Assembly: GCA_021785655.1 (NCBI GenBank) | Contig: JAJYET010000002.1 | Location: 82,391-146,390, forward strand | DNA: 64,000 bases | Reading direction: 5' to 3' | DNA from: a bacterium | GTDB lineage: Bacteria; Chloroflexota; Dormibacteria; Aeolococcales; Bog-877 | Part shown: piece after piece, positions 1 to 64,000 of the stretch | How positions within the stretch are numbered: the first letter of the stretch is position 1 | Layout of the letters: the number at the start of each line of letters is the position of its first letter | Notes under the pieces: generated by a model | What the model was told of the DNA's origin: nothing | Seen by the model: only the letters and a program-made list of their open reading frames with translations | Databases searched by the model: none | Program-made: the position numbers and the translations under genes

Positions 1-313
1 CGGGCTGGAGGGGCACGACCCGCAGCAGTTCGCCCGCCGCCGCCAGCCCCAGCCCCGCCACCACCACCTGCCAGCCTCCCAGCCGGCGCACCAGGCGGGC
101 AGCCGGGATGGCCGTGAGTCCGAAGGCGAGGATCGGCATGCCTCCCAGGAGTCCCACCTGCGAGTAGCTGAGGTGGAGATCACCGCGGACGGTGCTCAGG
201 ACCGGAGGCACGCCCAGGACTGCGGCCCTCAGGTTGAAGCCCACGGCGAAGGTGAGGGCCAGGAGCGCCAGGGTCCTCAGACGGTGGGAACGGAGAGCGC
301 TGGGGGCGCTCAC
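1..313 (-). CDS. MFS transporter, N-terminal part (gene continues beyond window start)
   Basis: The reverse-strand frame starting at GTG (313) translates to VSAPSALRSHRLRTLALLALTFAVGFNLRAAVLGVPPVLSTVRGDLHLSYSQVGLLGGMPILAFGLTAIPAARLVRRLGGWQVVVAGLGLAAAGELL. This is a typical N-terminal MFS (CynX-like) transmembrane pattern. The frame stays open to position 1. The GTGA start overlaps the stop of the upstream GT4 gene. Confidence 0.55.
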   Translation of the reverse strand, partial: MSAPSALRSHRLRTLALLALTFAVGFNLRAAVLGVPPVLSTVRGDLHLSYSQVGLLGGMPILAFGLTAIPAARLVRRLGGWQVVVAGLGLAAAGELLRVVPLQP

Positions 314-1617
314 CCCTTAGGCAGAGCCGGCCACCGCACCATCTGTCGAGCCGCGAGCAGCGGCAGCCGGGGAACCAGATCCCCGGCCACGACCTCGGGC
401 CAGGTGTAGGTCCTGGCGGTGGCGCGCCCGGCTCGGCGGATGGCCCGTTCCTGTCCCGGCTCGGCGACCAGCGACTCCACGATGCCGGCCAGTTCGAAGG
501 CCTCGTCGGTCTGGACCACAAGGCAGTTGTGGCGGTGGCGGGCGTAGTCCTCGCCCGTCGCCCCCACGACCGCCACCCCACCGGCCGCCATCGTCTCCAA
601 TCCCACCAGCCCAAAGGGCTCGAACCCGGAGTTGGCGAGCACCGCCTGGGCCGCGGCGTACAGCACCGGGAGGAGGGCCTCGGGCAGGAAGGTGGCCAGC
701 TCCAGGATGTCCGAGTCGGAGCTGGCCTCGATGGCCACGGCCAGGTCGGAGGCGGAGTGGACCGGCGCCCGCCAGCTGGCGACCCTGAGGCCGAGCCCCT
801 CAGCGGAGCGCATGAGCTCGCGGCCGTATGACTCCCCTCCGCCCCGCGCCAGCATCCGCACGGGAACTCCCCGGCGCCGCAGCTCGCCCAGAGCGGAGAT
901 CGCCTGCGCCCAGCGCTTGTCGGGGTGGAAGCGCCCGATCTTGAGGACGAACTGACGCTCTCCCGCCGCCCGTCGCAGCCGCTGGACCGCGACCGCGGGA
1001 GGGCGCCGCAGGGCCGACAGCGGGATGCCGTTGGGGATCACCAGGGGGTCGACTCCCCGTGCCTGGAGCAGGACCCGCATGTAGCGGCTCACCGTCGTCA
1101 CCGAGGAGGTGTAGGCGAGGGCCGCCCAGTCGATGGCCTCGAATCCGAACTGGTTGTTGGCATTCCAGACCAGCAGCGAGCGGTCCCTCGCCCCCTCCTG
1201 CCAGAGGAAGTCCGACACCCTGCGCACCAAGGGGGCGGTATGCCACTCCTCGAAGAGCACCACCGGGGTCCTGCCCTCTCGCAACTGAGGCAGGGCGAAC
1301 TTGAGCACCAGCTCAGAAGGGAAGGTGGCGGCCAGATGGGCGGCCTTCTGCTCCTCTCCGTCGTACACGCCCCTGGGGTGGAGGCGCGACACCTCCTGGG
1401 CGACCCTCCGCAGGGTGACCCCGTGGCGCACCTCGGTGGCCGGGCGCCCAGGGTCCCCCACGAAGTAGAGCCAGGTGGGGTAGCCCGCGGCGGCCAGGGC
1501 CGTGCTGAGGTGGGCGACCCGCACCCCCAGCCCGCCGGCCTGGCTGTACTCGTCCGGGCCTTCCATCGAGACCACGGCGAACGCCAGCTCCCCCATCGGG
1601 CTCATCCCGCCACCCAC
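310..1617 (-). CDS. GT4-family glycosyltransferase (glycosyl transferase group 1)
   Basis: This is a 435-aa ORF with a recognisable GT-B C-terminal region (NSGFEPFGLVGLETMAAGGVAVVGATGEDYARHRHNCLVV...). It has GT4-like architecture. Confidence 0.7.
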   Translation of the reverse strand: MGGGMSPMGELAFAVVSMEGPDEYSQAGGLGVRVAHLSTALAAAGYPTWLYFVGDPGRPATEVRHGVTLRRVAQEVSRLHPRGVYDGEEQKAAHLAATFPSELVLKFALPQLREGRTPVVLFEEWHTAPLVRRVSDFLWQEGARDRSLLVWNANNQFGFEAIDWAALAYTSSVTTVSRYMRVLLQARGVDPLVIPNGIPLSALRRPPAVAVQRLRRAAGERQFVLKIGRFHPDKRWAQAISALGELRRRGVPVRMLARGGGESYGRELMRSAEGLGLRVASWRAPVHSASDLAVAIEASSDSDILELATFLPEALLPVLYAAAQAVLANSGFEPFGLVGLETMAAGGVAVVGATGEDYARHRHNCLVVQTDEAFELAGIVESLVAEPGQERAIRRAGRATARTYTWPEVVAGDLVPRLPLLAARQMVRWPALPKG

Positions 1618-2441
1618 CGCTGTGTCGCCTCCTCCAGCCAGAGATCCCGGCCCTCGGGCCCAAGAATCGCCTGCAGGTGGGTACGGTAGCGGCTCGGCCG
1701 CAGCAGCGGGAAGTCGGTACCGAGGGAGATCCGCTCCCGGCCGACCAGCCGGGCGACGTCAGCCAGCACCTTCTCCGAGTACAGGTAGGGTAGTGCCGCC
1801 GTGTCGAACCAGACCTTGCGGCAGAGCCTCGCCACCTCGGGCATGTGCGCGTACAGGGGGAGGCCTCCACCGAGGTGGGCAAGGCAGAGTCTGAGCCCCT
1901 TGGCCTCCTCCAAGAGGGGGCCGAGGAGCCGCCAGAGACGCTCCGGCGTGGCAGTTCCCTTGCCCGGGTAGTCGTGCCCCACGGGTTCACTGCAGTGGAT
2001 GGCGGCCGGCCAGCCCAGGTCAGAGCAGACCATGAGGGCCCGGCGCAGCCCCCCGCCCCACTCGAGATCGAACCCCTGGCCGTCGGCGTTGAGCTCCCCC
2101 AGCCCTGCCAGACCCAGCCCTCGGCAGCGTTCCAGCTCGGGCGCGGCCTGCTTGGAGGCGGGGTTGACCACCGCGAAGCCGGTGAGGTGGGTCGGGTGGC
2201 GCACGGCCTCCTCAGCGACCCAGTCGTTGACCTCGGCCAGCAGACCCGGGTCCGAGAAGGGCCAGCCGAAGACCACCGCCCGTCCCCCTCCCTCCCGGTC
2301 CAGCTCGGCCACCACGTCCGCCCCCGACGCGAACCGGGGGTGGGCGGCGCCGTGGCAGGCGGCGAACCAGGGGTCGCGCCAGGCCGCCGACCCGGCCTCT
2401 CGGAGCCACGGGGGTACCAGGTGGCAGTGCCCGTCTAGCAC
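1602..2441 (-). CDS. amidohydrolase-2 family metal-dependent hydrolase (TIM barrel)
   Basis: The protein has an N-terminal DGHCHL metal-binding motif, a second His/Asp cluster (AIHCSEP...HLGGG...D), and a C-terminal ...ISLGTDFP, as in PF04909-type amidohydrolases. Confidence 0.6.
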   Translation of the reverse strand: MLDGHCHLVPPWLREAGSAAWRDPWFAACHGAAHPRFASGADVVAELDREGGGRAVVFGWPFSDPGLLAEVNDWVAEEAVRHPTHLTGFAVVNPASKQAAPELERCRGLGLAGLGELNADGQGFDLEWGGGLRRALMVCSDLGWPAAIHCSEPVGHDYPGKGTATPERLWRLLGPLLEEAKGLRLCLAHLGGGLPLYAHMPEVARLCRKVWFDTAALPYLYSEKVLADVARLVGRERISLGTDFPLLRPSRYRTHLQAILGPEGRDLWLEEATQRWVAG

Positions 2442-2492
2442 AGGGCTCGATCCGGCGGAATCACCCTCGGAGTATGGCTGGACACCGGCGCT

Positions 2493-4703
2493 TCAGCGCC
2501 AGAGGCTGCGGACGTCGAGGACCAGGTAGCCCGGGGCCGAAGCCACGACAGGCAGGTGCTGGCTGCGGTACCAGGCGAGATTGGCGGCGATCCGGTTGTA
2601 GTCACCCGGCTCGAACTCGACGTACCCGACGCGGTACCGTGCCAGGAGGTAGCCCAGCCGGCAGGGGCCGGAGCCGGGACAGCCGGCGTACATCAGCTGC
2701 ACCGCCCGGTACCGGGCGGCCAGCGGCTGGCCGTAGCTCCAGAGCCAGCCGTAGTAGCCCAGCACCGCGGTGCGCCCGGCGAGCGCGGTGACCGGGTCAT
2801 TGGGCTGGCCCTCGGTCAGGAAGATCGCCTTAGGGCTGGTCCTCCGCTCCACCTCCCTGGCGACCGTTAACTCCGGGGGCCCGGCCAGGGTGGCCGTGGC
2901 ACCGCTGGGCTGGGTCTGGAGGGTGGTGCTCCGCCCCTCCAATCCAGCGAGCTCAGCCAGGACCCCGCTCAGGACCAGGGTCAGGGTGGCGACGGCCGCC
3001 AGAACCCGGAGCCAGGCTCCCCGCGGCACCTGGGTGAGAAGCCAGGCCAGGGGGATGGCGGCCACCAGGTACCAGTAGCTGAGCAACTTGGTGTTGTCCC
3101 AGTTCCAGGGCTGGGTGATGACCAGGTTGGCCAGCAGAAACGCCACCCAGCCCGGCGCCCAGAAGCGGAGGAGCTGGAGGCGTCGCGCCCTGGCCGGGGT
3201 ACGTCCCCGGGCGGCGGCCAGCGTCACCAACCCCACCGCCAGCACCAGGAAGATCCCGGTGTTCGAGAGCCAGAAGCCGAGGAAGGCCCCGTAGAAGGAC
3301 GGCTGCGAAAGAGTCTGCCCCAGGTATCTCAGGATGACGAGGGGGGACGCGCCGGTGAGGTAGAGGGAAGAACAGGCGGCCCCTGCCTGGAGCTGGGTCG
3401 CGGTGCAGGCTGAGGTGGCGTGGGAGAGCCAGCCCAGGTCCAGGGCGGGAAAGAGGTTGGGCCCGAGCGGTCCAGTCGCGGACCCGTGGGGACCGGCGAC
3501 CTCGAAGAAGAGCTGGGGCAGCCCCAGGAGGGCCGCCGGGATGAGGGCGGCGGCCATCCCCCGCCACCACCCGCGGCGCCAGCTCCACCAGAGGGCCGAG
3601 AGCCCCAGGAACAGGTAGCCGAAGGGGTTGAATAGGGGAACGGCCGCGGTGAGGACGCCGGCGGAGATGGCCAGCGGCAGCCGGCGCCTCCTCACCGCCT
3701 CCCAGAGGCAGCTCAGCCCCAGCGCCACCATCCCCATCCCGAAGGCGAAGTCGCGCTGGGGGAGCCAGTAGACCAGGAGGGGCTCGTACCACTGCAGGTC
3801 GGGCAGAGGCGGGTCCAGCTGCTGCTGGCCGTCGTAGAAGCGAGGCAGGTGGGTGAGCTCGGTGGGGATGTGCCCCACGAAGGCCACCACCGCGGAAGGG
3901 GTGGTGATGCTGAGGTGGGTGCAGGCCGCGGAGTCGAACCCCGGGCGGCTGACCGCCAGCTGCTGGCAGCCGTCTCCGTACGCTCCCAAGAACCCCAGGC
4001 CGCCGCCGAAGAGCACCAGTCCGAGGGCGAGCGCACCCGCCGCGGGCCGGCGGGTGACCCTGGTCGCGAGTTGGAAGACGAGGACCATCGCCGCCCAGCC
4101 GACCACGAAGGACGGCATGTCCAGCGCGCCGGCGAGGTTCTGCCCCAGCGCCTCCAGGAGCGCCGGTTGGAAGTCCACCAGGAAGGGGTAGCGGAAGGCG
4201 GTCCCGGCCTCCACACTGTCCCGGGGAGGGAGGTTGTGGCCCAGATGGAAGCTCTGGACATAGCTGGTGTGCACCGACCAGTCACCCCAGAGGTTGGCAG
4301 CCGCCACCAGGGTCCCGTGCGGTCCGACCTGTAGGGCGTGGGCGAAGAGAAACCAGCTGCCCAGCCCGGTGGCCACCACGATCGTCAAGGACCAGCGGAA
4401 GCCGGCCGTGCTGAACTCAGGGCGGAGCCGAGCAAGCAATAGCCGGCGCTTCCAGGGACGGGACTTGGCGCAGGCGAGGGCGGTGATCAAAGCCGGGGGC
4501 AGGAGGGCGGCCGCCGCACCTGGCCCCAGCGCCAGCGCCACGAGGAACGCGAGAAGGGTGGAGCCGACCAATCCCGTCAGTGCCGCCGCGGCCAGCCGCT
4601 CGAAGGGCAGCCACCGCAACCCGATCAGCGAGGTGAGCCCCCAGCCCGCACCGGCGACGAGTAGCCAGTAGGCGGTGAGGGCCGGCCAGCCGGTCAGTAC
4701 CAA
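2493..4703 (-). CDS. large polytopic membrane protein, possible GT-C glycosyltransferase partner of PMT
   Basis: This is a 736-aa ORF with more than 12 predicted hydrophobic helices and a ~150-aa soluble C-terminal domain (YYGWLWSYGQ...). It abuts the PMT gene with a 10-nt overlap. I recognise no confident family. Confidence 0.5.
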   Translation of the reverse strand: MVLTGWPALTAYWLLVAGAGWGLTSLIGLRWLPFERLAAAALTGLVGSTLLAFLVALALGPGAAAALLPPALITALACAKSRPWKRRLLLARLRPEFSTAGFRWSLTIVVATGLGSWFLFAHALQVGPHGTLVAAANLWGDWSVHTSYVQSFHLGHNLPPRDSVEAGTAFRYPFLVDFQPALLEALGQNLAGALDMPSFVVGWAAMVLVFQLATRVTRRPAAGALALGLVLFGGGLGFLGAYGDGCQQLAVSRPGFDSAACTHLSITTPSAVVAFVGHIPTELTHLPRFYDGQQQLDPPLPDLQWYEPLLVYWLPQRDFAFGMGMVALGLSCLWEAVRRRRLPLAISAGVLTAAVPLFNPFGYLFLGLSALWWSWRRGWWRGMAAALIPAALLGLPQLFFEVAGPHGSATGPLGPNLFPALDLGWLSHATSACTATQLQAGAACSSLYLTGASPLVILRYLGQTLSQPSFYGAFLGFWLSNTGIFLVLAVGLVTLAAARGRTPARARRLQLLRFWAPGWVAFLLANLVITQPWNWDNTKLLSYWYLVAAIPLAWLLTQVPRGAWLRVLAAVATLTLVLSGVLAELAGLEGRSTTLQTQPSGATATLAGPPELTVAREVERRTSPKAIFLTEGQPNDPVTALAGRTAVLGYYGWLWSYGQPLAARYRAVQLMYAGCPGSGPCRLGYLLARYRVGYVEFEPGDYNRIAANLAWYRSQHLPVVASAPGYLVLDVRSLWR

Positions 4704-6592
4704 CCGGACACCCAGATGTGCTGGAAGAAGTCCGTCGAGGAGATCGGCTGGCCGGTCCAGAGCGGATAGAAGTAGGCGAAGCAGAGGACCACGGCCAGGA
4801 CCACCGCCCCGCCCACCGGGGCCAGGGAGAGGCCGCCCAGGCGGGCCCGGTCAAGCTGCAGCACCATCCGGGCGCGGAGGAGCCTCGTGCAGAGGTAAGC
4901 CAGGGCCAGGCAGACGAACGGGAGGGCCTCGATGTACTCGTAGAAGAAGAGGATCCGGGACGGCCAGGACCAGAGCAAGAGCCAGTCGAAGAGGTAGGCG
5001 AGGAGGATGAATCCGGCCACCCGGTCGCGGCGCCGGACCAGGAGGTAGAGACACCAGGCGAGGGCCAGGAGCCCCAGCCAGAAGACGGCGGGGTTGCCCA
5101 TGTCGGTGATCCAGGCGTAGTTGGAGACCGTCTGCCCCCCTGCCGTGCTCACCCCGTTGCCGTTGTAGGTCGCATAGAAGAGCACCGGATGGGCGTCCAG
5201 CGGCCAGCTGTAGAAGGGGGAGGCGAAGGGATGGGTGGCCTTGAGGGTGGCCTGGTAGCTCAGGCTCCCCAGGCTGTTCCACTCCACGTCGGCCACAGTC
5301 TGGCCCACATTGAATCCGGTGGGCAGCCAGAAGTCGACCTGCCCGATGTGGAACTCGGAGAGGGGCATGGCCACCGGGAGGCGGCAGACCGAGGCCTTCT
5401 CCACCAGCCCGGTGCAGGTGGCCGTGGGCCCCCCGGGGTTGGCGAAGTTCACATAGAGGGTGTGGGAGATGGTCCAGTACCGGAAGAAGGAGGCGTAGAA
5501 GAGGAACAGGATCACGACCAGGGCGCCGAGGTAGTGCCAGGACCAGTGCAGCTGCCGCACCATGGTGCGCCTTGAGGCCTCCACCGGATCGTCCGGAGCT
5601 GGGGGAAGGATCCACCGGGCCGCCCCGCCCACCCCCCACCGCACCCGCAGCCGGGGCCGGAGCCAGCGCCCGAGGAGCAGGACCACCATGACCGCGACCC
5701 CGGGAACCATGTCTGCTTTGCAGGCCAGCCCGAGCCCCGAGGCGACGGCGGTCAGGTAGAGCGTCCATCGCCACTGGGCCGCGGTCTTGGCGTGCCAATG
5801 CAGGAGGAACATCCAGAAGGCCAACATCACGAAGAAGACCGCGATCGCGTCGATCACCCCGGTGCGCGACTCCACCAGCTCCAGCCCATCCAGGCTGAAG
5901 AAAAGGGCCGCGAGGGTGGGGAAGAGCCGGCTCCGGCGCCAGAGACGGCGAGCGAGGAAGTACAGGACCCCGATCACCAGGCTGCCGAGGATGGCGGACA
6001 TGATGCGCCAGCCCCAGGGGTTGAACCCCAGCCAGCTGATGCCCCCGGCGATGATCAGCTTGGTGAGGGGCGGCTCGGGGTCGAAGTAGTCGATGCCTTT
6101 GAGGTTCTTGAGCGCGTCCACGGGGAAGTAGACCTCGTCGAACACGAACCCACAGGTCTGGCGTTCTGTGTTGTGGGGCCCGACGGGGGCCTGGGTGCAC
6201 CCCGAGGTGTTGAAGGGATAGCCGAGCCCCCACGCCCCCACCCCCAGGACGTCGTGGGTGGGGGTGCGGTGCACCCCGGTCGGAGCGGAGACCGTGCCCG
6301 TCACGCCCACGTGGCCCTGGAGGAAGTCCAGGTAGATGGGACTGGCCAGCCGCACCGCCAACGCGGCCGCGACCAGCACCCCGGCGATGGCGAGATCCCT
6401 CCCATCCACCCCGGTGAGGTCCTGGTGGCGGCGGAGCAGGAGGGAGAAGCCCCAGACCGCCGCCGCCATCACCACCGCCACCAGCGGATTCAGCGGCCAG
6501 TGGAGCAGTACGGCAGCGAACGCGAAGAGCACCGCGGCGGCCAAGGCGTACGGCCACTCCCGCCGTATGGCGGGCCAGTTCGAGAGCGTCAC
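4694..6592 (-). CDS. pmt: dolichyl/polyprenyl-phosphate-mannose protein O-mannosyltransferase (PMT, GT39)
   Basis: The ORF has the PMT loop-1 signature FDEVYF..A...Y.....FDPEPPLTKLIIAGGISWLGFNPWGWR and the following multi-TM core. There is an unusual ~150-aa N-terminal insertion before the DE motif. Confidence 0.7.
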   Translation of the reverse strand: MTLSNWPAIRREWPYALAAAVLFAFAAVLLHWPLNPLVAVVMAAAVWGFSLLLRRHQDLTGVDGRDLAIAGVLVAAALAVRLASPIYLDFLQGHVGVTGTVSAPTGVHRTPTHDVLGVGAWGLGYPFNTSGCTQAPVGPHNTERQTCGFVFDEVYFPVDALKNLKGIDYFDPEPPLTKLIIAGGISWLGFNPWGWRIMSAILGSLVIGVLYFLARRLWRRSRLFPTLAALFFSLDGLELVESRTGVIDAIAVFFVMLAFWMFLLHWHAKTAAQWRWTLYLTAVASGLGLACKADMVPGVAVMVVLLLGRWLRPRLRVRWGVGGAARWILPPAPDDPVEASRRTMVRQLHWSWHYLGALVVILFLFYASFFRYWTISHTLYVNFANPGGPTATCTGLVEKASVCRLPVAMPLSEFHIGQVDFWLPTGFNVGQTVADVEWNSLGSLSYQATLKATHPFASPFYSWPLDAHPVLFYATYNGNGVSTAGGQTVSNYAWITDMGNPAVFWLGLLALAWCLYLLVRRRDRVAGFILLAYLFDWLLLWSWPSRILFFYEYIEALPFVCLALAYLCTRLLRARMVLQLDRARLGGLSLAPVGGAVVLAVVLCFAYFYPLWTGQPISSTDFFQHIWVSGWY

Positions 6593-7104
6593 CTCCGCCG
6601 GCTGGGCCGGGACGCCGCTGCGGGAGGCCGGCGGCGGATCCGCGGGCGCAGCCCCCGGTCCAGCTCATCGGCGCGCCGGACCAGCAGGATGAGGTCCTGA
6701 TCCAGCACCGTACGCCGGCCCAGCTCCCGACCCACCGCCAGCAGCCGTTCGTGGTCCATCTCCACCCGCACGATGCAGACCGGACTCGAGGCGTAGCGCT
6801 TGAGGCTCCCGCTGAGCAGCGAGCGACGGTTGGGGGTGTCGAAGAAGGTCCCCAGGGGCTGGGCCCGGGCCTGGCGGAGGCTCTCGTAGGGCAGGCTGGT
6901 CAGCCGGAACCAGTGACGGATGAGGAGGCCCTCGGGCGTGAGGGAGACATAGTGCCAGCGCTGCCGAAGGTAGAGCCAGCCAAGGATGATGAGGAAGAGG
7001 GCGAGCACCACGAGAAAGCTGGGGTCGAGCCCGTGGTGGCCGTAGATGGTGATGCCCTCCCCCGCCAAGAGCACCACGATGCCGTACGCGAGAACCCACC
7101 ACAT
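6589..7104 (-). CDS. membrane-anchored bacterial PH-domain protein (YdbS/YdbT-like)
   Basis: Two N-terminal TM helices (WWVLAYGIVVLLAG..., LVVLALFLIILGWLYL) are followed by a bPH-like domain (VSLTPEGLLIRHWFRLTSLPYESLRQA...IVRVEMDHERL). I take the start at the internal Met. The upstream 115 codons of the listed ORF are GC-rich junk overlapping mtnP. Confidence 0.5.
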   Translation of the reverse strand: MWWVLAYGIVVLLAGEGITIYGHHGLDPSFLVVLALFLIILGWLYLRQRWHYVSLTPEGLLIRHWFRLTSLPYESLRQARAQPLGTFFDTPNRRSLLSGSLKRYASSPVCIVRVEMDHERLLAVGRELGRRTVLDQDLILLVRRADELDRGLRPRIRRRPPAAASRPSRRR

Positions 7105-7175
7105 CCGCCGCCACAGCTCATACGAGGTGATCAGCGGAAAGCGCGGCTCCGGCTCGGCCGCCGGTTGGCCCCCGC

Positions 7176-7979
7176 TCACTCGGCAGCGTCCTGGGGGAGG
7201 CGCGAGCTGGCGCAGGCACACCCTCTCTCCTGGGGAAGCGCGGCCACCACGTCCACCAAGAGGGAGCGCACCCGATCCACGTTGGCCGCGAACACCCGCA
7301 GGACCTCCTGGTGGCTCACCGGGGCGATGTCCGGCCGGCCCTCCAGCCCGGCGTCGTAGTCGGTCACCAGGGCGATGGACGCGTAGCACATGCCGAGCTC
7401 CCTGGCCAGCGCCACCTCCGGGTACCCGGTCATGCCCACGACCCCCCACCCCATCTGCGAGTACCAGGCCGACTCTGCCCGGGTTCCGAACCGCGGACCC
7501 TGGATCACGACCATGGTCCGATGCCGGTGGACCGTCCTCCCGGACTTGGTGGCCCTGGACTCGGCCAGGTCGCCGAGCTCAGGGCAGTACGGGTCGGCCG
7601 CCGCCAGGTGGGCCACCTCCGGCCCCTCCCAGAAGGTGTCCGACCGGCCCCAGGTCCGGTCCACGTACTGGCCGGGGATGACGACGTCCCCGGGGGCCAG
7701 CTCGGCCTGCAGCGAGCCGACCGCGGCCGGACCCAGCACCCTGGTCACGCCCATCTGGCTCATCGCATGGAGGTTGGCGCGGAAGTTGATCCGGTGGGGC
7801 GGGATGGTGTGGTGGCGGCCATGCCGAGGCATGAACACCACCTGGCGGGTGCCGATCCGGCCCACGAAGGCGGCGTCGCTGGGCGCCCCGTAGGGGGTTT
7901 CGACCCGGACCTCCTCGGCCGCCTCCAAGAGCTCATACAGCCCCGACCCGCCGAATATCCCCACCACGTCCTCGGTCAT
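7176..7979 (-). CDS. mtnP: S-methyl-5'-thioadenosine phosphorylase
   Basis: It begins VGIFGGSGLYEL and contains the purine-nucleoside phosphorylase family-2 core (VVFMPRHGRHH, GMTGYPEVALARELGMCYASIALVTDYD). Confidence 0.85.
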   Translation of the reverse strand: MTEDVVGIFGGSGLYELLEAAEEVRVETPYGAPSDAAFVGRIGTRQVVFMPRHGRHHTIPPHRINFRANLHAMSQMGVTRVLGPAAVGSLQAELAPGDVVIPGQYVDRTWGRSDTFWEGPEVAHLAAADPYCPELGDLAESRATKSGRTVHRHRTMVVIQGPRFGTRAESAWYSQMGWGVVGMTGYPEVALARELGMCYASIALVTDYDAGLEGRPDIAPVSHQEVLRVFAANVDRVRSLLVDVVAALPQERGCACASSRLPQDAAE

Positions 7980-8054
7980 CAGCGGGACACCTCCCAGTGT
8001 GCGCCAGGAGACCGGCGCTCGGACATGGCGCCAATTATGGTGAGCGGAGAGCCC

Positions 8055-8819
8055 TCACCTCCGGTGACTGGGACAGCTGGGGTCGCGCGGGAAGTGGATC
8101 TCCCGCCAGCGCATGGCACCGGCGTCGAGGTCCCAGAGCCGTCCCTCGAGGTTAGCCGGGCCGATGCCCGTGAGCCGAATGAGTGCCAGAAGAGCCTGCA
8201 TCGCCCCCACCACCCCGGCCACCGGCCCGAGGATCCCCGCCGTCCGGCAGTCCGCCGCGGCGGCCGGGGGCGCGGTGAACAGGCAGCGGTAACAGGGCCC
8301 GCCCGGTCCCACTGCCAGCACCTGCCCCCGCAGGCCCGTTACCCCGGCGATCACCAGCTGGCGCCCGCCACCGACCGCCCAGTCGTTGAGCGCGAACTTG
8401 TTGGCCGGATCATCGGTGCATTCCAGGGTCAGGTCCGCACCCTCAAGAGCCGGGGCGACGGCCATCGGAGCCGCCTTGGCGGTCCGGGGCTCCACCACGA
8501 CCAGCTCATTTAGCGAGCGAAGACGCTCCGCCAGCCGCTCCGCCTTGGAGGCACCGATGTCGGCGGCGGTGAACTGCACCTGGCGGTGGAGGTTGTCCAG
8601 CGCCACCACGTCCGGATCGAAGAGCAGGACCCGGCCCACCCCCGCCCCCACGAGGTAGGGGGCTGCCGCCGAGCCCAGCGCCCCGCACCCCACTACCGCC
8701 ACCGTGGCCCCTCGCAGCCGGAGCTGTGCTGCCTCATCCAACTGGGGCAGCAGCAGTTGCCGGCTGTAGCGCTCCACCTCCAAATCAGACAGGCCGTCCG
8801 CCGGCCCCTCGGGCCTCAC
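8055..8819 (-). CDS. E1-like adenylyltransferase of the ThiF/MoeB family (no rhodanese domain)
   Basis: The ERYSRQLLL start and the glycine-rich nucleotide loop VAVVGCGALGS are present, plus a CYRC motif. Its GTG start overlaps the TGA of the upstream dsrH-like gene (GTGA), indicating translational coupling. Confidence 0.75.
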   Translation of the reverse strand: MRPEGPADGLSDLEVERYSRQLLLPQLDEAAQLRLRGATVAVVGCGALGSAAAPYLVGAGVGRVLLFDPDVVALDNLHRQVQFTAADIGASKAERLAERLRSLNELVVVEPRTAKAAPMAVAPALEGADLTLECTDDPANKFALNDWAVGGGRQLVIAGVTGLRGQVLAVGPGGPCYRCLFTAPPAAAADCRTAGILGPVAGVVGAMQALLALIRLTGIGPANLEGRLWDLDAGAMRWREIHFPRDPSCPSHRR

Positions 8820-9112
8820 CAGGAGACCACCGCCTCGGCGGCCAGCAACAGCTCCAGCAGCGCCTCGTAGTCCACAAGGGCCCACCGCTCGGTGGCAGCC
8901 CGCTCCTCGGCGTCGGCGCGCACCGCCAGGATGGGCATCGTCTCACCGCTGACCGGGTGTCCCACCAGACCTTGGATGCTCTCCTCGGACTCCGCCACTG
9001 CGGCTCCGGCCAGGACCACCAGCGGCCGACGCCCGAGCCTCAGGGCATAGGCCACTGACTGCCAGCCCCGGGGATCCCCGGCCCGGGTGATCAGGTGCAG
9101 CTCTATACCCAC
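8816..9112 (-). CDS. DsrH/TusB-like sulfur relay protein
   Basis: This 98-aa protein begins IELHLITRAG.. and ends ..AEAVVSW, resembling TusB (MLHTLHRSPW...SQMAW). It is the third gene of a dsrE-F-H-ordered operon. Confidence 0.6.
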   Translation of the reverse strand: MGIELHLITRAGDPRGWQSVAYALRLGRRPLVVLAGAAVAESEESIQGLVGHPVSGETMPILAVRADAEERAATERWALVDYEALLELLLAAEAVVSW

Positions 9113-9113
9113 C

Positions 9114-9470
9114 TCAGACCACTAGCCAGTGTTGGGCCTGCCGGCATCGGGCCTCGATCGCGTCCACGCCCAGAGTCCGCACCTGCGGCCGCAGGCGGCG
9201 CAGGAGAGCCTGGTCCTCCCCGGAATCCACCCGGACCAGAATCTCGACGCCGTCGTCGGCCAGTAGGGCCTCCATCTGTTCGGTCACCTCATCCGGCCCC
9301 GGGGCACCTGTCATGTCAGGCTGAGTGGCCAACTCGCGAGCCGCGCCCTCCAGCACCAGGACGGCGTCGCAGCCGCCCAGCGGGAGCGCTAGAGCGAGCG
9401 CCACCGCCAACCTTCCCTCCGACCCCCCACTTCGGGCCACCAGCGCCACCTCCCGAGGCGTCACCGGCAT
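9114..9470 (-). CDS. DsrF/TusC-like sulfur relay protein
   Basis: About 118 aa, with a VALVARSGGSEGRLAVALALALPLGGCDAVLVLEGAA core of TusC/DsrF type. The start was chosen at the Met just before this conserved core. Confidence 0.5.
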   Translation of the reverse strand: MPVTPREVALVARSGGSEGRLAVALALALPLGGCDAVLVLEGAARELATQPDMTGAPGPDEVTEQMEALLADDGVEILVRVDSGEDQALLRRLRPQVRTLGVDAIEARCRQAQHWLVV

Positions 9471-9778
9471 TGCAGCACCCGGTCCGCCTCTCGGCACCAG
9501 AGCGCGAGGTCCCTCAGGCTGCCCCTGTAGACCCGCGGGTCCGGCGCCTCACCCCCGCGCCTCCATCGCCAGTCGGCGTCGCAGTGGGCCACCGAGGCAC
9601 CAGAGCCAGCGACCTGCCCGGCCGCCAGGACCCCTTCTCCCAAGAGGAAGACCCTGACCTCGTGGTCGGCCGCCACGGCGGCGTCGGCCAGTCCCGAGAC
9701 CAACCGAGCCGCTGGTGAGTCCGGCCCCGAGCCCAGGACCAGGACCAGCCTGCGGGGGGTGGAGCTGATTTTGGCCAC
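9461..9778 (-). CDS. DsrE/TusD-like sulfur relay protein
   Basis: LVLVLGSGPDSPAARL...DHEVRVFLLGEGVLAA...AHCDADW parallels TusD (AIVVTGPAYG...GHELSSVFFYREGV...NICVAA), including the active-site Cys. The listed ORF overlaps the tRNA, so I trimmed the start to the GTG at 9778. Confidence 0.55.
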   Translation of the reverse strand: MAKISSTPRRLVLVLGSGPDSPAARLVSGLADAAVAADHEVRVFLLGEGVLAAGQVAGSGASVAHCDADWRWRRGGEAPDPRVYRGSLRDLALWCREADRVLQCR

Positions 9779-9868
9779 GCCGGTCAGCGTAGCTGAGTCT
9801 GGAAGCGGTGAGCCCGGGACCCGCGGCCAAGCCCGACTTCCGCTACGCTGCCCACTCAGCGGCACTCC

Positions 9869-9951
9869 GCCGGGGTGGCGTAATGGCAGCCGCAGCGGTC
9901 TTAAAAACCGCCGGACGCAAGTCCGTATGGGTTCGAGTCCCATCCCCGGCA
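9869..9951 (+). tRNA. tRNA-Leu (anticodon UAA)
   Basis: The cloverleaf was folded by eye: acceptor GCCGGGG/CCCCGGC, D arm, anticodon stem GCGGT/ACCGC with loop CTTAAAA (UAA), a long variable arm typical of Leu, and a T arm GGGTTCGAGTCCC. CCA is not encoded. Confidence 0.8.
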
Positions 9952-10183
9952 GCAGCCTTTCGAGATCGGAACGGCCCATGAGTGGCCTTCCTGCCAGACG
10001 CCACTCGGCGCATGGAGTGCCCCTGATGCCAACCCGGGCGGGAGACCGGCCAGGGTCCCTGCCCGGAACTCCATCGCGGGCGCGCCCACCCCCGGCAGGC
10101 GACCGGGGCCGCGGCTATGAGGGGCCCACTACCCCTTCAGGGCGCCGTGTGGGCCGTGCAGTGCATCGCCGACTGGACCACCA

Positions 10184-10459
10184 GTGCCAACTCTCCATTC
10201 GCCGCGCTCGGGTGCGATCTGTTCGCTCTCCGCCTCCGGAGGGACTCCGCGCTGGCCTTCAGCAACGGCCTCACATACGGGACGTGACCTGGGACAGGAG
10301 CACAACACCCAGGTCCTGCGGCGCTGGCTGCTGTCCGTGCCGGCCCGGCTGGTGCACGGCGGTCGGCGCTGGTACCTGCGCCTGGCCCGGGGGATGTCCC
10401 ACAAGCAGGAGTTCTGGGCTCTGCACCGCTACCTCGCCGCCCTGGGTGCCGGAGGATAG
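10184..10459 (+). pseudogene. C-terminal fragment of a DDE transposase (IS4/IS1380-type C-terminal motif)
   Basis: The 91-aa ORF ends ..QVLRRWLLSVPARLVHGGRRWYLRLARGMSHKQEFWALHRYLAALG. This resembles the conserved extreme C-terminus of IS1380/IS4-type transposases. No upstream catalytic domain is present, so it is a truncated remnant. Confidence 0.35.
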
Positions 10460-10777
10460 CTCCCTCCGGGCGGTGGCGACCGGCCTGTTGGCTACCTGGG
10501 ATGGAGCACGCCCATCACCCCTGCCGGAGTCCGTCTTCAGGCCAGCGGGCGGGCCCTGCCTCCTGCCGCGTGGCCCGCCAGCCGCCGATGACCGCCGTCC
10601 GGTCCTCCCGAGCCGCTCCCTTTGCCCCCCCACCGGCCGCCGCCACCTTACTCACCGGTCGAGGTCAGATGCCTCCGGTCAGGTGCTTACTTGCAGGTTC
10701 CCCATCCACACGGAGGGAGAGGTGGACGCCACCTCTCCCCCTGGCTGCCGCTGGACCGCTGCTGTGGTGCCGGACCC

Positions 10778-11278
10778 CTACGGCGCCACCTGCACTTGCG
10801 CGGGGAGCGCAGACAATATACTCTCGCCGAACAACGGCCCGAGGCTGTTATCTGGGTAGACGTAGTGCCCAGCGCTCGAGGGCACCGTGATGTCGACCGG
10901 GCCTGCGCCCGTCTGCACGTTGTCGATGATCAAGGTGTCGCCGCTGACGGTGTACGTGGTATTGCCGGCGTTGTGGATGTCGCCGTTCGGAGCTATCCCG
11001 GCATTGTGGATACAGTCGTCCTCTTCGTAGTCCACCGTGCCACCTGAGCTGCTCGTCGGCGTCAGCGCCGCCCAGAACCAAAAGCCACCACCGGAGCCAT
11101 TGGCTTTGGCGATGGGGATGATGCTGCCTAAGCTGTGCGTGTTAGCGGAGATCTCGATCTGGTAAGAAGCCCCTGGCCCGTAGTCGGCGAAAGCGGCGCT
11201 TGCCGTCGCCACGAGCACTCCGGCAGCGAGCCCAAAACTCAGGCCCAAGACGGCTACCACCTTGCTCAGCGTTCTCAT
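10778..11278 (-). CDS. secreted hypothetical protein (signal peptide, internal IHNAG repeats)
   Basis: The signal peptide MRTLSKVVAVLGLSFGLAAGVLVATASAAFA precedes a Gly/Ser/Thr-rich mature part with a duplicated (I/D)HNAG motif. The gene is visibly lower in G+C than its surroundings. Confidence 0.5.
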   Translation of the reverse strand: MRTLSKVVAVLGLSFGLAAGVLVATASAAFADYGPGASYQIEISANTHSLGSIIPIAKANGSGGGFWFWAALTPTSSSGGTVDYEEDDCIHNAGIAPNGDIHNAGNTTYTVSGDTLIIDNVQTGAGPVDITVPSSAGHYVYPDNSLGPLFGESILSALPAQVQVAP

Positions 11279-11447
11279 GGTTATCCTCACTTTTGTTCTC
11301 TGATCCCGTTGATGTTCCTGCACAGTCCGGTCGTTCACCCCACTTGAAGCCGTCAGGTTGATTCGCGTCTTTCTGTGCGTCCCTCCCCTGCGCGTCTCTG
11401 GCAGCTCCGAGGAACACACGGGGCGCCGCCACCTTTGTGTCTGCACC

Positions 11448-12380
11448 TTAGCGGATGACTTCCGTGGCATACGCCGCCATCGTCCGGCCGACGTCAGCGG
11501 GATCGAGCAGCCCCAGCTCATCGACGGGCAGTTTGCCCAACTCACGGAAGTACCCGACATAGACGTCGGGAGTTAGCGTGCAGATGAACTTGGCTGCTTC
11601 GCCGAAGGGGTTGGCGAAGGTGTGCGGTGTGCCGGAGGGGACTGTGATGCAGGATCCCGCTTCGACGTCGACACTGTCGGCTCCGGAGGTGAATGTGAGT
11701 TTTCCCTCGGTCACGATGAAGGTCTCGTCGTGATCACGGTGAATGTGCTGGGGCGGGCCACCCGGAACCGGCGGCACAATCGCCTCGATGAGGCCCAGCC
11801 GATGCTGGGTGTGGGTACCGTCTTCGATGATGCGGCAGCGGATTGGCCCGCCACCTGACTGCTCGCCGTCGTTGGGTCCGACGACAAAGATGGACATGGC
11901 GTTCTCCTTGGCAGCTGGGGATTCAAAACTGCCGCTATACGGCTGGTGGTTACTTGAGTGCAACTCGTAGGAGGCGCGGACCAATCCCAGGACCATGTCC
12001 TGCTCGGCGCTGTCGCGAGGGGCGTAGATCATGACGATGTTCCCGGGCGCTTGGCCGGTACGGGCGAGGACGTGAGGTTCGGCCCATCCGGCATGTTCGG
12101 CGGCAGCGGCTAGCGGGAGCGGCAAGGCCGCGTGCAGACTGAAGTCACCTTGGGCGTGCACGTGGCAGAACTCTCGGCCGTTCAACATCAGTGCCCGGGC
12201 GCCCTCCACCGAGATCACCGATGGCCCTGCGACCACGGAGGGCCATGTCAGTGCCTCGGCGAGAATGGCGTCGACGTAACGGGGGTCGTCGGGTTGCTGG
12301 TCCAGTTGGGTGTGCGGGATCTCGGTGGTGGTACGCGGCCTGGGCCCGGCCCGCCTCGGAAGCTGCGGTAGTCCGTCCAT
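11448..12380 (-). CDS. two-domain protein: uncharacterised N-terminal domain fused to a C-terminal cupin
   Basis: The C-terminal ~150 aa have a cupin_2 signature (HIHRDHDETFIVTEGKLTFT...VPSGTPHTF). The N-terminal ~160 aa are unassigned. There is no stop between the halves. An internal Met at 11897 could alternatively start a stand-alone cupin. Confidence 0.5.
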   Translation of the reverse strand: MDGLPQLPRRAGPRPRTTTEIPHTQLDQQPDDPRYVDAILAEALTWPSVVAGPSVISVEGARALMLNGREFCHVHAQGDFSLHAALPLPLAAAAEHAGWAEPHVLARTGQAPGNIVMIYAPRDSAEQDMVLGLVRASYELHSSNHQPYSGSFESPAAKENAMSIFVVGPNDGEQSGGGPIRCRIIEDGTHTQHRLGLIEAIVPPVPGGPPQHIHRDHDETFIVTEGKLTFTSGADSVDVEAGSCITVPSGTPHTFANPFGEAAKFICTLTPDVYVGYFRELGKLPVDELGLLDPADVGRTMAAYATEVIR

Positions 12381-12381
12381 C

Positions 12382-12831
12382 TCAGCCTCCGAACCAGAAG
12401 AGCTCGATCGGGATCCCGTCGGGGTCGCGGAACGTCAGCTGAGCGCGCCGAACCGGCTCGGTGGTCTCGTACAGCGCTCCGTGCTCGACACCCATGGCCT
12501 CGAGGCGAGTAGCCCACTGATCGATATCTTCCCGGCTGGCGACCTGGATGGCGAAGTGATCGAGCCCGGTGCGGAGCTCGCTGAACATGGTGGCGTCGGC
12601 ACCGGGGTGGTGGTCGAGGCCCATGAACAGCCCGGTGCCCGGACGCGTCATTACCACGGCGTAGCCGTCGCCGGTTCCATGCGGTTCGACGAAGGCTCGG
12701 ACGAGTCCCAGAACCTCGGTGTACCAGGCCTCGCTGGCCACGATGTCGCGGACCGTGAGGCCAAGGTGTTGGATTCCGGTCAGCGCCGGAGCTGTTTGGG
12801 TGGATGGGTAGGTTTCGAGCGCGGTGGTCAT
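12382..12831 (-). CDS. VOC/glyoxalase-bleomycin resistance family protein
   Basis: At 149 aa, it has GIQHLGLTVRDIVASEAWYTEVLGL and later HFAIQVASREDIDQWATRL, the paired beta-alpha-beta-beta-beta modules of the VOC fold. Confidence 0.65.
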   Translation of the reverse strand: MTTALETYPSTQTAPALTGIQHLGLTVRDIVASEAWYTEVLGLVRAFVEPHGTGDGYAVVMTRPGTGLFMGLDHHPGADATMFSELRTGLDHFAIQVASREDIDQWATRLEAMGVEHGALYETTEPVRRAQLTFRDPDGIPIELFWFGG

Positions 12832-12966
12832 GGTGGCCCTCCTAAATGGGTGTGTGTGGTCTGTTTCGCCTCGAGTAGACTTCGACTCTCAGTATGCGAC
12901 TCCTATCTCATTGTGCGACTGGCGTATCATAGACCCCAGTCTCTGGCTTGTCAAGGAGGAGCGGCG

Positions 12967-13584
12967 ATGGAACGTCCGTACGATGTAGGCGAGCTGTCCG
13001 GCCCCAGGGCGCGCACCCTGCGTCTCCTGAGGGAAGCGGCGCATGAGCTGCTGCGCACCGGCCGTCCACTAACGGTCCCCGCCGCAGCAGAGCTCGCGGG
13101 GGTGTCTCGGGCAACCGCCTACCGCTACTTCCCGACCAGAGACGCCGTGGTCCTCCACGCGACCATGTCCCTGGCCGACTTCCCGCTCGAAGACACCACT
13201 TGGGCCCCGCCGGCGGATACATCACCCGGCGAGATCAGCGCCAGGGCGGCCGAGCTCGTGCGGGTGACCGCCGCATGGGCTTTCGAGCATGAGACCGAGC
13301 TGCGCACGATGCTCCGCTTCTCGCTGGAACCAGGAAGGGAGCACATGACACCCCGCCGAGGACTGACTAACCGCGGGCACTGGATCGCAGCCCTCCTCGA
13401 GGGCCTGCCCAGTGATGTTCCCGCAGATGCTCGCAGCCGCCTCGCGAAGGCGCTCGTCCCCTTGTTCGGATCCGACGCCGTCGTTTGGACCACCGACATG
13501 GCCAACCTATCTCGCGAGCAGGCAATCGAGCTCCTCGTGTGGATAGCGCAGGTCCTCGTCAGAGCCACTCTGGCCGGCTGGTAA
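12967..13584 (+). CDS. TetR-family transcriptional regulator
   Basis: The ATG at 12967 is preceded by AAGGAGGA. The N-terminal HTH reads AAELAGVSRATAYRYFPTRDAV. The gene is divergent from the VOC gene. Confidence 0.75.
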   Translation: MERPYDVGELSGPRARTLRLLREAAHELLRTGRPLTVPAAAELAGVSRATAYRYFPTRDAVVLHATMSLADFPLEDTTWAPPADTSPGEISARAAELVRVTAAWAFEHETELRTMLRFSLEPGREHMTPRRGLTNRGHWIAALLEGLPSDVPADARSRLAKALVPLFGSDAVVWTTDMANLSREQAIELLVWIAQVLVRATLAGW

Positions 13585-13773
13585 CACCCCAACATCCGGC
13601 GGCGGCCCGAATGGAGTCGACATCGCCCACCGCCTCTGCCTCCGCTGCCGGACGTTCGCAGCCCAGTCGATCGGCCTGGTGCTGCTCCGGGCTCCGCAAC
13701 CCAAGGTCCGGCACCGGAGATCACCCCTGCAGAGGGCGGCCCCAAGGAACGGCGCGATCTCCAAGAGTGGGTC

Positions 13774-14298
13774 TTGGCACATCGGAAGAGCCTTGGCGAT
13801 CACTTCCTGGAGGAACGTGGCCAGTCCAGCTTGACGCCATCTTGCTCGCCGCCGTACACAGCACCCACCGGGTCCGGCCCCCGGAAAGTGCCAGAGTGCC
13901 GCAGGGGGTCCCAAGTGCCACGAGTCACGCGGCCGGCTGCTCCGCCTCCCAGCCCCTGGGACCTGGACCGCTGCTCCGCTGCCCAGCTCGGCCAGCGGTG
14001 GGCCGACTTGCAAGCCTTCGCCAGCTGGCTCGAGGCCCAGGGCATCAAGGTCCCCGCCTCCTGGCACACCCACGGCTGGGTGGCATTACAGGCTTGGAAA
14101 GCCCGGGCCTACGCCACTGACACCCACCCCGGTAGGCCGCCGACTGGGCCCTCGGCCTGGCCCCGCTCCTGCGCGACTGGGAGCCCCTCCTCGCCACCCA
14201 GGGCAAGCACCCCCCACCGGGATGTTCCTTGGGACGACCCCGTGCGGGTCCCGGAGTTCGCGGAGTTCGTCAAGGCCCAGGTGGCTGCCCGGGCCTAG
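13774..14298 (+). pseudogene. hypothetical ORF, possible remnant of a mobile-element gene
   Basis: This 174-aa ORF has a low-complexity Pro/Ser-rich content and no recognisable domain. It lies between the TetR gene and the VirD4-like fragment. Whether it is coding is uncertain. Confidence 0.2.
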
Positions 14299-14417
14299 CG
14301 GGACGCCAAGCCTGGCTCCTCCTGATGGCCCGCAGCCTGCACTTCCTCAGCATCCTGGTCTCCGAGCTCGCCAGCCGCTGGCGCGAGGTCCTGGCGGCCA
14401 TCTGGCTCGCTTGAGCG

Positions 14418-14819
14418 GTGATCTCCATCTTCGCCGGCGGCGGGCCGGAGGAGGACATGCCCTACACCGTCATCTGGCTCATCGCCGGCCTCACCGGCTG
14501 GTGGCTCGTCACGTGCTACGCTCCACCCCCGCTGCGACCCCGGCACCAGCTCCCCTCCGGGCCCCCCGTCGGGTATCCCCCGCCCTTCCGGATCCTCCTC
14601 AGCTGGGATGACCGGGTCTGGATCTCGGCCCCGCCGCAGATGGCGGCCCTGGTCCTAGGGCCGCCCTGCTCCGGCAAGACCAGAGGGATGGTCATCCCCA
14701 ACGTCGCCGCCTGGCCCGGCCCGGTGCTGGGCACCTCCACCCGTCGCGACGTGCGGGACGCCACCGTGGGCTGGCGGGGCCGCCAGCGGAAGATGTCAAG
14801 GGGTTTGAGACAGGCGTAG
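14418..14819 (+). pseudogene. N-terminal fragment of a type IV coupling protein (VirD4/TraG/TcpA-like)
   Basis: A TM helix (PYTVIWLIAGLTGWWLVTCYA) is followed by a Walker-A region, LVLGPPCSGKTRGMVIPNVAAWPGPVLGTSTRRDV. This matches the VirD4 pattern (..APTRSGKGVGVVIPTLLTWPGS.VV.D.KGE). The ORF stops after 133 aa, whereas full-length proteins are about 600 aa. Confidence 0.45.
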
Positions 14820-14879
14820 TGGCCAAAGTTTGTGGTCAGACGACCTCCTGAGTGGGTCGGTTGATCCAGGCGGTGGCGG

Positions 14880-15542
14880 TCACCGGTCCTCGTCGGGGGA
14901 AGGGGGCGCTGCGGCGGAGTGGCGGTGGGAGATTGGCATGTTCAGGTTGAAATGCACTCCTGCCATCCGGATGGAGAAGCAGATCGCGGCCGCCAAGACG
15001 GCGATGGCGCCGCTGTAGAAGTGGAGGCCCAGCGCCACCGCCGTGAGCGTGGCGCCGCAGGCCGCCGGGACGGCATAGAGGCCGCTCGACAGAACCGTCG
15101 GCACCTTGCGGATGACCACATCCCTGACCGTGCCTCCCCCCACGCCGGTGATGGTCCCGAGGACGACCGACTGGAAGGGGCCCAGGTGGGCGGCGAACGC
15201 GGTGGTGGTGCCCGTCACACAGAAGAGCGCGAGGCCGGCGGCGTCAAAGACGGTGATCGACCTTTCCAGGCGAAGCCAGAGCTGGCGGGCCATGAAGGCC
15301 AGGACACCGGCGCCGGCACCGACCGCCAGGTAGCGCCAGTCCCGGAACGCCGCGGGGGGCAGCGAGCCGATGAGGATGTCGCGGATGATGCCCCCTCCGA
15401 GGGCGGTGATCACCGCCAGAGCCACGACGCCAACGATGTCCAAGTTCTCGGATTCCATCGCGGTGAGTGCACCGTTCAGGCCGAAAACGAAGGTGCCCAG
15501 GAGCTCGAGCACGAGCTGGAGGGTGGAGCCTGTGCTCGACAC
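14880..15542 (-). CDS. trimeric intracellular cation channel family protein (UPF0126/YadS-like)
   Basis: At 220 aa, it has two repeated halves, each with a glycine-rich GGG(I/T)(I/V)RD motif (ALGGGIIRDILIG and GVGGGTVRDVVI). Confidence 0.65.
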   Translation of the reverse strand: MSSTGSTLQLVLELLGTFVFGLNGALTAMESENLDIVGVVALAVITALGGGIIRDILIGSLPPAAFRDWRYLAVGAGAGVLAFMARQLWLRLERSITVFDAAGLALFCVTGTTTAFAAHLGPFQSVVLGTITGVGGGTVRDVVIRKVPTVLSSGLYAVPAACGATLTAVALGLHFYSGAIAVLAAAICFSIRMAGVHFNLNMPISHRHSAAAPPSPDEDR

Positions 15543-15547
15543 CGTCG

Positions 15548-16837
15548 CTATTGGCCGGCTGCTTGGGGTGGGGCCAGCCAGGCCAGGGCGGCGACGACCA
15601 TGGCCTCTATGCCGGTGTCCAGGGTGGGCTGGATTACGGGCGCGAAGAGCGCCGAGTGGTTGACGGGGATGTCCTGGGCGACGCGACCTGCCTGCTCGGC
15701 CCGGCGATAAAGCTGGGGGTCGGTGCCTCCAATCCCCCAGTAGCAGTAGGGGATCCCCAGGGCGGTGGGGATGTCGCTGAAGTCCTCGCTGGCGCTCTGG
15801 GCCGGCATGGGCCCGGAGCGGTCGCCGAAGAACGAGGTGAACGCGGCGGCCACTCTCTGAGTGGTCTCGGGGTCGTTCTCGGTGAGGGGGAAGTGATCGA
15901 ACAGGTCGTAGTCGGCCGGACTAGGGGATCCCGACGCCCGACATTCGCCGTCGACGATCCTGCGGATAGCGTCGAGGGTTGCCGCCCGAGTCTGCTCGCT
16001 GTAGCTGCGGATATTGAGCTCGATCACGGCGTGGTCGGGGATCACGTTGCTCTTGGTTCCGGCCCTAAGGCTGCCGACCGTGACTACGACCGGCTCCCCA
16101 GGGCGGGTCTCGCGGGCCACGACGGTCTGGAGGCGGACCACGATCATCGCCGCCAGGACAACGGGGTCAACGGAGGCTTCTGGCATGGAGCCATGCGCAC
16201 CCCGCCCGTGGACCGTGATGCGCAGACTGTCGGCGGCGGAGAGGGTCGGGCCGGCGTGGGTGCCCACCACTCCCGCCGAGGCCGGCAATACGTGCTGGGC
16301 GAGGGCGACATCCACCTCAGGCAGGAGCCCCGCCAGGCCGCCGTCGATCATGGCCCGGGCTCCGTCGCCGGTCTCCTCCGCGGGCTGGAACACCGCCACC
16401 ACGGTGCCTCTCCAGCGGCTGCGGCTGGTGGCCAAAAGATGGACGGCGCCAAGCAGGCACGCAACGTGCATGTCGTGGCCGCAGGCATGCATGACGGACA
16501 CCTCACGGCCATCCCCATCGGTCACGGTCGTGGTGCTGGCATAGTCGAGCCCGGTGGCCTCAGCGACCGGGAGTGCGTCCATGTCCGCCCGCAACATCAC
16601 CACCGGCCCCTTGCCATTTCGGACGAGGCCGACCACCCCGGTCCCTCCAACACCGGTGTGGAGCTCCACATCCGACGCCGAAAGCCGCGCCCCGATCTTG
16701 GCGGCCGTGGCATGCTCCTGGTGGGACAGCTCGGGGTGGGCGTGCAAGTCGCGGTAGAAATCCGCCGCCCAGGTGCGGACGGTTCCGAGGTCAGAGAGCA
16801 CGGTGGCGACCGCGGACGGCACCGGCGGCAGAGTCAT
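15548..16837 (-). CDS. M20-family amidohydrolase (M20D, hippurate hydrolase/aminoacylase-like)
   Basis: Metal-binding motifs MHACGHDMH, FQPAEE.G and TVHGRGAHGS are present. The start was trimmed to Met18 of the listed ORF. Confidence 0.75.
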   Translation of the reverse strand: MTLPPVPSAVATVLSDLGTVRTWAADFYRDLHAHPELSHQEHATAAKIGARLSASDVELHTGVGGTGVVGLVRNGKGPVVMLRADMDALPVAEATGLDYASTTTVTDGDGREVSVMHACGHDMHVACLLGAVHLLATSRSRWRGTVVAVFQPAEETGDGARAMIDGGLAGLLPEVDVALAQHVLPASAGVVGTHAGPTLSAADSLRITVHGRGAHGSMPEASVDPVVLAAMIVVRLQTVVARETRPGEPVVVTVGSLRAGTKSNVIPDHAVIELNIRSYSEQTRAATLDAIRRIVDGECRASGSPSPADYDLFDHFPLTENDPETTQRVAAAFTSFFGDRSGPMPAQSASEDFSDIPTALGIPYCYWGIGGTDPQLYRRAEQAGRVAQDIPVNHSALFAPVIQPTLDTGIEAMVVAALAWLAPPQAAGQ

Positions 16838-17146
16838 GAGGCGATTGTGCCAGCCCCGCGGGCGGCACGTGGCGCCTCTCCGCCCCAACTCAATCCGTCA
16901 ACTCCGCCGGCGGGGGTCGCTGTGGTCCTTGGGGTGTTGGAGGGCGATTGACGGGGTCTCCGCCAGGAGACTCGGCGGACTACTCCGATCATGCTGGCGA
17001 GGACTTTTGCAGAGCACGTTCGCCAGCCAGGCGGCGCTGGAGCGCAGCCCGGTCCGGCCCAGGTAGAGGCGCGGATCCAAGTTGGCGCTGGCCGAGCGCC
17101 CCGACGCTCCGGGCTCGTTCCCCCACCGGGAGGCGGGCCACCCGCG

Positions 17147-17899
17147 CTAGGGAGTTCGGCTGGCACGGACGGACAGCGCACTGAGCCAGCCGAACCCGAC
17201 CCCGATCGATAGGCGCTGGAATATTCCCCCCACGTGCGCCAGGCGAGACGAAGGGGCAAGAGCGGCGGCGAAGAGCGCAAAGGTGCCCAGGACCGAGATG
17301 GCCGAGCCCACGGAATAGGCGGCCCAGCGGCAGTCGCGGCCCCGGACGGCGGGGGCGGCGCTGGTGAGGGCGGCGACGGGTATGCCGGCAAAGATGGGGA
17401 TCGCGAACAGGTTGTGCAGCCGCCCGCCCAGGGTCGGCCCGGAATCCCCGGCGCCGACGAGCGGGATCCCCTCCTCGCCGGATGTCGGGGGCGGGAAACC
17501 ACCAACTGGATCGGTCGCGAACACCCCAGAGCCCACCAGGCCGATCCCCACCCCACCGACCAGGAGAGGGACCACGCGGGGGCCGACGCGTCGACGCGGG
17601 CCCCGGCCCAGCTCCCGGGAGGCGTAGCAGTACAGGGCCCCGGCCACCATGAAGTTGGCACGTTGAAGCCACCCATGGTGGCCTAAGGCCAGGGAGCTGA
17701 CCGGGAGGCGGCGCCAGTCATAGCCGGGCCGACGGGCTCCGATCGCAGTGAACGCCGTCACGAACAGTGGCCCAGCGAGGGTGCCCCAGCTCAGGGCCGC
17801 GGAGCGCCCTGCGCTGGGGCCGGCAGCCGGCGACATGTAGGAGAGCGTACGACGGCCGAGCGGCGACCGAGCCAGCGCCGGCGAGCCTGGCTCCCGCAT
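17147..17899 (-). CDS. DUF998-family integral membrane protein
   Basis: It has six hydrophobic helices and conserved Gly-rich segments (LVGGVGIGLVGSGVFATDP). Its start is ambiguous (Met at 17899 or 17836). Confidence 0.45.
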   Translation of the reverse strand: MREPGSPALARSPLGRRTLSYMSPAAGPSAGRSAALSWGTLAGPLFVTAFTAIGARRPGYDWRRLPVSSLALGHHGWLQRANFMVAGALYCYASRELGRGPRRRVGPRVVPLLVGGVGIGLVGSGVFATDPVGGFPPPTSGEEGIPLVGAGDSGPTLGGRLHNLFAIPIFAGIPVAALTSAAPAVRGRDCRWAAYSVGSAISVLGTFALFAAALAPSSRLAHVGGIFQRLSIGVGFGWLSALSVRASRTP

Positions 17900-18029
17900 G
17901 ACGCCCGCGCCCGTATTGAGGGCGGTCCCGGGGCACTGGCGTGGGTCAGCTCCTCGGCAGGGAGTGAGCCCCGGTGGGAAACTACGGTTAGACCGAGGGG
18001 GGCCAGGGTTGCATCGAGCGGGCGGCACG

Positions 18030-19337
18030 GTGAGGGTCTCGGTGGCCGCAGTCGCGGCCGCCCTTCTGCTCGCCGCCTGCGGCGTGCAGCCCAAGCCGGG
18101 CGGTCATTCCCCCAGCGCGAGTCCAACACCTTCGGCGCCGGCCTCCGCCCGGTCGGTCAGCAGAGCCTTCCTGCAGGACATGGTCGAGGGAAGCTACAAC
18201 CTTCAGTGGCCGGTCCTCGCCCCGGCTGAGCAATCGAGCTGGCCCTCTGAGGCCGCGCGCTCGGCGATGCTCGCCGCGAAGTTCTCCGGGGCGGCCCGGG
18301 TGGTCGCCTTCGCGGTGGGGCGGCCGGTGGCCGGTGCCGAGTGGGCCAGCACCGAGAACCCCAGGGTGCAGGTGGCCAACGCCACCGAGATCCCGGTCGC
18401 GATCGCCTTCGCCAGTGCCTCGGCCCTGTCTCCCCCGGGGGTGGCTGGCCTCTACGAGCACACCCACCTGTTCCTGGCCGGGCCCTCGTCGTCTCCCGCC
18501 TCCAGCACCTATCTGGTCGTCGGGGAGGGGCCCGCGGCCATGGAGGCGCCGGTGATCACACCGGCCACGGTCGTGCCCAGGACCGCCTCGGTTCCCATCC
18601 TCATGTACCACCTGGTGGGCCCCTTCCCGGACCGGTCCCTGTACTCCAGCCAGTACAGCTATGACCTCGACTACGGGCTCACGGTGCCGCCTGCTCAGTT
18701 CTCCGCCGAGATGCAGTATCTGGGTACCGACGGCTACCAGGCGATCTCCCTCTACCGGCTGGCCGACTTCCTTCTGTACGGTCTCCCGCTCCCGGCCCAC
18801 CCGGTGGCGATCACCTTCGACGACGGATTTGCCAACGAGTACCAGTACGCCCTCCCGGTGCTGGAGGCGGACGGCCTCACCGCCACCTTCTTCCCCTGCA
18901 GCGGCCTCATCGGGGTCAAGAACGGTGAGGAGGAATACCTGTCGGCGACCGAGCTCAGCTCGCTCCTCCAGATGGGGTTCGCGGTCCAGGACCACACCTA
19001 CAACGACGGCACGGTCCTCTGGGGCCAGTCCCTGGCCACTATCCAGGAGCTGACCGGAGACAGCGCCCGGGTTTTGGAGGCGATCACCGGGGAGCCGGTG
19101 CAGTTCATCGCCTACAGCGGACTCTGGCCCTACGCCTCGCCCGAGCAGGCCGGCCCCGGCCAGGGGCAGCTCTTCTCCCAGCTCGGGTCCCTGGGATATG
19201 TGGGGGGCCTGGAGGACAACTGGGTGGGACGCTTCGCCTGGGCGGAAAGCTCGGAGTCACTCTGGGAGTGGCCCCGGGTGCGGGCCTATCCGGGCGAGAG
19301 CCTCGCGGCGTTCGCGGCGCTCCTGACGTACGGCTGA
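18030..19337 (+). CDS. lipoprotein with C-terminal polysaccharide deacetylase (NodB/CE4) domain
   Basis: The GTG start gives VRVSVAAVAAALLLAAC (lipobox LLAAC). The CE4 motifs are ITFDDGF (TFDDG), the His motif VQDHTYND, and others. The ~200-aa N-terminal domain is unassigned. Confidence 0.65.
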   Translation: MRVSVAAVAAALLLAACGVQPKPGGHSPSASPTPSAPASARSVSRAFLQDMVEGSYNLQWPVLAPAEQSSWPSEAARSAMLAAKFSGAARVVAFAVGRPVAGAEWASTENPRVQVANATEIPVAIAFASASALSPPGVAGLYEHTHLFLAGPSSSPASSTYLVVGEGPAAMEAPVITPATVVPRTASVPILMYHLVGPFPDRSLYSSQYSYDLDYGLTVPPAQFSAEMQYLGTDGYQAISLYRLADFLLYGLPLPAHPVAITFDDGFANEYQYALPVLEADGLTATFFPCSGLIGVKNGEEEYLSATELSSLLQMGFAVQDHTYNDGTVLWGQSLATIQELTGDSARVLEAITGEPVQFIAYSGLWPYASPEQAGPGQGQLFSQLGSLGYVGGLEDNWVGRFAWAESSESLWEWPRVRAYPGESLAAFAALLTYG

Positions 19338-19340
19338 GCG

Positions 19341-19895
19341 GTGCTGCGTACACTCGCCGGGGTGAGGAGGCGAGGAAGCGACCTCTGGTATGCCGCCAGC
19401 CTGGCGGCCGCACTCCCGTCGGTGCCCACCCCGGCCACCGTGCCCCCACTTCTGTCAGCCCTCCTCGCCAGTTCCGGTAGCCGCGAGCGTGAGCTGCTGG
19501 GGACCGCCCTGATCGAGGTGCTCAACTCAGCGTTCGACCTCCAGCCCTGCGCCCTCACCGTCGCGGACCGGCCCCAGGTCCACTCCCGGGATGACCAGGG
19601 CCGCCTGGCGCGCGCCACGTACGGCTACTACCGCTGTCGCATCCCCCGGTCGGGCACCCCACAGCGCTGCGCCATCCGCGTCTACCACCGCACCGCGGTG
19701 AGGGGCCAGGTGGTCAGCGCCAGCGCCTTCACGAATACTCTCCTCCATGAGTGGGTCCACCACTACGACTTCGCCGGGCTGGGTCTGCGCCGCTCACCCC
19801 ACACCGCTGGGTTCTTCGCCCGCCTCCGCCAGTTGCGCTCCCTGGTCCTCCCGGACATGGAGCCGGAGTCGACCGGGCCGCACCCCGGGCGGTAG
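19341..19895 (+). CDS. hypothetical HExxH-motif protein (putative zinc metallopeptidase-like)
   Basis: At 184 aa, it contains NTLLHEWVHHYDFAG (HExxH). There is a 3-nt gap after the deacetylase gene. I recognise no confident family. Confidence 0.4.
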   Translation: MLRTLAGVRRRGSDLWYAASLAAALPSVPTPATVPPLLSALLASSGSRERELLGTALIEVLNSAFDLQPCALTVADRPQVHSRDDQGRLARATYGYYRCRIPRSGTPQRCAIRVYHRTAVRGQVVSASAFTNTLLHEWVHHYDFAGLGLRRSPHTAGFFARLRQLRSLVLPDMEPESTGPHPGR

Positions 19896-19925
19896 CATCA
19901 GGGGCGACACATCCAAGGAGGAGTC

Positions 19926-20411
19926 ATGACGCATCCGACCTCTCGGCGCCCCCCCTTGCTTCTGGGCCTGGCCGCCCTGGGGGCGGCCCTCCTGGTCGCC
20001 GCCTGCGGCACCGGTCCAATTCCTGGACAGCCGGCGGGAGCCGGTGGCACCCCTGGCTCCTCGACATCCACGACTTCGTCGGGCGGCTGCACCGCGGCCA
20101 GCGCTCAGAGCGCTGTCACAGTCGACGCCACCAACTCCCTGAAGTTCACCCCGGCCAGCGTCTGCCTCAAGGCCGGGGGCACCATCACCTGGAAGAACGT
20201 GGGCAACATCTTCCACACCACGACTGACGACTCTGCCCTCGCGGCGAGCCCGGGCGATGCCGCCCTACCCAGCGGCGCCAGCTCCTGGAATCACCCCCTC
20301 AACCCCGGGGGCTCGTTCTCCCTGAAGCTCACGGTGCCGGGGACCTACAAGTACTTCTGCCTCCCCCATGAGAGCCTGGGGATGCTGGGGCAGATCACCG
20401 TCGTCTCATAG
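19926..20411 (+). CDS. cupredoxin (plastocyanin/azurin-like blue copper) lipoprotein
   Basis: A lipobox (LLVAAC) and a Gly/Ser/Thr linker precede the type-1 copper ligand pattern ...FH....YKYFCLPHESLGM (His, Cys, His, Met). Confidence 0.7.
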   Translation: MTHPTSRRPPLLLGLAALGAALLVAACGTGPIPGQPAGAGGTPGSSTSTTSSGGCTAASAQSAVTVDATNSLKFTPASVCLKAGGTITWKNVGNIFHTTTDDSALAASPGDAALPSGASSWNHPLNPGGSFSLKLTVPGTYKYFCLPHESLGMLGQITVVS

Positions 20412-20441
20412 CGCGGGTCGCGGCCGGCGCGGGAGGTCCAA

Positions 20442-21629
20442 ATGCGTTTCGCGGAGCGGATGAGCCGGCTGGGAACCGAGAGCGCCTTCGAGGTCCTCGC
20501 CAAGGCCAAGCAGATCGAGGCCAGCGGCCGGCCCATGATCCACCTGGAGATCGGGGAACCGGACTTCTCCACCCCGGACAACATCGTCGAGTCGGCGTAC
20601 TCGGCGATGCGCTCCGGGGCCACCCACTACACTCCGGCGGCCGGGCTGCCCGAGGTGAGGGCGGCCATCGCCGAGAGCATGTCGGCCCGGGGCGGGGTCC
20701 CGGTGGGGGCGGACCAGGTGGTGGTGGTCCCCGGCTCCAAGAACATCCTCCACTTCCTGCTCCTCAGCTGCGTCGAGGCGGGCGACGAGGTCATCCTTCC
20801 CGACCCCGGGTACCCCGTCTACCGCTCCCTGACTGATTTCGTCGGCGCCCGGGCCCGGCCGATCGCCCTCCGGGAGGAGAACGGCTTCGGGATGGACATG
20901 GATGAATTCGAGGCGCTGATCACCCCCCGCACCCGGCTGGTGATCATCAACTCCCCCCAGAACCCCACCGGCGGCGTCCTGAGCTCCGGGCAGCTGGACC
21001 GTCTGGCGGAGCTGGCCCAGCGCCACGACTTCCTCGTCCTCAGCGACGAGATCTACTCGCGCATCTGCTTTTCGGAGCTGCCGAGGCCGCTCTGGACCCG
21101 GGACGGGATGGCCGAGCGGACGGTGGTGTTGGACGGGCTGTCGAAGACCTACGCCATGTGCGGGTGGCGGCTGGGGTATGGGGTCATGCCCCGGGAGCTG
21201 GCCCAGCGGATGGAGACGCTCATGATCAACACCAGCTCATGCGCCGCCGCCTTCACCCAGCTGGCGGCGGTGGAAGCGCTCCGGGCGCCGGAGTCGGAGG
21301 TGGCCGTGGGCCAGATGGTCGCCGAGTTCCAGGCCCGGAGGGACCTGCTCGTGTCCGGGCTCAACACCATCCCCGGGATCCGCTGCCACCTGCCCTCCGC
21401 CTCCTTCTACGCCTTCCCCAACGTGGAGGGGACCGGGATCCCCAGCCGAGAGCTGGCGTCCCGGCTGCTGGAGGAGGCTGGGGTCGCGGTTCTCGCCGGG
21501 GAAGCCTTTGGGGAGGCGGGACGGGGGTACATCCGCCTGGCGTACACCGTGGGGCGTCCAGCGCTCGAGAAGGCGGTGGATCGCATCCGGGAGTTCGTGG
21601 CCAGCGCGTCGCCGGCCACGGTCCTGTGA
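20442..21629 (+). CDS. PLP-dependent aminotransferase class I/II (aspartate/aromatic aminotransferase-like)
   Basis: At 395 aa, it has class-I features (NPxNPTG at INSPQNPTGG, and the catalytic Lys in LSKTYAMCGWRLGY). Confidence 0.8.
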   Translation: MRFAERMSRLGTESAFEVLAKAKQIEASGRPMIHLEIGEPDFSTPDNIVESAYSAMRSGATHYTPAAGLPEVRAAIAESMSARGGVPVGADQVVVVPGSKNILHFLLLSCVEAGDEVILPDPGYPVYRSLTDFVGARARPIALREENGFGMDMDEFEALITPRTRLVIINSPQNPTGGVLSSGQLDRLAELAQRHDFLVLSDEIYSRICFSELPRPLWTRDGMAERTVVLDGLSKTYAMCGWRLGYGVMPRELAQRMETLMINTSSCAAAFTQLAAVEALRAPESEVAVGQMVAEFQARRDLLVSGLNTIPGIRCHLPSASFYAFPNVEGTGIPSRELASRLLEEAGVAVLAGEAFGEAGRGYIRLAYTVGRPALEKAVDRIREFVASASPATVL

Positions 21630-21661
21630 CCGCCACCGGGGGGTGCCGGCCCCTTGTGCTG

Positions 21662-22384
21662 ATGCCGCTGCGCCCCGGCACCCGGCCGGACCCGGAGGCG
21701 GGCACGGAAGTCCCTCTCCAGACGGCAAACCAAGCCTACCTGGCAGCCCTCCAGGCGGCTGGGGCCACCCCGATCCTGGTCCCCCTGGGCACCCGAGACC
21801 TCGATGGTCTCGAGTTCGCGGATGGGGTCCTTCTCCCCGGCGGCGTGGATATCAACCCCAGCGCCTACGGCGCCCAGCCCCACCCGACCAGCGAGTGGGA
21901 CGACCGGGTGGACGATCTGGAGTTCCGCCTCGCGCGCTGGGCGCTGGAGCGGCGGCTGCCCATCCTGGGAATCTGCCGGGGCCTCCAGGTGCTCAACGTG
22001 GTCCTCGGCGGGAGTCTGGTCCAGGACCTCCCCAGCCAGCGGCCCCAGGGTCTCGAGCACCCGCGCCGGGGGCCCCGATTCTCGCTGACCCATCGCCTCA
22101 CCTTGGTGCCCGGAGGCCGGCTCGCGGCCGCCCTGGGCGAGAGTGAGGTGGCGGTCAACAGCCTGCACCACCAGGGGTTGGAGCGGCTGGCCCCCGGGCT
22201 CATCCCCTCGGCCCGGGCCGAGGACGGCCTCATCGAGGGGGTCGAGATGGAGGGAGAGGAATGGGTGGTGGCCGTGCAGTTCCACCCCGAGGAGCTGTTC
22301 ACCACTCAGCCGTACGCTGCCGGTCTCTTCCAGTCCTTCGTCGCCGCCTGTGCTCGGCGGGTGACCACCGCGGTCCCCGCCTGA
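21662..22384 (+). CDS. class I glutamine amidotransferase-like hydrolase (gamma-glutamyl-GABA hydrolase PuuD / peptidase C26 family)
   Basis: ILGICRGLQVLNVVLGGSL (catalytic Cys) and FHPEE (His/Glu) are present. The N-terminal part of the listed 408-aa ORF overlaps the aminotransferase in another frame and is rejected. The start is at the ATG (21662) or the GTG (21656). Confidence 0.7.
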   Translation: MPLRPGTRPDPEAGTEVPLQTANQAYLAALQAAGATPILVPLGTRDLDGLEFADGVLLPGGVDINPSAYGAQPHPTSEWDDRVDDLEFRLARWALERRLPILGICRGLQVLNVVLGGSLVQDLPSQRPQGLEHPRRGPRFSLTHRLTLVPGGRLAAALGESEVAVNSLHHQGLERLAPGLIPSARAEDGLIEGVEMEGEEWVVAVQFHPEELFTTQPYAAGLFQSFVAACARRVTTAVPA

Positions 22385-22421
22385 CGGGTCCCTCAGGCCG
22401 GGCCCGACGGGCCCCAATGTT

Positions 22422-23558
22422 TCAGGCCCCGGGAATCCCCTCGGGCAGCTCCCGTCCCGCGGCGATCAGCTCCTGGTCCTCGTCCGCGATCCGATCGAGC
22501 TCTTTGATCAGCGAGTCGACCAGCTCGGACTCGGGCAGGGTGGCGACGACCTTGCCCTTGCGGTAGAGGATCCCCTTCTGCCTGCCTCCGGCGATGCCGA
22601 TGTCGGCGTGCATCCCCTCGCCCGGCCCGTTCACCACACAACCCATCACCGAGACGGTGATCGGGCGGCGGACGCGCTGCAGCGCGGCCTCCACCCGGGA
22701 GACCATGGGCATCATGTCGATCTCCAGCCGACCGCAGGTGGGGCAGGCGACCAGGTTGGGGCCGGTGGGCCGCTCCTGGAGGTTGGCCAGGATCTGCCGG
22801 CCCACCCGCACCTCCTCCTCGGGCTGGTCCACGAGGGAGACCCGGATGGTGTCTCCGATCCCCTCCGAGAGCAGGATGCCGATCCCCATGGCGCTCTTGA
22901 TGGCCCCCGTCGAGGTGGGGCCGGCCTCGGTGAGGCCCAGGTGGAGGGGGTAGCGGTTGGGGAGGCTGGCGAAGAGCCGGTTGGCAGCCAGGTTGGTCAG
23001 GACGTCGCTGGCCTTGAGGCTCACCTTGATGTCCTGGAAGCCGAGCTCCTCCAGGATCCCGATGTGGCCCAGCGCGGCGTCCACCATGCGACGCGCCACG
23101 TCCTCGGGGCCCCCCTCCCCCCGGCCCCGCGCCAGCTGCTTGCGGTCCGGGAGGCTGCCGGCGTTCACGCCGATACGGATCGGCACCCCCAGCTCCTGGC
23201 ACCGGCGAGCGATCTCCGCGACCTTCTCAGGCTGGCGGATGTTGCCGGGGTTGAGCCGAAGGCACTGGATGCCGGCGGCCAGCGCCATGAGCGCCAGGGG
23301 CGCGTCGTAGTGGATGTCGGCCACGATCGGCAGCCGGCTGCCCTTGACGATCTCGCGCAGCGCCACCCCGGCCTCATCGGTGTCGCAAGTCACCCGGATC
23401 AGGTCGGCTCCGGCGTCCGCGGCTCTGGCGATCTGGTCCAAAGTCCCCTGGACGTCCTCGGTGGCCGTCTTGGTCATGGTCTGGACGCTGATCGGCGCCG
23501 CTCCCCCGATCACCACCGACCCGACCTTGATCGGTCTCGTCTTGCGGCGCTCGATCAC
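22422..23558 (-). CDS. ispG: 4-hydroxy-3-methylbut-2-en-1-yl diphosphate synthase (flavodoxin)
   Basis: The sequence from VIERRKTRPIKVGSVVIGGAAPISVQTMTKT onward is canonical IspG/GcpE, with a C-terminal Cys cluster (ACPTCGR...GCVVNGPGE). The upstream 154 codons of the listed ORF are rejected. Confidence 0.85.
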   Translation of the reverse strand: MIERRKTRPIKVGSVVIGGAAPISVQTMTKTATEDVQGTLDQIARAADAGADLIRVTCDTDEAGVALREIVKGSRLPIVADIHYDAPLALMALAAGIQCLRLNPGNIRQPEKVAEIARRCQELGVPIRIGVNAGSLPDRKQLARGRGEGGPEDVARRMVDAALGHIGILEELGFQDIKVSLKASDVLTNLAANRLFASLPNRYPLHLGLTEAGPTSTGAIKSAMGIGILLSEGIGDTIRVSLVDQPEEEVRVGRQILANLQERPTGPNLVACPTCGRLEIDMMPMVSRVEAALQRVRRPITVSVMGCVVNGPGEGMHADIGIAGGRQKGILYRKGKVVATLPESELVDSLIKELDRIADEDQELIAAGRELPEGIPGA

Positions 23559-24808
23559 CTGGTCAGCCGGGAGATGTCGCCGAACGTGACGTAGATGAAC
23601 AGCATCACCAACAAGGCTAACCCAACAGTGTGCACCGCCGCCTCCACCCGAGGGCTCACCTGCCGCCGCCGGGCCGTTTCCAGGAGGATGAAGAAGAGGC
23701 GGCCCCCGTCCAGGAAGGGGATCGGAAGGAGGTTGAACAGCCCGAGATTGAGGCTGATGAGCCCGAGCAGGGTGGCGTAGACGGAGAGCGAGATCTGGGC
23801 GGCGATCGAGGTCTCCTGGGCGATGCCCACGGGACCGGTGAGCTGCAGGTTGGGGTTGTGGTGGGGGGTGATCAGGGTCCAGAGGTTGACGAAGGTGGCC
23901 CCGATCTCCTGGGGCACGGTCCAGAACCCCAGCGCCAGCGCCTGGTACCAGGGCGTGGGGGCGTTCCCCAGGCTCGGCAGCAGGGCGTTGCCAGCGGAGG
24001 CGAGGTAGCCCACCTGCCACTCGGCCTGCAGCTGGGATCTGGAAACCTGGACTGTCTTGCGCTCCGACCCCGCAAGGTAGGTGACCCTGAGGGCCCCGGA
24101 GCCGGGAACGCTGGATGCCAGCTGTGTGGGCGGCGCATGGGGGACCGGCCTGCCGTCTATGGCCACGATCTGGGCCTCCAGCGGCACCGGGGAGTGGGCC
24201 TGGAGCCCCACCCAGTGAAGCTCAGGGGTGACCAGATAGGTGCGCGGAGCCCCTCCCCCCCAGGGCCTCATCTCCACCCGGACCGGCCGCCCCCCGGCCG
24301 CCTGGATGAGGTCCCGGATCCGGACCAGCGAGGTGGTGGTGGTGCCGTCCACCCCGGTGATCTGGTATCCCGACGCCGGGGCGCCGGCCGCCGCCAGCCC
24401 TCCCCCGTGCTGCACCTCGGGAGAGGGGCCTCCGGCGGCCGCGACCGCGGTGAAGAGAAGGCCGGCCAGCAGCAGATTGGTGATCCCTCCCGCCGCCAGC
24501 ACCGCCGCCCGGCGGGAACGAGACGCCTTCAGGAACGCCCTGGGGCCGCCGCTGGCGGCGGGGTCCTCCAGCCCGCTCATCCCGGCCATGCGCACATAGC
24601 CCCCGAAGGGAAGAAGACGCAACGAATAGCGGGTCTCCCCGCGGGTGCGGCTGGCCAGCCGAGGCCCGAACCCGATCGAGAACTCGTCCACCTGGATCCC
24701 CGCCCACTTGGCCACGGCGAAGTGGCCGCCCTCGTGGAGGGAGATGACGACGAGGAGCATGAGCACGATGCCCCCCACGCTCTGCCAGGTGAAGGCGAAC
24801 CCGGTCAC
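23555..24808 (-). CDS. rseP: RIP metalloprotease RseP (site-2 protease, M50)
   Basis: It has the HEGGHFAVAKWAGI zinc motif, PDZ region and C-terminal TM helices. A 4-nt overlap couples it to dxr upstream and ispG downstream. Confidence 0.8.
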   Translation of the reverse strand: MTGFAFTWQSVGGIVLMLLVVISLHEGGHFAVAKWAGIQVDEFSIGFGPRLASRTRGETRYSLRLLPFGGYVRMAGMSGLEDPAASGGPRAFLKASRSRRAAVLAAGGITNLLLAGLLFTAVAAAGGPSPEVQHGGGLAAAGAPASGYQITGVDGTTTTSLVRIRDLIQAAGGRPVRVEMRPWGGGAPRTYLVTPELHWVGLQAHSPVPLEAQIVAIDGRPVPHAPPTQLASSVPGSGALRVTYLAGSERKTVQVSRSQLQAEWQVGYLASAGNALLPSLGNAPTPWYQALALGFWTVPQEIGATFVNLWTLITPHHNPNLQLTGPVGIAQETSIAAQISLSVYATLLGLISLNLGLFNLLPIPFLDGGRLFFILLETARRRQVSPRVEAAVHTVGLALLVMLFIYVTFGDISRLTR

Positions 24809-25980
24809 AGCCGCTGGCCCCCGGCGGTACCGCGGCGGTCCAGCTGTCCCACCATCTCGCCGGCCATGGCCCGTCCGAAGGCGTCCGCCGCCAGCACCTC
24901 CTCCAGGGTCTCCGGGGGCGCACCGGAGTAGGATCCGGTCACCTCCGAGACCAGCTCCACGATCTCCCCGAACCGCAGCTCACCCCGGAGGAAGGCGGCG
25001 ACCGCAACCTCGTTGGCGGCGTTCATCACCGCTGGAGCCCCTCCCCCCCGGCCCGCCGCCTCCTGGGCCAGGCTGAGGGCCGGGAAGCGTTCGGGGTCGG
25101 GCTCCTCAAAATCCAGCCTGCCCGTCGCGGCCAAATCCAGCGGCGGGACCACCCCGGGCAGCCGCCTGCCCCCAGAGAGGGCCAGGGCGATGGGGGCGCG
25201 CATGTCGGGCACCCCGAGCTGGGCCACCAGGGTGCCGTCACAGAACTCGACGGCGGAGTGGATCGCGCTCTGAGGATGGATCACCACCGAGATCCTGGAA
25301 TAGGGGATCCCGAAGAGAAAGTGGGCCTCGATCACCTCCAGCCCCTTGTTCATCATGGTGGCGCTGTCCACGGTCACCTTGGGCCCCATCTTCCAATTGG
25401 GGTGGGCCAGGGCCATCTCCGGGGTCGCATCCCTGAGGCCGGCCAGCGGGGCGGCACGGAAGGGGCCGCCGCTGGCGGTGAGCCAGAGCCGCGCCACCTC
25501 CTGAGCCGACTCCCCGCGGAGGCACTGCCAGATCGCCGAGTGCTCGCTGTCCACCGGCACGATCTCCGCACCTGACCGGCGCGCGGCGGCGGTGACCAGC
25601 TCCCCTGCCATCACCAGGACCTCCTTGGTGGCGATGGCCACGCGGCAGCGGCGCCGCAGGGCGGCCAGAGTGGGGAGGAGGGCGGCCGCGCCGCCGCCAC
25701 TCACCAGCACCACATCGGCCCGGGGGTCGGCACCGAGCTGGCAAGCCGCCTCCTCGCCGATCCCCACCCCGGAAGGGACGGGTCCCCCAGGGTCGACCAC
25801 CACGGCCTCCGCCCCAGGGAACGGGCTCAGCGCCGCCTGCAGGGCCTGTGTCCCGTGCCCAGCCACGGCCCCCAGCAGCTCGAAGTGCTCGGGGTAGCGG
25901 GCGATGACCTCCAGCGCCTGGCTCCCGATCGACCCCGTGGCGCCCACCACCACGACCCGGGTCCGCCTAGCGGAGGGCAC
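24805..25980 (-). CDS. dxr: 1-deoxy-D-xylulose 5-phosphate reductoisomerase
   Basis: VVVVGATGSIGSQALEV is the NADPH-binding N-terminus. Typical Dxr core motifs follow (DSEHSAIWQC, NKGLEVIEAHFLF). Confidence 0.9.
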   Translation of the reverse strand: MPSARRTRVVVVGATGSIGSQALEVIARYPEHFELLGAVAGHGTQALQAALSPFPGAEAVVVDPGGPVPSGVGIGEEAACQLGADPRADVVLVSGGGAAALLPTLAALRRRCRVAIATKEVLVMAGELVTAAARRSGAEIVPVDSEHSAIWQCLRGESAQEVARLWLTASGGPFRAAPLAGLRDATPEMALAHPNWKMGPKVTVDSATMMNKGLEVIEAHFLFGIPYSRISVVIHPQSAIHSAVEFCDGTLVAQLGVPDMRAPIALALSGGRRLPGVVPPLDLAATGRLDFEEPDPERFPALSLAQEAAGRGGGAPAVMNAANEVAVAAFLRGELRFGEIVELVSEVTGSYSGAPPETLEEVLAADAFGRAMAGEMVGQLDRRGTAGGQRL

Positions 25981-26776
25981 CGGAGGCCACCAGAAGCGTG
26001 TACATCACCGGGGCCACGAAGAGCAGGCTGTCCACCCGGTCCAGTATGCCGCCGTGTCCGGGAATCAGCCTTCCGGAGTCCTTGACTCCCAGCTCGCGCT
26101 TGAGCTGGGACTCCGCCAGGTCCCCGGCGATGGCCGCCAGCGAGCAGGTCGCGGCGACCAGCGCAGCGACGGCCCAGGAGAGTCCGGGGAGCGCCAGCGG
26201 CAGGAGCGCCGTGATCGCCAGCGCCGGGAGGAGGAAGCCGGCGGCAGCGCCCTCCCAGGTCTTGGAGGGGCTGATGCGGGGAATGAAGGGGTGGCGCCCC
26301 AGGCGGGAGCCCACCAGATAGGCCCCGGTGTCCCCCAGCACGGACACCCCCACCGCCAGGAGGACCATCTCCGCCCCCCGGGAGTGGGCGCTCCGATACA
26401 GGAGGGGCAGGAAGCCTGCCAGGTAACCGATCCAGATGGCTCCCCCGATGGCCACCGCCCAGCGCGCCACCGGCCTGGAGTCGGGCCGGGAGAGCAGGGT
26501 CAGGGCCAGGCCCGCCAGCGCCCCGGCGGTGAGGCCCAGGCCGGCGGCGGGCACCGTCGGATAGGCGTAGCGCAGCACCCAGAACGCCGACAGCGGCGCC
26601 AGGACCAGCAGGTTGGGTAGGAGCCCCACTCCCCGCCAGAGCCTCCGGTACTCCAGCAGCCCCAGGGCGGCGACCAGGACCACCAGGGCCGCCAGGTAAC
26701 CAGAACCCAGTTCCAGTGCGACGCCCAGGACCACCAGCAAGGTGATCCCGCTGGCGCTCCGGACCCAGAGCCTCAA
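25967..26776 (-). CDS. cdsA: phosphatidate cytidylyltransferase
   Basis: This is a 269-aa membrane protein with the CdsA C-terminal signature SPSKTWEGAAAG...GDLAESQLKRELGVKDSGRLIPGHGGILDRVDS. Confidence 0.85.
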   Translation of the reverse strand: MRLWVRSASGITLLVVLGVALELGSGYLAALVVLVAALGLLEYRRLWRGVGLLPNLLVLAPLSAFWVLRYAYPTVPAAGLGLTAGALAGLALTLLSRPDSRPVARWAVAIGGAIWIGYLAGFLPLLYRSAHSRGAEMVLLAVGVSVLGDTGAYLVGSRLGRHPFIPRISPSKTWEGAAAGFLLPALAITALLPLALPGLSWAVAALVAATCSLAAIAGDLAESQLKRELGVKDSGRLIPGHGGILDRVDSLLFVAPVMYTLLVASGALR

Positions 26777-27483
26777 CCGAGCTCCGGAACCCCGCCGAAG
26801 CGGCGGACGCGCACGGCGTAGTCGGCGAGGGCCGCCTCCAGGTCAGCCGCGCCGAAGTCCGGCCAGAGGGTCTGGGTGACATACAGCTCGGCATAGGCCG
26901 CCTGCCAGATCAGGAAGTTGCTGGTCCGGAGTTCTCCTGCGGTGCGGATGATGAGGTCGGGATCAGGCATCCCCGCCGTGTAGAGGTGAGCGGCGAGCAT
27001 CTGCTCGTCCACCTGGCGGAGGTCCTCCCCCGCGCGGGCGAGGGAGCGGACGGCGTCCACGATCTCCGCCCGGCCCCCGTAGTTGATGGCCACGTTCAGG
27101 CCCCCCCGGGTGTTCTCCCGAGTGCGCGCCTCGGCCTCCTCCACCAGTCGGCAGAGCCGGGCCGAGAGCCGCTCGCGGCGGCCGATGACCCGGATCCGCA
27201 CCCCGTTCTGGTGGAGCTCGTCCACCTCCGCCTGCAGGGTCTGTTCGAAGAGACGCATCAGGGTCGCCACCTCGTATCGGGGACGGGACCAGTTCTCGGT
27301 GGAGAAGGCGTAAAGGGTCAGGTGATGGACCCCCGCCCGATCCGCCGCCTCCATCACCCGCCGGATGGCCCGGATCCCCGCTCGATGTCCCTCGGTGCGT
27401 CGCCGACCGCGCTGCCGGGCCCAGCGCCCGTTGCCGTCCATGATGATCCCGATGTGGGCGGGCAAGGCCGCGCGCTCAGCCAC
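26773..27483 (-). CDS. uppS: isoprenyl transferase (undecaprenyl-diphosphate synthase type)
   Basis: HIGIIMDGNGRWA and FSTENW are present, with the C-terminal RFGG. Confidence 0.9.
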   Translation of the reverse strand: MAERAALPAHIGIIMDGNGRWARQRGRRRTEGHRAGIRAIRRVMEAADRAGVHHLTLYAFSTENWSRPRYEVATLMRLFEQTLQAEVDELHQNGVRIRVIGRRERLSARLCRLVEEAEARTRENTRGGLNVAINYGGRAEIVDAVRSLARAGEDLRQVDEQMLAAHLYTAGMPDPDLIIRTAGELRTSNFLIWQAAYAELYVTQTLWPDFGAADLEAALADYAVRVRRFGGVPELG

Positions 27484-27498
27484 CGCCCGAATCCCCGT

Positions 27499-28056
27499 TC
27501 ACACCTCGAGCAGCTCGACTTCCTTGCGCCGGGCGATCTCCTCCACCCGCTCCACATGGCGGTCCGTGATCCGCTGCAGGTCGCCGTGGGCGCGCTGAGC
27601 CTGGTCCTCGGAGATCTCCCCGTCGTGCTCCAGCTTGCGCAGCCGCTCCAGGTCGTCCCGACGGATGTTGCGGACGGCGACCTTGGCCTCCTCGGAGCGC
27701 TGTTTGACGAGGCGCACGAACTCCCGCCGCCGCTCCTCGTTGAGCGGGGGAACCGGCACCCTGATCACCTGGCCGTCGTTGCTGGGATTGAGCCCCAGCT
27801 CGCTGCGCTGCAGGGCCCGCTCGATGGGAGCGATGAGGTGCCGGTCCCAGGGCTGGACCAGGATCATGTGCGGCTCGGGTGCCGAGAGGCTGGCCACCTG
27901 GTTGATCGGCACCTGGCTCTCGTAGGCGTCGACCTTGACGTGCTCGATCAGCGCCGGGGAGGCCCGCCCGGTGCGGATCGAGGCCAGCTCGCGCTGAAGC
28001 GCCTCCAGGCTCTTGGCCATCCGCTCCTCCGCGGAGCGCAGAAGGTCAGCGCTCAC
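27499..28056 (-). CDS. frr: ribosome recycling factor
   Basis: At 185 aa, it has the characteristic [21 protein letters not shown]...VRNIRRD. Confidence 0.9.
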
Positions 28057-28805
28057 CCTCTCTGCTCCTGGTCGGTTACCAGGGTCCCGACCCGCTCTCC
28101 GCTCACCGCCCGGGCCAGATTGCCAGGGGTGAACAGGTCCAGGACCAGAAGCGGGAGGCGGTTGTCCATGCAGAGGGTGATCGCCGTGTTGTCCATCACC
28201 TGCAGGCCGCGATTCAGGACATCGAGGTAGGAGATGGTCTCGAAACGCTCAGCGTTGGCGTCCTTGGTGGGATCGGCGCTGTAGACCCCGTCGACCCGGG
28301 TGGCCTTGATGAGCACGTCGGCTCCTATCTCCGCAGCCCGCAGGGCCGCCGGGGTGTCGGTGGTGAAGAAGGGGTTGCCGGAGCCGGCGCAGAAGACAAC
28401 CACCCTCCCCTTCTCGAGATGCCGGATGGCCCGTCCCCTGATGTATGGCTCGGCCACCTGATGCATCTCGATGGCGGTCTGGACCCGGGTGGGCATGCCG
28501 TGGGCCTCCAGAGCGTCCCGGAGGGCGAGCCCGTTGATGACGGTGCCCAGCATCCCCATCAGGTCCGCAGTGACCCGGTTCATCCCCCGTCGCGCCCCGG
28601 CGAGCCCGCGGAAGATGTTGCCGCCCCCCATCATCACGGCGATCTCGGTTCCCAGCTGGTGCGCGGCCTGGAGCTCCAGGGCCACCGTGTCCAGGACCAG
28701 GGGGTCGATGCCGTAGCCCCCATCCCCGACCAGGGCCTCCCCGCTGAGCTTGATCACCACCCTCCGGTAGCGGGCCGGGGGACGCCGCCGCTCCTGGCCC
28801 GCCAT
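28053..28805 (-). CDS. pyrH: UMP kinase
   Basis: [13 protein letters not shown] is the carbamate-kinase-fold N-terminus. The start was trimmed to Met10, leaving a 19-nt gap after tsf. Confidence 0.9.
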
Positions 28806-28824
28806 CCCGGTGAGGGGCACCGCC

Positions 28825-29460
28825 TCAACCACCTGAGCCTCCCTCGGCCCTCTCCCCCAGAGGGAAGCGCGCGAAGCGGGCCACAGAGATGTTCTCCCCC
28901 GTCGAGGCGATCGTCTCCTTGATCACCTCCTCCACCCGGCGGGCCTTCTTGCCGGCCTCGTCCCGGATCCAGGGCTGCTCATACAGGCAGGCCGTCTCGA
29001 ACCACTTGCGGAGCTTCCCTTCCACGATCTGGTCCACCCGGGCGGCGTCCCGCCCCTCGGCGGCAGCCTGCTGGCGGTAGATCTCCCTCTCGTGCTCCAC
29101 CTCCCCCGCGGGGACGTCCTCGCGGCGGATCCAGCGCGGCCCGAGGCTCGCCACCTGCAGGGCCAGGTCGTGGACCAGCGCCTTGAACTCGTCGGTACGG
29201 GCCACGAAGTCGCTCTCACAGTTGACCTCGAGGAGCACCCCCAGCCGCCCTCCGGGGTGGATGTAGGCGTCTACCAGCCCCTCGCGGGTCTCCCGCTCCG
29301 CCCTCTTCTCGGCCGAGGCGAGCCCCTTGGTGCGGAGCAGGTCACGGGCACGGTCGAAGTCGCCCGCCGACTCCACCAGGGCGCGCTTGACGTCCATGAT
29401 CCCGGCCCCGGTCTGCTGTCGCAGCTGACGAACCAGCTCCGCCGAGATTTCCTGGCTCAC
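28825..29460 (-). CDS. tsf: elongation factor Ts (short ~210-aa form)
   Basis: [21 protein letters not shown] is the EF-Ts N-terminal UBA-like region. It is followed by the dimerisation core. Confidence 0.85.
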
Positions 29461-30263
29461 TCCGCGACCTCCTCCGGCTCCGGCTCCGTACGGGCCTCAC
29501 TGGCCGCCTGCTCCTCGGCGGCCCGGAGCTGGGCCGCGCGCTCCGCCGCCGCCTGGGCCTGGGCGGCCTCGATCTGGCGACGCTGATCCAGCCCGTCGAC
29601 GATCGCGTCGGTGAGCCGGGTCACGATGAGCCGGACGCTGCGGATGGCGTCGTCGTTGCCGGGGATCACATAGCTGATCTCGTCCGGGTCACAGTTGCTG
29701 TCTGTGATGGCGATGATCGGGATCTTGAGCTTGTTGGCCTCCGTGACCGCGAGCCGCTCCTTGTGGGGGTCGACCACAAACAGCGCCGCGGGCAGCCGCT
29801 TCATCCCGGTGATGCCGGAGAAGTTGCGCCGCAGGCGCTCCAGCTCATCCTCGCGCCGCCGCTGCTCCTTCTTGATCATCGCCGCGAAGCCGTCCCGCTC
29901 CTGGCGCTCGGAGAGCTCGGTGAGGCGCCGCAGCTGCAGCTTCACCACCTCGAAGTTGGTCAGCATGCCCCCCATCCAGCGGTTGATCACATACGGTTGG
30001 TGGGAGCGCTGGCACTCTGCCTCGATGGTGTCCCGAGCCTGCTTCTTGGTGCCCACGAACAGGATCTGCCCCCCCTGGGCCACGGTGTCCCGCGCGAAGG
30101 CGCAGGCGGCGTCCAGCAGCTCCACGGTCTGCGCCACGTCCAGGATGTGGATGCCACCGCGGCTGGCGAATATGTAGGGCCGCATCTTGGGATTCCACCG
30201 GCTGGTCTGGTGACCGAAGTGGACCCCGTTTTGCAAGAGCTCGGTGAGCGTGGCCACGGGCAT
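29457..30263 (-). CDS. rpsB: 30S ribosomal protein S2
   Basis: LLQNGVHFGHQTSRWNPKMRPYIF is the canonical S2 N-terminus. It has an acidic C-terminal tail. The start was trimmed to Met37. Confidence 0.9.
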   Translation of the reverse strand: MPVATLTELLQNGVHFGHQTSRWNPKMRPYIFASRGGIHILDVAQTVELLDAACAFARDTVAQGGQILFVGTKKQARDTIEAECQRSHQPYVINRWMGGMLTNFEVVKLQLRRLTELSERQERDGFAAMIKKEQRRREDELERLRRNFSGITGMKRLPAALFVVDPHKERLAVTEANKLKIPIIAITDSNCDPDEISYVIPGNDDAIRSVRLIVTRLTDAIVDGLDQRRQIEAAQAQAAAERAAQLRAAEEQAASEARTEPEPEEVAE

Positions 30264-30475
30264 GGTGCGCCTCCAGTTGCGTTGAACCTCTGCCCACCAT
30301 CCACCGGCGCCCGGCCCAGGGGAACCCGGGGGCCGTCCGGCGGGCATGTGAATTTGATCGCCGCTGTCCATGGTAGCCCAAAACCCGGAAACGAACGCCG
30401 GGCGAACCGGTCGCCGCGGCCCGCCGGCCCAGGGTCTCCTCGGTGGAACGGACCGGCTGGTGGCCCCGGCTGGCC

Positions 30476-31897
30476 CTAAAGCACGTACCGGCGCAGGTCC
30501 TGGTCGCGGACCAGGTCCCCGAGCTGCAGGCGGACGAACTCGGCGTCCACCACCACCCGCTGGTTGCGGTACTGCTCGGCGGCGAAGGAGACGTCCTGGA
30601 GCACCCGCTCCATGACGGTGAAGAGCCTCCGGGCGCCGATGTTCTCGTCCCGCTCGTTGACCAGGAAAGCCTGCCGGGCGAGCTCGGCGGTGCCCTCGGC
30701 GGTGAACTCCAGCTCCACCTCCTCGGTGCCGAGCAGGGCCTGGTACTGACCGGTGAGCGAGTTGCTGGGTTCGACCAGGATCCGCCTCAGGTCGGTCTCT
30801 CCCAGCGAGGTCAGCTCCACCCGGATCGGGAACCGCCCCTGAAACTCCGGGATCAGGTCGGAGGGGCGGGCGGACGTGAAGGCGCCGGCCGCCACGAACA
30901 GGATGTGCTCCGTGCTGACCGACCCGTAGCGGGTGCTGACCGTGGAGCCCTCGATGATCGGCAGGAGGTCGCGCTGCACTCCGGCCCCGCTCACGTCCGG
31001 CCCGTGGCTCTCGGTGTACGCCCCCGCGATCTTGTCCACCTCGTCGATGAAGACGATCCCGTTCTCCTCCACCGACCGGATGGCATCGTCGTAGACCCGG
31101 TCCATGTCCACCATCCGCTCGGTCTCCTCCTGGGTCAGGGTGTGCCGGGCATCGGCGACGCTCATCCTGCGCATCCGGCGCCGGGGGGGCGCCATCTGGC
31201 TGAAGAAGTCGGCCAGCGACCAGCCGATCTCCTCGTACCCGGTTCCGGAGAAGACCTCGACCGGAGCGCTGTACGACTCCTCCACCTCGATCTCGATGAG
31301 GCGGTCCTCCAGCTGGCGGTTGGCCAGCTTGCGGGCCAGCTGCCGGCGGCGCGCCCGCTCCCGCCGGAGGGCCAGGCGCCGGTCCGGTTCATCGGCGGGC
31401 GCGGCGGTGGCTCCGTCGGCTCCCTCGGGTGGGGCGGCGGCAGCCTCGGGCACAGGCCCCTCCTTGGAGGCGCGCTCTTGCTCCACCAGCCGGTCAACGA
31501 TCCGGGCCTCGGCGCGCTGCTTGGCCTCATCCTCTACCTCGGCCACGCGCTGGCTCTGGAGCTGGGTGATGGTCTGCTCCAGCAGGTCGCGGATGATCGA
31601 CTCCACGTCCCGTCCGACATACCCCACCTCGGTGAACTTGGTGGCCTCCACCTTGATGAACGGGGAGTTTGTCAGCAGCGCCAGCCGGCGGGCGATCTCC
31701 GTCTTGCCCACGCCGGTGGGTCCGATCAGCAGGATGTTGCTGGGCATGATGTCACCCCGGGCCTCGGGGGCCACCCGCATCCGCCGGATGCGGTTGCGCA
31801 GTGCCACCGCCATGGCTCGTTTGGCATCCTGCTGGCCCACGATGTAGCGGTCGAGGGAGCTCACCACCTCGGCCGCGGTGAGCTCACCCTCGGGCAT
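30476..31897 (-). CDS. hslU: ATP-dependent protease ATPase subunit HslU
   Basis: [30 protein letters not shown] and [17 protein letters not shown] (Walker A) are present, with the C-terminal sensor region. Confidence 0.9.
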
Positions 31898-32465
31898 CTG
31901 CGACCTCCTGGGGTGCCGGAAGAGTTTCCACGGTGATCTCCGAATTGGTGTAGACGCACATGGAGGCCGCAATCCTTAGCGCCTCCACCGCCACCTCCCG
32001 AGCGGAAAGCTCGGTGTGCTGGGTGAGCGCTCGAGCCGCCGCCAGGGCGTACGGGCCGCCACTGCCGATGGCCCCCAGGCCGTCGTCCGGCTCGATCACG
32101 TCGCCGTCTCCACTTAGGAGCAGCAGCTGTCCCTCCCCGGCCACCACCAGCATGGCGTCCAGGTGGCGCAGGTAGCGGTCGGTGCGCCACTCCTTGCCCA
32201 GCTCCACGGCGGAGCGCACCAGGTTGCCCTGGTGCTGCTCCAGCTGGCGCTCGAACTTGTCGAAGAGGGTGAAGGCGTCGGAGACCGACCCGGCAAACCC
32301 CACCACCACTTGGTCGTGGAACAGCCGCCGCACCTTGCTGGCGTGGTGCTTCATCACCACGTCGCCCAAGGTCACCTGCCCATCGCCGGCCACGGCGATC
32401 TCCGGCCCCCGCTGGACGGCCACGATGGTGGTGGCCCGGGGGGTGGATGCCTCATGAGAAGCCAC
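31884..32465 (-). CDS. hslV: ATP-dependent protease subunit HslV, with apparent N-terminal propeptide
   Basis: TTIVAVQRG...GDGQVTLG is the HslV core with the catalytic Thr. In this frame, 11 residues ([11 protein letters not shown] from the GTG at 32465) precede Thr. No start codon directly precedes the TT dipeptide. Confidence 0.8.
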
Positions 32466-32512
32466 GAAGTCTGAAGTCTACCGCCGCCGACGGCGGCCCC
32501 CCCCCCGGAAGA

Positions 32513-34705
32513 TCAGCGCCCGTCCCCTCCGCTGGCAGCAGCCACCGGCGCCGCCGCGGCCGCCTCCCGAGGTGGCCGGTACCGGCACTTGGGGTACCCG
32601 GAGCAGGAGACGAAGGGACCGAACCGACCCATCCGACGCACCAGGGGCTGGCCGCACTCCGGGCAGCTGTCTCCGGTGGGCTCCGGCGCGGGCCGTGCCG
32701 GCCGGCCGGCCCCCGGCTCGGGACGGATGTAGCGGCACTTGGGGTAGCCGGAACAGCCCACGAAGGGGCCGCGGCGGCCGGTGCGCCTCACCAGCGGGCG
32801 GCCGCACTCCGGGCAGGCCTCCCCAACCTCCTCGGCGGCGGCCCGCTCCTCGCGGCCCTGGATGTAGTCGCACTCGGGGTACCGGCTGCAGCCCACGAAC
32901 TCGCCGAACCGGCCCGTGCGGACCACCAGGTCGGCTCCGCAATTGGGGCAGGCGCCGCCGGTTGGCGGCGCCTTCACCCGGACCCGAGGCATATCCTCCT
33001 GGGCCTTCTCCAGGACCTTGGCGAAGGGCTCGTACCAGGACCGCACGACGGGGATCCAGCCCTCGTCGCCGGCCTCGATCGCATCCAGCCGCCGCTCGAG
33101 CTCTGCCGTGAACCCCAGGTCGACGACATCCGGGAACTGGGTGGTGAGCGCCTCGTTGACCGCCACCCCGACGGGGGTGGGATGCAGCCGCCGCTCCACC
33201 TGGCGGACATAGCCGCGGGTCTGGATCAGGTCCACCGTGGGGGCGTAGGTGCTGGGCCGCCCGATCCCGCGCTCCTCCAGCTCCCGGACCAGCGTCGCCT
33301 CGGTGAAGCGGGGAGGGGGCTGGCTGAAGTGCTGCTCGGGGAGGAGCTCCAGGAGGTGCGCCAGATCGCCCGCGACGAGAAGAGGCAGGAGCTGGTCCTC
33401 CCTCTCCTCGGGGGCCATCACCTTGGTGAAGCCGTCGAAGGTGAGGCGGCTGCCGGTGGCGCGGAACTGATGGCCCGCGGCCTCCAGCTCGCACCTGGTG
33501 TTCTCGAATTCTGCAGGGCTCATCTGGCTGGCCACGAACCGACGCCAGATGAGCCGGTAGAGTCGCAGCTGGTCGGAGGTCAGGTGATTGGCCACCACCT
33601 CCGGGCTGCGCTCCAAGCTGGTGGGGCGGATCGCCTCATGGGCGTCCTGGCTGGCCACCGGCCCGGCTTCGCGGCGGCGCGCCGTGCCCTTGGAGCCGAG
33701 GTAGCGGGGCCCGAAGGTGCTCTCCACGTACTGGTGGGCATCGCCCCTGGCCAGCTCGCTGATGCGGACCGAGTCGGTGCGCATGTAGGTGATGAGGCCC
33801 ACGGGACCCGCTGAGCCCAGCTCCACGCCCTCGTACAGCTGCTGCGCCACCCGCATCGTCTTGCTGGGGCTGAATCGGAGCTGCGCTGAGGCCTCCTGCT
33901 GCAGGGTGCTGGTGATGTGCGGCTGGGGCGGGTTGCGCCGCTGGCGGCGCACCTCGACCGACGCCACCTTGAAGGGCTGGCCCTCCACCTGCGCCATCAC
34001 CTCGCGGGCCGCGGCCTCGTCCGGCAGCGCCGAGGCTCCCTCCTCGTCGGCGGCGCGGCCCCTCCGTCCCTTGGCCGGGGGGTGGTAGCGCGCGGAGAAC
34101 TCCTCTCCGGAGGTAGTCTCCAGCCGGGCATCCAGGGTCCAGCTCTCCACCGGCTTGAACGCCTCGATCTCCAGCTCCCGGTCGCAGACGAGGCGGACCG
34201 CCACCGACTGCACCCGGCCGGCTGACAGTCCCTTGCGGACCTTGCGCCAGAGCAGCGGGCTGAGCTTGTACCCCAGGAGGCGGTCGATGGAGCGGCGCGC
34301 CTGGTAGGCGTCCACCAGGTTGCGGTCGATCTCCCGCGGGACCTTGAGAGCGGCCTCGACCGCCGGACGGGTGACCTCGCGGAACACGATCCGCTCCGGT
34401 TGCCTGAGGCGCAACTGGTTGGCGATGTGCCAGGCGATCGCCTCCCCCTCCCGGTCCGGGTCCGCCGCCAGCAGGACCCGGCCGGCCCGGCGGGCGGCCG
34501 ACTTCAGCTCCTGGAGCTGCTTCTCCTTCCCCTTGATCACGGTGTAGTCGGGGGTGAAGCCATCGTCCACGTCGATCCCCAGCTTGGACCGGGGAAGGTC
34601 GACGACGTGGCCCATGGAGGCCTTGACCTCGTATCCCTTCCCGAGGAACTTGCTCAAGGTCCGGGCCTTGCTGGGTGATTCGACGATGATGAGGTTGCTG
34701 GGCAT
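32513..34705 (-). CDS. topA: DNA topoisomerase I with C-terminal zinc-ribbon repeats
   Basis: LIIVESPSKARTLSKFLG (Toprim) and the type IA core are present. There are four C-terminal CPxCG...C(S/R)GYPxC zinc-ribbon modules. Confidence 0.9.
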   Translation of the reverse strand: MPSNLIIVESPSKARTLSKFLGKGYEVKASMGHVVDLPRSKLGIDVDDGFTPDYTVIKGKEKQLQELKSAARRAGRVLLAADPDREGEAIAWHIANQLRLRQPERIVFREVTRPAVEAALKVPREIDRNLVDAYQARRSIDRLLGYKLSPLLWRKVRKGLSAGRVQSVAVRLVCDRELEIEAFKPVESWTLDARLETTSGEEFSARYHPPAKGRRGRAADEEGASALPDEAAAREVMAQVEGQPFKVASVEVRRQRRNPPQPHITSTLQQEASAQLRFSPSKTMRVAQQLYEGVELGSAGPVGLITYMRTDSVRISELARGDAHQYVESTFGPRYLGSKGTARRREAGPVASQDAHEAIRPTSLERSPEVVANHLTSDQLRLYRLIWRRFVASQMSPAEFENTRCELEAAGHQFRATGSRLTFDGFTKVMAPEEREDQLLPLLVAGDLAHLLELLPEQHFSQPPPRFTEATLVRELEERGIGRPSTYAPTVDLIQTRGYVRQVERRLHPTPVGVAVNEALTTQFPDVVDLGFTAELERRLDAIEAGDEGWIPVVRSWYEPFAKVLEKAQEDMPRVRVKAPPTGGACPNCGADLVVRTGRFGEFVGCSRYPECDYIQGREERAAAEEVGEACPECGRPLVRRTGRRGPFVGCSGYPKCRYIRPEPGAGRPARPAPEPTGDSCPECGQPLVRRMGRFGPFVSCSGYPKCRYRPPREAAAAAPVAAASGGDGR

Positions 34706-34740
34706 GGACGATCTGAACTCCGAGGCCTTGAGGCCAGGCG

Positions 34741-35625
34741 ATGATAACAACAGCCTTCCACGCCTCCGCCCAGTTCAAGCGGCCGCAGGTGAACCCGCCA
34801 CTAAACTGGGTTGGTTTCCCGCTCCTGGAGGCTTGGCGCTTGCCTGTCCTTGTCGACGACCGGTACCAGCAGGGGCTCATCGTGGCCCGCCGCGACTTCA
34901 CCAAGGACCTTTGGTCGATCCGGGTCCGCCCCGTCGACCCCTTCCCCTTCAGGGCCGGCCAGTACGCCACCTTGGGGATCGAGCTGCAGGGCCGGGTGCT
35001 GGAGCGCCCCTACTCGATCGTCTCAGCGCCCGACGAACCGGAGCTCGAGCTCTTCATCGAGCTGATTCCCGGTGGCGCGCTCACCCCTCACCTGCACCGG
35101 CTGGGAGAGGGGCAGGCCGTCTGGCTCCGCCGGCGCCCCAAGGGGCTGTTCCTGCGCCAGCCACCGGCAGCGGACCTGGTCCACCTCTTCTGTGCCACGG
35201 TGACCGGGGTGGCGCCATTCGTCAGCTTCCTGCGCCAGCTGTCCCGCCAGGCCCAAAGCCAAGGTGGGGCCGTACCCAGGATCCTCCTGCTCCAGGGAGC
35301 CAGCCATGCCGACGAGTTCGGCTACCTGGAGGAGATGGAGCGGCTGAGCCGCGAGCTCCCGGGCTTCCGCTACATCCCCACCGTGAGTCGGCCCTGGGAC
35401 GAGCCGGGGTGGGAGGGTGAGGTCGGCCGGGCCGAGGATGTCCTTCGCAAGCACGCCGACGACTTCGGCGTGGCGCCGGGCCAGGGCATGGTGTACCTGT
35501 GCGGTCACCCGGGGATGATCGCCGGGGGTCGGGTGCTGATGCGCCGCCGCGGACTTCAGGACAAGGAGATCCTGGAGGAGCAGTACTGGCCCGAGGGCAA
35601 GGAGCCCACCGGCTCCGGCACCTGA
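34741..35625 (+). CDS. ferredoxin-NADP+ reductase-type FAD/NAD(P)-binding oxidoreductase
   Basis: RAGQYATLG (FAD RxYS/T-like) and GTGVAPFVSF (NAD-binding) are present. The ending is FPR-like. The gene is divergent from topA. Confidence 0.7.
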   Translation: MITTAFHASAQFKRPQVNPPLNWVGFPLLEAWRLPVLVDDRYQQGLIVARRDFTKDLWSIRVRPVDPFPFRAGQYATLGIELQGRVLERPYSIVSAPDEPELELFIELIPGGALTPHLHRLGEGQAVWLRRRPKGLFLRQPPAADLVHLFCATVTGVAPFVSFLRQLSRQAQSQGGAVPRILLLQGASHADEFGYLEEMERLSRELPGFRYIPTVSRPWDEPGWEGEVGRAEDVLRKHADDFGVAPGQGMVYLCGHPGMIAGGRVLMRRRGLQDKEILEEQYWPEGKEPTGSGT

Positions 35626-35711
35626 CCTCCGGCCCGTTCTAAGCCGAAACTCAGCCGCCGCCAGGAGAGTTGAGCTGAGATGAGCCGCCGCAGCGAGCGG
35701 GCCGCACCGGG

Positions 35712-37244
35712 GTGAAGGAGCTGACGCTCCCGGACCCGGTCACGTCGCCCGCCCTGGGCCCGCGGGGACACGTCCCCTCGCGCCGGGGGGCGCTGCTGGC
35801 AGCCCTCCCCTTCGTGATCTACGTCGGCCTCAGGGTGCCCTCGCTGTTCGAGCCGCACTGGTACAGCGACGAGGCGGGCTACGCCACCACGGCCTGGTTC
35901 TCCACCCACGGACTAGCCCTCTACCAGACCATCTGGAACAACAAGCCGCCTCTGCTCTTCTGGATCTACGACCTGGCCCTCTGGGCCTTCGGGCCCAGCG
36001 AGTTCGGGCTCCACCTGCTGTCCACCCTGACCGGGCTCCTGGCCCTCGGGGCGCTCAGCTGGGCGCTGCAGCGGAGGGCCAGCGGCTGGCGGCGCCTGGG
36101 GCCGCTGCTGGCGGCCGCCGTCCTCCTGGGGATCCCCTTACTGGGGGGGGACCTGGCCCTCCCGGAGAACTTCCTCATCGCCCCCGAGGCCCTGGGGATG
36201 GTGCTGGTCCTCGAGGGCCTCGAGCGAAGGGAGGCGGGCTGGATGGTGGGCGCCGGAGTGGCGCTGGCCACCGCCGTCCTGATCCAGCAAACGGCGCTGG
36301 CCGCGGTCGCGGCGGCGGTCCTCCTGATCGCGGTCCGCCCGGAGACAGGTCGGGTGCACCGGATCGCGGCCCTGCTCCTGGCCTGCGGGTTCGGGGTGGG
36401 GGCGGGGCTGGCCCCGTATCTGATCACCGCCGGGTTTGGCCAGGTCTGGTTCTTCCTCGTCGGCTCGTACCGCCAGTACACCTCCCAGTCCCTGCCCATG
36501 ACCGCCCTGACCCTCATCCCCCGGGCCCTGGCGGGCCCGCTGCTGCTGGTGGGAGCCGTGGGCCGGCGGCGCGATCCCCCAATGGCCCAGTTGGCGGCGG
36601 TCTGGCTGGTCGCCGACCTCTTCGCCTACCTCCTCCCCAACCGCGCCTACCCCCACTTCCTGCTGCCGGCCGTGGTTCCGCTGTGCCTCGTTCTGGCCGG
36701 CCTGCACCGGCCCGGGTGGTTCTCTGCCCCCAAGTTCCCCAGGCTGGCGCTGCCAACGTCCGCGGCCCTCTGCGTCGGCACCTGGGCGGCCCTCTTCGCC
36801 ATGAACGCCTCCGGCCTCTTCGGCGGGCTCCTCACCCTGGAGTACATCCCGCTCTCGGTGGGGCGGGCGGTCGGAGCCGTCACCGAGGCCCAGTACCTCT
36901 CCGCCTTCGGCCTGGAGACCCTGGGCGAGTCTCAGGCGGTGGCCTTCATTCGCAGCCACCACTTGGAGGGGGCCTCCACCGTGGTCTGGTCGGCCAACGC
37001 CTGGCCCTACCTGCTGGCCCGGCTGCGCCCCGTCCTTCCGACCCCGGCCATCTACATGGACCACTTCTGGTTGGGGGAGCGGGCGCTGATCGACCGGGTC
37101 CGCAGCGCCCTGCCGGAGCTGGTGGTGGTGGACGGCAGCGGCCTCCCCACGGCCCTCCGCGGCTTCCTGGACAGCTCCTACCGGGTGGTGGAGCGGGGAT
37201 CCGGGGGTTCTGCGGTGTGGCTCCGGGAGAACGTCCCGGGCTAG
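35712..37244 (+). CDS. GT-C superfamily membrane glycosyltransferase (ArnT/PMT_2-like)
   Basis: At 510 aa, it has more than 10 TM helices. An early loop HWYSDEAGY is followed by a PLLFW helix, as in 4-amino-arabinose/mannosyl GT-C enzymes. Confidence 0.5.
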   Translation: MKELTLPDPVTSPALGPRGHVPSRRGALLAALPFVIYVGLRVPSLFEPHWYSDEAGYATTAWFSTHGLALYQTIWNNKPPLLFWIYDLALWAFGPSEFGLHLLSTLTGLLALGALSWALQRRASGWRRLGPLLAAAVLLGIPLLGGDLALPENFLIAPEALGMVLVLEGLERREAGWMVGAGVALATAVLIQQTALAAVAAAVLLIAVRPETGRVHRIAALLLACGFGVGAGLAPYLITAGFGQVWFFLVGSYRQYTSQSLPMTALTLIPRALAGPLLLVGAVGRRRDPPMAQLAAVWLVADLFAYLLPNRAYPHFLLPAVVPLCLVLAGLHRPGWFSAPKFPRLALPTSAALCVGTWAALFAMNASGLFGGLLTLEYIPLSVGRAVGAVTEAQYLSAFGLETLGESQAVAFIRSHHLEGASTVVWSANAWPYLLARLRPVLPTPAIYMDHFWLGERALIDRVRSALPELVVVDGSGLPTALRGFLDSSYRVVERGSGGSAVWLRENVPG

Positions 37245-38383
37245 CGCTTCAGCTTGGTGGCGAGCGGCGGGGAGATCTGGGCGAAGGTCCCCCGCAGCGA
37301 CTTCACCCAGCGGTTGCCGGGCTGGCGCCAGGCCAGCGGCTCGCCGCCGCTCAGCGACCGGACCCCGTCAAGTCCGGCGTGGGGCACGGTGAGGACAGGC
37401 TGCTCCAGCACCCGGGAGGCGCGGTCCACCTCCACCTGGTGGTAGGGGAGGACGCAGTTGAGGATCACCGACACCCGGTCCCGGGGGATCCGCAACTGGT
37501 CGCAGATCCGAAGCCAGGCCAGGACCGCGAACACCCCGGGGTTGTCCGGGGTCCCCACCACCACCATATGCTCGGCCCGCTCCAGGATGTCTATCCCGCC
37601 GTTGTCGAGCCGCCCACCCTGATCCACCACCACCAGCTCCGCGGGGTGGGTGAGCCTCAGGATGATCGCCCCAACGGCTGCCGGCGCAACGGAGTCCGCC
37701 AGCTCGGGTCTCGCGGGCGCCGGAAGGACCGACACCCCACTCGGGTGGCGGGGAAGCCGGTCGAAGATCTCCTCCTCGGGGCCAACCGAGGCCAGCTCCA
37801 CCCAGGTGGGGGTCTGGGGAGGAAGGTTGAACGCCAGCAGCGCACTCCCGAAGCGGGGGACGTTATCCACCAGCGCCACCCGGTAGGCGTCCGCAGCCAG
37901 CACCGCGAGATTGGCCGCCAGCATCGTCCTGCCCGTGCCCCCCCGGGGTCCGCAAACCACCCAGAGCTCACCGCGGCCCTTGGTCGGTCGCTCCGGCGCC
38001 ACCGAGGCATCGAGCCGAGAGCGGACCAGGTCGGAGAGCGCCTTGGCGGAGGCCGTGCGGGGCAGCTTCTCGCTGGCGCCGGCGTCCAGCGCCGCCGCCA
38101 CCAGGGGAGAGTTGGCGTCCACGGCCACCAGGATGATGGGGATCGCGGCGTGCAGGATGCTGGCACGGATCTGGCGGACCAGGGGAACCAGCGCCGGGTC
38201 CTCGCCGATGACCTCGACCACCGCCGCGTCAGCCGGGGTAGCCTCCAGCTCGGCGGCGGCGGTGGCGGTCGAGTCGAACCCTACCAACTCGAGCCCGTTC
38301 TCGGCCAGCGCCTGGCGGATCACCTCGGACCTGGAAGCCTGACGGGCAATCACCAGCACCTTTCGGCGGAGCGTGTCAGGCAT
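37241..38383 (-). CDS. CpaE/TadZ-like protein: N-terminal receiver-like domain plus MinD/ParA-type ATPase domain
   Basis: The N-terminal ~120 aa resemble a REC fold (VLVIARQ...ILVAVD). Then comes a deviant Walker A, VVCGPRGGTGRTMLAANLA, and a ParA/MinD core. It lies immediately downstream of rplS. Confidence 0.55.
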   Translation of the reverse strand: MPDTLRRKVLVIARQASRSEVIRQALAENGLELVGFDSTATAAAELEATPADAAVVEVIGEDPALVPLVRQIRASILHAAIPIILVAVDANSPLVAAALDAGASEKLPRTASAKALSDLVRSRLDASVAPERPTKGRGELWVVCGPRGGTGRTMLAANLAVLAADAYRVALVDNVPRFGSALLAFNLPPQTPTWVELASVGPEEEIFDRLPRHPSGVSVLPAPARPELADSVAPAAVGAIILRLTHPAELVVVDQGGRLDNGGIDILERAEHMVVVGTPDNPGVFAVLAWLRICDQLRIPRDRVSVILNCVLPYHQVEVDRASRVLEQPVLTVPHAGLDGVRSLSGGEPLAWRQPGNRWVKSLRGTFAQISPPLATKLKR

Positions 38384-38439
38384 GCTCCAAGTCTATTGCC
38401 TCGCGGGGAGTGCGGACCGGCGGCGCGCCGAAGTCGGCG

Positions 38440-38904
38440 TCACTTGGCGGTGGCCCGCCTCCGCAGCCCCCGGCGCCGCCCCGCCGCTTCCGGAGCTTCG
38501 ACCGGCTCCTCCGCCGCCACCTCATCGGTCGCCGCGCCGGCCGCGACGGGCTTCGAGGGGCCTTCCCGACGCTCCCGTATCCGGGCCTGCTTGCCCACCT
38601 TCCCCCGCAGATAGTAGAGCTTGGCGCGGTGCACCACGCCATGCCTGACCACCTCGATCTTGGCGAGTCGGGGGGAGTGGATGAGGAAGGTGCGCTCCAC
38701 CCCCACCCCGTGGGCGGTGCGGCGCACGATCACCGACTCGCGGACGCCACCACCCTTCAGCCCGATGACCACCCCCTCGAAAACCTGGATCCGCTCGCGG
38801 GTGCCCTCGACCACCTTGGCGTGGACCCTGACCGTGTCCCCGGGCCGGAGCTCCGGGACGTCGGATCTCAGCTGCTCCTCCTCGAGCAGGTCGATGATGT
38901 TCAC
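38440..38904 (-). CDS. rplS: 50S ribosomal protein L19
   Basis: [13 protein letters not shown]...[26 protein letters not shown] is canonical L19. It has a basic C-terminal tail. Confidence 0.9.
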
Positions 38905-39641
38905 TGCGCACCTCCACCAGCCTCGCCGCCCGTCCGGGCGGCGGGTCTCAAATGCCCTGTCGTGTCCGCCTTGAGGAGCAGGTCCGGGCGGATCCGGGAG
39001 GCCCGCTCCAGGGCGGCCCGGCGCCGCCAGGCGGTGATCTTTGCGTGATCGCCGCTGCGAAGCACTGATGGTACCGAAAGTCCCTCGAAGACTGCCGGCC
39101 GCGTGTACTGGGGATACTCCGGGAGCCCCTCCGCGAAGCTCTCGTCGAGGCTTGAGTCAGGGTCCCCGAGCGTCCCCGGCAGGTGCCGGGCCACGGCCTC
39201 GACCAGGGCCATGGCCGCGAGCTCCCCGCCGGCCAGCACGAAGTCCCCGACCGAGACCTCCTCCAGGCCGAGGCCGTCCACCACCCGCTGATCGACCCCC
39301 TCGTACCGGCCACAGACCAGCAGCAAGGACTCCTCCCGGGCCAGCTCCAGCACCAGGCCGGCATCCAAGCGCCTGCCTCCGGCGGACATCAGGATGGGGC
39401 GGGATGGAGCGGATGCCAGCAGGCCGCGCACCGCTGCGAACAGCGGCTCGGGTCGCAGCACCATCCCCGGCCCTCCTCCGAAGGGGGCGTCGTCCACCTG
39501 GCGGCGCGAACCTAGCCCCCAGTTTCTGAGATCGTGAGTCTCCAAGTGGACAACTCCGGTGGCCAGTGCCCGGCCCACCACGCCGGCCCCCAGCGGCCCG
39601 GGAAAGACCTCCGGGAAGAGGGTGAGGACATCAACCCGCAT
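38901..39641 (-). CDS. trmD: tRNA (guanine37-N1)-methyltransferase
   Basis: [11 protein letters not shown]..., GGGPGMV and the SPOUT knot region [13 protein letters not shown] are present. Confidence 0.9.
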
Positions 39642-40146
39642 CGTCCCACGGCTCCAGGAAACTGCCGGCCACGGTGAGCCGCCCCCCTTCGAGATCCACG
39701 TTCAGGACTGCCGCCCGGACCGCTGGGACCAGGCTCTCCCGTCCCAGACCGCTCACCACCAACACGTCGTTGGCGGGATAGGGCTGAACGTCGGCCACGA
39801 TGCCGCGGTCGACCCCCAGCTCGTCGACCACCCGGAGACCTACCAGCTGGAAGTGGAAGTACTCCCCCCTCGGAAGTGGCCGGACGCTGTCGAAGGGCAC
39901 CTCAAGGTACCCGCCCACCAAACGCAGGGCCGAGGTCCGGTCCTCCACCCCGCTCAGCCGGCAGAGCAGATGGGCGCCAGCGGGGCGAGGCTCCTCGACC
40001 ACCCGGGGCGACCCGTCCAGGAAGACCTCGGTGCCTTGGGGTAGGCGGTCCAAGCCGCCGCCCAGGAGCTCCAGGGCCACCTCGCCCCGCAACCCATGGG
40101 CCCTCAGCACCCGCGCCACCCGCACCCGGTCTGGGGGTTTCGTCAA
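39631..40146 (-). CDS. rimM: 16S rRNA processing protein RimM
   Basis: VARVLRAHGLRGEV is the RimM N-terminal beta-barrel. It has a PRC barrel C-terminus. Confidence 0.85.
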   Translation of the reverse strand: MTKPPDRVRVARVLRAHGLRGEVALELLGGGLDRLPQGTEVFLDGSPRVVEEPRPAGAHLLCRLSGVEDRTSALRLVGGYLEVPFDSVRPLPRGEYFHFQLVGLRVVDELGVDRGIVADVQPYPANDVLVVSGLGRESLVPAVRAAVLNVDLEGGRLTVAGSFLEPWDDAG

Positions 40147-40382
40147 TCGACGACCTCGACCTGCACCCGGTCCCGAGACCGGAGCGATGCGGACCGAACC
40201 ACCATTCGGATGGCCTCCACGTTCCGGCCCTGGCGACCGATCACCCGGCCCAGGTCCTCGGGTGCCGTCCAGATCCGCACCAGGTAGTGGTGTCCCTGCC
40301 CCTCGATCTCGACGCGAACGTCGTCAGGGCGACTGACCAGCTCCCGGACGATGTGGCTGACCAGCTCGGAGTAGTCCGGCAT
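40143..40382 (-). CDS. KH-domain RNA-binding protein (UPF0109/YlqC-like)
   Basis: At 79 aa, it has a GRVIGRQGRNVEAIR KH GxxG loop. It sits between rpsP and rimM, as in Bacillus. Confidence 0.8.
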   Translation of the reverse strand: MPDYSELVSHIVRELVSRPDDVRVEIEGQGHHYLVRIWTAPEDLGRVIGRQGRNVEAIRMVVRSASLRSRDRVQVEVVD

Positions 40383-40386
40383 CGGA

Positions 40387-40812
40387 TCAGCCCTCGGTCT
40401 CGGGAGCCGCCACCACTTCGGGCTCGTCGGCGGCCGGACTGGCGTCCACCTCCTCCTCCAGACCCGCCACCTCTTCTGGCTCCGCCGCGGGGCCGGCCGC
40501 GCGGGAGGGCGCCGGCGCGGCCTCGGGGGCGGCGGCGGCTCCGGCCGAACGGGCCCGGCGGGGCCTCGCCTCCAGCATCCCCTGCCGTTCCAGGAGCTCC
40601 CTCACGGCGTCCGAGGGACGGGCGCCGGTGGCCATCCAGTATCGGATCCGGTCATCCTGCAACTTCACCACCACCGGATCCGGCAGCGGGTCGTAGTACC
40701 CCACCATCTCGATGAACCGTCCGTCACGCGGGGAGCGGGCGTCCGCCACCACCACCCGGTAGAAGGGGCGCTTCTTCGCCCCCATCCGCTTCAGCCGTAT
40801 CTTCACCGCCAT
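40387..40812 (-). CDS. rpsP: 30S ribosomal protein S16 with acidic/Ala-Pro-rich C-terminal extension
   Basis: [41 protein letters not shown] is canonical S16. It has a ~60-aa low-complexity tail. Confidence 0.9.
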
Positions 40813-40846
40813 TCTCTTCCTCCTCGCTGGGCGCGCTCGACCGCTC

Positions 40847-42214
40847 TCAACCGCCGATCACCGGCGTGCGGCCGCGCGGTGTCTTCAACAGCTCCTGGGC
40901 CAGCCGCCGGCGGCCGCCAGGCCCCGAAAGCCCCTTCATCATCGACCGCATCTGCTCGAACCCCTTGATCAGCCGGGAAACCTCGGCCGCGGTGGTGCCA
41001 CTCCCCCGGGCGATCCGACGGCGGCGCGAGCTGTCCACCATCTCCGGTCTCCGGCGCTCTTCAGGGGTCATGGAGAGCACGATGGCCTCCAACCGCCGCA
41101 GCTCCGTCTCGCCGGGGAGCGCCGAGCCCTGGGCGCGCATCAGCTCCCGCCCGCCCGGCATCAGCCCCAGGATCGATTCCAAGGGACCGAGGCGGCGGAG
41201 CTGGCGCAGCTGGGTCACGAAGTCGTCCAGGGTGAGGCGCCCCTCGCGCATCCGCTCCTGGGCGGAGACCGCCTCCTCCTCGCTTATCTGCTCCTGGCTG
41301 CGCTCGATCAGGGTGAGGACATCGCCCATACCCAGGATCCGGCGCGCCATCCGCTCCGGATGGAAGGGCTCGAGGTCGCGCGGCCGCTCCCCCACGCCGC
41401 AGTACCACACCCTCAGCCCGATGGCGGCGCGCATGGACAGGGCGGCACCACCCCGGGCGTCCCCATCCAGCTTGGTGAGGATGATCCCATCCACCCCCAC
41501 CCGCTCCTTGAAGGAGTCGGCGACGCGCACCGCCTCCTGCCCGGTCATGGCGTCCACGACCAGAAGCGAGTGGTGGACGCGGACCGCGGACCGGATCTCG
41601 GCCAGCTCATCCATCAGGGGTTGGTCCAGGTGCAGACGACCGGAAGTGTCCACCAGGACCACGTCGTGTCCCTGGCGGCGAGCCGCCTGGACGGCCGAGG
41701 CTACCCCGTGGGCCAGCCCCCGGCCCAACTCCGGTACCAGGACCGGGACCTGGTGCTCGGCGGCCAGAATCTGCAGCTGGTCGACAGCTGCCGAGCGCCG
41801 GAGGTCGGCTGCGACCAGGGCGGGCCGGTGCCCCTCCGCCCGCACCAGCAGCGAGAGCTTCACCGCGGTGGTGGTCTTGCCGGCCCCCTGGAGGCCCACC
41901 AAGAGGACCACCGTCGGCGGCTCGGGGCTGTAGGAGAGGGCCTGGTCCTCCCCGCCCAGGAGTTCCACCAGCTCCCCGAAAACCAGCTTGATCACCTGCT
42001 GACCTGGGGTAAGGCTCTGCAGGACGTCGGCCCCCACGGCCCGCTCTCGCACCCGGTCCACGAACTCCCGCGCCACCTTGTAGTTCACATCGGCCTCGAG
42101 AAGGGCGAGCCGGACCTCCCGGAGGCCCGCCTCCACGTCCTCGGCGTCCAGCCGTCCCTTGGCGGTGAGGTGCTTGAAGGCCAGGCCCAACTTGTCGGTG
42201 AGGGTGTCAAACAT
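40847..42214 (-). CDS. ffh: signal recognition particle protein Ffh
   Basis: [10 protein letters not shown]...LLEADVN is the N domain. It has a [10 protein letters not shown] Walker A and a Met-rich C-terminal M domain. Confidence 0.9.
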
Positions 42215-42527
42215 GGGCGCCGTCCCCTGCCGGCCTGCCCGCGAGGCGCCGTTCGAGGTCGGCCACCCTGGCCTCCGCCGCCGCCAGCTGGCCGCAGAGC
42301 CCGAGGCTGGACTCCAGCTCCTCCACCCGGCGCAGTCCCCGGCGGATGAGGTCGTGGGCAGCGGCCCGCGAGACCCCGAGGGACTCGGCCAGCTCGGTCA
42401 CCGACCAGTCCTCCTCGAGGTGTAGCCGCAGGGCCTCGCGCTGACGGTCGGTCAGGACCGGCCCGTAGGCGTCCAGGAGCTGCAGCCGGTGCGACCGGGA
42501 GCGCGCAAGATCAGCTGTCAAAGTCAT
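42207..42527 (-). CDS. ylxM: YlxM/UPF0122 putative DNA-binding protein upstream of ffh
   Basis: RLQLLDAYGPVLTDRQREALRLHLEEDWSVTELAESLGVSRAAAHDLIRRG is a sigma-70 region-4-like HTH typical of YlxM. The start was trimmed to Met28. Confidence 0.7.
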   Translation of the reverse strand: MTLTADLARSRSHRLQLLDAYGPVLTDRQREALRLHLEEDWSVTELAESLGVSRAAAHDLIRRGLRRVEELESSLGLCGQLAAAEARVADLERRLAGRPAGDGAHV

Positions 42528-42614
42528 GCCCTTGACAGGATACAGGGTCGGCGGCGGCGCCCCCAAGGCCTGCCGGGCTCGCGCCGCGCCCCCATGCGAG
42601 TTTGCCACGGGTTG

Positions 42615-42657
42615 GAGCGGGGCGCTCTCGGATGCCGTGGGCCGGGCAGCCCCGCTC
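42615..42657 (-). terminator. GC-rich hairpin (9-bp perfect stem GAGCGGGGC/GCCCCGCTC) between ftsY stop and ylxM start
   Basis: The inverted repeat was read directly in the ftsY-ylxM intergenic region. It could be an intrinsic terminator or attenuator for the minus-strand transcript. There is no clear U-tract. Confidence 0.25.
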
Positions 42658-42673
42658 CCGGGTACGGCCCCGC

Positions 42674-43618
42674 TCAGGCCGGCTCGTCAGCGAGCAGAGC
42701 CGAGACGTAGGCGGTGGGATCGAAGTCGTCGAGGTCGTCCGAGCCCTCGCCGGTTCCCACCAACTTCACCGGGAGATCGAGCTCCCGCTCCACCTGGAAC
42801 ACGTAGCCCCCGCGGGCGCTCCCATCCAGCTTGGTAAGCACCACGCCGGTGGCGCCGATGACCTCGGAGAAGGCGCGGGCCTGGGCCAGCGCGTTGGCTC
42901 CCACGTAGGCATCCAGCACCAGCAGCGACTCCTCAGGCTGGTCGGGGATGCTGGCGGCGATAACCCGACGCACCTTGGCCAGCTCCTGCATGAGGTTGTC
43001 CTTGGTGTGGAGCCGGCCCGCGGTGTCCACCAGGACCAGGTCCCGGTGGCGTGCTCGAGCGGCCTCCATGGCGTCGTACACGACGGCGGCGGGGTCCGCC
43101 CCGGGCCGGTGCCCGACCACATCCACTCCCAGGGGTTCGACCAGCCGGCGGAGCTGATCCTGGGCGGCGGCCCGGAAGGTGTCCCCGGCCGCCACCAGCG
43201 GGGTGAGCCCCTGTGCCTTGATCCGCGCCGCCAGCTTGGCCACGGTGGTGGTCTTCCCCGATCCGTTCACGCCCGCGACCAGCCAGACCCCGGGCGTTCC
43301 GCCCAGGCGCAGCTCCCGATCCCGCCCCACCAGCTTGCTCTCCATCTCCGAGCGCAACCCGGCGAGCAGCTCGGCCGAATCCCGAAGCCGCTCGCGCTCC
43401 GCCCGCTCGCGCAGCCCCTGGACCAGCTCCTCGGCCATCGAGGCGCCGCAGTCGCTGGCCAGCAGCAACTCGAAGATCTCCTCCAGGGTGGCGGCGTCCA
43501 CCGCCCCGTGTGCCAGCCGGGCCCGGATCTGGTGGCCGAGCCCGCTCCCCAGTCGGTCGAGACGGCGGGGAAGCCGCGACCACCACCTGGGCCGGCGCCC
43601 GCTGGCGGGGTCAGACAA
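42674..43618 (-). CDS. ftsY: signal recognition particle receptor FtsY (short form, NG domains)
   Basis: VAGVNGSGKTTTVAKLA (Walker A) and DTAGRLH are present, with the SRP GTPase C-terminus. Confidence 0.9.
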   Translation of the reverse strand: MSDPASGRRPRWWSRLPRRLDRLGSGLGHQIRARLAHGAVDAATLEEIFELLLASDCGASMAEELVQGLRERAERERLRDSAELLAGLRSEMESKLVGRDRELRLGGTPGVWLVAGVNGSGKTTTVAKLAARIKAQGLTPLVAAGDTFRAAAQDQLRRLVEPLGVDVVGHRPGADPAAVVYDAMEAARARHRDLVLVDTAGRLHTKDNLMQELAKVRRVIAASIPDQPEESLLVLDAYVGANALAQARAFSEVIGATGVVLTKLDGSARGGYVFQVERELDLPVKLVGTGEGSDDLDDFDPTAYVSALLADEPA

Positions 43619-46600
43619 ACGCCGCCTCCTCCGGAGCTCCCCGGTACTCCACCGGTGAGCCGTCCGCTCCCAACCGGACCGACAGGACCCGGCTGGCGCC
43701 CCTCCCGTCCTGGGTGACCCCGTAGAGGCGGTCGGCGGCGGCCATGGTGGCCAGGCTGTGAGTCACCAGCACGAACTGGGTGGTGCGGGCTCGCTGGCGC
43801 AGCATGCGCACGAAGCTGCCCACGTTGACCTCATCCAGGGCGGCGTCCACCTCGTCGAAGACGTAGAAGGGGCTGGGCGAGACCTGCTGGATGGCCAGCA
43901 CCAGCGCCAGCGCCGTCAGTGCCCGCTCGCCCCCGGACAGAAGGCCGAGCGGGATCACCCGCTTACCCCGGGGCTGCACCTCCAGGTCCACCCCCGGGAG
44001 CTCCCCGTCGGCACCCGGCACCGACACCAACCGGGCCCGCCCGCCCCCGAACAGCTCTTTCCACACGGACTCGAACTCCGCTGCCACTCGTCCCAAGGTC
44101 GCCCGGTACCTGGCGGCCGTGAGCTGGCCCACCGCTACCGCGACCGCCGAGAGCTCCCTCCTCGCCGCCTCCACGTCCTCGTGGACCCGGCGGAGATCCT
44201 CGGTGCGATCCAGCAGTTCAGCCAGCTGCCCCGGTGCCAGGGCGTTCACCGGCCCGAGCTGGGCCAGCCGCCGCTCCAGACGCCCTAGCTCCTGGGCCGT
44301 CCGGGCGGGATCCTCAACCCGGCTCGCCTGCTCCTCGGGGCCAGACTCCAACTCCGGTCGCCGCTGGGCCGCCGCCGCCTCCCGCCCGGCGAGCTGCGCC
44401 TCCAAGCCGGACACCGAATCCTCAGCCCTCCGAACGTCAGCGCTGAGCTCCGCCCTCCGCCGCTCCAGCTCGGCCAGCCGCGCCAGGGGATCGGCGTCAG
44501 CCGGTGCGCTCGGGGCCATCGCTCCAGCCTCGGCCACCGTTCGGCGAACCAGCCGACCGAGCTCCTCCCGGACGGCCCACTGGCGGCGCATCGCCTGGGC
44601 GGCCGCGGCTTCCGCGTCCCGGGCGCCCTGGGTCGCGGCCAGCACCCGTGCCGAGAGGCGGTCCCGCTGGGCGCGGCGCTCGCGTGAAAGGCGCAGGCTG
44701 GCCTCTCGTCGGGCCTCGAGCTCGGCCCACTGCGAGCGCAGGGTGGCCACCTCGGACCGAGCCTCGGCGAGTCGGGCCTGGACCAGGGACAGCTCTTCCA
44801 GGGTCGTCCCCCTCCGCTCCTCGGCCGCCTCCTGCTCGCGGGTCGCCGCCTCCTCCTCCGCCCGGGCCGAGGCAAGCTCGGCCAGCGCCCCCGAGACCTG
44901 GGGCTGGTGACTCGACAGCTCGGCGTCCAGGGTCGCCATCCGCCGGCCCAGCTCGGCCAGCTCGGCCTCCCCCCGGGCCACCCTGGTCCTCCGAGCTTCG
45001 GCTTCCTCCCGCGCGGCGGCCACCTCGCCCCGAGAGCAGTCCGCCGCCTCCTGGCTGTTCCGGTGCTGGGTCACCGCCCACTCGAGCCGTTCCTCCGCCT
45101 CGCGCACCAGCTGCTCGCGCCGCTCCGTCTCCGACCGGAGGGACCGCAGGGTGGTGGCGCCCACGATGGCCCCGCCACCGCTCTCCGGGGTGCGCTCCCA
45201 CCCGCTGCCCAACACCGTCCCGTCTGGGAGCACCGCCCGGCCCAGGGGCTCCATGCCCAGCCAGGCACTGCCAGCGACCCGATCCGGGGCGAGGCAGACG
45301 AGGGCCAGATGGCTGGCGATGACCTCCAGCGCCAGCGCATCGCCGGTGACCGCGTCCAGGAGCCTGCGGCAGCTCGCGGGCGGGCTGGACCCGGGTCCGC
45401 GCGCCGGCGGAGCCGCCCACACCACCATCTCGGCCGCCCCGCCGCGCCGCGCCAGCCCGCGCTTGGCCTCCTCCTCGGCACCCAGAAGCGCCAGGGCCAA
45501 CTCGCCGAGGGCGGCGTCCACAGCGACGGCGTCATCGGGAGAGAGCGGCCGCACCGCATCGGCCATGGGAGAGAGCGCCAGCTCCCCGGCCTGCACGGCG
45601 GCGGCGATCTCGCGACTGGCTCCCCGCCGCCGGACCCGGGCCTCGGCCTCGGCAAGCTCTCCCGCCGCCTGCCTGGCCGCCCGCTCCGCCTCCTCCAGCT
45701 CCGCCTCCAGGAGGCGTCGGTTGCGGCGGGCCTGCGCTTCAGCCTGGATCTCCATCTCCAGCCGGCCGACCGCAGCTCCCTGGGCCCTGTCGGCCGCCAG
45801 AAGGGCCTCCTGCTCCTGCCCGACCCGCTGCTCCAGCTCTCTGGCCTCGGCCCGGAGCGCGCCGAGGCCCTCCCGAGCCCTGGTCCCCTGCGAGTTGAGC
45901 AGCTCCACCCGTGCTGCCAGCCTCTGGATGGTGCGCGCCGCATTCTGCTGGGCCGCCCGCTGCCTGGCCGCCTCAGCTTCGGACTGCGACAGCTCCCCGC
46001 GCAGACCCGCCTCCCGGCGCTCCAGCTCGCGCACCTCCAGCTCCAGGCCGCTCCGCCGGTCCGCTGTCCCTAACGCGCCCTCCAGCTCGTCCTCGGGGGC
46101 GTCCGGCCCCATCTGCTCCAGGTCCCCGAGAGCCTCACGCCGGAGCCGCAGTGACGCGGCGCGGTCCCGCACGGCCTGGACCGCGCGCTCTCCCCACCTG
46201 GCCGCCTCGCCCTCCAGCCGCTGGCGGCTCAGGGCCAACTCGCCGATGGAGCGCTCGTGCTCCAGCCGGAGCCGCTCGCGAAGCTCCAGCTCCCCTCGCT
46301 CCCGCCGGTAGATCAGCGCGTATTCGGACTCCTGGGCCCGCGCCAGCTCCAGGGCGCGGCGGGCGCCCTGGAGCTGGCGCTCCGCACGCCGCACCTCCGT
46401 GATCGCCTCCAGCCAGGCGGCCCGCTCCAGCCCCCCGCGCATCCGGCGGATCTGACCCTGCAGCGCCGACGCCTCATCCGCCAGCTGGGCCTCGGCCCGC
46501 AGCTCCTCGATCCTGGGCCAGAGCTCCGCCAGCCGGCCTCCAGACCCCTCCAACCACTGGTCCAGGGAGGCCATCCGGGACGCGCTGTCGTCCAGGAGCG

Positions 46601-47114
46601 CCTGGGTCCCGCGGACCCCGGCGGCCTCCTCGATCAGGTGCCGGCGCTGGGCCGGCGTCGCCCGGATGATGGCCTCGATGTCGTTCTGGGCGATGACCGC
46701 GTACCCCGACTGGGCGAGGCCGGTAGCCTCCAGGAGGCGGTACACATCGCGGAGCCGAACCCGCTCGCCGTTGCGCCGGAACTCGCTGCCACCGTCGCGG
46801 AAGACCCTTCGGCTGAGGGCCACCTCCAGGTCCTCGACGGGGAGTCGCCGGTCCTCGTTGTCGAAGGTGATCGAGACCTCGGCCATCCCCTGAGGGGCTC
46901 GCCGTTCGCCACCGGCGAAGATCACATGGTCCAGCCGCTGGCCCCGAAGCTCGCGGGCGCTGGCTCCCCCCAACACCAGGCGGATCGCGTCCACCAGGTT
47001 GGACTTGCCGCTCCCGTTGGGCCCCACGATGGCGGTGATCCCGGCCCCGAGGTTGAGCTCGGTCGCCGCCGCAAAGCTCTTGAACCCCTGGAGCTGGAGG
47101 CGCGTGACCCTCAT
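43611..47114 (-). CDS. smc: chromosome partition protein Smc
   Basis: At 1167 aa, it has the N-terminal head (FKSFA...IVGPNGSGKSN), long coiled coils, a hinge, and the C-terminal signature/Walker B (LSGGERALTALALVLAIQ...FDEVDAALD). Confidence 0.9.
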   Translation of the reverse strand: MRVTRLQLQGFKSFAAATELNLGAGITAIVGPNGSGKSNLVDAIRLVLGGASARELRGQRLDHVIFAGGERRAPQGMAEVSITFDNEDRRLPVEDLEVALSRRVFRDGGSEFRRNGERVRLRDVYRLLEATGLAQSGYAVIAQNDIEAIIRATPAQRRHLIEEAAGVRGTQALLDDSASRMASLDQWLEGSGGRLAELWPRIEELRAEAQLADEASALQGQIRRMRGGLERAAWLEAITEVRRAERQLQGARRALELARAQESEYALIYRRERGELELRERLRLEHERSIGELALSRQRLEGEAARWGERAVQAVRDRAASLRLRREALGDLEQMGPDAPEDELEGALGTADRRSGLELEVRELERREAGLRGELSQSEAEAARQRAAQQNAARTIQRLAARVELLNSQGTRAREGLGALRAEARELEQRVGQEQEALLAADRAQGAAVGRLEMEIQAEAQARRNRRLLEAELEEAERAARQAAGELAEAEARVRRRGASREIAAAVQAGELALSPMADAVRPLSPDDAVAVDAALGELALALLGAEEEAKRGLARRGGAAEMVVWAAPPARGPGSSPPASCRRLLDAVTGDALALEVIASHLALVCLAPDRVAGSAWLGMEPLGRAVLPDGTVLGSGWERTPESGGGAIVGATTLRSLRSETERREQLVREAEERLEWAVTQHRNSQEAADCSRGEVAAAREEAEARRTRVARGEAELAELGRRMATLDAELSSHQPQVSGALAELASARAEEEAATREQEAAEERRGTTLEELSLVQARLAEARSEVATLRSQWAELEARREASLRLSRERRAQRDRLSARVLAATQGARDAEAAAAQAMRRQWAVREELGRLVRRTVAEAGAMAPSAPADADPLARLAELERRRAELSADVRRAEDSVSGLEAQLAGREAAAAQRRPELESGPEEQASRVEDPARTAQELGRLERRLAQLGPVNALAPGQLAELLDRTEDLRRVHEDVEAARRELSAVAVAVGQLTAARYRATLGRVAAEFESVWKELFGGGRARLVSVPGADGELPGVDLEVQPRGKRVIPLGLLSGGERALTALALVLAIQQVSPSPFYVFDEVDAALDEVNVGSFVRMLRQRARTTQFVLVTHSLATMAAADRLYGVTQDGRGASRVLSVRLGADGSPVEYRGAPEEAAFV

Positions 47115-48787
47115 TCCGGGCCGGAGACCACCACCTTGGTCCGACGCCGCCCTCCTCGGTGACCACGCCGGGTGCGGCGGGGAGAGGCCGGACCTTCCGG
47201 CCGAGCTGCGAGCTCCTGGGCCTCCGCATCCGATCCGGATGGCGGACCAAGCTGGGCCGCGTCCGGGGCAGATGCCGGCGGCTCGCCAAGGGCCGGGCCG
47301 GAGGTAGGGGCCCCTGGGCTCCGGCGCGACCGCCGACGGCTGGGAGCAGCCTCCGCGGTGCGGGAGTCGGTGGCGGGCGGCGGCCCGTCCTCTTCCATCC
47401 CCGCCCCCGGCTCTGATGGGGCGGCGGGCGCCACCACGGACCTCGCACGGCTCCGGCGGCGCCGGCGGCGGCCGGCGGCCGCCTCCTCGACGGAGGCCTC
47501 CACCTCGGCGCCCGCGCCCCCCCCGGCCATCGCGGGCGGAACAGCGTCGGGCTCCGCCGCCAGGGCCTCCACCGCCGACCGGGAGCGCGACCGGCGCCGT
47601 TTCCGCCGCGGCGGCGGGGCGTCGTCGCCCGCCACCGGGACCGCTGCCTCAGACGGTGCCACGGTCGCTCCCTGGGGAGGGACCTGGGTCGCCGGGGGCT
47701 CCAGTCCGCCGGGTTGGACCGCGGTCGGCTCTGCCGCGAGCTCCACCGCCGAGCGGGAGCGAGACCGGCGCCGTTTCCGCCGCGGCTGCGGGGCCTCGTC
47801 ACCCGCCAGCGAAACCGCCGCCTCAGACGGCGCCACCGTCGCTCCCTGGGGAGGGACCTGGGCCACCTGGGGCTCCAGTCCGTCGGGTTGGACCGCGGTC
47901 GGCTCCGCCGGGAGCTCCACCGCCGACCGGGAGCGAGACCGGCGCCGTTTCCGCCGCGGCTGCGGGGCCTCGTCGCCCGCCGGCGGAACCGCTGCAAGCG
48001 TCGAGGGCGGAGGGGCCGGCTCCGCCGGCGGGGGCTCCATCTCCCGGGTTGGGACGGCCGCGCTCCGTCCCCGCCTCCGCTTCGGCTCGGGAGCCATGAG
48101 CTTCTCCAGCGCCAGGCGGGCGGCCGCCTGCTCGGCGGCCTGCTTGGTGCCGCCCCGGCCCTCCCCCAGCATCCCGTGCCCCTCAACGGAAACCTGGGAG
48201 AGGTACTGCCGGCTGCGGGCGTCCTGCCCCACCGGCGCGGTGCGGTACTGGGGTGGGCCACCGAGCTTCTCCTGGGCAACGGCCTGGAGTCGGCCCTTGA
48301 AGTTGGGGTCGGTCCAGGCGCTGAGGTCCCCGATCCGGGAGAGGAAGATCCGCCCCGCGCGGCGGTACCCCTGGTCGAGGAAGGTGGCGCCCACCAGGGC
48401 CTCGAAGGCGTTGGCGTGCAGGGAGGTCAGTCGCCTGGCCCCGGACTTCGCCGCTCCCTTGCCGAGGCGGAGGGTCTCCCCCAGGGTCAGCTCCTCGCCC
48501 AGGCGGGCAAGGGCCACCGTGCTCACCAGCGACGAACGGATCTGGGTCAGCTGCCCCTCGTCGTATCCCGGGAAGCGCTTGAACAGGTACTCCCCGGCCA
48601 CCAGCTCCAAGACCGCATCGCCGAGGTACTCGAGCCGCTCGTTGTCGCGCCCCGCCACCCCCCGCTCGTTGATCCACGAGGTGTGGGTCATGGCCTCGCG
48701 CAGCAGCTCTCGCTGCTTGAACCGGAAGCCCAGCCGGGCCTCCAGCTGGTCCAAGCGCTTCTCCGCCTCGGCCTCCAGGGCCGCCAC
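47111..48787 (-). CDS. rnc: ribonuclease III fused to a ~330-aa arginine-rich repetitive C-terminal extension
   Basis: The catalytic domain has the ERLEYLGDAVL RNase III signature. A dsRBD follows (..SRQYLSQVSVEGHGMLGEGRGGTKQAAEQAAARLALEKL). The frame then continues without a stop through three ~58-aa repeats containing PRRKRRRSRSRSAVE and further R-rich blocks. The N-terminal 177 codons of the listed ORF overlap acpP and are rejected. The start is taken at GTG 48787. Confidence 0.8.
   Translation of the reverse strand: MAALEAEAEKRLDQLEARLGFRFKQRELLREAMTHTSWINERGVAGRDNERLEYLGDAVLELVAGEYLFKRFPGYDEGQLTQIRSSLVSTVALARLGEELTLGETLRLGKGAAKSGARRLTSLHANAFEALVGATFLDQGYRRAGRIFLSRIGDLSAWTDPNFKGRLQAVAQEKLGGPPQYRTAPVGQDARSRQYLSQVSVEGHGMLGEGRGGTKQAAEQAAARLALEKLMAPEPKRRRGRSAAVPTREMEPPPAEPAPPPSTLAAVPPAGDEAPQPRRKRRRSRSRSAVELPAEPTAVQPDGLEPQVAQVPPQGATVAPSEAAVSLAGDEAPQPRRKRRRSRSRSAVELAAEPTAVQPGGLEPPATQVPPQGATVAPSEAAVPVAGDDAPPPRRKRRRSRSRSAVEALAAEPDAVPPAMAGGGAGAEVEASVEEAAAGRRRRRRSRARSVVAPAAPSEPGAGMEEDGPPPATDSRTAEAAPSRRRSRRSPGAPTSGPALGEPPASAPDAAQLGPPSGSDAEAQELAARPEGPASPRRTRRGHRGGRRRTKVVVSGPE
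47518..48000. repeat. tandem direct repeats, ~174-bp unit, about 2.7-3 copies, inside the rnc 3' region
   Basis: Near-identical units begin around 47578, 47752 and 47926 (...cgggagcgagaccggcgccgtttccgccgcgg...). Degenerate partial copies flank them. Confidence 0.8.
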
Positions 48788-48828
48788 CTCCTCCGGGGTG
48801 GTCCTTCCTCGGCGGCGGCGGCCCGAGA

Positions 48829-49077
48829 TCAGCTGGCCAGGTCCAGATGCTCCCTCACGTAGTCCCAGGCCTGTCCCACGGTCTGGATCTTCTCCGCGTC
48901 CTCGTCCGGGATCTCCATCCCGTACGCCTCCTCGAAGGCCATGATCAGCTCCACCAGATCCAGCGAGTCCGCGTTCAGGTCCTCCACGAAGTTCGCCTCG
49001 GGAGTCACCTGTTCGGCCTCGACGCCCAGCTGCTCCACCACGATCGCCTGGAAGCCTTCCCACGTCGTGTCTGCCAT
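48829..49077 (-). CDS. acpP: acyl carrier protein
   Basis: [45 protein letters not shown] contains the DSLD phosphopantetheine attachment motif. The start is at the internal Met of the listed ORF. Confidence 0.9.
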
Positions 49078-49385
49078 CTCTACCCCTCGTTGGACGGCTG
49101 GAAGCCGTCTGGTTGGCCAGCTCCGATGGGTCCGGCAGCGGTGGCGCCGGCTCCACGTTGTCGCGCTCGGGAATTGTGCCAAGTCGGGCGCGGCCCCCGC
49201 TGAGCCGCTCCCCCGGCAGGACCGCGAGGTGGTCCTGGGGAGCCGCATCGGTTTGGGCGACCTGCGAGCCCTCCTCGCCGCGGCCGGGCCGCACCAGCCT
49301 GCGTACGAAGGACTTCACCGGCCGGGTCGCCGGGTGCGGATGGCTGGCGGGATCCTGGGCCCCAAGCTGACGGCAATTGTATGGG

Positions 49386-50324
49386 TCACAGCCCCATCCC
49401 CTGGGCGACCGCGGCAGCTCGTTGGGGGGAGTCGACCTGGACCACGTTCGGACCGTCCAGCACCCTCTTGATCAGCGGCCCCAGGGTGGCTCCGGCACCG
49501 CACTCCAGGTAGCGCTCTGCCCCCGCCGCCTTCAGCGCCCGGACCGTGGCCGTCCACAGAACCGGGCTCTGCAGCTGAACCTCAAGCCCGCGGCGGATCT
49601 CGGCGGCGCTGCTCACCACCCGGCCCAGGGCCCCCGCGCCGACCGGGAAGGAGGGATCGGTGATCTCGGTCTCGGCGATGGCCGCGGCGAACTCGGCGGC
49701 CGGTCCGGCCATCAGGGGAGAGTGAAATGCGCCCCCGACCTGGAGCGGCACCACCCGGCGGGCACCGGCCTCCCGGGCCCTCCGGGACACCTCCTCCACC
49801 CCCGCGGCCGACCCCGAGACCACCTGCTGCTGGGGGCTGTTGTCGTTGGCCAGGACGCAGAGGGCACCGGACGCGGTGACCTCGGCGCAGATCGTCTCCA
49901 GGACGTCGGGCGCCAGTCCCAGGACGGCCGCCATGGTGCCCGGGGGAGCCCCCGCCATGGCTCGTCCCCGGCGGATCACAAGTCGCATGCCCGCTTCCGG
50001 GGCGATGGCTCCCGCAGCCACCAGGGCACAGTACTCCCCGAGGCTGTGGCCGGCGGCCAGGCTTGGCACCAGCCCCCCCTCTGAGAGCAGCCGGAACAGG
50101 GCCACCCCGGTGTAGAAGAGCGCCGGTTGGGCCGCCTCGGTCTGGCGCAGGTCGTCCGCTCCGGCGTCCAGGAGGAGCCAGCGCAACGGCACCCCGTCGG
50201 CTTCCGCGACCTCGATAAGGTCGAGGGAGCAGCCCTTTCCGACGAGCTCCGTCCCCATCCCGGGCGCCTGTGCCCCTTGACCGGGAAACACCAGGGCGTC
50301 GCCCCTCATCCCCTCCCCTGGCAC
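49386..50324 (-). CDS. fabD: malonyl CoA-ACP transacylase
   Basis: ALVFPGQGAQ, GHSLGEY (active Ser) and the acyltransferase fold are present. A ~300-bp non-coding gap separates it from acpP. There is no fabG between them. Confidence 0.9.
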   Translation of the reverse strand: MPGEGMRGDALVFPGQGAQAPGMGTELVGKGCSLDLIEVAEADGVPLRWLLLDAGADDLRQTEAAQPALFYTGVALFRLLSEGGLVPSLAAGHSLGEYCALVAAGAIAPEAGMRLVIRRGRAMAGAPPGTMAAVLGLAPDVLETICAEVTASGALCVLANDNSPQQQVVSGSAAGVEEVSRRAREAGARRVVPLQVGGAFHSPLMAGPAAEFAAAIAETEITDPSFPVGAGALGRVVSSAAEIRRGLEVQLQSPVLWTATVRALKAAGAERYLECGAGATLGPLIKRVLDGPNVVQVDSPQRAAAVAQGMGL

Positions 50325-50330
50325 GGGGCC

Positions 50331-50507
50331 CTACTCAGTCGCTATGACCTCCCGTCCCCGATACTGCCCACAGTTGGGGCACACCGTGTGCGGGCGGCGC
50401 GGGTGCCGGCAGCGGGGGCACGGAGCGAGGGCCGGCGCCGCCAACGCCAGGTGGGAGCGCCGCCGATCCCGGCGGGCCTTGGGCACGCGTTCCTTCGGAA
50501 GAGCCAT
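50331..50507 (-). CDS. rpmF: 50S ribosomal protein L32
   Basis: Hand-translated on the minus strand: MALPKERVPKARRDRRRSHLALAAPALAPCPRCRHPRRPHTVCPNCGQYRGREVIATE (58 aa). It has the L32 zinc ribbon. It is below the ORF-track size cutoff. Confidence 0.85.
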   Translation of the reverse strand: MALPKERVPKARRDRRRSHLALAAPALAPCPRCRHPRRPHTVCPNCGQYRGREVIATE

Positions 50508-50536
50508 CTCGGGCGCCAGTCTATCAGGTGACGGGG

Positions 50537-51064
50537 TCAGCGCCTCCGGCCGCGCCCCTTGGGCCTCTCCTCGCCGTCCCGTCCTGACTCCAGGGTCTCC
50601 AAGCCTCGGCGCACCTCGCTGAGAGCGCTGGAAAGTTGGGTCTCCAGCGACTCCATCCGCTCCCGGGCATAGTCGTCGGCGTCCTTGCGCATCTTGCGGT
50701 GGCGTTCCCGCGCCTCCGCGAGGAGCCGATCGGCCTCGGCGGTGGCCTGGCGGGTGATCTCGTGCTGATCGGTGAGGCGCTCGGCCCGTTCCTGGGCCGC
50801 GAGGATCGTCTGCTCCGCCTGCGCCTCCGCCTCGCGCAACCGGGCCTCCCGTGTCTCCAGCACGAGGCGAGCTTCCTTGATCTCATCCGGCAGCCCCACC
50901 CGGATCTGGTCGATGGCGTCCAAGATCTCGTCCTCGTTGATCACCACATTGGGGGTGAGCGGCACCCGGCGGCTCTGGTTCACCAGCGCCTCCAACTGGT
51001 CGAGGACGTCGAAGATCGAGACCCGCTCGCTCTCCACCCCGAAGTCGTCTTGGTCGTCGCTCAT
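50537..51064 (-). CDS. hypothetical acidic coiled-coil protein (occupies the yceD/DUF177 position upstream of rpmF but lacks Cys motifs)
   Basis: At 176 aa, it starts MSDDQDDFGVESERVSIFDVLDQLEALVNQ. It has long Glu/Arg/Ala heptad-like segments and a basic tail. Its ATG overlaps the coaD stop (ATGA). Confidence 0.55.
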   Translation of the reverse strand: MSDDQDDFGVESERVSIFDVLDQLEALVNQSRRVPLTPNVVINEDEILDAIDQIRVGLPDEIKEARLVLETREARLREAEAQAEQTILAAQERAERLTDQHEITRQATAEADRLLAEARERHRKMRKDADDYARERMESLETQLSSALSEVRRGLETLESGRDGEERPKGRGRRR

Positions 51065-51573
51065 GCTCCCTCCTCCGCTCTCGGGCGGGGACCCGCCTTC
51101 TCCAGCCGCTGGCGGAGCGCGGCCTCGACCGGCGCCGGCACCAGCCCCTGAACGCCCCCACCGTGGGCACACACATCCTTTATCAGCGACGAGCTGAGAT
51201 ACACGTTGGCAAAGCTGGTGGTCAGGAACACGGTGTGCACCCTGGGCTCCAGACGGCGGTTCATGAGCGCCATCTGGAACTCGCTGTCCAGATCCGACAC
51301 CGCCCGGAGGCCACGCACGATCACCGCCGCCCCCTGGCTGATCGCGAACTCCACGGCCAGCCCGGAGAAGTGGGCGACCTCCACGTCGCTCTCCGGGCCG
51401 AGGCTGTCGCGCACCATCTGGGCCCGCTCCGCGGCCGTGAACAGGCAGCGCTTGGCGGTGTTGTCCAGCACCCCCACCACCACCCTGTCGAAGATCATCC
51501 GAGCCCGCTTGATCACGTCCAAATGCCCCTCGTGGATGGGATCGAAACTCCCGGGATAGACGGCGGTGGTCAT
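51061..51573 (-). CDS. coaD: phosphopantetheine adenylyltransferase
   Basis: MTTAVYPGSFDPIHEGHLDVIKRA (HxGH nucleotidyltransferase motif) is present. The 225 upstream codons of the listed ORF are rejected. Confidence 0.9.
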   Translation of the reverse strand: MTTAVYPGSFDPIHEGHLDVIKRARMIFDRVVVGVLDNTAKRCLFTAAERAQMVRDSLGPESDVEVAHFSGLAVEFAISQGAAVIVRGLRAVSDLDSEFQMALMNRRLEPRVHTVFLTTSFANVYLSSSLIKDVCAHGGGVQGLVPAPVEAALRQRLEKAGPRPRAEEGA

Positions 51574-52235
51574 GGGGACCTCCGGTAGAAGGAGAGCACG
51601 GTGGAGCCGTAGCGGGCGACCCGCACGCAATTTAACGCCCCAGGAGCATCGTCCAGCACCAGCTCCCGGTGATGCTCCAGGACCACCGTGGGGTCCCAGC
51701 CAGGGACCTCGGCGGCCAGCCGGCCCACCTGGACCAGGAGACGTGCGAGCAGTTCCGGCCCGGGCGCTGCATATGGTGGGTCCGCCAGCACCAGCTGGGA
51801 GCGCGCCATGATGTCCCCACTGCGTCGGACCCAACCCTCGGCATCCTCGGTCACCACCTGGGCCCGATCCGAGAAGCCCAGGCTCAAACAGTTGCGGGCG
51901 ATCAGCTGGGCGCGCGCTGCCCTCACCTCCACGAAGGTGGCGTGGGCGGCACCCCGGGAGAGGGCCTCGATGCCCAGCGTCCCCACTCCGGCGCAGAGAT
52001 CGACCACCCTCATGCCGTACACCTGGTCGCCGAGGATGTTGAAGAGCGCTCCCCGGGCGACGCCCGAGGTGGCGCGGAGGTCGGGCTCCTCCACGGTGAG
52101 CAACCAGCGCCCCGCGGCCTCCCCGCCGGTGAGCCGCGCGCCCCGGGCCGGCCTCAGCCCGCGCCGGGTCAGACGTCTTGGCCCCCCTCCCGGGGCCAGG
52201 CCCGGGTCTGGGGCGGCGGGATTCCGGTGGTGCAT
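51570..52235 (-). CDS. rsmD: 16S rRNA (guanine966-N2)-methyltransferase RsmD-like
   Basis: ALFNILG...VVDLCAGVGTLGIEALSRGA...LVLADPPY (DPPY motif) are present. The exact start is uncertain. Confidence 0.75.
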   Translation of the reverse strand: MHHRNPAAPDPGLAPGGGPRRLTRRGLRPARGARLTGGEAAGRWLLTVEEPDLRATSGVARGALFNILGDQVYGMRVVDLCAGVGTLGIEALSRGAAHATFVEVRAARAQLIARNCLSLGFSDRAQVVTEDAEGWVRRSGDIMARSQLVLADPPYAAPGPELLARLLVQVGRLAAEVPGWDPTVVLEHHRELVLDDAPGALNCVRVARYGSTVLSFYRRSP

Positions 52236-52283
52236 GGTCAACTCCCATAGCATGGCAGCCCGAGCCGTCGGGGGAATCGGCCC

Positions 52284-54407
52284 TCAGTCGAACTCGAAGA
52301 CCACCCGATAGTCCCGGATCCCCCGCCGCAGGATGGGATCGGTCAGCTCGGGGTCCGCCCTGAGCACCGCCTCGGCCGCGGCCCGGGCCCGCTCCCGCAA
52401 GGGGTCGTCCAGCAGGTCGCCCACCCTCATCTCGGGGAAGCCGTGCTGCCGGAGCCCGTACGGATCGCCGGCCCCGCGGAGTCGCAGGTCGATCTCAGCC
52501 AGCTCAAAGCCGTCCGAGTGGTCGATCAGTGCCCGCAGGCGCGCGGACGCGGCCGGGTCCTCCTCCCCAACAAAGAGCAGGCAGTGTGCCCTTTGCGCGC
52601 CCCTACCCACCCGGCCGCGGAACTGGTGGAGCTGGGCCAGCCCGAACCTCCCGGCATCCTCGATCGCCATCACCGTGGCGTTGGGGACGTCGACTCCGAC
52701 CTCGACCACGCTGGTGGCCACCAGCAGGTCGTATTCGTGAGCGGCGAAGGACTCCATGCGCTCGGCCTTCTGCCGGGCCGGGAGGCGGCCATGCACCAGC
52801 ACCAGCCGGAGGTCCTGGAACACCTCCTTGGTGAGCCGTTCGTACTCGGCGATGGCCGAGCGCGCCTCCGCCCCAGGGCTGTCCTCGATGAGGGGGCAGA
52901 TGATGAACCCCTGCCTGCCGGAGGCCACCTCCGAGCGGATCAGCTGGTACGCGGCGTCCCGGCCCGCCGCCTCCACCAGCTCGGTGCGCACCGGCACCCG
53001 TCCCGGGGGCAGGGTGCGGATCTGGCTCACATCGAGGTCCCCGTAGAGGGTGAGATTGAGGCTGCGGGGGATGGGGGTGGCGGTCATGGAGAGGAAGTCG
53101 GGATTGAGGTCCACCTTCTCGCGCAGGCGCAGCCGCTGAGCCACCCCGAACCGGTGCTGCTCGTCCACGATGCAGAGCCCCAGTTGGGGGAAGCGCACCT
53201 CGTCCTCGATCAGGGCGTGGGTGCCCACCACCAGCTTGTCAGCACCGGCCAAGAGGCCGCCCAGGATCTCCCGCCGCTGGCGGGCACCGGTGCTCCCCAC
53301 CAGGAGGCGGGGATATATCTCGAAGGTCGACAGGAGCTCCCTCATCGTCTCCAGGTGCTGGCGTGCCAGGATCTCGGTGGGGGCCATGAGAACCACCTGA
53401 TGGCCGGCGGCGATGGCCATCCGGGCCGCCATCGCGGCCACGACCGTCTTCCCGGACCCGACGTCCCCCTGGAGCAGGCGGTTCATGGGCGAGGGTCGGT
53501 CGAGGTCGATCAGGATCTCGTGGGCGGCGCGGCGCTGGTCGTCGGTGAGGCGGAAGGGCAGGGCACGGGTGAAGGCGCGCGCCACCTCCACGTCGTAGGG
53601 GGATCTGGTGCCGGCGCGGGCCAGGCGCTGGCGGCGGGCCAGGAGTGCCGCAAGCTGGGGGTAGAAGAGCTCCTCGAAGCCGAAGCGCGCCCGGGCCGCA
53701 TCCAGCTGCCCCTGGTTCTCCGGGAAGTGGACCTGGCGCAAGGCCTCGCCCAGGGGCACCAGCCCCTCGCGCCGACGCACCTCCTCGGGCAGGGTCTCGT
53801 CGGCCAAGGCGGCCAGCGGCAGGAGCTCTCCCACCTTGGCCCGCAGCCACCTCGAGGTCAGGTGGGCGGTCTCGGGATAGACCGGGACCAGCCCCCCCAC
53901 GCTCACCTGGACTCCCTCTCGGCGCTCCAGCTGGACCTCGGGGTTGCGGAGCTGGAGCCGCTGGCCGGGGCGGCGGGTGGCCTGTCCGTGCAGGGTCACC
54001 CGCCGCCCGGCATGCAGGATTCGGCCCAGATGAGGCTGGTTGAACCAGATGACCCCGACGCTGCCGGTCTCGTCGCCGACCTCGGCCTCCACCAGCTCCA
54101 TCCGGCGTTGCCGGGCGCTCCTCAGGTGGACGGAGAGCACCTCGACCTCGACCGTGGCGCGCTCCCCGGGGCGCAGGTGCCCCACCGGGACCCGTCGGCG
54201 CTGATCCTCGTGGCGGCGTGGGAAGTGCCACAGGAGGTCCCGCACGGTGACCAGACCCAAGCGGCGCATCCCCGCCAGGCGCTCTCCCGAGATCTTGGGC
54301 AGCCGCTGCAGCGGGGTGTCCAGGGTGGGACCGACCGGTCGCCGGTCGGCCGCCTGGCCGCCGTGGTCAGCGGCGATCTGGGGCCGCCTCCAGGTAACAG
54401 TAGGCAA
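52284..54407 (-). CDS. recG: ATP-dependent DNA helicase RecG
   Basis: The wedge/OB N-domain is followed by the helicase motifs GDVGSGKT, DEQHRFG, and SMTATPIPRS. Confidence 0.9.
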   Translation of the reverse strand: MPTVTWRRPQIAADHGGQAADRRPVGPTLDTPLQRLPKISGERLAGMRRLGLVTVRDLLWHFPRRHEDQRRRVPVGHLRPGERATVEVEVLSVHLRSARQRRMELVEAEVGDETGSVGVIWFNQPHLGRILHAGRRVTLHGQATRRPGQRLQLRNPEVQLERREGVQVSVGGLVPVYPETAHLTSRWLRAKVGELLPLAALADETLPEEVRRREGLVPLGEALRQVHFPENQGQLDAARARFGFEELFYPQLAALLARRQRLARAGTRSPYDVEVARAFTRALPFRLTDDQRRAAHEILIDLDRPSPMNRLLQGDVGSGKTVVAAMAARMAIAAGHQVVLMAPTEILARQHLETMRELLSTFEIYPRLLVGSTGARQRREILGGLLAGADKLVVGTHALIEDEVRFPQLGLCIVDEQHRFGVAQRLRLREKVDLNPDFLSMTATPIPRSLNLTLYGDLDVSQIRTLPPGRVPVRTELVEAAGRDAAYQLIRSEVASGRQGFIICPLIEDSPGAEARSAIAEYERLTKEVFQDLRLVLVHGRLPARQKAERMESFAAHEYDLLVATSVVEVGVDVPNATVMAIEDAGRFGLAQLHQFRGRVGRGAQRAHCLLFVGEEDPAASARLRALIDHSDGFELAEIDLRLRGAGDPYGLRQHGFPEMRVGDLLDDPLRERARAAAEAVLRADPELTDPILRRGIRDYRVVFEFD

Positions 54408-55227
54408 GGGTGCCTGGCCCGGTATGGGTGCTGAGCACCGGACTGGCCTGGCTCATCAGCACCTCCATCCCCGGGTAGGTCCGTTGGGTGGCCTCCCGCA
54501 GCGCATCCCCCTCGTCGGGCGCGCCGACGTGGATGACCCCACAGCGCTCCAGCGGCGCGTGTTCGGCCAGCAGCTCGCCGAGGCGGGCTACCCCCGCCGA
54601 GTGGGAGCGGACGCGCCCCAGGGGCACCACCGAGCCGTCCGCCCCCAGCCCGATGAGGGGCTTTATCGAAAGCGCGGTTCCGAGCATGGCCCGGACCTTG
54701 CCGATCCGCCCCCCGAGAAGCAGGAACCGGAGAGTGTCGAGGAGGGCGATGATCCCCAGCCTGGGCGGCATGGTGGCCAGCGCAGTGGCGATCTGGGCCG
54801 CCGACTCCCCCCGTTCGGCGCGGTGGACCGCCTCCTGCACCAGGAAGCCGGTGGCCATACTCACCGTCCGGCTGTCGACCACCAGCACCCGCCCCGACCC
54901 GACCTGGTCGGCGGCGATGGAGGCTGAGCTCACCGTACCGCTGAGCACGGCGGCGAGGTGGATGGAGACCACCCCCTCAGCGCCGCCGCCGAGAAGCTCT
55001 CGGTATACCGCCTCGAAGTCACCCGGCGGCGGCTGGGAGGTGGTGGGAGGCTGACGGCCGCGTTCCAACCGGCGCACGAACTCCTGGTCGGAGATGTCCA
55101 CGCGGTCCCGATAGGTCTGCTCGCCGAAGTGGAGCCGGAGCGGCACCACAACCACGCCGTGGCGCCGGCGAAACTCCTCCGGGAGGTCGCAGGTGCTGTC
55201 GGTGACGATGCGGACCGCCACCGTCAC
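54367..55227 (-). CDS. DegV-family fatty-acid-binding protein
   Basis: VRIVTDSTCDLP is the DegV N-terminus. It is 286 aa. There is a 41-nt overlap with the recG start. Confidence 0.8.
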   Translation of the reverse strand: MTVAVRIVTDSTCDLPEEFRRRHGVVVVPLRLHFGEQTYRDRVDISDQEFVRRLERGRQPPTTSQPPPGDFEAVYRELLGGGAEGVVSIHLAAVLSGTVSSASIAADQVGSGRVLVVDSRTVSMATGFLVQEAVHRAERGESAAQIATALATMPPRLGIIALLDTLRFLLLGGRIGKVRAMLGTALSIKPLIGLGADGSVVPLGRVRSHSAGVARLGELLAEHAPLERCGVIHVGAPDEGDALREATQRTYPGMEVLMSQASPVLSTHTGPGTLAYCYLEAAPDRR

Positions 55228-56885
55228 TCCGCCGAGATGATGTAGGGGTACAGGGCCTGCCCCCCGTCGTGGGACTCCACCTCCAACTCCGGGAACCGCC
55301 CCTTGATCGCCAGCTCCAGACGGCGGGAGGCTGCAGCGTCAACGCCGGCCCCGCGATAGATCGTCACCACCTCGAGGGCCTGGCCCCCCAGCCCTCCCAG
55401 CGCCGCCCCCACCACCTCCTCGGCCCCGGACCCCACGGCCGCCACGTTTCCGTCGACCACGGCGATGGTGTCCCCCCGGGCGATCGCCCCGCCCGGGTAC
55501 CGGCTGGGACGGACCGCAGTGGTCACTTCGATGCAGTGGACGTCGGCCATGGCCCGCTGCATCCGCTTGCGATTCACCTCCAAGCCAACCTCCGGGTCGA
55601 AGGCCAGCAGGGCCGCTATCCCCTGGGGAAGATTGCGCGAGGGAACCACCGCGACCTGGCTCCTGCTGACCCGGGCCGCCTGCTCGGCCGCCAGCACCAG
55701 GTTGGGGTTGTTGGGCAGGAGCAGGACCTCGGCGCAGCGCGCCTCCCCGACCGCCCGGAGCAGCTCCTCGATGGCGGGGTTGCGCCCCTGCCCTCCCTCC
55801 ACCACCGCCGCCGCCCCCAGTCCCAGGAGGAGCTGGTGAAAGCCGAACCCCGGGGCCACCACCACCACCCCGCGGGTTCCCACCTGGGCCTCCGGCCGCC
55901 TTCCGGCTCGGGCCCGGGCCTCCTGGTGCTGGCGGGTCATGTCCTCCACCTTGAGCCGTTCGATGCGACCCAGCTCCGCCGCCCGCGTGAGCAGCTGCCA
56001 GGGCTCCGCGGTGTGGATGTGAACGTGCAAGAGCCCCGGGTCCCCCACCACGAGGGCGGAGTCATCCTCGTCCTCCTCCCCCCCCAGCCGCTGGCGGACC
56101 TCCAGCGCCCCGAGCTCGGATCCCACGAGGCTGAACTCGGTGCAGTAACCGAAGCCCTGCTCCGGGGAGGAGACCGCCAGCACCCCGGAGCGATGGCCGT
56201 CCCCCGCCAGGGCCACGGCATCCGGCTCCTGGAGGGATCCCGACCCCGAGATCTCCTCAGCCAGGGCGGTGAGGATGACGGCGGCGCCAAAGCCGCCGGC
56301 GTCGACCACCCCGGCCCGGCGCAGCACCTCCAGCTGGCTGCGACTCCGCTCGACCGCGTCCCAGGCCTCGGTGGCGGAGGCCTGCAGGACCTCGGCGAGG
56401 GAGGACCCTGAGGACGCGGCGGCGGCGGCCGCCTCGGAGGCGTCACGCACCACCGACAGGATGGTGCCCTCCACCGGCCGCTTGACCGCCCGGTAGGCCG
56501 CAGCGCTCCCCTCCCTCAGGGACGCGGCCAATTCGCCAGCGCCGATCTCTGCCTTGCCCTGAAGCCCTTCCGCCACGCCGCGGAGAATCTGCGAGAGGAT
56601 CACCCCCGAGTTGCCGCGGGCTCCCATGAGCGCGCCGTGGGCGACTGCGGCCGCCACCTCCCCAGCCTTCGGATCCGGCCCCAGGTTCTCGGCCTCCGCC
56701 AGCGCCGCCTGCAGGGTGAGGTGCATGTTGGTGCCGGTGTCCCCGTCCGGGACCGGGAAGACGTTGAGGTCGTTGATCCGCTCCCGCTGTTCGGAGAGTC
56801 GTGCCAGGGCCGAGCGCAATCCCCGCCTCAGCCCCCGTCCCAGCACCACCGCCGGAACCGGCGGCGAGACCTCAGGCGCCGCCAT
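55224..56885 (-). CDS. DAK2 domain fusion protein YloV (DhaL-like N-domain plus C-terminal domain)
   Basis: The DhaL-like N-terminal region (FPVPDGDTGTNMHLTL, ARGNSGVILSQI) is present. The protein is ~550 aa. It is positioned after asp23, as in Firmicutes (yloU-yloV). Confidence 0.8.
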   Translation of the reverse strand: MAAPEVSPPVPAVVLGRGLRRGLRSALARLSEQRERINDLNVFPVPDGDTGTNMHLTLQAALAEAENLGPDPKAGEVAAAVAHGALMGARGNSGVILSQILRGVAEGLQGKAEIGAGELAASLREGSAAAYRAVKRPVEGTILSVVRDASEAAAAAASSGSSLAEVLQASATEAWDAVERSRSQLEVLRRAGVVDAGGFGAAVILTALAEEISGSGSLQEPDAVALAGDGHRSGVLAVSSPEQGFGYCTEFSLVGSELGALEVRQRLGGEEDEDDSALVVGDPGLLHVHIHTAEPWQLLTRAAELGRIERLKVEDMTRQHQEARARAGRRPEAQVGTRGVVVVAPGFGFHQLLLGLGAAAVVEGGQGRNPAIEELLRAVGEARCAEVLLLPNNPNLVLAAEQAARVSRSQVAVVPSRNLPQGIAALLAFDPEVGLEVNRKRMQRAMADVHCIEVTTAVRPSRYPGGAIARGDTIAVVDGNVAAVGSGAEEVVGAALGGLGGQALEVVTIYRGAGVDAAASRRLELAIKGRFPELEVESHDGGQALYPYIISAE

Positions 56886-57258
56886 CGGCTCGCTCGGGCA
56901 GACGCAGCCCCTGGACATTGATGTCGACGCTGAGGACCGCCAGGCCCAGGTGGTGCTCCAGGCTGTAGGCGACCGAACTCATGAGGTTGTGAGCCACCTC
57001 CAGGATGCGCACCCCGTGTTCTACCACCACATACAGCTCAACCCGGATGCCCCGCTCCTCGATACGCAGGTCGATGCCCCGCTCGAAAGCGTCGCGGTTC
57101 AGAAGTTCAGCCAGCCCATCCCGAAAGCCGCGGTCGGCCATCCCCGCGACCCCGTAGCACTCCTCCGCAGCCCTGGCCGCCAGCGCCGCCACCACTCGAG
57201 GCGAGACCTCGACCGTGCCAAGGGGGTGGGTCTGGACCAACGGTCGTGCTCCGGGCAT
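56872..57258 (-). CDS. Asp23/Gls24-family alkaline shock protein
   Basis: It is ~128 aa, with a GVAGMAD...GIRVELYVVVEHGVRILEVAHNL pattern. It is divergent from rpmB. Confidence 0.75.
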   Translation of the reverse strand: MPGARPLVQTHPLGTVEVSPRVVAALAARAAEECYGVAGMADRGFRDGLAELLNRDAFERGIDLRIEERGIRVELYVVVEHGVRILEVAHNLMSSVAYSLEHHLGLAVLSVDINVQGLRLPERADGGA

Positions 57259-57383
57259 GAGTCCTCTTCCCCCACGTTGCGATCCGGCCACCGGCCGCTC
57301 GCGGCTGGTAGACTGCGGCGGAATGATACTTCGGGGCCGCCCGCCGGCCGGGCCCCGTCACTTAGCCTTCAACTGAGGTCGCC

Positions 57384-57575
57384 ATGGCCAAGCGGTGCGA
57401 GATCTGCGGCAAGGGGCCGGTCGCGGGCAACAACGTAAGCCACTCCAAGGTCCACACCAGGCGACGCTTCATGCCCAACCTGGTGAACGCCCGGGTGGCC
57501 CCGCGGGGCGGCGGGATGGCGAGGCGGATGCGGGTCTGCACCCGCTGCCTGCGCACCAGCATCAAGTCGGCCTAG
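57384..57575 (+). CDS. rpmB: 50S ribosomal protein L28
   Basis: [35 protein letters not shown].....[11 protein letters not shown] is canonical L28 with a zinc ribbon. Confidence 0.9.
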
Positions 57576-57783
57576 CCCGCCCGACGCCCGGGGCGCAGCC
57601 AGCTCCGCGCCTGTAAGGACGGCTCCGGCTGGGGGGTCGAGAGGTGATGAACCACCCGACCCGGATCGGCGGGCGCCGCACCGGCCTTGGCCCGAAAAGC
57701 CCCCACCCTGCTCCACGTCGGCCCCGGAATGTCGCCGGAGCCATTCTGCCTGGGTGCCCTCGCCGCGTGGGTCCGGGGCCCGC

Positions 57784-57834
57784 CCGCATCTACAAGGGCT
57801 CTGGTTGGGCGCCCGGAGATGCGGGTATAAACCA
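57784..57834 (+). promoter_or_regulatory. 8-bp perfect inverted repeat CCGCATCT...AGATGCGG followed by AT-rich GTATAAACC, immediately upstream of the second GT4 gene
   Basis: Read directly in the sequence. It sits in an unusually AT-rich leader for this genome. Confidence 0.25.
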
Positions 57835-59142
57835 ATGGGAGAGGGAGTTGCGAGAGGAGCTAGGTTGAGGGTTGTTCTGATCTCTCCTCCCTGGTACCCG
57901 GTCCCCCCCGAGGGATACGGGGGAATAGAGCTGGTGGTGGGGCTCCTGGCCCTGGGGCTGGAGAGGCGCGGGCACCAGGTCATCGTTCTCGGGGCGGAGG
58001 GGTCGCGGATTCCCGGGGCGGTGGCGCTGGCACCTTCCGAATACGGGCGCCACCTGGGACGAGTGGATGAGCGCTGGTTCGACCTCGCCTATTCCCATGC
58101 GGTCCTGGAGTGGATCAGGGAGCACGGCGCGGGAGCCGTCATCCACGATCACAGTGGAGGGATCGTCGCCATCGCCCTGGACTCCCTCCTCTGGGAGCTG
58201 CCCACCCTGCACACGGTCCACGGACCGGTGGGAGAAGGGGAGTCGGAGTTCTACTCCAAATTGGGGCAGGCGACGGGGTTGGTCGCGATCTCCCGCTCCC
58301 AGATGGCTCTGGCGCCCCGGCTGCGCTGGGCCGGCTGGGTCCACAACGCGGTGGATCTTGACTCCCTCCCCTCCCCCGAGCCTGCCTCCCCGGACCGCTA
58401 CCTGCTCACCCTGGCGCGCATCAGCCCCCAGAAGGGACAGCACCTGGCCATCGAGGTGGCGCGGAGAACCGGGATGCGCCTCGTGCTCGCGGGCAAGGTG
58501 GAGGCCACGCCGGAGGGACGCGCCTACTTCGAGGAGCGGGTGCGCCCCCACCTGGACGGCGGCCAGGTCCGCCATCTCCCCAACGTGTATGGCCGGGAGA
58601 AGGCCGGGCTTCTCTCCCGTGCCTGGGCCATGCTGCTGCCCCTGCGCTGGGAGGAGCCGTTCGGGCTGGCGATGGCCGAAGCCATGGCCTGCGGGACTCC
58701 GGTCGTGGCTCTGGACCGGGGCTCCGCAAGGGAGCTGGTCCGGGATGGGGAGACCGGCTTCGTCGGGAAGAATTTAGAGGAGCTGGTCGCCAAGACCCAG
58801 GAGTGCGGCAAGCTGGATCGCGCCGCCATCGCCGTCTGGGCGCGGCAACGCTTCTCTCCGGCGCGGATGGCGGCCGAGTACGAGGCGCTCTACCGGCAGG
58901 TCGCCGCGGGGCGCCTGCGCTCAGCTGCCGAACCACGGGGGCGCCACCTGGACGATCTCGGCTTCTACCCCGAAGAGCTCCGCGCGGCGCAGCTCGGTGC
59001 CGTTTCGGCCCCGGTGGGCCCAAATGTTGAGGCGCCCGCCACCGACTGGCACCCCCTCCACCCGAAGGTCCGGACACCAGGACGGGAGCTGTGGATGGAC
59101 GTAGAGCCGCCCCTCCCCGAGGTCCGGGTGGAGACCGAGTAG
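57835..59142 (+). CDS. GT4-family glycosyltransferase (with ~80-aa C-terminal tail overlapping the convergent gene)
   Basis: RVVLISPPWYPVPPEGYGGIELVV is the GT4 N-domain. EEPFGLAMAEAMACGTPVVALDRGSARELV is the GT-B C-domain E-x7-E region. The start is ATG 57835 or TTG 57865 (preceded by AGGAG). The ORF runs 222 bp into the convergent debranching-enzyme gene. Confidence 0.7.
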   Translation: MGEGVARGARLRVVLISPPWYPVPPEGYGGIELVVGLLALGLERRGHQVIVLGAEGSRIPGAVALAPSEYGRHLGRVDERWFDLAYSHAVLEWIREHGAGAVIHDHSGGIVAIALDSLLWELPTLHTVHGPVGEGESEFYSKLGQATGLVAISRSQMALAPRLRWAGWVHNAVDLDSLPSPEPASPDRYLLTLARISPQKGQHLAIEVARRTGMRLVLAGKVEATPEGRAYFEERVRPHLDGGQVRHLPNVYGREKAGLLSRAWAMLLPLRWEEPFGLAMAEAMACGTPVVALDRGSARELVRDGETGFVGKNLEELVAKTQECGKLDRAAIAVWARQRFSPARMAAEYEALYRQVAAGRLRSAAEPRGRHLDDLGFYPEELRAAQLGAVSAPVGPNVEAPATDWHPLHPKVRTPGRELWMDVEPPLPEVRVETE

Positions 59143-61113
59143 AACTCTCATGGCCTGGAAGACGGAACCGGCGGCCCAGGCCTGGGGGCGGTTGGCGAGA
59201 GGGTAGGGCACCGGGTGGGCGGATCCATCACGGGCGAGGCCGGAGAACAGTTCCGGCAGCTGGAAGTCGAAGGCCGTGGCCGCGTCGAGCACCCCGTCGA
59301 GAAGGCGCCATGCCCCTTCGAGCCGACCGTAGCGGGCCAGCCCGGCGGCACCGATGACGGTGTCATGGGGCCAGACCGATCCGGACTGGTAGCTATGCGG
59401 GTCGAAGCTGGGGTGGAGGGTGGAGAGCGTCCTGAGTCCCCAGCCGGAGAAGAGGTCCGGGGACATCAGCCGCTCCGCGCAAAGTCGGGCCGGCTCGGGC
59501 TCCAGGATGCCCGCCCAGAGGCAGTGGCCGGGATTGGAGCTGGCGGTGAACAGCGGTCGCTTGTTGCCGTCCAGGGCCAGCGCCAGCCGGTCTCCGTCCC
59601 AGTAGCGGCGGCGGAAAAGCTCCTTCAGGGCGGCAGCCTCAGCTTCCAGCCTGGCGGCGGCGGCGGGGTCTCCCCAGGCCCTGAACAGGTCCGCCGCGCC
59701 CGACTTGGCTGCGAACACGTAGCCCTGCAGTTCGCAGGTGGCCAGCGGCAGGGGTGGCAGTCCGCCGAACTCGTCCAGGATCCCATCCTCGGCGTCCCGC
59801 CAGCTCTGGTTTCGATAGTTCCCCGGGGCCATCGGCCGGTACTCCTGAAGGCCGTCGTGGTCCAGGTCCCCGTAGCGATCGATCCACTCCAGCGCCCGAA
59901 GCGCCACCGGCTGAAGGGGTTTCAGGGCCTGGGCGTCTCCCGTCCAGCGCCAGAGCTCAACCAGGAGAAGCAGGTAGAGGGCAGTGGCGTCCGCGGTGCC
60001 GTAGTAGGGGGAGTGGGGCACGGTGGCGAAGTGGGCCCACTCTCCTCGACGCAGTTCGTGAAGGATCTTCCCGGGCTCAGCGTCGCGGAAGGGGTCGGAC
60101 TGCTTTGCCTGGAGATCCCCCAGCCACCGGAGAGTGGCCATGGCCAGCCGGGGATCCACGATCAAAGATTGGAGGGCCGCGATCAGCGAGTCTCGGCCGA
60201 AGAGGGCCACGAACCACGGCGTCCCCGCTGCCGGCACCCAGAGGCCGTGTGAGGGAGCGGGGCTATCCATCCGCAGAGATGCGAAGTCACTCACCGCTCT
60301 CCGGTAGGCCCCCTCGAGGCGAAGGTCTGCTGCGGACAGATGGGGCACGGAGCGCTGCCACCGGCGCTCCTGGACAGCGGGGCGGGACCAGCCTTGAGAG
60401 TCCTTCAGGGGGCAGGGGCGGAACCCGGGCCGAGCTCCGGGACGGTCGATGAGGTCGTGCTGCAGGCACAGCCGCCACTCGCCGCCGGGTCGCAGCTCGA
60501 GAGGGAAGCGGAGCTCCCCGTTGGCATACCCCGCGCCGGCCACCCGGGGTCTGAACCTCAGCAGGTGGCGGCGCACGAAGTCCTCGCGGCGATAGGCCGT
60601 CTCCAGCCCGCGGCGGGGGTCCCAGGAGGTGGACAGGTGGGTTCGGCGTTGCCACCTCTGGGTCCTGGCCTCGAAGAGGTCGGCGAAGTCGTCCTCGATG
60701 TGAATCGTGAGCAGCAGGCTGGAGGGAGCGCCACCCCATTGGCGCATGGTCACGTCCTCGTGCATCTGGCCCCAACCGAGGTGCCTTTCGAGGGTCACCG
60801 TGACGGTGCCCGGGCTCGACTCGCCGGCCCCGATCCCACGGCGCCGCGAGGCCAGCAACTCCCACCTCGCGTGCCAGAACCCCCGCCGGGAAACTGACAG
60901 GGGTTGCAGTGGCTCGTCATTGACCGACAGGCGGTACTCCGCTATGTAACGGGTGTCCGCGTGGTAGAGCCCCGAGGACTCCTGCCCACCACCAACGCTG
61001 CCGTCCGCGGCCGCCACGAGGAAGGTGTCCTGGCAGCTGACCGAGATGGGGCGGCCTCCGGAGACTGCTTGCCCCCGTCCCCAGGGGCCGGCGGTGAGGT
61101 AGAGATCGGCCAT
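58921..61113 (-). CDS. amylo-alpha-1,6-glucosidase / glycogen-debranching-enzyme-type protein (N-terminal GDE domain plus GDE_C six-hairpin glycosidase)
   Basis: It is ~730 aa from the Met at 61113 (MADLYLTAGP...). It has a GDE_C-like core (GTPWFVALFGRDSLI, YYGTADATALYLLLL, ELQGYVFAA, ...CLWAGIL, QSGSVWPHD). The 79 upstream codons of the listed ORF are rejected. Confidence 0.7.
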   Translation of the reverse strand: MADLYLTAGPWGRGQAVSGGRPISVSCQDTFLVAAADGSVGGGQESSGLYHADTRYIAEYRLSVNDEPLQPLSVSRRGFWHARWELLASRRRGIGAGESSPGTVTVTLERHLGWGQMHEDVTMRQWGGAPSSLLLTIHIEDDFADLFEARTQRWQRRTHLSTSWDPRRGLETAYRREDFVRRHLLRFRPRVAGAGYANGELRFPLELRPGGEWRLCLQHDLIDRPGARPGFRPCPLKDSQGWSRPAVQERRWQRSVPHLSAADLRLEGAYRRAVSDFASLRMDSPAPSHGLWVPAAGTPWFVALFGRDSLIAALQSLIVDPRLAMATLRWLGDLQAKQSDPFRDAEPGKILHELRRGEWAHFATVPHSPYYGTADATALYLLLLVELWRWTGDAQALKPLQPVALRALEWIDRYGDLDHDGLQEYRPMAPGNYRNQSWRDAEDGILDEFGGLPPLPLATCELQGYVFAAKSGAADLFRAWGDPAAAARLEAEAAALKELFRRRYWDGDRLALALDGNKRPLFTASSNPGHCLWAGILEPEPARLCAERLMSPDLFSGWGLRTLSTLHPSFDPHSYQSGSVWPHDTVIGAAGLARYGRLEGAWRLLDGVLDAATAFDFQLPELFSGLARDGSAHPVPYPLANRPQAWAAGSVFQAMRVLLGLHPDLGEGRLYVHPQLPSWCPDLRVEGVPVGGGRLNIWAHRGRNGTELRRAELFGVEAEIVQVAPPWFGS

Positions 61114-61176
61114 GGGCACATTGTCCCAGCCGCCGGTCGGGGCCCAGCCCAGATCCGCTAAGATGCCCCCGGTCCG

Positions 61177-61262
61177 GCCGAGGTGGTGGAATGGTAGACA
61201 CGCTGCTTTGAGGGGGCAGTGAGCGCAAGCTCGTCCGGGTTCAACTCCCGGTCTCGGCACCA
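61177..61262 (+). tRNA. tRNA-Leu (anticodon GAG), CCA encoded
   Basis: Folded by eye: acceptor GCCGAGG/TCTCGGC with a G-T wobble, D arm GTG/CAC, anticodon stem CTGCT/GGCAG with loop TTGAGGG (GAG), a long variable arm, T arm CCGGGTTCAACTCCCGG, and a 3' ACCA. Confidence 0.75.
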
Positions 61263-61355
61263 GGGCCCCGGCCCCCCGCAGGAGGACACCGAGGGGTCGA
61301 CTTTCCGACCTCCCGGGTAGAATTTGCTTGGGGGTCGTACCGGCCCCCAAGGAGG

Positions 61356-62705
61356 GTGGGCGTGCCGGGAGTGGATCCCGGCCGCGAGGGGAATGGGCGG
61401 GCAGCCGGGTTGGCCTCGCTGCCGAGTGCCCCGGACCGCCCGGCGGGGGCCGGCGTTTCCGGGCTGGAGCGGGCGAGAGGTCCGCGCCCTGTCTGGATAG
61501 CGCTGGCGCTCTGGGGGCCGGGGCTCATGGTGATGCTGGCCGACACGGATGTGGGCAGCCTGGCGACGGCCGCCCAGTCCGGCGCCCGCTTTGGGTACGC
61601 CATGGTGGTCCCCCTGGTGGTCCTGATCCCCGTCCTCTACCTCGTGCAGGAGATGACGGTGCGGCTCGGCATCCTCACCGGGCAGGGCCACGCCGCCCTG
61701 ATCCGGCGGTATTTCGGACGCCGCTGGGCGGCCGCAGCCTCGCTGGCGCTGCTGGCCTCGGCGCTGGGTGCGCTGGTGACCGAGTTCGCCGGGGTCGCGG
61801 GGGTGGGGCAGATGTTCGGCGTACCGCGCTGGCTGTCGGTGTCGGTGGCCGCGGCCTTCCTGGTCGGGGTGGCATCCACCGGGAGTTACCGGCGCTCCGA
61901 GCGGATCGGCATCGCGGTGGGCCTGGCGGAGCTGGTGTTCCTGCCGGCCATGATCCTCTCCCATCCTCGACTCCCGGCGCTCCTCTCGGGGATGGCGACC
62001 ATCCCCCACGCCGCGCCCGCATTCCTCTTCCTGCTGGCGGCCAATCTCGGGGCGGTGGTGATGCCCTGGATGATCTTCTATCAGCAGGGGGCGGTGATCG
62101 ATCGGGGCCTGACCCGCGGATCCATCGAAGCCGAGCGACGCAGCACCATGATCGGCGCGCTGCTGACCCAGCTGGTGATGATCTCGGTGGTGGTGGCACT
62201 GGCCGCCACCCTTGGCACATCCCATCCGGATTCGACCCTGCGGACGGTGGGCCAGATTGCAGCCGCGCTCGCCCCCCTCCTGGGCGGCCCCACCGCCCGG
62301 GTCCTGCTCGGGGCAGGGGTGCTGGGAGCCGGCTTGGTGGCGGCTCTGGTGGCCTCCCTGGCCGGAGCCTGGGCTCTCGCCGAGGTGTTCGGCTGGCAGC
62401 ATTCCTTGAACCGCCGCCCGGGTCGGGACACCGCCCCGTTCTATGTCACCTACGCGCTGGCGCTGGCCGCAGGCGCACTGCTCGTGCTGACCCGCACCGA
62501 CCTCATCAGCCTGGCCGTGGACGCCGAGGCGCTCAACGCGGTCCTCCTGCCGGTGGTGCTGGGCTTCCTTCTCCTGCTGGAGGCCCGAGCCCTCCTGCCC
62601 GCGGACCGCCGCCAGGGCTGGAGGAGATGGACCACGGTCGCGGTGTGCGGCCTGGTGGCGGCGCTTGGCGTCGTCGCTGTACCGCTCTCCAGCGGGCTGC
62701 GGTGA
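61356..62705 (+). CDS. NRAMP-related transporter with non-canonical metal-site motifs
   Basis: Its 11-TM organisation and conserved blocks align to MntH (..LATAAQSGARFGY.., ..GAVVMPWMIFYQQG..). The DPGN motif is replaced by DTDV, and MPH by MPW. The start may be downstream of the listed GTG. Confidence 0.6.
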   Translation: MGVPGVDPGREGNGRAAGLASLPSAPDRPAGAGVSGLERARGPRPVWIALALWGPGLMVMLADTDVGSLATAAQSGARFGYAMVVPLVVLIPVLYLVQEMTVRLGILTGQGHAALIRRYFGRRWAAAASLALLASALGALVTEFAGVAGVGQMFGVPRWLSVSVAAAFLVGVASTGSYRRSERIGIAVGLAELVFLPAMILSHPRLPALLSGMATIPHAAPAFLFLLAANLGAVVMPWMIFYQQGAVIDRGLTRGSIEAERRSTMIGALLTQLVMISVVVALAATLGTSHPDSTLRTVGQIAAALAPLLGGPTARVLLGAGVLGAGLVAALVASLAGAWALAEVFGWQHSLNRRPGRDTAPFYVTYALALAAGALLVLTRTDLISLAVDAEALNAVLLPVVLGFLLLLEARALLPADRRQGWRRWTTVAVCGLVAALGVVAVPLSSGLR

Positions 62706-62730
62706 GAGACGCGGGGAGGCGCTGCCCGGG

Positions 62731-63624
62731 TCAGGCGAAGTGGAGCTCCTGAGCGTCGTGATCCGGGCGAAAGCCGATGGCGAGATATATCGAGTTGGAG
62801 GTCGGGTTGGCGAGGTCGGTATAGAGGACTACGTCCCGGGCCCCGGCCAGGAGCGCCGCCTTGGTGGCCACCGCGGTCACCGCCGTCCCGTAGCCGCGCC
62901 GCCGGAACTCAGGCGGCGTGTAGACGGGCCCCACCCTCGCCACTGCCGCGGCCGTCTGACTGGAGCACGCCATGGCCACCGGCTGACCGCCGTCCCACCA
63001 GACGCGCACACCTCCCGCGGCGATGCGCCTCGAGGCGACCAGTCGCCAATCCTGGGCCGGCGCCTGCGGGGTTGCCTCGTCGTGGAACTCCCTCATCCAG
63101 CGTGAGACCAGCTCGGTGTCCTGGGGCGCCCGGGCTCCCGCCGGGTGCCCCGAAGCGCCCTCGGGCGCCGAGAGGCTTTGCAGCCTGTACAGGCGGAGGG
63201 CCGCCACCAACCGCGAGCGCCGACCCGTCAGCTGGCACCAGGCGCTGGCGAAGGCCGAGGTGGAGTCCTTGGCCCCGCTGACCCCGGGGAGCCGACGTTC
63301 CCCCCGGGCCAGGACCCGCGCCAGCTCGTCGGCTGCGGCGGCCGGCATCCGGGACAGGAAGAGCGGGTGGGGAGGCGTGTGCATCGCCACCCCGACGACC
63401 ACTGCCTCCTCCTCGACCGAGATGAAGAGGTCATCACCCGACCCCGGCTGAGCTCCGGCGGCGATCCGCTCCGCCACGTCGGCCACGACGCTGGAGCTCC
63501 AGGGATCAGCGGAGATGAACTCTCCGCTAGCACGAAGGAAAGTCTGCGGGTCCGGCTGGACCTTGACCCTCACATGGAGCCCAACCGGGGCTGGAGCGTG
63601 TCGGTGGTCACCGCTGGTGGCCAC
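62731..63624 (-). CDS. GNAT-family N-acetyltransferase with N-terminal extension
   Basis: The C-terminal motif-A region is RRRGYGTAVTAVATKAALLAGARDVVLYTDLANPTSNSIYLAIGF. It is 297 aa. Confidence 0.6.
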   Translation of the reverse strand: MATSGDHRHAPAPVGLHVRVKVQPDPQTFLRASGEFISADPWSSSVVADVAERIAAGAQPGSGDDLFISVEEEAVVVGVAMHTPPHPLFLSRMPAAAADELARVLARGERRLPGVSGAKDSTSAFASAWCQLTGRRSRLVAALRLYRLQSLSAPEGASGHPAGARAPQDTELVSRWMREFHDEATPQAPAQDWRLVASRRIAAGGVRVWWDGGQPVAMACSSQTAAAVARVGPVYTPPEFRRRGYGTAVTAVATKAALLAGARDVVLYTDLANPTSNSIYLAIGFRPDHDAQELHFA

Positions 63625-64000
63625 GGTCCAGCAGGGGGGTGGGATCGGACAGTCGCGCCACCACGCCGTACAGGAAGCTTGAGGCCGTCATCCCGTCGAT
63701 CACCCGATGGTCGAACGAGAGGGAGAGCACGGCGCACCTTCCTGCCACGACTTGGCCGTCGCGCACCACCGGACGGTCCTGGATCTCGTGAATCCCCAGG
63801 GTGGCGACGTTGGGCCAGTTCACCAGGGGGGTGGCCAGAAGCCCTCCCAGCCTGCCCCCGCTGGAGACGGTGAAGGTGGCGCCGCTGAGCTCGGCCGGGG
63901 AGAGGGTTCCGGCCCGAGCCCCGGCGACCAGTCGCTGGATCTCAGCTTGCAGCTCCGTGGCCGAAGGCCGCCCTGCGGCATGAAGGGTGGCCACCTTGAG
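63608..64000 (-). CDS. 2-oxo acid dehydrogenase E2 (dihydrolipoamide acyltransferase), C-terminal catalytic part; gene continues past window end
   Basis: ..LSLSFDHRVIDGMTASSFL.. is the DHRxxDG catalytic His motif of E2 enzymes. The stop is at 63608. The frame is open to the window edge. Confidence 0.75.
   Translation of the reverse strand, partial: LKVATLHAAGRPSATELQAEIQRLVAGARAGTLSPAELSGATFTVSSGGRLGGLLATPLVNWPNVATLGIHEIQDRPVVRDGQVVAGRCAVLSLSFDHRVIDGMTASSFLYGVVARLSDPTPLLDRGHQR

Follow-up and report, generated by a model that had tools for sequence, protein, structure and literature searches.

Four adjacent genes on the minus strand of a 64-kb stretch of Candidatus Dormibacterota DNA (the window, in what follows) encode three small proteins related to DsrE, DsrF and DsrH and, directly after them, an E1-like adenylyltransferase that has no rhodanese domain. 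Across the phylum the set stays together as a unit, and among the cysteines of the trio the only one that never varies is aligned with the persulfide-carrying cysteine of DsrE. The trio may be a persulfide donor that stands in for the rhodanese domain absent from the E1, a reading that we regard as evenly balanced between right and wrong. The sulfane sulfur source of E1s without rhodanese is an open question, as is what feeds cluster-dependent LarE in vivo, and the four-gene module is a compact, phylum-wide candidate for both. If the reading is correct, the trio would join rhodanese and TusA as a third kind of persulfide donor in E1 chemistry, and three small families now annotated as "hypothetical", with no Pfam, would gain a probable role in an uncultured soil phylum.

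The four genes and their protein families

The genes and the adjoining region are laid out as follows.

9869-9951 (+): tRNA-Leu(taa), divergent from g1
9779-9868: intergenic region between g1 and tRNA-Leu(UAA), 90 nt, divergent
9461-9778 (-): g1, DsrE/TusD-like, GTG start, 105 aa, contains VAHCDADWRWRRG
9114-9470 (-): g2, predicted DsrE/DsrF fold, ATG start, 118 aa
8816-9112 (-): g3, probably DsrH/TusB-like, GTG start, 98 aa
8055-8819 (-): E1, ThiF/MoeB-type adenylyltransferase, GTG start, 254 aa

All four ORFs were found where the first-pass annotation had placed them, from 9778 down to 8055, and the locus does end beside tRNA-Leu(UAA). Because they are conserved at the protein level and keep a constant order in relatives, we take the ORFs to be real genes and not chance ones. 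The lowest identities among relatives are about 46-47% for the E1, about 39-47% for g1 and about 40% for g3, and the E1 start at 8819 agrees with gene calls of 254-255 aa in relatives. The annotation had all four genes overlapping by 2-10 nt. This is right for g1/g2, which share 10 nt (ATGCCGGTGA), and for g3/E1, where the GTG of the E1 overlaps the TGA of the dsrH-like gene in a shared 4-nt GTGA, but g2 and g3 do not overlap and are separated by a 1-nt spacer. The overlaps carry little functional information because unrelated genes downstream (MTAP, a 196-aa protein, PMT and a 736-aa protein) overlap likewise, by 4, 4 and 10 nt, in what is the general style of the array. The 90-nt region between g1 and the tRNA is presumably the promoter region of the array; no riboswitch (TPP, Moco or other) was matched there by Rfam upstream of g1, even at E<=1.

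The first gene matches the Pfam DsrE model (PF02635) at E 5e-6 and 27 bits (cut-off 22.7), over the N-terminal part only, and reaches 14.7 bits against the TusD equivalog TIGR03012 (cut-off 89 bits). Because the former cut-off is passed and the latter missed, g1 is, by its profile matches, a DsrE superfamily member but not a TusD equivalog. It is the trio's sole subunit with an invariant cysteine, Cys66 in VAHCDADWRWRRG (motif C[EDG]ADxRWR), and this residue is unchanged in 7 of 7 divergent homologues; a DsrE/TusD-like protein with a conserved Cys, as originally annotated, is therefore upheld. The g1 family profile A5 matches DsrE 2hy5_A (E 1e-3) and YchN (E 6e-3), and its alignment pairs the g1 cysteine with a YchN cysteine. 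Against Allochromatium vinosum DsrE, in a sequence whose ends agree with the 2hy5_A fragments, hhalign gave E 6e-5 and paired Cys66 with DsrE Cys78. In DsrEFH and TusBCD, this is the persulfide-carrying residue (PMC3397948).

For the window copy of g2, Pfam, NCBIfam (TusC-specific models included) and PDB sequences gave no match. Pfam DsrE/DsrF (PF02635) is matched by 10 of the 19 members of its family (best 6e-6), and the wider family profile A4 gives a full-length match to YchN (E 2.7e-4). The AlphaFold2 model (pLDDT 73.6) has YchN as its best Foldseek match (E 2.9e-5, TM 0.75), followed by DsrE, SSO1126, DsrF and TusB, and the first six matches are all structures of the DsrE/DsrF/YchN family. 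Judged by profiles and predicted fold, g2 is a DsrE/DsrF superfamily member and nothing narrower; the DsrF/TusC-like label given to it stands at the level of the superfamily but finds no match in any TusC-specific model. Lying between the E-like and the H-like gene, cysteine-poor and with no invariant cysteine in its family, g2 is probably a structural subunit resembling DsrF/TusC. Among 5.8 billion proteins the family has 13 clusters, and among 1.84 billion it has 8 representatives; its context is essentially only the g1-g2-g3-E1 setting.

The protein encoded by g3 begins (V)GIELHLITRAG and ends AEAVVSW. Its C-terminal half matches NCBIfam TusB (TIGR03011) at E 0.076 and 13.2 bits (cut-off 49.2), 3 of 11 family members match Pfam DsrH (PF04077) weakly (best E 0.032), and hhalign against E. 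coli TusB pairs 43 columns at the C-terminal end, with the terminal Trp of the DsrH/TusB motif (V/I)DY...W among them, at E 0.008 and a probability of 5%. The family profile A3 has no PDB sequence match. For the AlphaFold2 model, with a pLDDT of only 72.6, TusB 2d1p_C is the best Foldseek match (E 0.024, prob 0.99, TM 0.50) and DsrH 2hy5_C the third. The C-terminal Trp is invariant. The window protein has no cysteine at all, and hence none in the region of DsrH Cys20. We consider g3 to be probably DsrH/TusB-like, as had been proposed: the profile and fold matches are weak and consistent, but TIGR03011 and every other curated threshold are missed. Searches of PDB sequences with g1-g3 as single sequences or narrow profiles returned nothing relevant; it took broader profiles and structure prediction to link the trio to DsrE, DsrF and DsrH.

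The E1 aligns with Pfam ThiF (PF00899) along positions 1-237 of the 238-position profile (2e-59); it is the full-length ThiF/MoeB core without a rhodanese domain. The motifs by which it had been recognized as an E1-like adenylyltransferase (ERYSRQLLL, VAVVGCGALG with the nucleotide loop GCGALG, and CYRC) are all present. Its closest solved structures are E. coli ThiF 1zfn (1.6e-42, with 241 residues aligned to E. coli ThiF) and MoeB 1jw9 (1.4e-38). It scores 187 bits against the ThiF equivalog TIGR02356 (cut-off 275), 190 against the MoeB subfamily PRK05690 (cut-off 266), 148 against MoeB TIGR02355 (cut-off 377) and 152 against the MoeZ equivalog (cut-off 647). By these scores it is a ThiF/MoeB-superfamily E1 outside the ThiF and MoeB equivalog and subfamily cut-offs. 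The equivalent of ThiF Cys184 is retained (DCRTAG). The first zinc motif is CYRC and the second is CPSH in place of CxxC, a variant that would make the zinc site Cys3His; the other canonical Dormibacterota copies examined have CxxH, locus L020 has CPAC and TusA-linked E1s have CPDC. An anti-phage E1 system was rejected, the Cap2-like 6A-MBL model reaching only 52 bits against a cut-off of 320.

Conservation of the block and shared synteny

Gene-neighbourhood conservation, a check that the first-pass annotation had suggested, proved to be phylum-wide. Of the 35 species-representative loci that have the DsrE-like gene, each from a different GTDB species, 34 show the four genes side by side in the same order and orientation; in the full set of 57 mapped loci, to which these belong, 56 keep the order. 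Closed or near-closed Dormibacterota genomes with the module include OY969577.1 (2.49 Mb) and CAWDQV010000001.1 (2.39 Mb), and it is also on the 311-kb contig JAKATL010000001.1. For the most part this conservation reflects the synteny of a longer block, which runs from tRNA-Leu through the four genes to NadA, MTAP, the 196-aa protein and PMT. A scan of 22 canonical loci placed the tRNA-Leu(taa) gene upstream and divergent in 21; at that site in the 22nd (L031), ARAGORN called the tRNA differently.

Such synteny could mean that the trio and the E1 are neighbours only. The E1 would then be an ordinary MoeB or ThiF fed by other donors, and the trio would do another job, for example that of a TusBCD-like tRNA 2-thiouridine relay or a YchN-like function. 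The tRNA-to-PMT array is indeed syntenic across the phylum, with all of its genes tightly packed or overlapping, no carrier or desulfurase is encoded nearby, and in one of the 35 species loci (L035) the trio has survived the loss of most of the E1. However, the same order recurs in one setting with unrelated surroundings, so the four genes travel together: L020, L021 and L057 keep just these four genes, contiguous, with every flank changed. Upstream of them is an Rrf2 regulator, and downstream a cluster for a CoxSLM-like molybdenum hydroxylase. MTAP and NadA vary in presence among loci while the four-gene order is constant, some related loci (L068 and the L060 type, described below) interleave trio members with LarE and E1 genes, and TusA, TusE and MnmA lie beside the trio in no locus. 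On balance, we think it unlikely that the genes are mere neighbours.

Two other members of the array were considered and rejected. MTAP is not part of the module, being absent from L018, L032, L038, L043, L051, L053 and L020. A functional link to tRNA-Leu(UAA) was also discarded: the tRNA is only a conserved syntenic neighbour, several species have mobile or variable genes inserted between it and the module, and L020 and L057 have the module without the tRNA.

A candidate persulfide donor for the E1

A persulfide relay serving the E1 fits the observations because of the family calls, the missing rhodanese domain, the conserved block and the existence of relatives coupled to TusA or LarE. The families, the conserved cysteine and the conserved unit are shown; that the three proteins assemble, which way the sulfur flows, that a carrier exists and which pathway is served are what we infer. 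The products of g1, g2 and g3 would assemble as a TusBCD/DsrEFH-like complex with a persulfide held on Cys66 of g1. The adjacent E1 would adenylate a carrier of the ThiS/MoaD/TtuB type, encoded at another place in the genome, on its C-terminal glycine, and the complex would give its sulfane sulfur to turn the acyl-adenylate into a thiocarboxylate, in place of rhodanese. The thiocarboxylate would feed at least one cofactor pathway, whether molybdopterin, the LarE step towards the nickel-pincer nucleotide cofactor, or thiamin.

TusBCD (E. coli tRNA 2-thiouridine) and DsrEFH (A. vinosum sulfur oxidation) are alpha2-beta2-gamma2 heterohexamers. Like the trio, they are encoded by three adjacent genes for small proteins of the DsrE/DsrF/DsrH fold family. 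The g1 cysteine aligns with TusD/DsrE Cys78, g3, the probable DsrH/TusB-like subunit, ends in the conserved Trp, and the gene order E-F-H is that of dsr. The window trio differs in being so divergent that just g1 passes a curated threshold, in having no equivalent of DsrH Cys20 in g3, and in having no TusA, TusE/DsrC, MnmA or DsrAB nearby. It also adjoins an E1, which is part of neither known system.

MoeZ, MoeBR, MOCS3 and Uba4 are E1s fused to a rhodanese domain. They share the adenylation core with the window E1, and the proposed chemistry, persulfide attack on the carrier acyl-adenylate to yield a thiocarboxylate, would be the same. The difference is that the window E1 has no rhodanese and would depend for its persulfide on a distinct heteromeric complex with an unrelated fold.

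Persulfide relays and E1 pathways had been described in the annotation as normally separate routes of sulfur delivery, which overstates the case. In neighbourhoods of sulfate-assimilation genes, E1s without rhodanese have been reported always to occur with a protein of the SirA/TusA type, and the rhodanese role was predicted to fall to SirA (Iyer, Burroughs and Aravind 2006, PMC1779556). There, as in the window, a rhodanese-less E1 lies beside a separate gene for a cysteine-bearing carrier. The window partner is a three-subunit DsrEFH-like set, in contrast to the single-domain TusA, and the published ThiS/MoaD, JAB peptidase and sulfate-assimilation genes are absent here (PMC1779556). The further suggestion that the coupled operon points to a hybrid relay draws support from the families and the conserved unit, but not from gene overlap, which is unspecific; no carrier was found, and the synteny is shared with other genes. 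No description of a DsrEFH-ThiF or LarE-ThiF operon was found in the literature searched.

The carrier was said not to be encoded in the window, and this was confirmed. A search for GG-terminated ORFs found no ThiS/MoaD-like carrier, either in the window or at the trio loci, and returned only C-terminal pieces of larger proteins; next to distant E1s (L094, L099) the same search picked up ThiS and MoaD. It is common for MoaD to be encoded away from MoeB (PMC1779556). Pfam searches of roughly 40 window ORFs gave no cysteine desulfurase, TusA, TusE/DsrC, MnmA, ThiG or MoaE, and no moa/moe genes were among them. No Dsr genes (DsrAB, DsrC partners) were found in the window or related loci, and no TusA, TusE or MnmA among the called genes of related loci or beside the trio in any locus. 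The partner search that had been recommended thus covered the window and related loci, and left the trio with no carrier, TusA, desulfurase or MnmA beside it.

Related loci with TusA, LarE and molybdenum enzymes

In the upstream place that the trio takes in the window, some relatives of the window E1 have other partners that handle sulfur. In L022, L058 and L059, a TusA-like protein is encoded upstream with its stop overlapping the E1 start, and these E1s are 45-50% identical to the window E1. L022 is a member of another E1 group. L068 has the order Rrf2, E1', g1, g2, g3, LarE, E1; its LarE scores 285 bits against TIGR00268 (cut-off 150). In L060 and L064 a short ORF of the g3 family (DsrH-like) is followed by LarE and then E1, as we confirmed (305 bits for the L060 LarE), and tblastn indicated an arrangement of a short DsrH-like ORF and LarE in L066. 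Downstream in L060, L062, L063 and L065 come the same 196-aa-like and PMT genes. The LarEs of the L068 and L060-type loci carry a CxxC...C motif ([4Fe-4S] type). This motif marks the cluster-dependent class of LarE. No physiological sulfur donor has been established for that class, although IscS can serve in vitro and a mechanism like that of TtuA has been put forward (PMC9283937). A LarE of this class between trio members and an E1, in L068 and L060/L064, recalls, by gene neighbourhood only, the TtuA-TtuB-TtuC system, in which an E1-made thiocarboxylate gives sulfur to a [4Fe-4S] PP-loop enzyme. TtuA and [4Fe-4S] LarE are both PP-loop sulfur insertases that receive sulfur by way of a sulfide bound to the cluster. 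It differs in that the window has no LarE or TtuA and no trio locus has a TtuB-like carrier.

It is conceivable that the trio and E1 are a dedicated sulfur line for [4Fe-4S] LarE and that larE has relocated in the lineage of the window. By analogy with TtuB/TtuC feeding the TtuA cluster, the pyridinium dicarboxylate precursor of the nickel-pincer cofactor would be thiocarboxylated. The gene orders of L068 (g1-g2-g3-LarE-E1) and L060/L064 (short g3-LarE-E1) are consistent with this, as is the lack of an established physiological donor for CxxC...C LarEs (PMC9283937). So are NadA (nicotinate precursor synthesis) directly after the E1 in L016 and a gap of about 1 kb after the E1, the right size for NadA, in most Dormibacterota loci. 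However, NadA is a general NAD gene, and the canonical loci all keep trio and E1 without an adjacent LarE. LarE was found only in L068 and the L060-type loci, with none in the 64-kb window or the 59 loci L001-L059, and the L068 LarE has no LarB, LarC or LarA near it. We regard a dedicated LarE line as quite unlikely. A further proposal, that a DsrEFH/TusBCD-type donor with a rhodanese-less E1 is the natural supply of [4Fe-4S] LarE, and perhaps of Moco too, in Dormibacterota, strikes us as improbable. In a more radical variant of it, the E1 would act directly with the DsrEFH-like complex, without a ubiquitin-like carrier.

A molybdenum cofactor module would make the E1 a MoeB acting on MoaD, with the trio supplying the sulfur either to thiocarboxylate MoaD or to sulfurate molybdenum hydroxylases. 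The best NCBIfam matches of the E1 are MoeB models, and both E1s of L068 are above the MoeB subfamily cut-off. The module of L020 and L057 is directly upstream of the Fer2/MoCoBD/FAD (CoxSLM-like) cluster, which comes with CoxD- and CoxE-like genes, and Moco-dependent activities in E. coli require TusA (PMC3831636). Against this, the window E1 is under the MoeB cut-offs and matches E. coli ThiF slightly better than MoeB, no Moco riboswitch was matched upstream of g1 and no moa/moe genes were found in the window, and adjacency to molybdenum enzymes was seen in one lineage only. This reading, too, seems to us quite unlikely.

A single clade of all partner-coupled E1s was also considered but not supported, with only 28% bootstrap in the E1 tree.

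The four-gene array and its products

Four closely packed open reading frames lie on the minus strand of the window (G+C 71%), and all the motifs quoted in the first-pass annotation are present. They are a trio of small DsrE-, DsrF- and DsrH-like genes (g1, g2 and g3) followed by a ThiF/MoeB-type gene (E1).

Features of the array and its surroundings
9461-9778, minus: g1, 105 aa
9114-9470, minus: g2, 118 aa
8816-9112, minus: g3, 98 aa
8055-8819, minus: E1-like gene, 254 aa
90 nt upstream of g1, on the opposite strand to it: tRNA-Leu(taa)
downstream of E1: S-methyl-5'-thioadenosine phosphorylase (MTAP; NCBIfam NF005876, 331 bits, above cut-off)
after MTAP: 196-aa protein, no family match
after the 196-aa protein: PMT-family mannosyltransferase (PMT)
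after PMT: 736-aa protein, no family match

All four genes had been described as overlapping. This is correct for the g1 stop and g2 ATG (10 nt) and for the g3 stop and E1 GTG (4 nt); a 1-base spacer lies between g2 and g3. We no longer read these overlaps as a sign of special coupling, as had been proposed, because the unrelated MTAP, 196-aa, PMT and 736-aa genes downstream also overlap one another (by 4, 4 and 10 nt), which makes stop/start overlap a matter of local style. No riboswitch was found ahead of the g1-E1 operon. At 2493-7179, the 196-aa and 736-aa proteins, both without Pfam matches, flank PMT in a set that is kept across Dormibacterota with overlapping stops and starts; the 196-aa/PMT pair recurs in the LarE-linked lineage typified by locus L060.

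The proposed DsrE/F/H family calls were upheld for g1 directly and for g2 through its family profile and fold, with weak support for g3. The g1 protein scores 27 bits on Pfam DsrE, above the 22.7-bit threshold, and a profile of divergent homologues matches DsrE 2hy5_A and YchN. Its sole invariant cysteine aligns with DsrE Cys78, the persulfide-bearing residue in DsrEFH and TusBCD (PMC3397948). The window g2 protein itself had no family match; 10 of 19 members of its family match PF02635, and the family profile matches YchN over its full length (E 2.7e-4). Foldseek searches with an AlphaFold2 model of g2 (pLDDT 73.6) were led by YchN, DsrE, two Sulfolobus DsrE/DsrF-like proteins and a Syntrophomonas DsrE, followed by DsrF, DsrH and TusB. 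The g2 family has no conserved cysteine. For g3, Foldseek ranked TusB first (E 0.024, TM 0.50) and DsrH third, the TusB and DsrH family models matched weakly, and hhalign against TusB aligned the C-terminal 43 columns, ending at a common terminal Trp. From sequence and model together, we regard g3 with moderate confidence as DsrH/TusB-like, the weakest family assignment of the four.

E1 is a ThiF/MoeB-type adenylyltransferase, as first called: PF00899 covers the whole domain (2e-59), and its best solved relatives are E. coli ThiF (1.6e-42) and MoeB (1.4e-38). The window E1 lacks a rhodanese domain and scores below the NCBIfam cut-offs of all the ThiF, MoeB, MoeZ and UbaA equivalogs. Its second zinc motif (8055-8090, at the C-terminus) is CPSH, not CxxC. 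The other canonical Dormibacterota E1s examined, from the same tRNA-Leu-to-PMT block, have CxxH at this site; CxxC is kept in the E1s of L020, L068 and the TusA-linked group described below.

Distribution and conservation of the array

NCBI records assign E1 homologues of 49-82% identity to Candidatus Dormibacteria, and a g1-motif scan covering a single genome for each GTDB species gave 35 loci, almost all labelled Candidatus Dormibacterota. Among 5.8 billion proteins, the g2 and g3 families formed 13 and 9 clusters; when 1.84 billion representatives were searched exhaustively by HMM, 8 matched g2.

A tblastn map showed g1-g2-g3-E1 contiguous and collinear in every g1-carrying locus except L035 (1975-3224, a Dormibacterota MAG from SPRUCE 50), so the four-gene order proved conserved in relatives. 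In L035, g1-g3 are kept, most of E1 is missing and what is left of its C-terminus continues in frame into NadA; either a genuine deletion or a misassembly could account for this. The usual block order is a divergent tRNA-Leu(UAA), the four genes, often NadA, usually MTAP, the 196-aa protein and PMT, with MTAP and NadA dispensable.

The tRNA site in some species holds integrases, RtcB or beta-lactamase. Just past tRNA-Leu(UAA) in the window, 10000-14900 has a G+C of 0.66-0.67 (vs about 0.71) and encodes a TetR regulator, a glyoxalase, a cupin/luciferase-domain protein and a fragment matching a type IV secretion coupling protein; it looks like a variable integration site. ARAGORN also called a 94-nt tRNA-Pro(cgg) at 39419-39512 (minus), within a long ORF (38901-39641). 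Rfam did not report it at gathering threshold, and it is probably a false call.

A block this constant is what plain inherited adjacency of the trio and E1, the main rival explanation, would give. The strongest point for the four genes forming a unit is the one locus type (L020/L021/L057) found with them outside the tRNA-PMT block: the four genes, and nothing else of the block, sit in another context. In L020:3620-10801 (equivalent to L057), an Rrf2 regulator lies upstream, and a Fer2/MoCoBD/FAD (CoxSLM-like) molybdenum hydroxylase cluster with CoxD-like AAA and CoxE-like VWA genes lies downstream.

Partners of related E1s

At three loci (L022:4795-5870, L058:4795-5858 and L059:4795-5846), the E1 is about 280 aa long and shares 45-50% identity with that of the window. 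Before each E1 stands a 69-aa TusA-like gene (motif CP[ML]T), its stop overlapping the start of E1. A PALP (cysteine synthase-like) gene is found on the upstream side and, 0-1.2 kb downstream, one for a hexapeptide transferase. None of the three loci showed a CysO/ThiS-like carrier.

Scanning metagenomes with P0091, a 51%-identical E1, yielded arrangements linked to the sulfur insertase LarE, which is absent from the window and L001-L059. LarE lies directly upstream of E1 in L060-L066 and L092 (for example L060:3955-5756 and L064:2945-4756; TIGR00268, 305 bits in L060, cut-off 150). In L060, L064 and L066, a shortened g3-family (DsrH-like) ORF of 70-75 aa, missed by gene callers, precedes LarE (hhalign E 2.6e-6, L064); it ends in VVW and overlaps the LarE start. 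L060, L062, L063 and L065 have 196-aa-like and PMT genes downstream, and the region is therefore syntenic with the window. A seven-gene array, L068:855-4762 (JGI contig Ga0209471_1000012), reads Rrf2, E1, g1, g2, g3, LarE (285 bits) and a second E1, so that two MoeB-like E1s flank the trio and LarE. Its g2 and g3 were confirmed by hhalign (E 8e-11 and 1e-11); no LarB, LarC or LarA was found in the 8.7 kb of sequence that covers the array. The LarEs of L068 and the L060-type loci carry the CxxC...C motif of the [4Fe-4S] class, for which IscS can act as sulfur donor in vitro and a mechanism like that of TtuA/TtuB has been put forward (PMC9283937).

In a neighbour-joining tree, bootstrap values were 100% for the canonical Dormibacterota E1s, 100% for the TusA-linked E1s and 62% for the L020, L068 and L060-type E1s together. 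Shared ancestry of E1-partner coupling is not established because all partner-coupled E1s group together at only 28%.

A putative sulfur route and its client

The evidence best supports a reading in which a DsrEFH-like persulfide carrier supplies the rhodanese-less E1. The hybrid relay of the first-pass annotation is thereby partly sustained, by the families and the four-gene unit and not by the overlaps; every functional step is one that we infer. Cys66 of g1 would pass sulfur to an adenylated carrier, possibly via the conserved DCRTAG cysteine of E1. The carrier had been reported missing from the window, and a search for GG-terminated ThiS/MoaD-like ORFs was indeed empty there and in every trio-carrying locus; the same search did detect ThiS and MoaD beside distant E1s. 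Among some 40 window ORFs searched with Pfam there was no desulfurase, TusA, TusE/DsrC, MnmA/TtuA, ThiG, MoaE or Lar gene.

SirA/TusA partnering of rhodanese-less E1s offers a comparative-genomic precedent (PMC1779556), and the need of E. coli Moco-dependent activities for TusA a physiological one (PMC3831636). The searchable literature yielded no account of a DsrEFH-type E1 partner or of LarE associated with an E1. The module is conserved phylum-wide and experimentally tractable, and it bears on the question of where rhodanese-less E1s and cluster-type LarE obtain their sulfur.

Indications of the client pathway diverge. Moco is suggested by the L020 context and the MoeB-like scores; the LarE step of nickel-pincer cofactor synthesis by L068, the L060-type loci and the presence of NadA as a neighbour; and thiamin by the slightly better match of E1 to E. 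coli ThiF than to MoeB.

What the first reader, a model, noticed from the sequence alone, without database searches (positions are those of the whole stretch)
47111..48787. RNase III carries a long arginine-rich, tandem-repeat C-terminal tail
The rnc frame has a complete catalytic domain (ERLEYLGDAVL) and a dsRBD. It then continues without a stop for about 330 more residues. This tail contains three ~58-aa repeats, each with a PRRKRRRSRSRSAVE block and a PPQGATVAPSEAAV block. Further blocks follow (RRRRRRSRARS, SRRRSRRSP, RRTRRGHRGGRRRTKVV). Bacterial RNase III is normally about 230 aa. Arg-rich disordered tails of this kind are characteristic of RNase E scaffolds and some RNA helicases. The fusion may therefore give RNase III a nonspecific RNA-binding or condensate-forming module, or a platform for partners.
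Basis: partly seen in the sequence, partly recalled or inferred. Interest (0 to 1): 0.7.

Follow-up and report, generated by a model that had tools for sequence, protein, structure and literature searches.

The report
RNase III with conserved disordered arginine tail
A soil bacterium of the uncultured phylum Dormibacterota makes an otherwise ordinary RNA-cutting enzyme (RNase III) that carries a 323-residue floppy tail of alternating arginine-rich and acidic segments; the tail is translated and conserved across the phylum, and it resembles the tails that let other bacterial RNases bind RNA and form droplets.

Summary
The rnc gene (window 48787..47111, minus strand, 558 aa) encodes a complete class-1 RNase III (residues 1-235) followed by 323 more residues with no stop. 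The tail is translated and under selection. In 25 of 25 complete relatives the frame stays open and ends in an ATGA overlap with smc. Indels preserve the frame. pN/pS is 0.49-0.78 in frame and about 1.0-1.5 out of frame. A near-terminal motif, R-x-[HR]-R-G-[HR]-R-G-G-R-x-R, has invariant residues encoded by 3-5 synonymous codons.

All 120 closest homologues, named Dormibacterota where a name exists, carry a tail (median 187 aa), and 115 have the motif. The window's tail has seven Arg blocks (+5 to +9) separated by acidic Pro/Ala spacers (-4 to -7). It is predicted disordered and grew by 174-bp tandem duplication. It has no homologue outside its own clade.

My best reading is a multivalent, RNA-binding, charge-patterned disordered region with short linear motifs. 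It is analogous, not homologous, to RNase E C-terminal domains. The function is inferred, not shown. I found no published description. It is a new variant of a known enzyme, of moderate interest.

The parts
47111..48787 (-). rnc coding sequence, 558 codons plus TGA. GTG start at 48787; alternative TTG start at 48754.
   Evidence: ORF. The translation is identical to database protein P0001. TIGR02191 equivalog scores above its cut-off.
48332..48712 (-). RNase III catalytic domain, residues 26-152. Contains the signature NERLEYLGDAVL and E129. N126 sits at the position of the fourth canonical acidic residue.
   Evidence: Pfam PF14622 and PF00636. Alignments to solved RNase III chains. AF2 pLDDT about 85-95.
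48098..48298 (-). Double-stranded RNA-binding domain, residues 164-230.
   Evidence: Pfam PF00035. AF2 predicts an alpha-beta-beta-beta-alpha fold with high pLDDT.
47114..48082 (-). Disordered C-terminal tail, residues 236-558. Composition: 19% Ala, 17% Pro, 17% Arg+Lys, 12% Asp+Glu; no aromatic residues, Ile, Cys or Asn. Net charge +16.
   Evidence: Composition and charge blocks. AF2 predicts no secondary structure, pLDDT 40-56. No match in Pfam, NCBIfam or PDB.
48065..48082 (-). Arg block 1, KRRRGR, residues 236-241, directly after the dsRBD.
   Evidence: Conserved as K[KR]RR.R in relatives.
47927..47956 (-). Arg block 2, RRKRRRSRSR, residues 278-287 (repeat unit 1).
47753..47782 (-). Arg block 3, RRKRRRSRSR, residues 336-345 (repeat unit 2).
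47579..47608 (-). Arg block 4, RRKRRRSRSR, residues 394-403 (partial repeat unit 3).
47441..47470 (-). Arg block 5, RRRRRRSRAR, residues 440-449.
47321..47338 (-). Arg block 6, RRRSRR, residues 484-489.
47135..47179 (-). Arg block 7, the phylum-wide near-terminal motif RRTRRGHRGGRRRTK, residues 537-551.
   Evidence: Present in 115 of 120 homologues. Invariant Arg and Gly residues are encoded by 3-5 synonymous codons across 25 genomes.
47550..47992 (-). Tandem DNA repeat: 174-bp period, 2.5 copies, 90% match. It encodes the 58-aa units.
   Evidence: Tandem Repeats Finder. Unit comparisons between genomes.
47111..47114 (-). ATGA overlap of the rnc stop (TGA) and the smc start (ATG).
   Evidence: Sequence. 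The same overlap occurs in 25 of 25 complete related loci.
43611..47114 (-). smc, the downstream gene that overlaps the rnc stop codon (context).
   Evidence: ORF whose product begins MRVTRLQLQGFKSF.
48829..49077 (-). acpP, the upstream gene (context). There are 41 nt between its stop and the rnc GTG.
   Evidence: Pfam PP-binding. Sequence.

Best explanation
This is the housekeeping class-1 RNase III of a Dormibacterota bacterium. It sits in the usual acpP-rnc-smc-ftsY-ffh gene context and has a translated, intrinsically disordered C-terminal extension of 323 residues.

The extension is a block polyampholyte. Seven short Arg-rich 'stickers' (net +5 to +9 each) are separated by 34-48-residue Pro/Ala/Glu/Asp 'spacers' (net -4 to -7 each). 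It ends in a phylum-conserved RG-type short linear motif, R-x-[HR]-R-G-[HR]-R-G-G-R-x-R.

Inferred mechanism:
- RNase III acts as a homodimer, so each enzyme would present 14 polycationic blocks.
- These blocks would bind RNA electrostatically, in addition to the dsRBD.
- That would hold the enzyme on large RNAs such as nascent pre-rRNA and structured mRNAs.
- At high local concentration it would favour RNA-dependent clustering or condensation, as charge-patterned RNase E C-terminal domains do.
- The invariant terminal motif is probably a specific contact for a structured RNA or a partner protein, not just added charge.
- Valency is tuned in evolution by tandem duplication and loss of the 58-aa unit.

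Shown here: the tail is translated, selected, predicted disordered, charge-patterned, motif-bearing and clade-wide (I put this part at about 0.95). Inferred only: RNA binding, clustering and a specific partner. The confidence given is for the whole statement, mechanism included.
For: Translation and selection:
- In 25 of 25 complete related loci the rnc frame stays open for 320-570 codons and stops in an ATGA overlap with smc.
- In a nucleotide-only alignment of the tails, 129 of 145 pairwise gap runs are multiples of 3. The 35- and 154-nt runs that make up most of the rest sum to 189 nt, a multiple of 3, consistent with one gap split by the aligner.
- dN/dS is 0.42-0.71 in the tail and 0.01-0.10 in the core.
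- pN/pS is 0.49-0.78 in frame and 0.99-1.48 in the two shifted frames.
- Arg-block columns are invariant in 35 of 38 cases, against 47 of 222 for other tail columns. 42 of 46 Arg/Lys columns use two or more codons.
- The invariant residues of the terminal motif are encoded by 3-5 synonymous codons.

Clade-wide distribution:
- All 120 best homologues are 330-596 aa. The median tail is 187 aa and 115 of 120 carry the motif.

Physical character:
- There are seven charge blocks. Charge segregation is z = 10.8 against 2000 shuffles.
- AF2 gives the core pLDDT of about 90 and predicts the tail as coil with pLDDT 40-56.

Precedents:
- In Caulobacter RNase E, alternating charge blocks are needed for the C-terminal domain to form foci, and RNA promotes droplet formation (bioRxiv 10.1101/272286, read).
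- In cyanobacterial RNase E, the near-terminal nonapeptide RRRRRRSSA docks PNPase (PMC3964918, read).

Specificity within this genome region:
- No other coding-frame ORF in the 64-kb window has such multi-block Arg tails.
Against: No experiment or proteomic datum is available, so RNA binding and condensation rest on composition and analogy.

The acidic spacers are more dilute (-1 to -3 per 10 residues) than the -2 to -8 reported for Caulobacter RNase E. The tail has net charge +16. Self-coacervation is therefore less likely than RNA-dependent association.

Spacers evolve almost neutrally (dN/dS up to 0.83).

More distant Dormibacterota have only 0-2 Arg blocks and instead carry two helix-like motifs. 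The multi-block design is therefore not required for whatever the ancestral tail does.

The tail has no detectable homology to any RNase E C-terminal domain.
Confidence: 0.55

Rival explanations
1. The tail is mainly a protein-docking scaffold. The conserved Arg/Ser blocks and the terminal RGHRGGR motif would be short linear motifs that recruit partner enzymes such as PNPase, an RNA helicase or RNase J. RNase III would then be the hub of a degradosome-like complex in this phylum.
For: The tail shows islands of strict conservation in otherwise variable disordered sequence. That is the pattern of RNase E microdomains. RRRRRRSRARS and PRRKRRRSRSRS resemble the cyanobacterial PNPase-docking nonapeptide RRRRRRSSA, whose neutral Ser/Ala residues matter for binding (PMC3964918). 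Distant relatives carry two further conserved, helix-like segments. Invariant Gly and His positions in the terminal motif argue for specific recognition rather than charge alone.
Against: No partner is identified and none is encoded beside the gene. The motifs occur only in RNase III, not in other proteins of the phylum that the searches could reach. The resemblance to the cyanobacterial nonapeptide is compositional only.
Confidence: 0.2
2. The tail is mostly a selectively near-neutral by-product of a very GC-rich genome. It would be a disordered extension that expands and contracts by replication slippage. Only the short terminal motif and a few basic residues would have a modest function such as solubility, stability or general polyanion affinity.
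For: Spacers have dN/dS of 0.5-0.8. Tail length ranges from about 100 to 342 aa and Arg-block number from 0 to 7 among relatives. Repeat units are gained, lost and homogenised. Arg, Ala, Pro and Gly codons are GC-rich.
Against: The Arg blocks are almost invariant at the protein level while their codons vary. In the seven closest genomes, spacers keep their net negative charge and contain almost no basic residues. Every one of the 120 homologues retains a tail, although a single stop mutation would remove it. Other genes in the same window have no such tails.
Confidence: 0.12
3. The polycationic tail targets RNase III to DNA, the nucleoid or polyphosphate rather than to RNA. This could couple it to chromosome organisation with the SMC protein encoded by the overlapping downstream gene.
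For: The rnc stop and smc start overlap as ATGA in all 26 genomes. Arg blocks bind any polyanion.
Against: From my own knowledge, rnc-smc-ftsY linkage is widespread in bacteria whose RNase III has no tail, for example Bacillus subtilis. The linkage therefore does not explain the tail. Nothing in the sequence is specific for DNA.
Confidence: 0.06
4. The tail is not made. On this view the long ORF is an assembly frameshift, or a chance open frame in GC-rich DNA between rnc and smc.
For: Two other frames across the same region are also open for about 590-600 codons. Positional GC is less typical of coding sequence in the tail (GC2 0.62-0.80; GC3 0.66 in the last 50 codons).
Against: Independent assemblies of 25 related genomes keep the same frame up to the smc overlap. 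Indels are in multiples of 3. Purifying selection is seen only in this frame. Peptide motifs are conserved with synonymous variation. No terminator, promoter or Rfam family lies in the region.
Confidence: 0.01

Closest known systems
Bacterial class-1 RNase III (Rnc; NCBIfam TIGR02191; for example T. maritima 1o0w, E. coli 7r97, A. aeolicus 1yyk)
   Same: Residues 1-235 are a full-length match with one catalytic domain plus one dsRBD. The signature ERLEYLGD is present and the equivalog score is above its cut-off. The gene context acpP-rnc-smc-ftsY-ffh is the usual one.
   Different: Solved bacterial enzymes are 220-252 aa and end a few residues after the dsRBD. This enzyme continues for 323 residues. 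It also has Asn (N126) where T. maritima has the canonical Asp.
C-terminal disordered domain of alpha-proteobacterial RNase E (BR-body scaffold; Al-Husini et al., bioRxiv 10.1101/272286)
   Same: Both are disordered and poorly conserved in sequence. Both have alternating positive (Arg-rich) and negative blocks, with conserved islands in variable sequence, and both are attached to an endoribonuclease.
   Different: There is no sequence homology and the nuclease family is different. The negative blocks here are longer and more dilute, and the net charge is +16. No degradosome partner sites are known. Condensation is untested.
Cyanobacterial RNase E near-terminal nonapeptide RRRRRRSSA (PNPase docking site; PMC3964918)
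   Same: Both are short Arg runs followed by Ser/Ala, strictly conserved near the C-terminus of an otherwise variable non-catalytic tail.
   Different: The enzyme and phylum differ. The universal motif here is RGHRGGR-type with invariant Gly. Binding to PNPase has not been tested.
N-terminal Pro-rich and Arg/Ser-rich region of Drosha, an animal class-2 RNase III (own knowledge)
   Same: Both are RNase III family members carrying a Pro-rich, Arg/Ser-containing low-complexity extension. The window's catalytic domain aligns well to Drosha's domains and shares the Asn of Drosha RIIIDa.
   Different: Drosha's extension is N-terminal and the one here is C-terminal. The RS runs here are only three dipeptides long. 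No part of the tail matched any PDB chain, including the Drosha chains. The two are at most convergent.
RGG/Arg-rich C-terminal tails of bacterial DEAD-box helicases and the AR2/RBD segments of E. coli RNase E (own knowledge; preprint 10.64898/2026.08.11.744331 listed)
   Same: These are short Arg/Gly-rich disordered segments that add RNA affinity to an RNA-processing enzyme.
   Different: The protein families differ. Here the segment is one element of a much longer patterned tail.

Membership tests
Bacterial class-1 RNase III (Rnc) | RNase III catalytic domain with the signature motif E-R-L-E-[FY]-L-G-D | tested here: met
   Pfam PF14622 (E = 2.7e-32) and PF00636 (E = 2.3e-23) at residues 26-152. 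NERLEYLGDAVL lies at residues 49-60.
Bacterial class-1 RNase III (Rnc) | A single C-terminal dsRNA-binding domain | tested here: met
   Pfam PF00035 at residues 164-230. AF2 predicts an alpha-beta3-alpha fold with pLDDT around 90.
Bacterial class-1 RNase III (Rnc) | Score above the curated equivalog cut-off over the whole profile | tested here: met
   TIGR02191 scores 205.7 bits against a cut-off of 166.25, covering profile positions 1-219 of 219.
Bacterial class-1 RNase III (Rnc) | Four metal-binding acidic residues (E41, D45, D114, E117 in E. coli numbering; own knowledge) | tested here: inconclusive
   E53, D57 and E129 are present. The D114 position is N126, invariant in 53 relatives. Drosha RIIIDa and a Bacteroidales Rnc also have Asn there, and a deltaproteobacterial Rnc has Ala. 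The substitution occurs in other RNase III enzymes, so it does not by itself argue against catalytic activity.
Bacterial class-1 RNase III (Rnc) | Compact size of about 220-250 aa with nothing after the dsRBD | tested here: not met
   The protein is 558 aa with 323 residues after the dsRBD. Solved bacterial enzymes are 220-252 aa. This is the variant feature. It does not remove the protein from the family.
RNase E-type disordered scaffold domain (degradosome / BR-body C-terminal domain) | Sequence homology to an RNase E C-terminal domain or its microdomains | tested here: not met
   The tail alone finds only its own clade among 1.84 billion representatives. It has no NCBIfam, Pfam or PDB match.
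RNase E-type disordered scaffold domain (degradosome / BR-body C-terminal domain) | [quoted passage not shown] | tested here: met
   AF2 predicts coil with pLDDT 40-56. There are seven positive blocks and six negative spacers, with segregation z = 10.8.
RNase E-type disordered scaffold domain (degradosome / BR-body C-terminal domain) | Conserved short linear motifs embedded in variable sequence | tested here: met
   The Arg blocks and the terminal motif are conserved while the spacers vary.
RNase E-type disordered scaffold domain (degradosome / BR-body C-terminal domain) | RNA-dependent condensate or focus formation and recruitment of partner enzymes | not testable with these tools
   This needs purified protein or live-cell imaging. 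No cultured Dormibacterota is available.
Eukaryotic-type RS domain | Long runs of Arg-Ser dipeptides (tens of residues; own knowledge) | tested here: not met
   Each block holds only RSRSRS, three dipeptides. The blocks are mainly poly-Arg.
RGG/RG motif | Two or more closely spaced RGG or RG units (own knowledge of the usual definition) | tested here: met
   The terminal motif contains RG-H-RGG, with invariant R-G-x-R-G-G-R in 114 aligned homologues. It qualifies only as a minimal di-RG-type motif.

The most novel reading that the evidence does not exclude
In Dormibacterota, RNase III rather than RNase E, Y or J would be the scaffold of the RNA-processing and decay machinery. Its charge-patterned tail would drive RNA-dependent condensates comparable to BR-bodies. 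The phylum-invariant RGHRGGR motif, together with the helix-like motifs of other clades, would dock a specific partner enzyme or the ribosome. This would be an independent, convergent origin of a degradosome-like hub on a different nuclease.
Probability: 0.15. Interest if true: 0.8.

Novelty: new variant of a known kind. Interest (0 to 1): 0.55.

Why it matters
Bacterial RNase III is the textbook minimal member of its family, with one catalytic domain and one dsRBD. A phylum-wide version with a selected, charge-patterned disordered tail and conserved short linear motifs has several implications.
- Accessory disordered scaffolds would have arisen convergently on different bacterial RNases.
- It supports the idea that multivalent Arg-rich tails are a general way of organising RNA processing.
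- Relatives carry from 0-1 to 7 Arg blocks. This is a natural series of valency variants for testing sticker-and-spacer models.
- The invariant terminal motif is a concrete handle for finding RNase III partners in a phylum with no cultured member.

Tried and rejected
1. Word-indexed protein search with the last 45 residues returned no candidates, so it was uninformative.
2. A metagenome scan with the back-translated motif HRGHRGGRxR gave 120 stretches. Of these, 119 are chance out-of-frame matches in GC-rich DNA and one is an rnc gene. It therefore cannot say whether other proteins carry the motif.
3. The tail alone against 1.84 billion representatives found only its own cluster. The tail against PDB at E up to 10 found nothing. 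The tail against NCBIfam at E up to 1 found nothing.
4. The tail of a distant relative, with its two helix-like motifs, found only five RNase III fragments. No other family shares these motifs.
5. An RNA element, promoter or terminator inside the tail DNA was considered. Rfam at E up to 1 and the consensus scans found none.
6. I considered that the terminal motif is conserved at the DNA level, for example as a ribosome-binding site for smc. I rejected this because synonymous positions vary freely.
7. I considered that the motif acts as a nascent-peptide element at a fixed distance from the stop codon, controlling coupling to smc. The distance is constant (9 residues) only in the closer clade and ranges from 6 to 105 residues in distant relatives, so I rejected this.
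8. I considered that Arg-block tails are a general proteome habit of this genome. No other coding-frame ORF in the 64-kb window has them.
9. Five literature searches found no description of a bacterial RNase III with such a tail.


Full report
**Observation**

On the minus strand, one frame is open from 49318 to a TGA at 47113-47111. The upstream part of that frame overlaps acpP, which lies in another frame (48829-49077; Pfam PP-binding). The first usable start after acpP is GTG at 48787. It gives a 558-aa product identical to the public gene call P0001. A TTG at 48754, used for the relative P0002, is an alternative start and changes nothing of substance.

Pfam finds the RNase III domain at residues 26-152 and a dsRBD at 164-230. 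The NCBIfam equivalog for ribonuclease III is matched over its whole length above the curated cut-off. All matches to solved bacterial RNase III structures (220-252 aa) lie within residues 5-237. A further 323 residues follow.

The repeat period is 174 bp (58 aa), with 2.5 copies at 90% match. The block PPQGATVAPSEAAV occurs twice, not three times.

**Is the tail translated?**

ORF length means little in DNA that is 70-83% G+C. Two other frames across the same stretch are open for about 590-600 codons, and positional GC in the tail is less distinctive than in the core. I therefore relied on comparison with relatives.

A scan of one genome per species returned 29 related loci. Most carry names in Candidatus Dormibacterota (taxonomy).
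- In all 25 loci that are complete and unmasked, the rnc frame runs 320-570 codons. It ends in a TGA that overlaps the ATG of smc as ATGA, exactly as in the window.
- In a nucleotide-only alignment of the tails of eight genomes, 129 of 145 pairwise gap runs are multiples of three. The 35- and 154-nt runs that account for most of the rest sum to 189 nt, a multiple of three, consistent with one gap split by the aligner.
- dN/dS is 0.01-0.10 in the core and 0.42-0.71 in the tail.
- As a control, pN/pS on the same alignment is 0.49-0.78 in the annotated frame and 0.99-1.48 in the two shifted frames.
- Columns of the Arg blocks are invariant in 35 of 38 cases, against 47 of 222 for the rest of the tail. 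42 of 46 Arg/Lys columns use two or more codons.
- The near-terminal motif has invariant Arg and Gly residues, each encoded by 3-5 different codons across 25 genomes.

Selection therefore acts on the peptide. The tail is translated to its end.

**Distribution**

All 120 best homologues are 330-596 aa long. Where a source gives a name, it is nearly always Dormibacteria or Dormibacterota. Tails have a median length of 187 aa (interquartile range 129-239, maximum 342). The motif [HRK]RG[HRKQ]R[GS]GR is present in 115 of 120. Four of the five exceptions are truncated or divergent at the C-terminus, and P0009 carries a variant (RRSHRGGRRR) that lacks the first Gly.

Aligned on the motif, the consensus is R-[KR]-R-[TSN]-[HR]-R-G-[HR]-R-G-G-R-[GR]-R, with seven invariant positions.

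The window's subclade has the longest tails and the most Arg blocks. More distant members have 0-2 blocks. Instead they carry two other conserved segments, EPARVRRRVAEVAADRGA and RRGLLAALRAAAEVIVG.

Three outgroup enzymes, from Clostridia, Deltaproteobacteria and Bacteroidales, end just after the dsRBD.

**Anatomy of the window's tail**

There are seven Arg blocks of 6-15 residues, each with net charge +5 to +9. They are separated by six spacers of 34-48 residues with net charge -4 to -7. The spacers contain almost no basic residues and are rich in Pro and Ala.

Charge segregation exceeds all 2000 shuffles (z = 10.8). The tail has no aromatic residues, Ile, Cys or Asn, and its net charge is +16.

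AlphaFold2, run with a 53-sequence alignment, models residues 1-231 with high confidence. It gives residues 236-558 no secondary structure, with pLDDT 40-56.

Repeat units 1 and 2 are 92% identical within this genome and 91% identical within L001, but only 72-79% identical between the two genomes. In other relatives they are 63-69% identical, and L005 lacks a unit. The array is therefore old, is homogenised in some lineages, and changes copy number.

**What the tail is not**

- It is not a domain shared with other proteins. HMMER against 1.84 billion representatives finds only its own cluster. PDB, Pfam and NCBIfam give nothing. The tail of a distant relative finds only RNase III fragments.
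- It is not an RNA element, promoter or terminator.
- It is not a general habit of this genome. No other coding-frame ORF in the window has multi-block Arg tails.

**Mechanism (inferred)**

The architecture fits the description of the Caulobacter RNase E C-terminal domain. That domain is disordered and poorly conserved, with alternating positive and negative blocks. Its positive blocks are required for focus formation, and RNA stimulates droplet formation. The architecture also recalls cyanobacterial RNase E, where a strictly conserved near-terminal RRRRRRSSA docks PNPase.

I therefore favour a multivalent electrostatic RNA-binding extension. It would tether the dimeric enzyme to large RNAs and could promote RNA-dependent clustering. 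The terminal RG motif would be a specific contact.

The negative blocks are more dilute here than in Caulobacter and the net charge is positive. Association should therefore depend on RNA rather than on self-coacervation.

The rivals are a protein-docking scaffold, a nearly neutral GC-driven extension with only a small functional core, and DNA or nucleoid targeting. These cannot be separated by computation. The artefact reading is excluded.

**Comparison and novelty**

The protein is a member of bacterial class-1 RNase III by every test except size. One catalytic-site column holds Asn instead of Asp, but the same substitution occurs in other RNase III enzymes, including Drosha RIIIDa.

The tail works like, but is not a member of, the RNase E scaffold domains: homology was tested and not found. 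Five literature searches found no description of such a bacterial RNase III.

I rate it a new variant of a known kind, with moderate interest. I could not test whether compositionally similar tails exist on RNase III in other GC-rich phyla. I also could not test whether Dormibacterota lack another RNase scaffold.

Noticed in passing
window 48410-48412 (codon for N126 of rnc, minus strand): The RNase III has Asn where T. maritima RNase III has the canonical metal-binding Asp ('slhaNafEal' against 'silaDafEal'). The Asn is invariant in 53 Dormibacterota sequences. Human Drosha RIIIDa and a Bacteroidales Rnc (L032) also have Asn, and a deltaproteobacterial Rnc (L031) has Ala.
   Followed up: partly
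proteins P0072-P0125 (distant Dormibacterota RNase III), not in the window: The tails of a more distant clade carry two further conserved, helix-like segments, EPARVRRRVAEVAADRGA and RRGLLAALRAAAEVIVG, upstream of the shared RGHRGGR motif. They are absent from the window protein and were found only in RNase III.
   Followed up: partly
window 47550-47992; L001-L006 equivalents: Repeat units 1 and 2 are 91-92% identical within the window genome and within L001, but only 72-79% identical between these genomes. In L002, L004 and L006 they are 63-69% identical, and L005 lacks one unit. This points to gene conversion or independent re-duplication.
   Followed up: yes
window 47111-47114 and 43611-43618: The rnc stop and smc start overlap as ATGA, and this is conserved in 25 of 25 related loci. 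By the mechanical ORF list, the smc stop and the first possible ftsY start (TTG 43618) also overlap. The three genes may therefore be translationally coupled.
   Followed up: partly
loci L012, L015, L028: MAG records titled Candidatus Nanopelagicaceae, Candidatus Acidiferrales and Candidatus Micrarchaeaceae archaeon carry the Dormibacterota-type rnc-smc locus at 78-81% protein identity to the window. The bins are probably mislabelled.
   Followed up: no
window 50540-51172 (-) and 37244-38383 (-): Two ORFs of 211 and 380 aa, on the same strand as the conserved recG ... trmD gene string, have no Pfam match at E up to 1e-5.
   Followed up: no
window 48754-48829: The rnc start is ambiguous. GTG 48787 directly abuts a GGAGGAG stretch, with almost no spacer. 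A TTG at 48754 has GGAG about 9 nt upstream and is the start called in the relative P0002. The difference is 11 residues, before the first profile position.
   Followed up: partly
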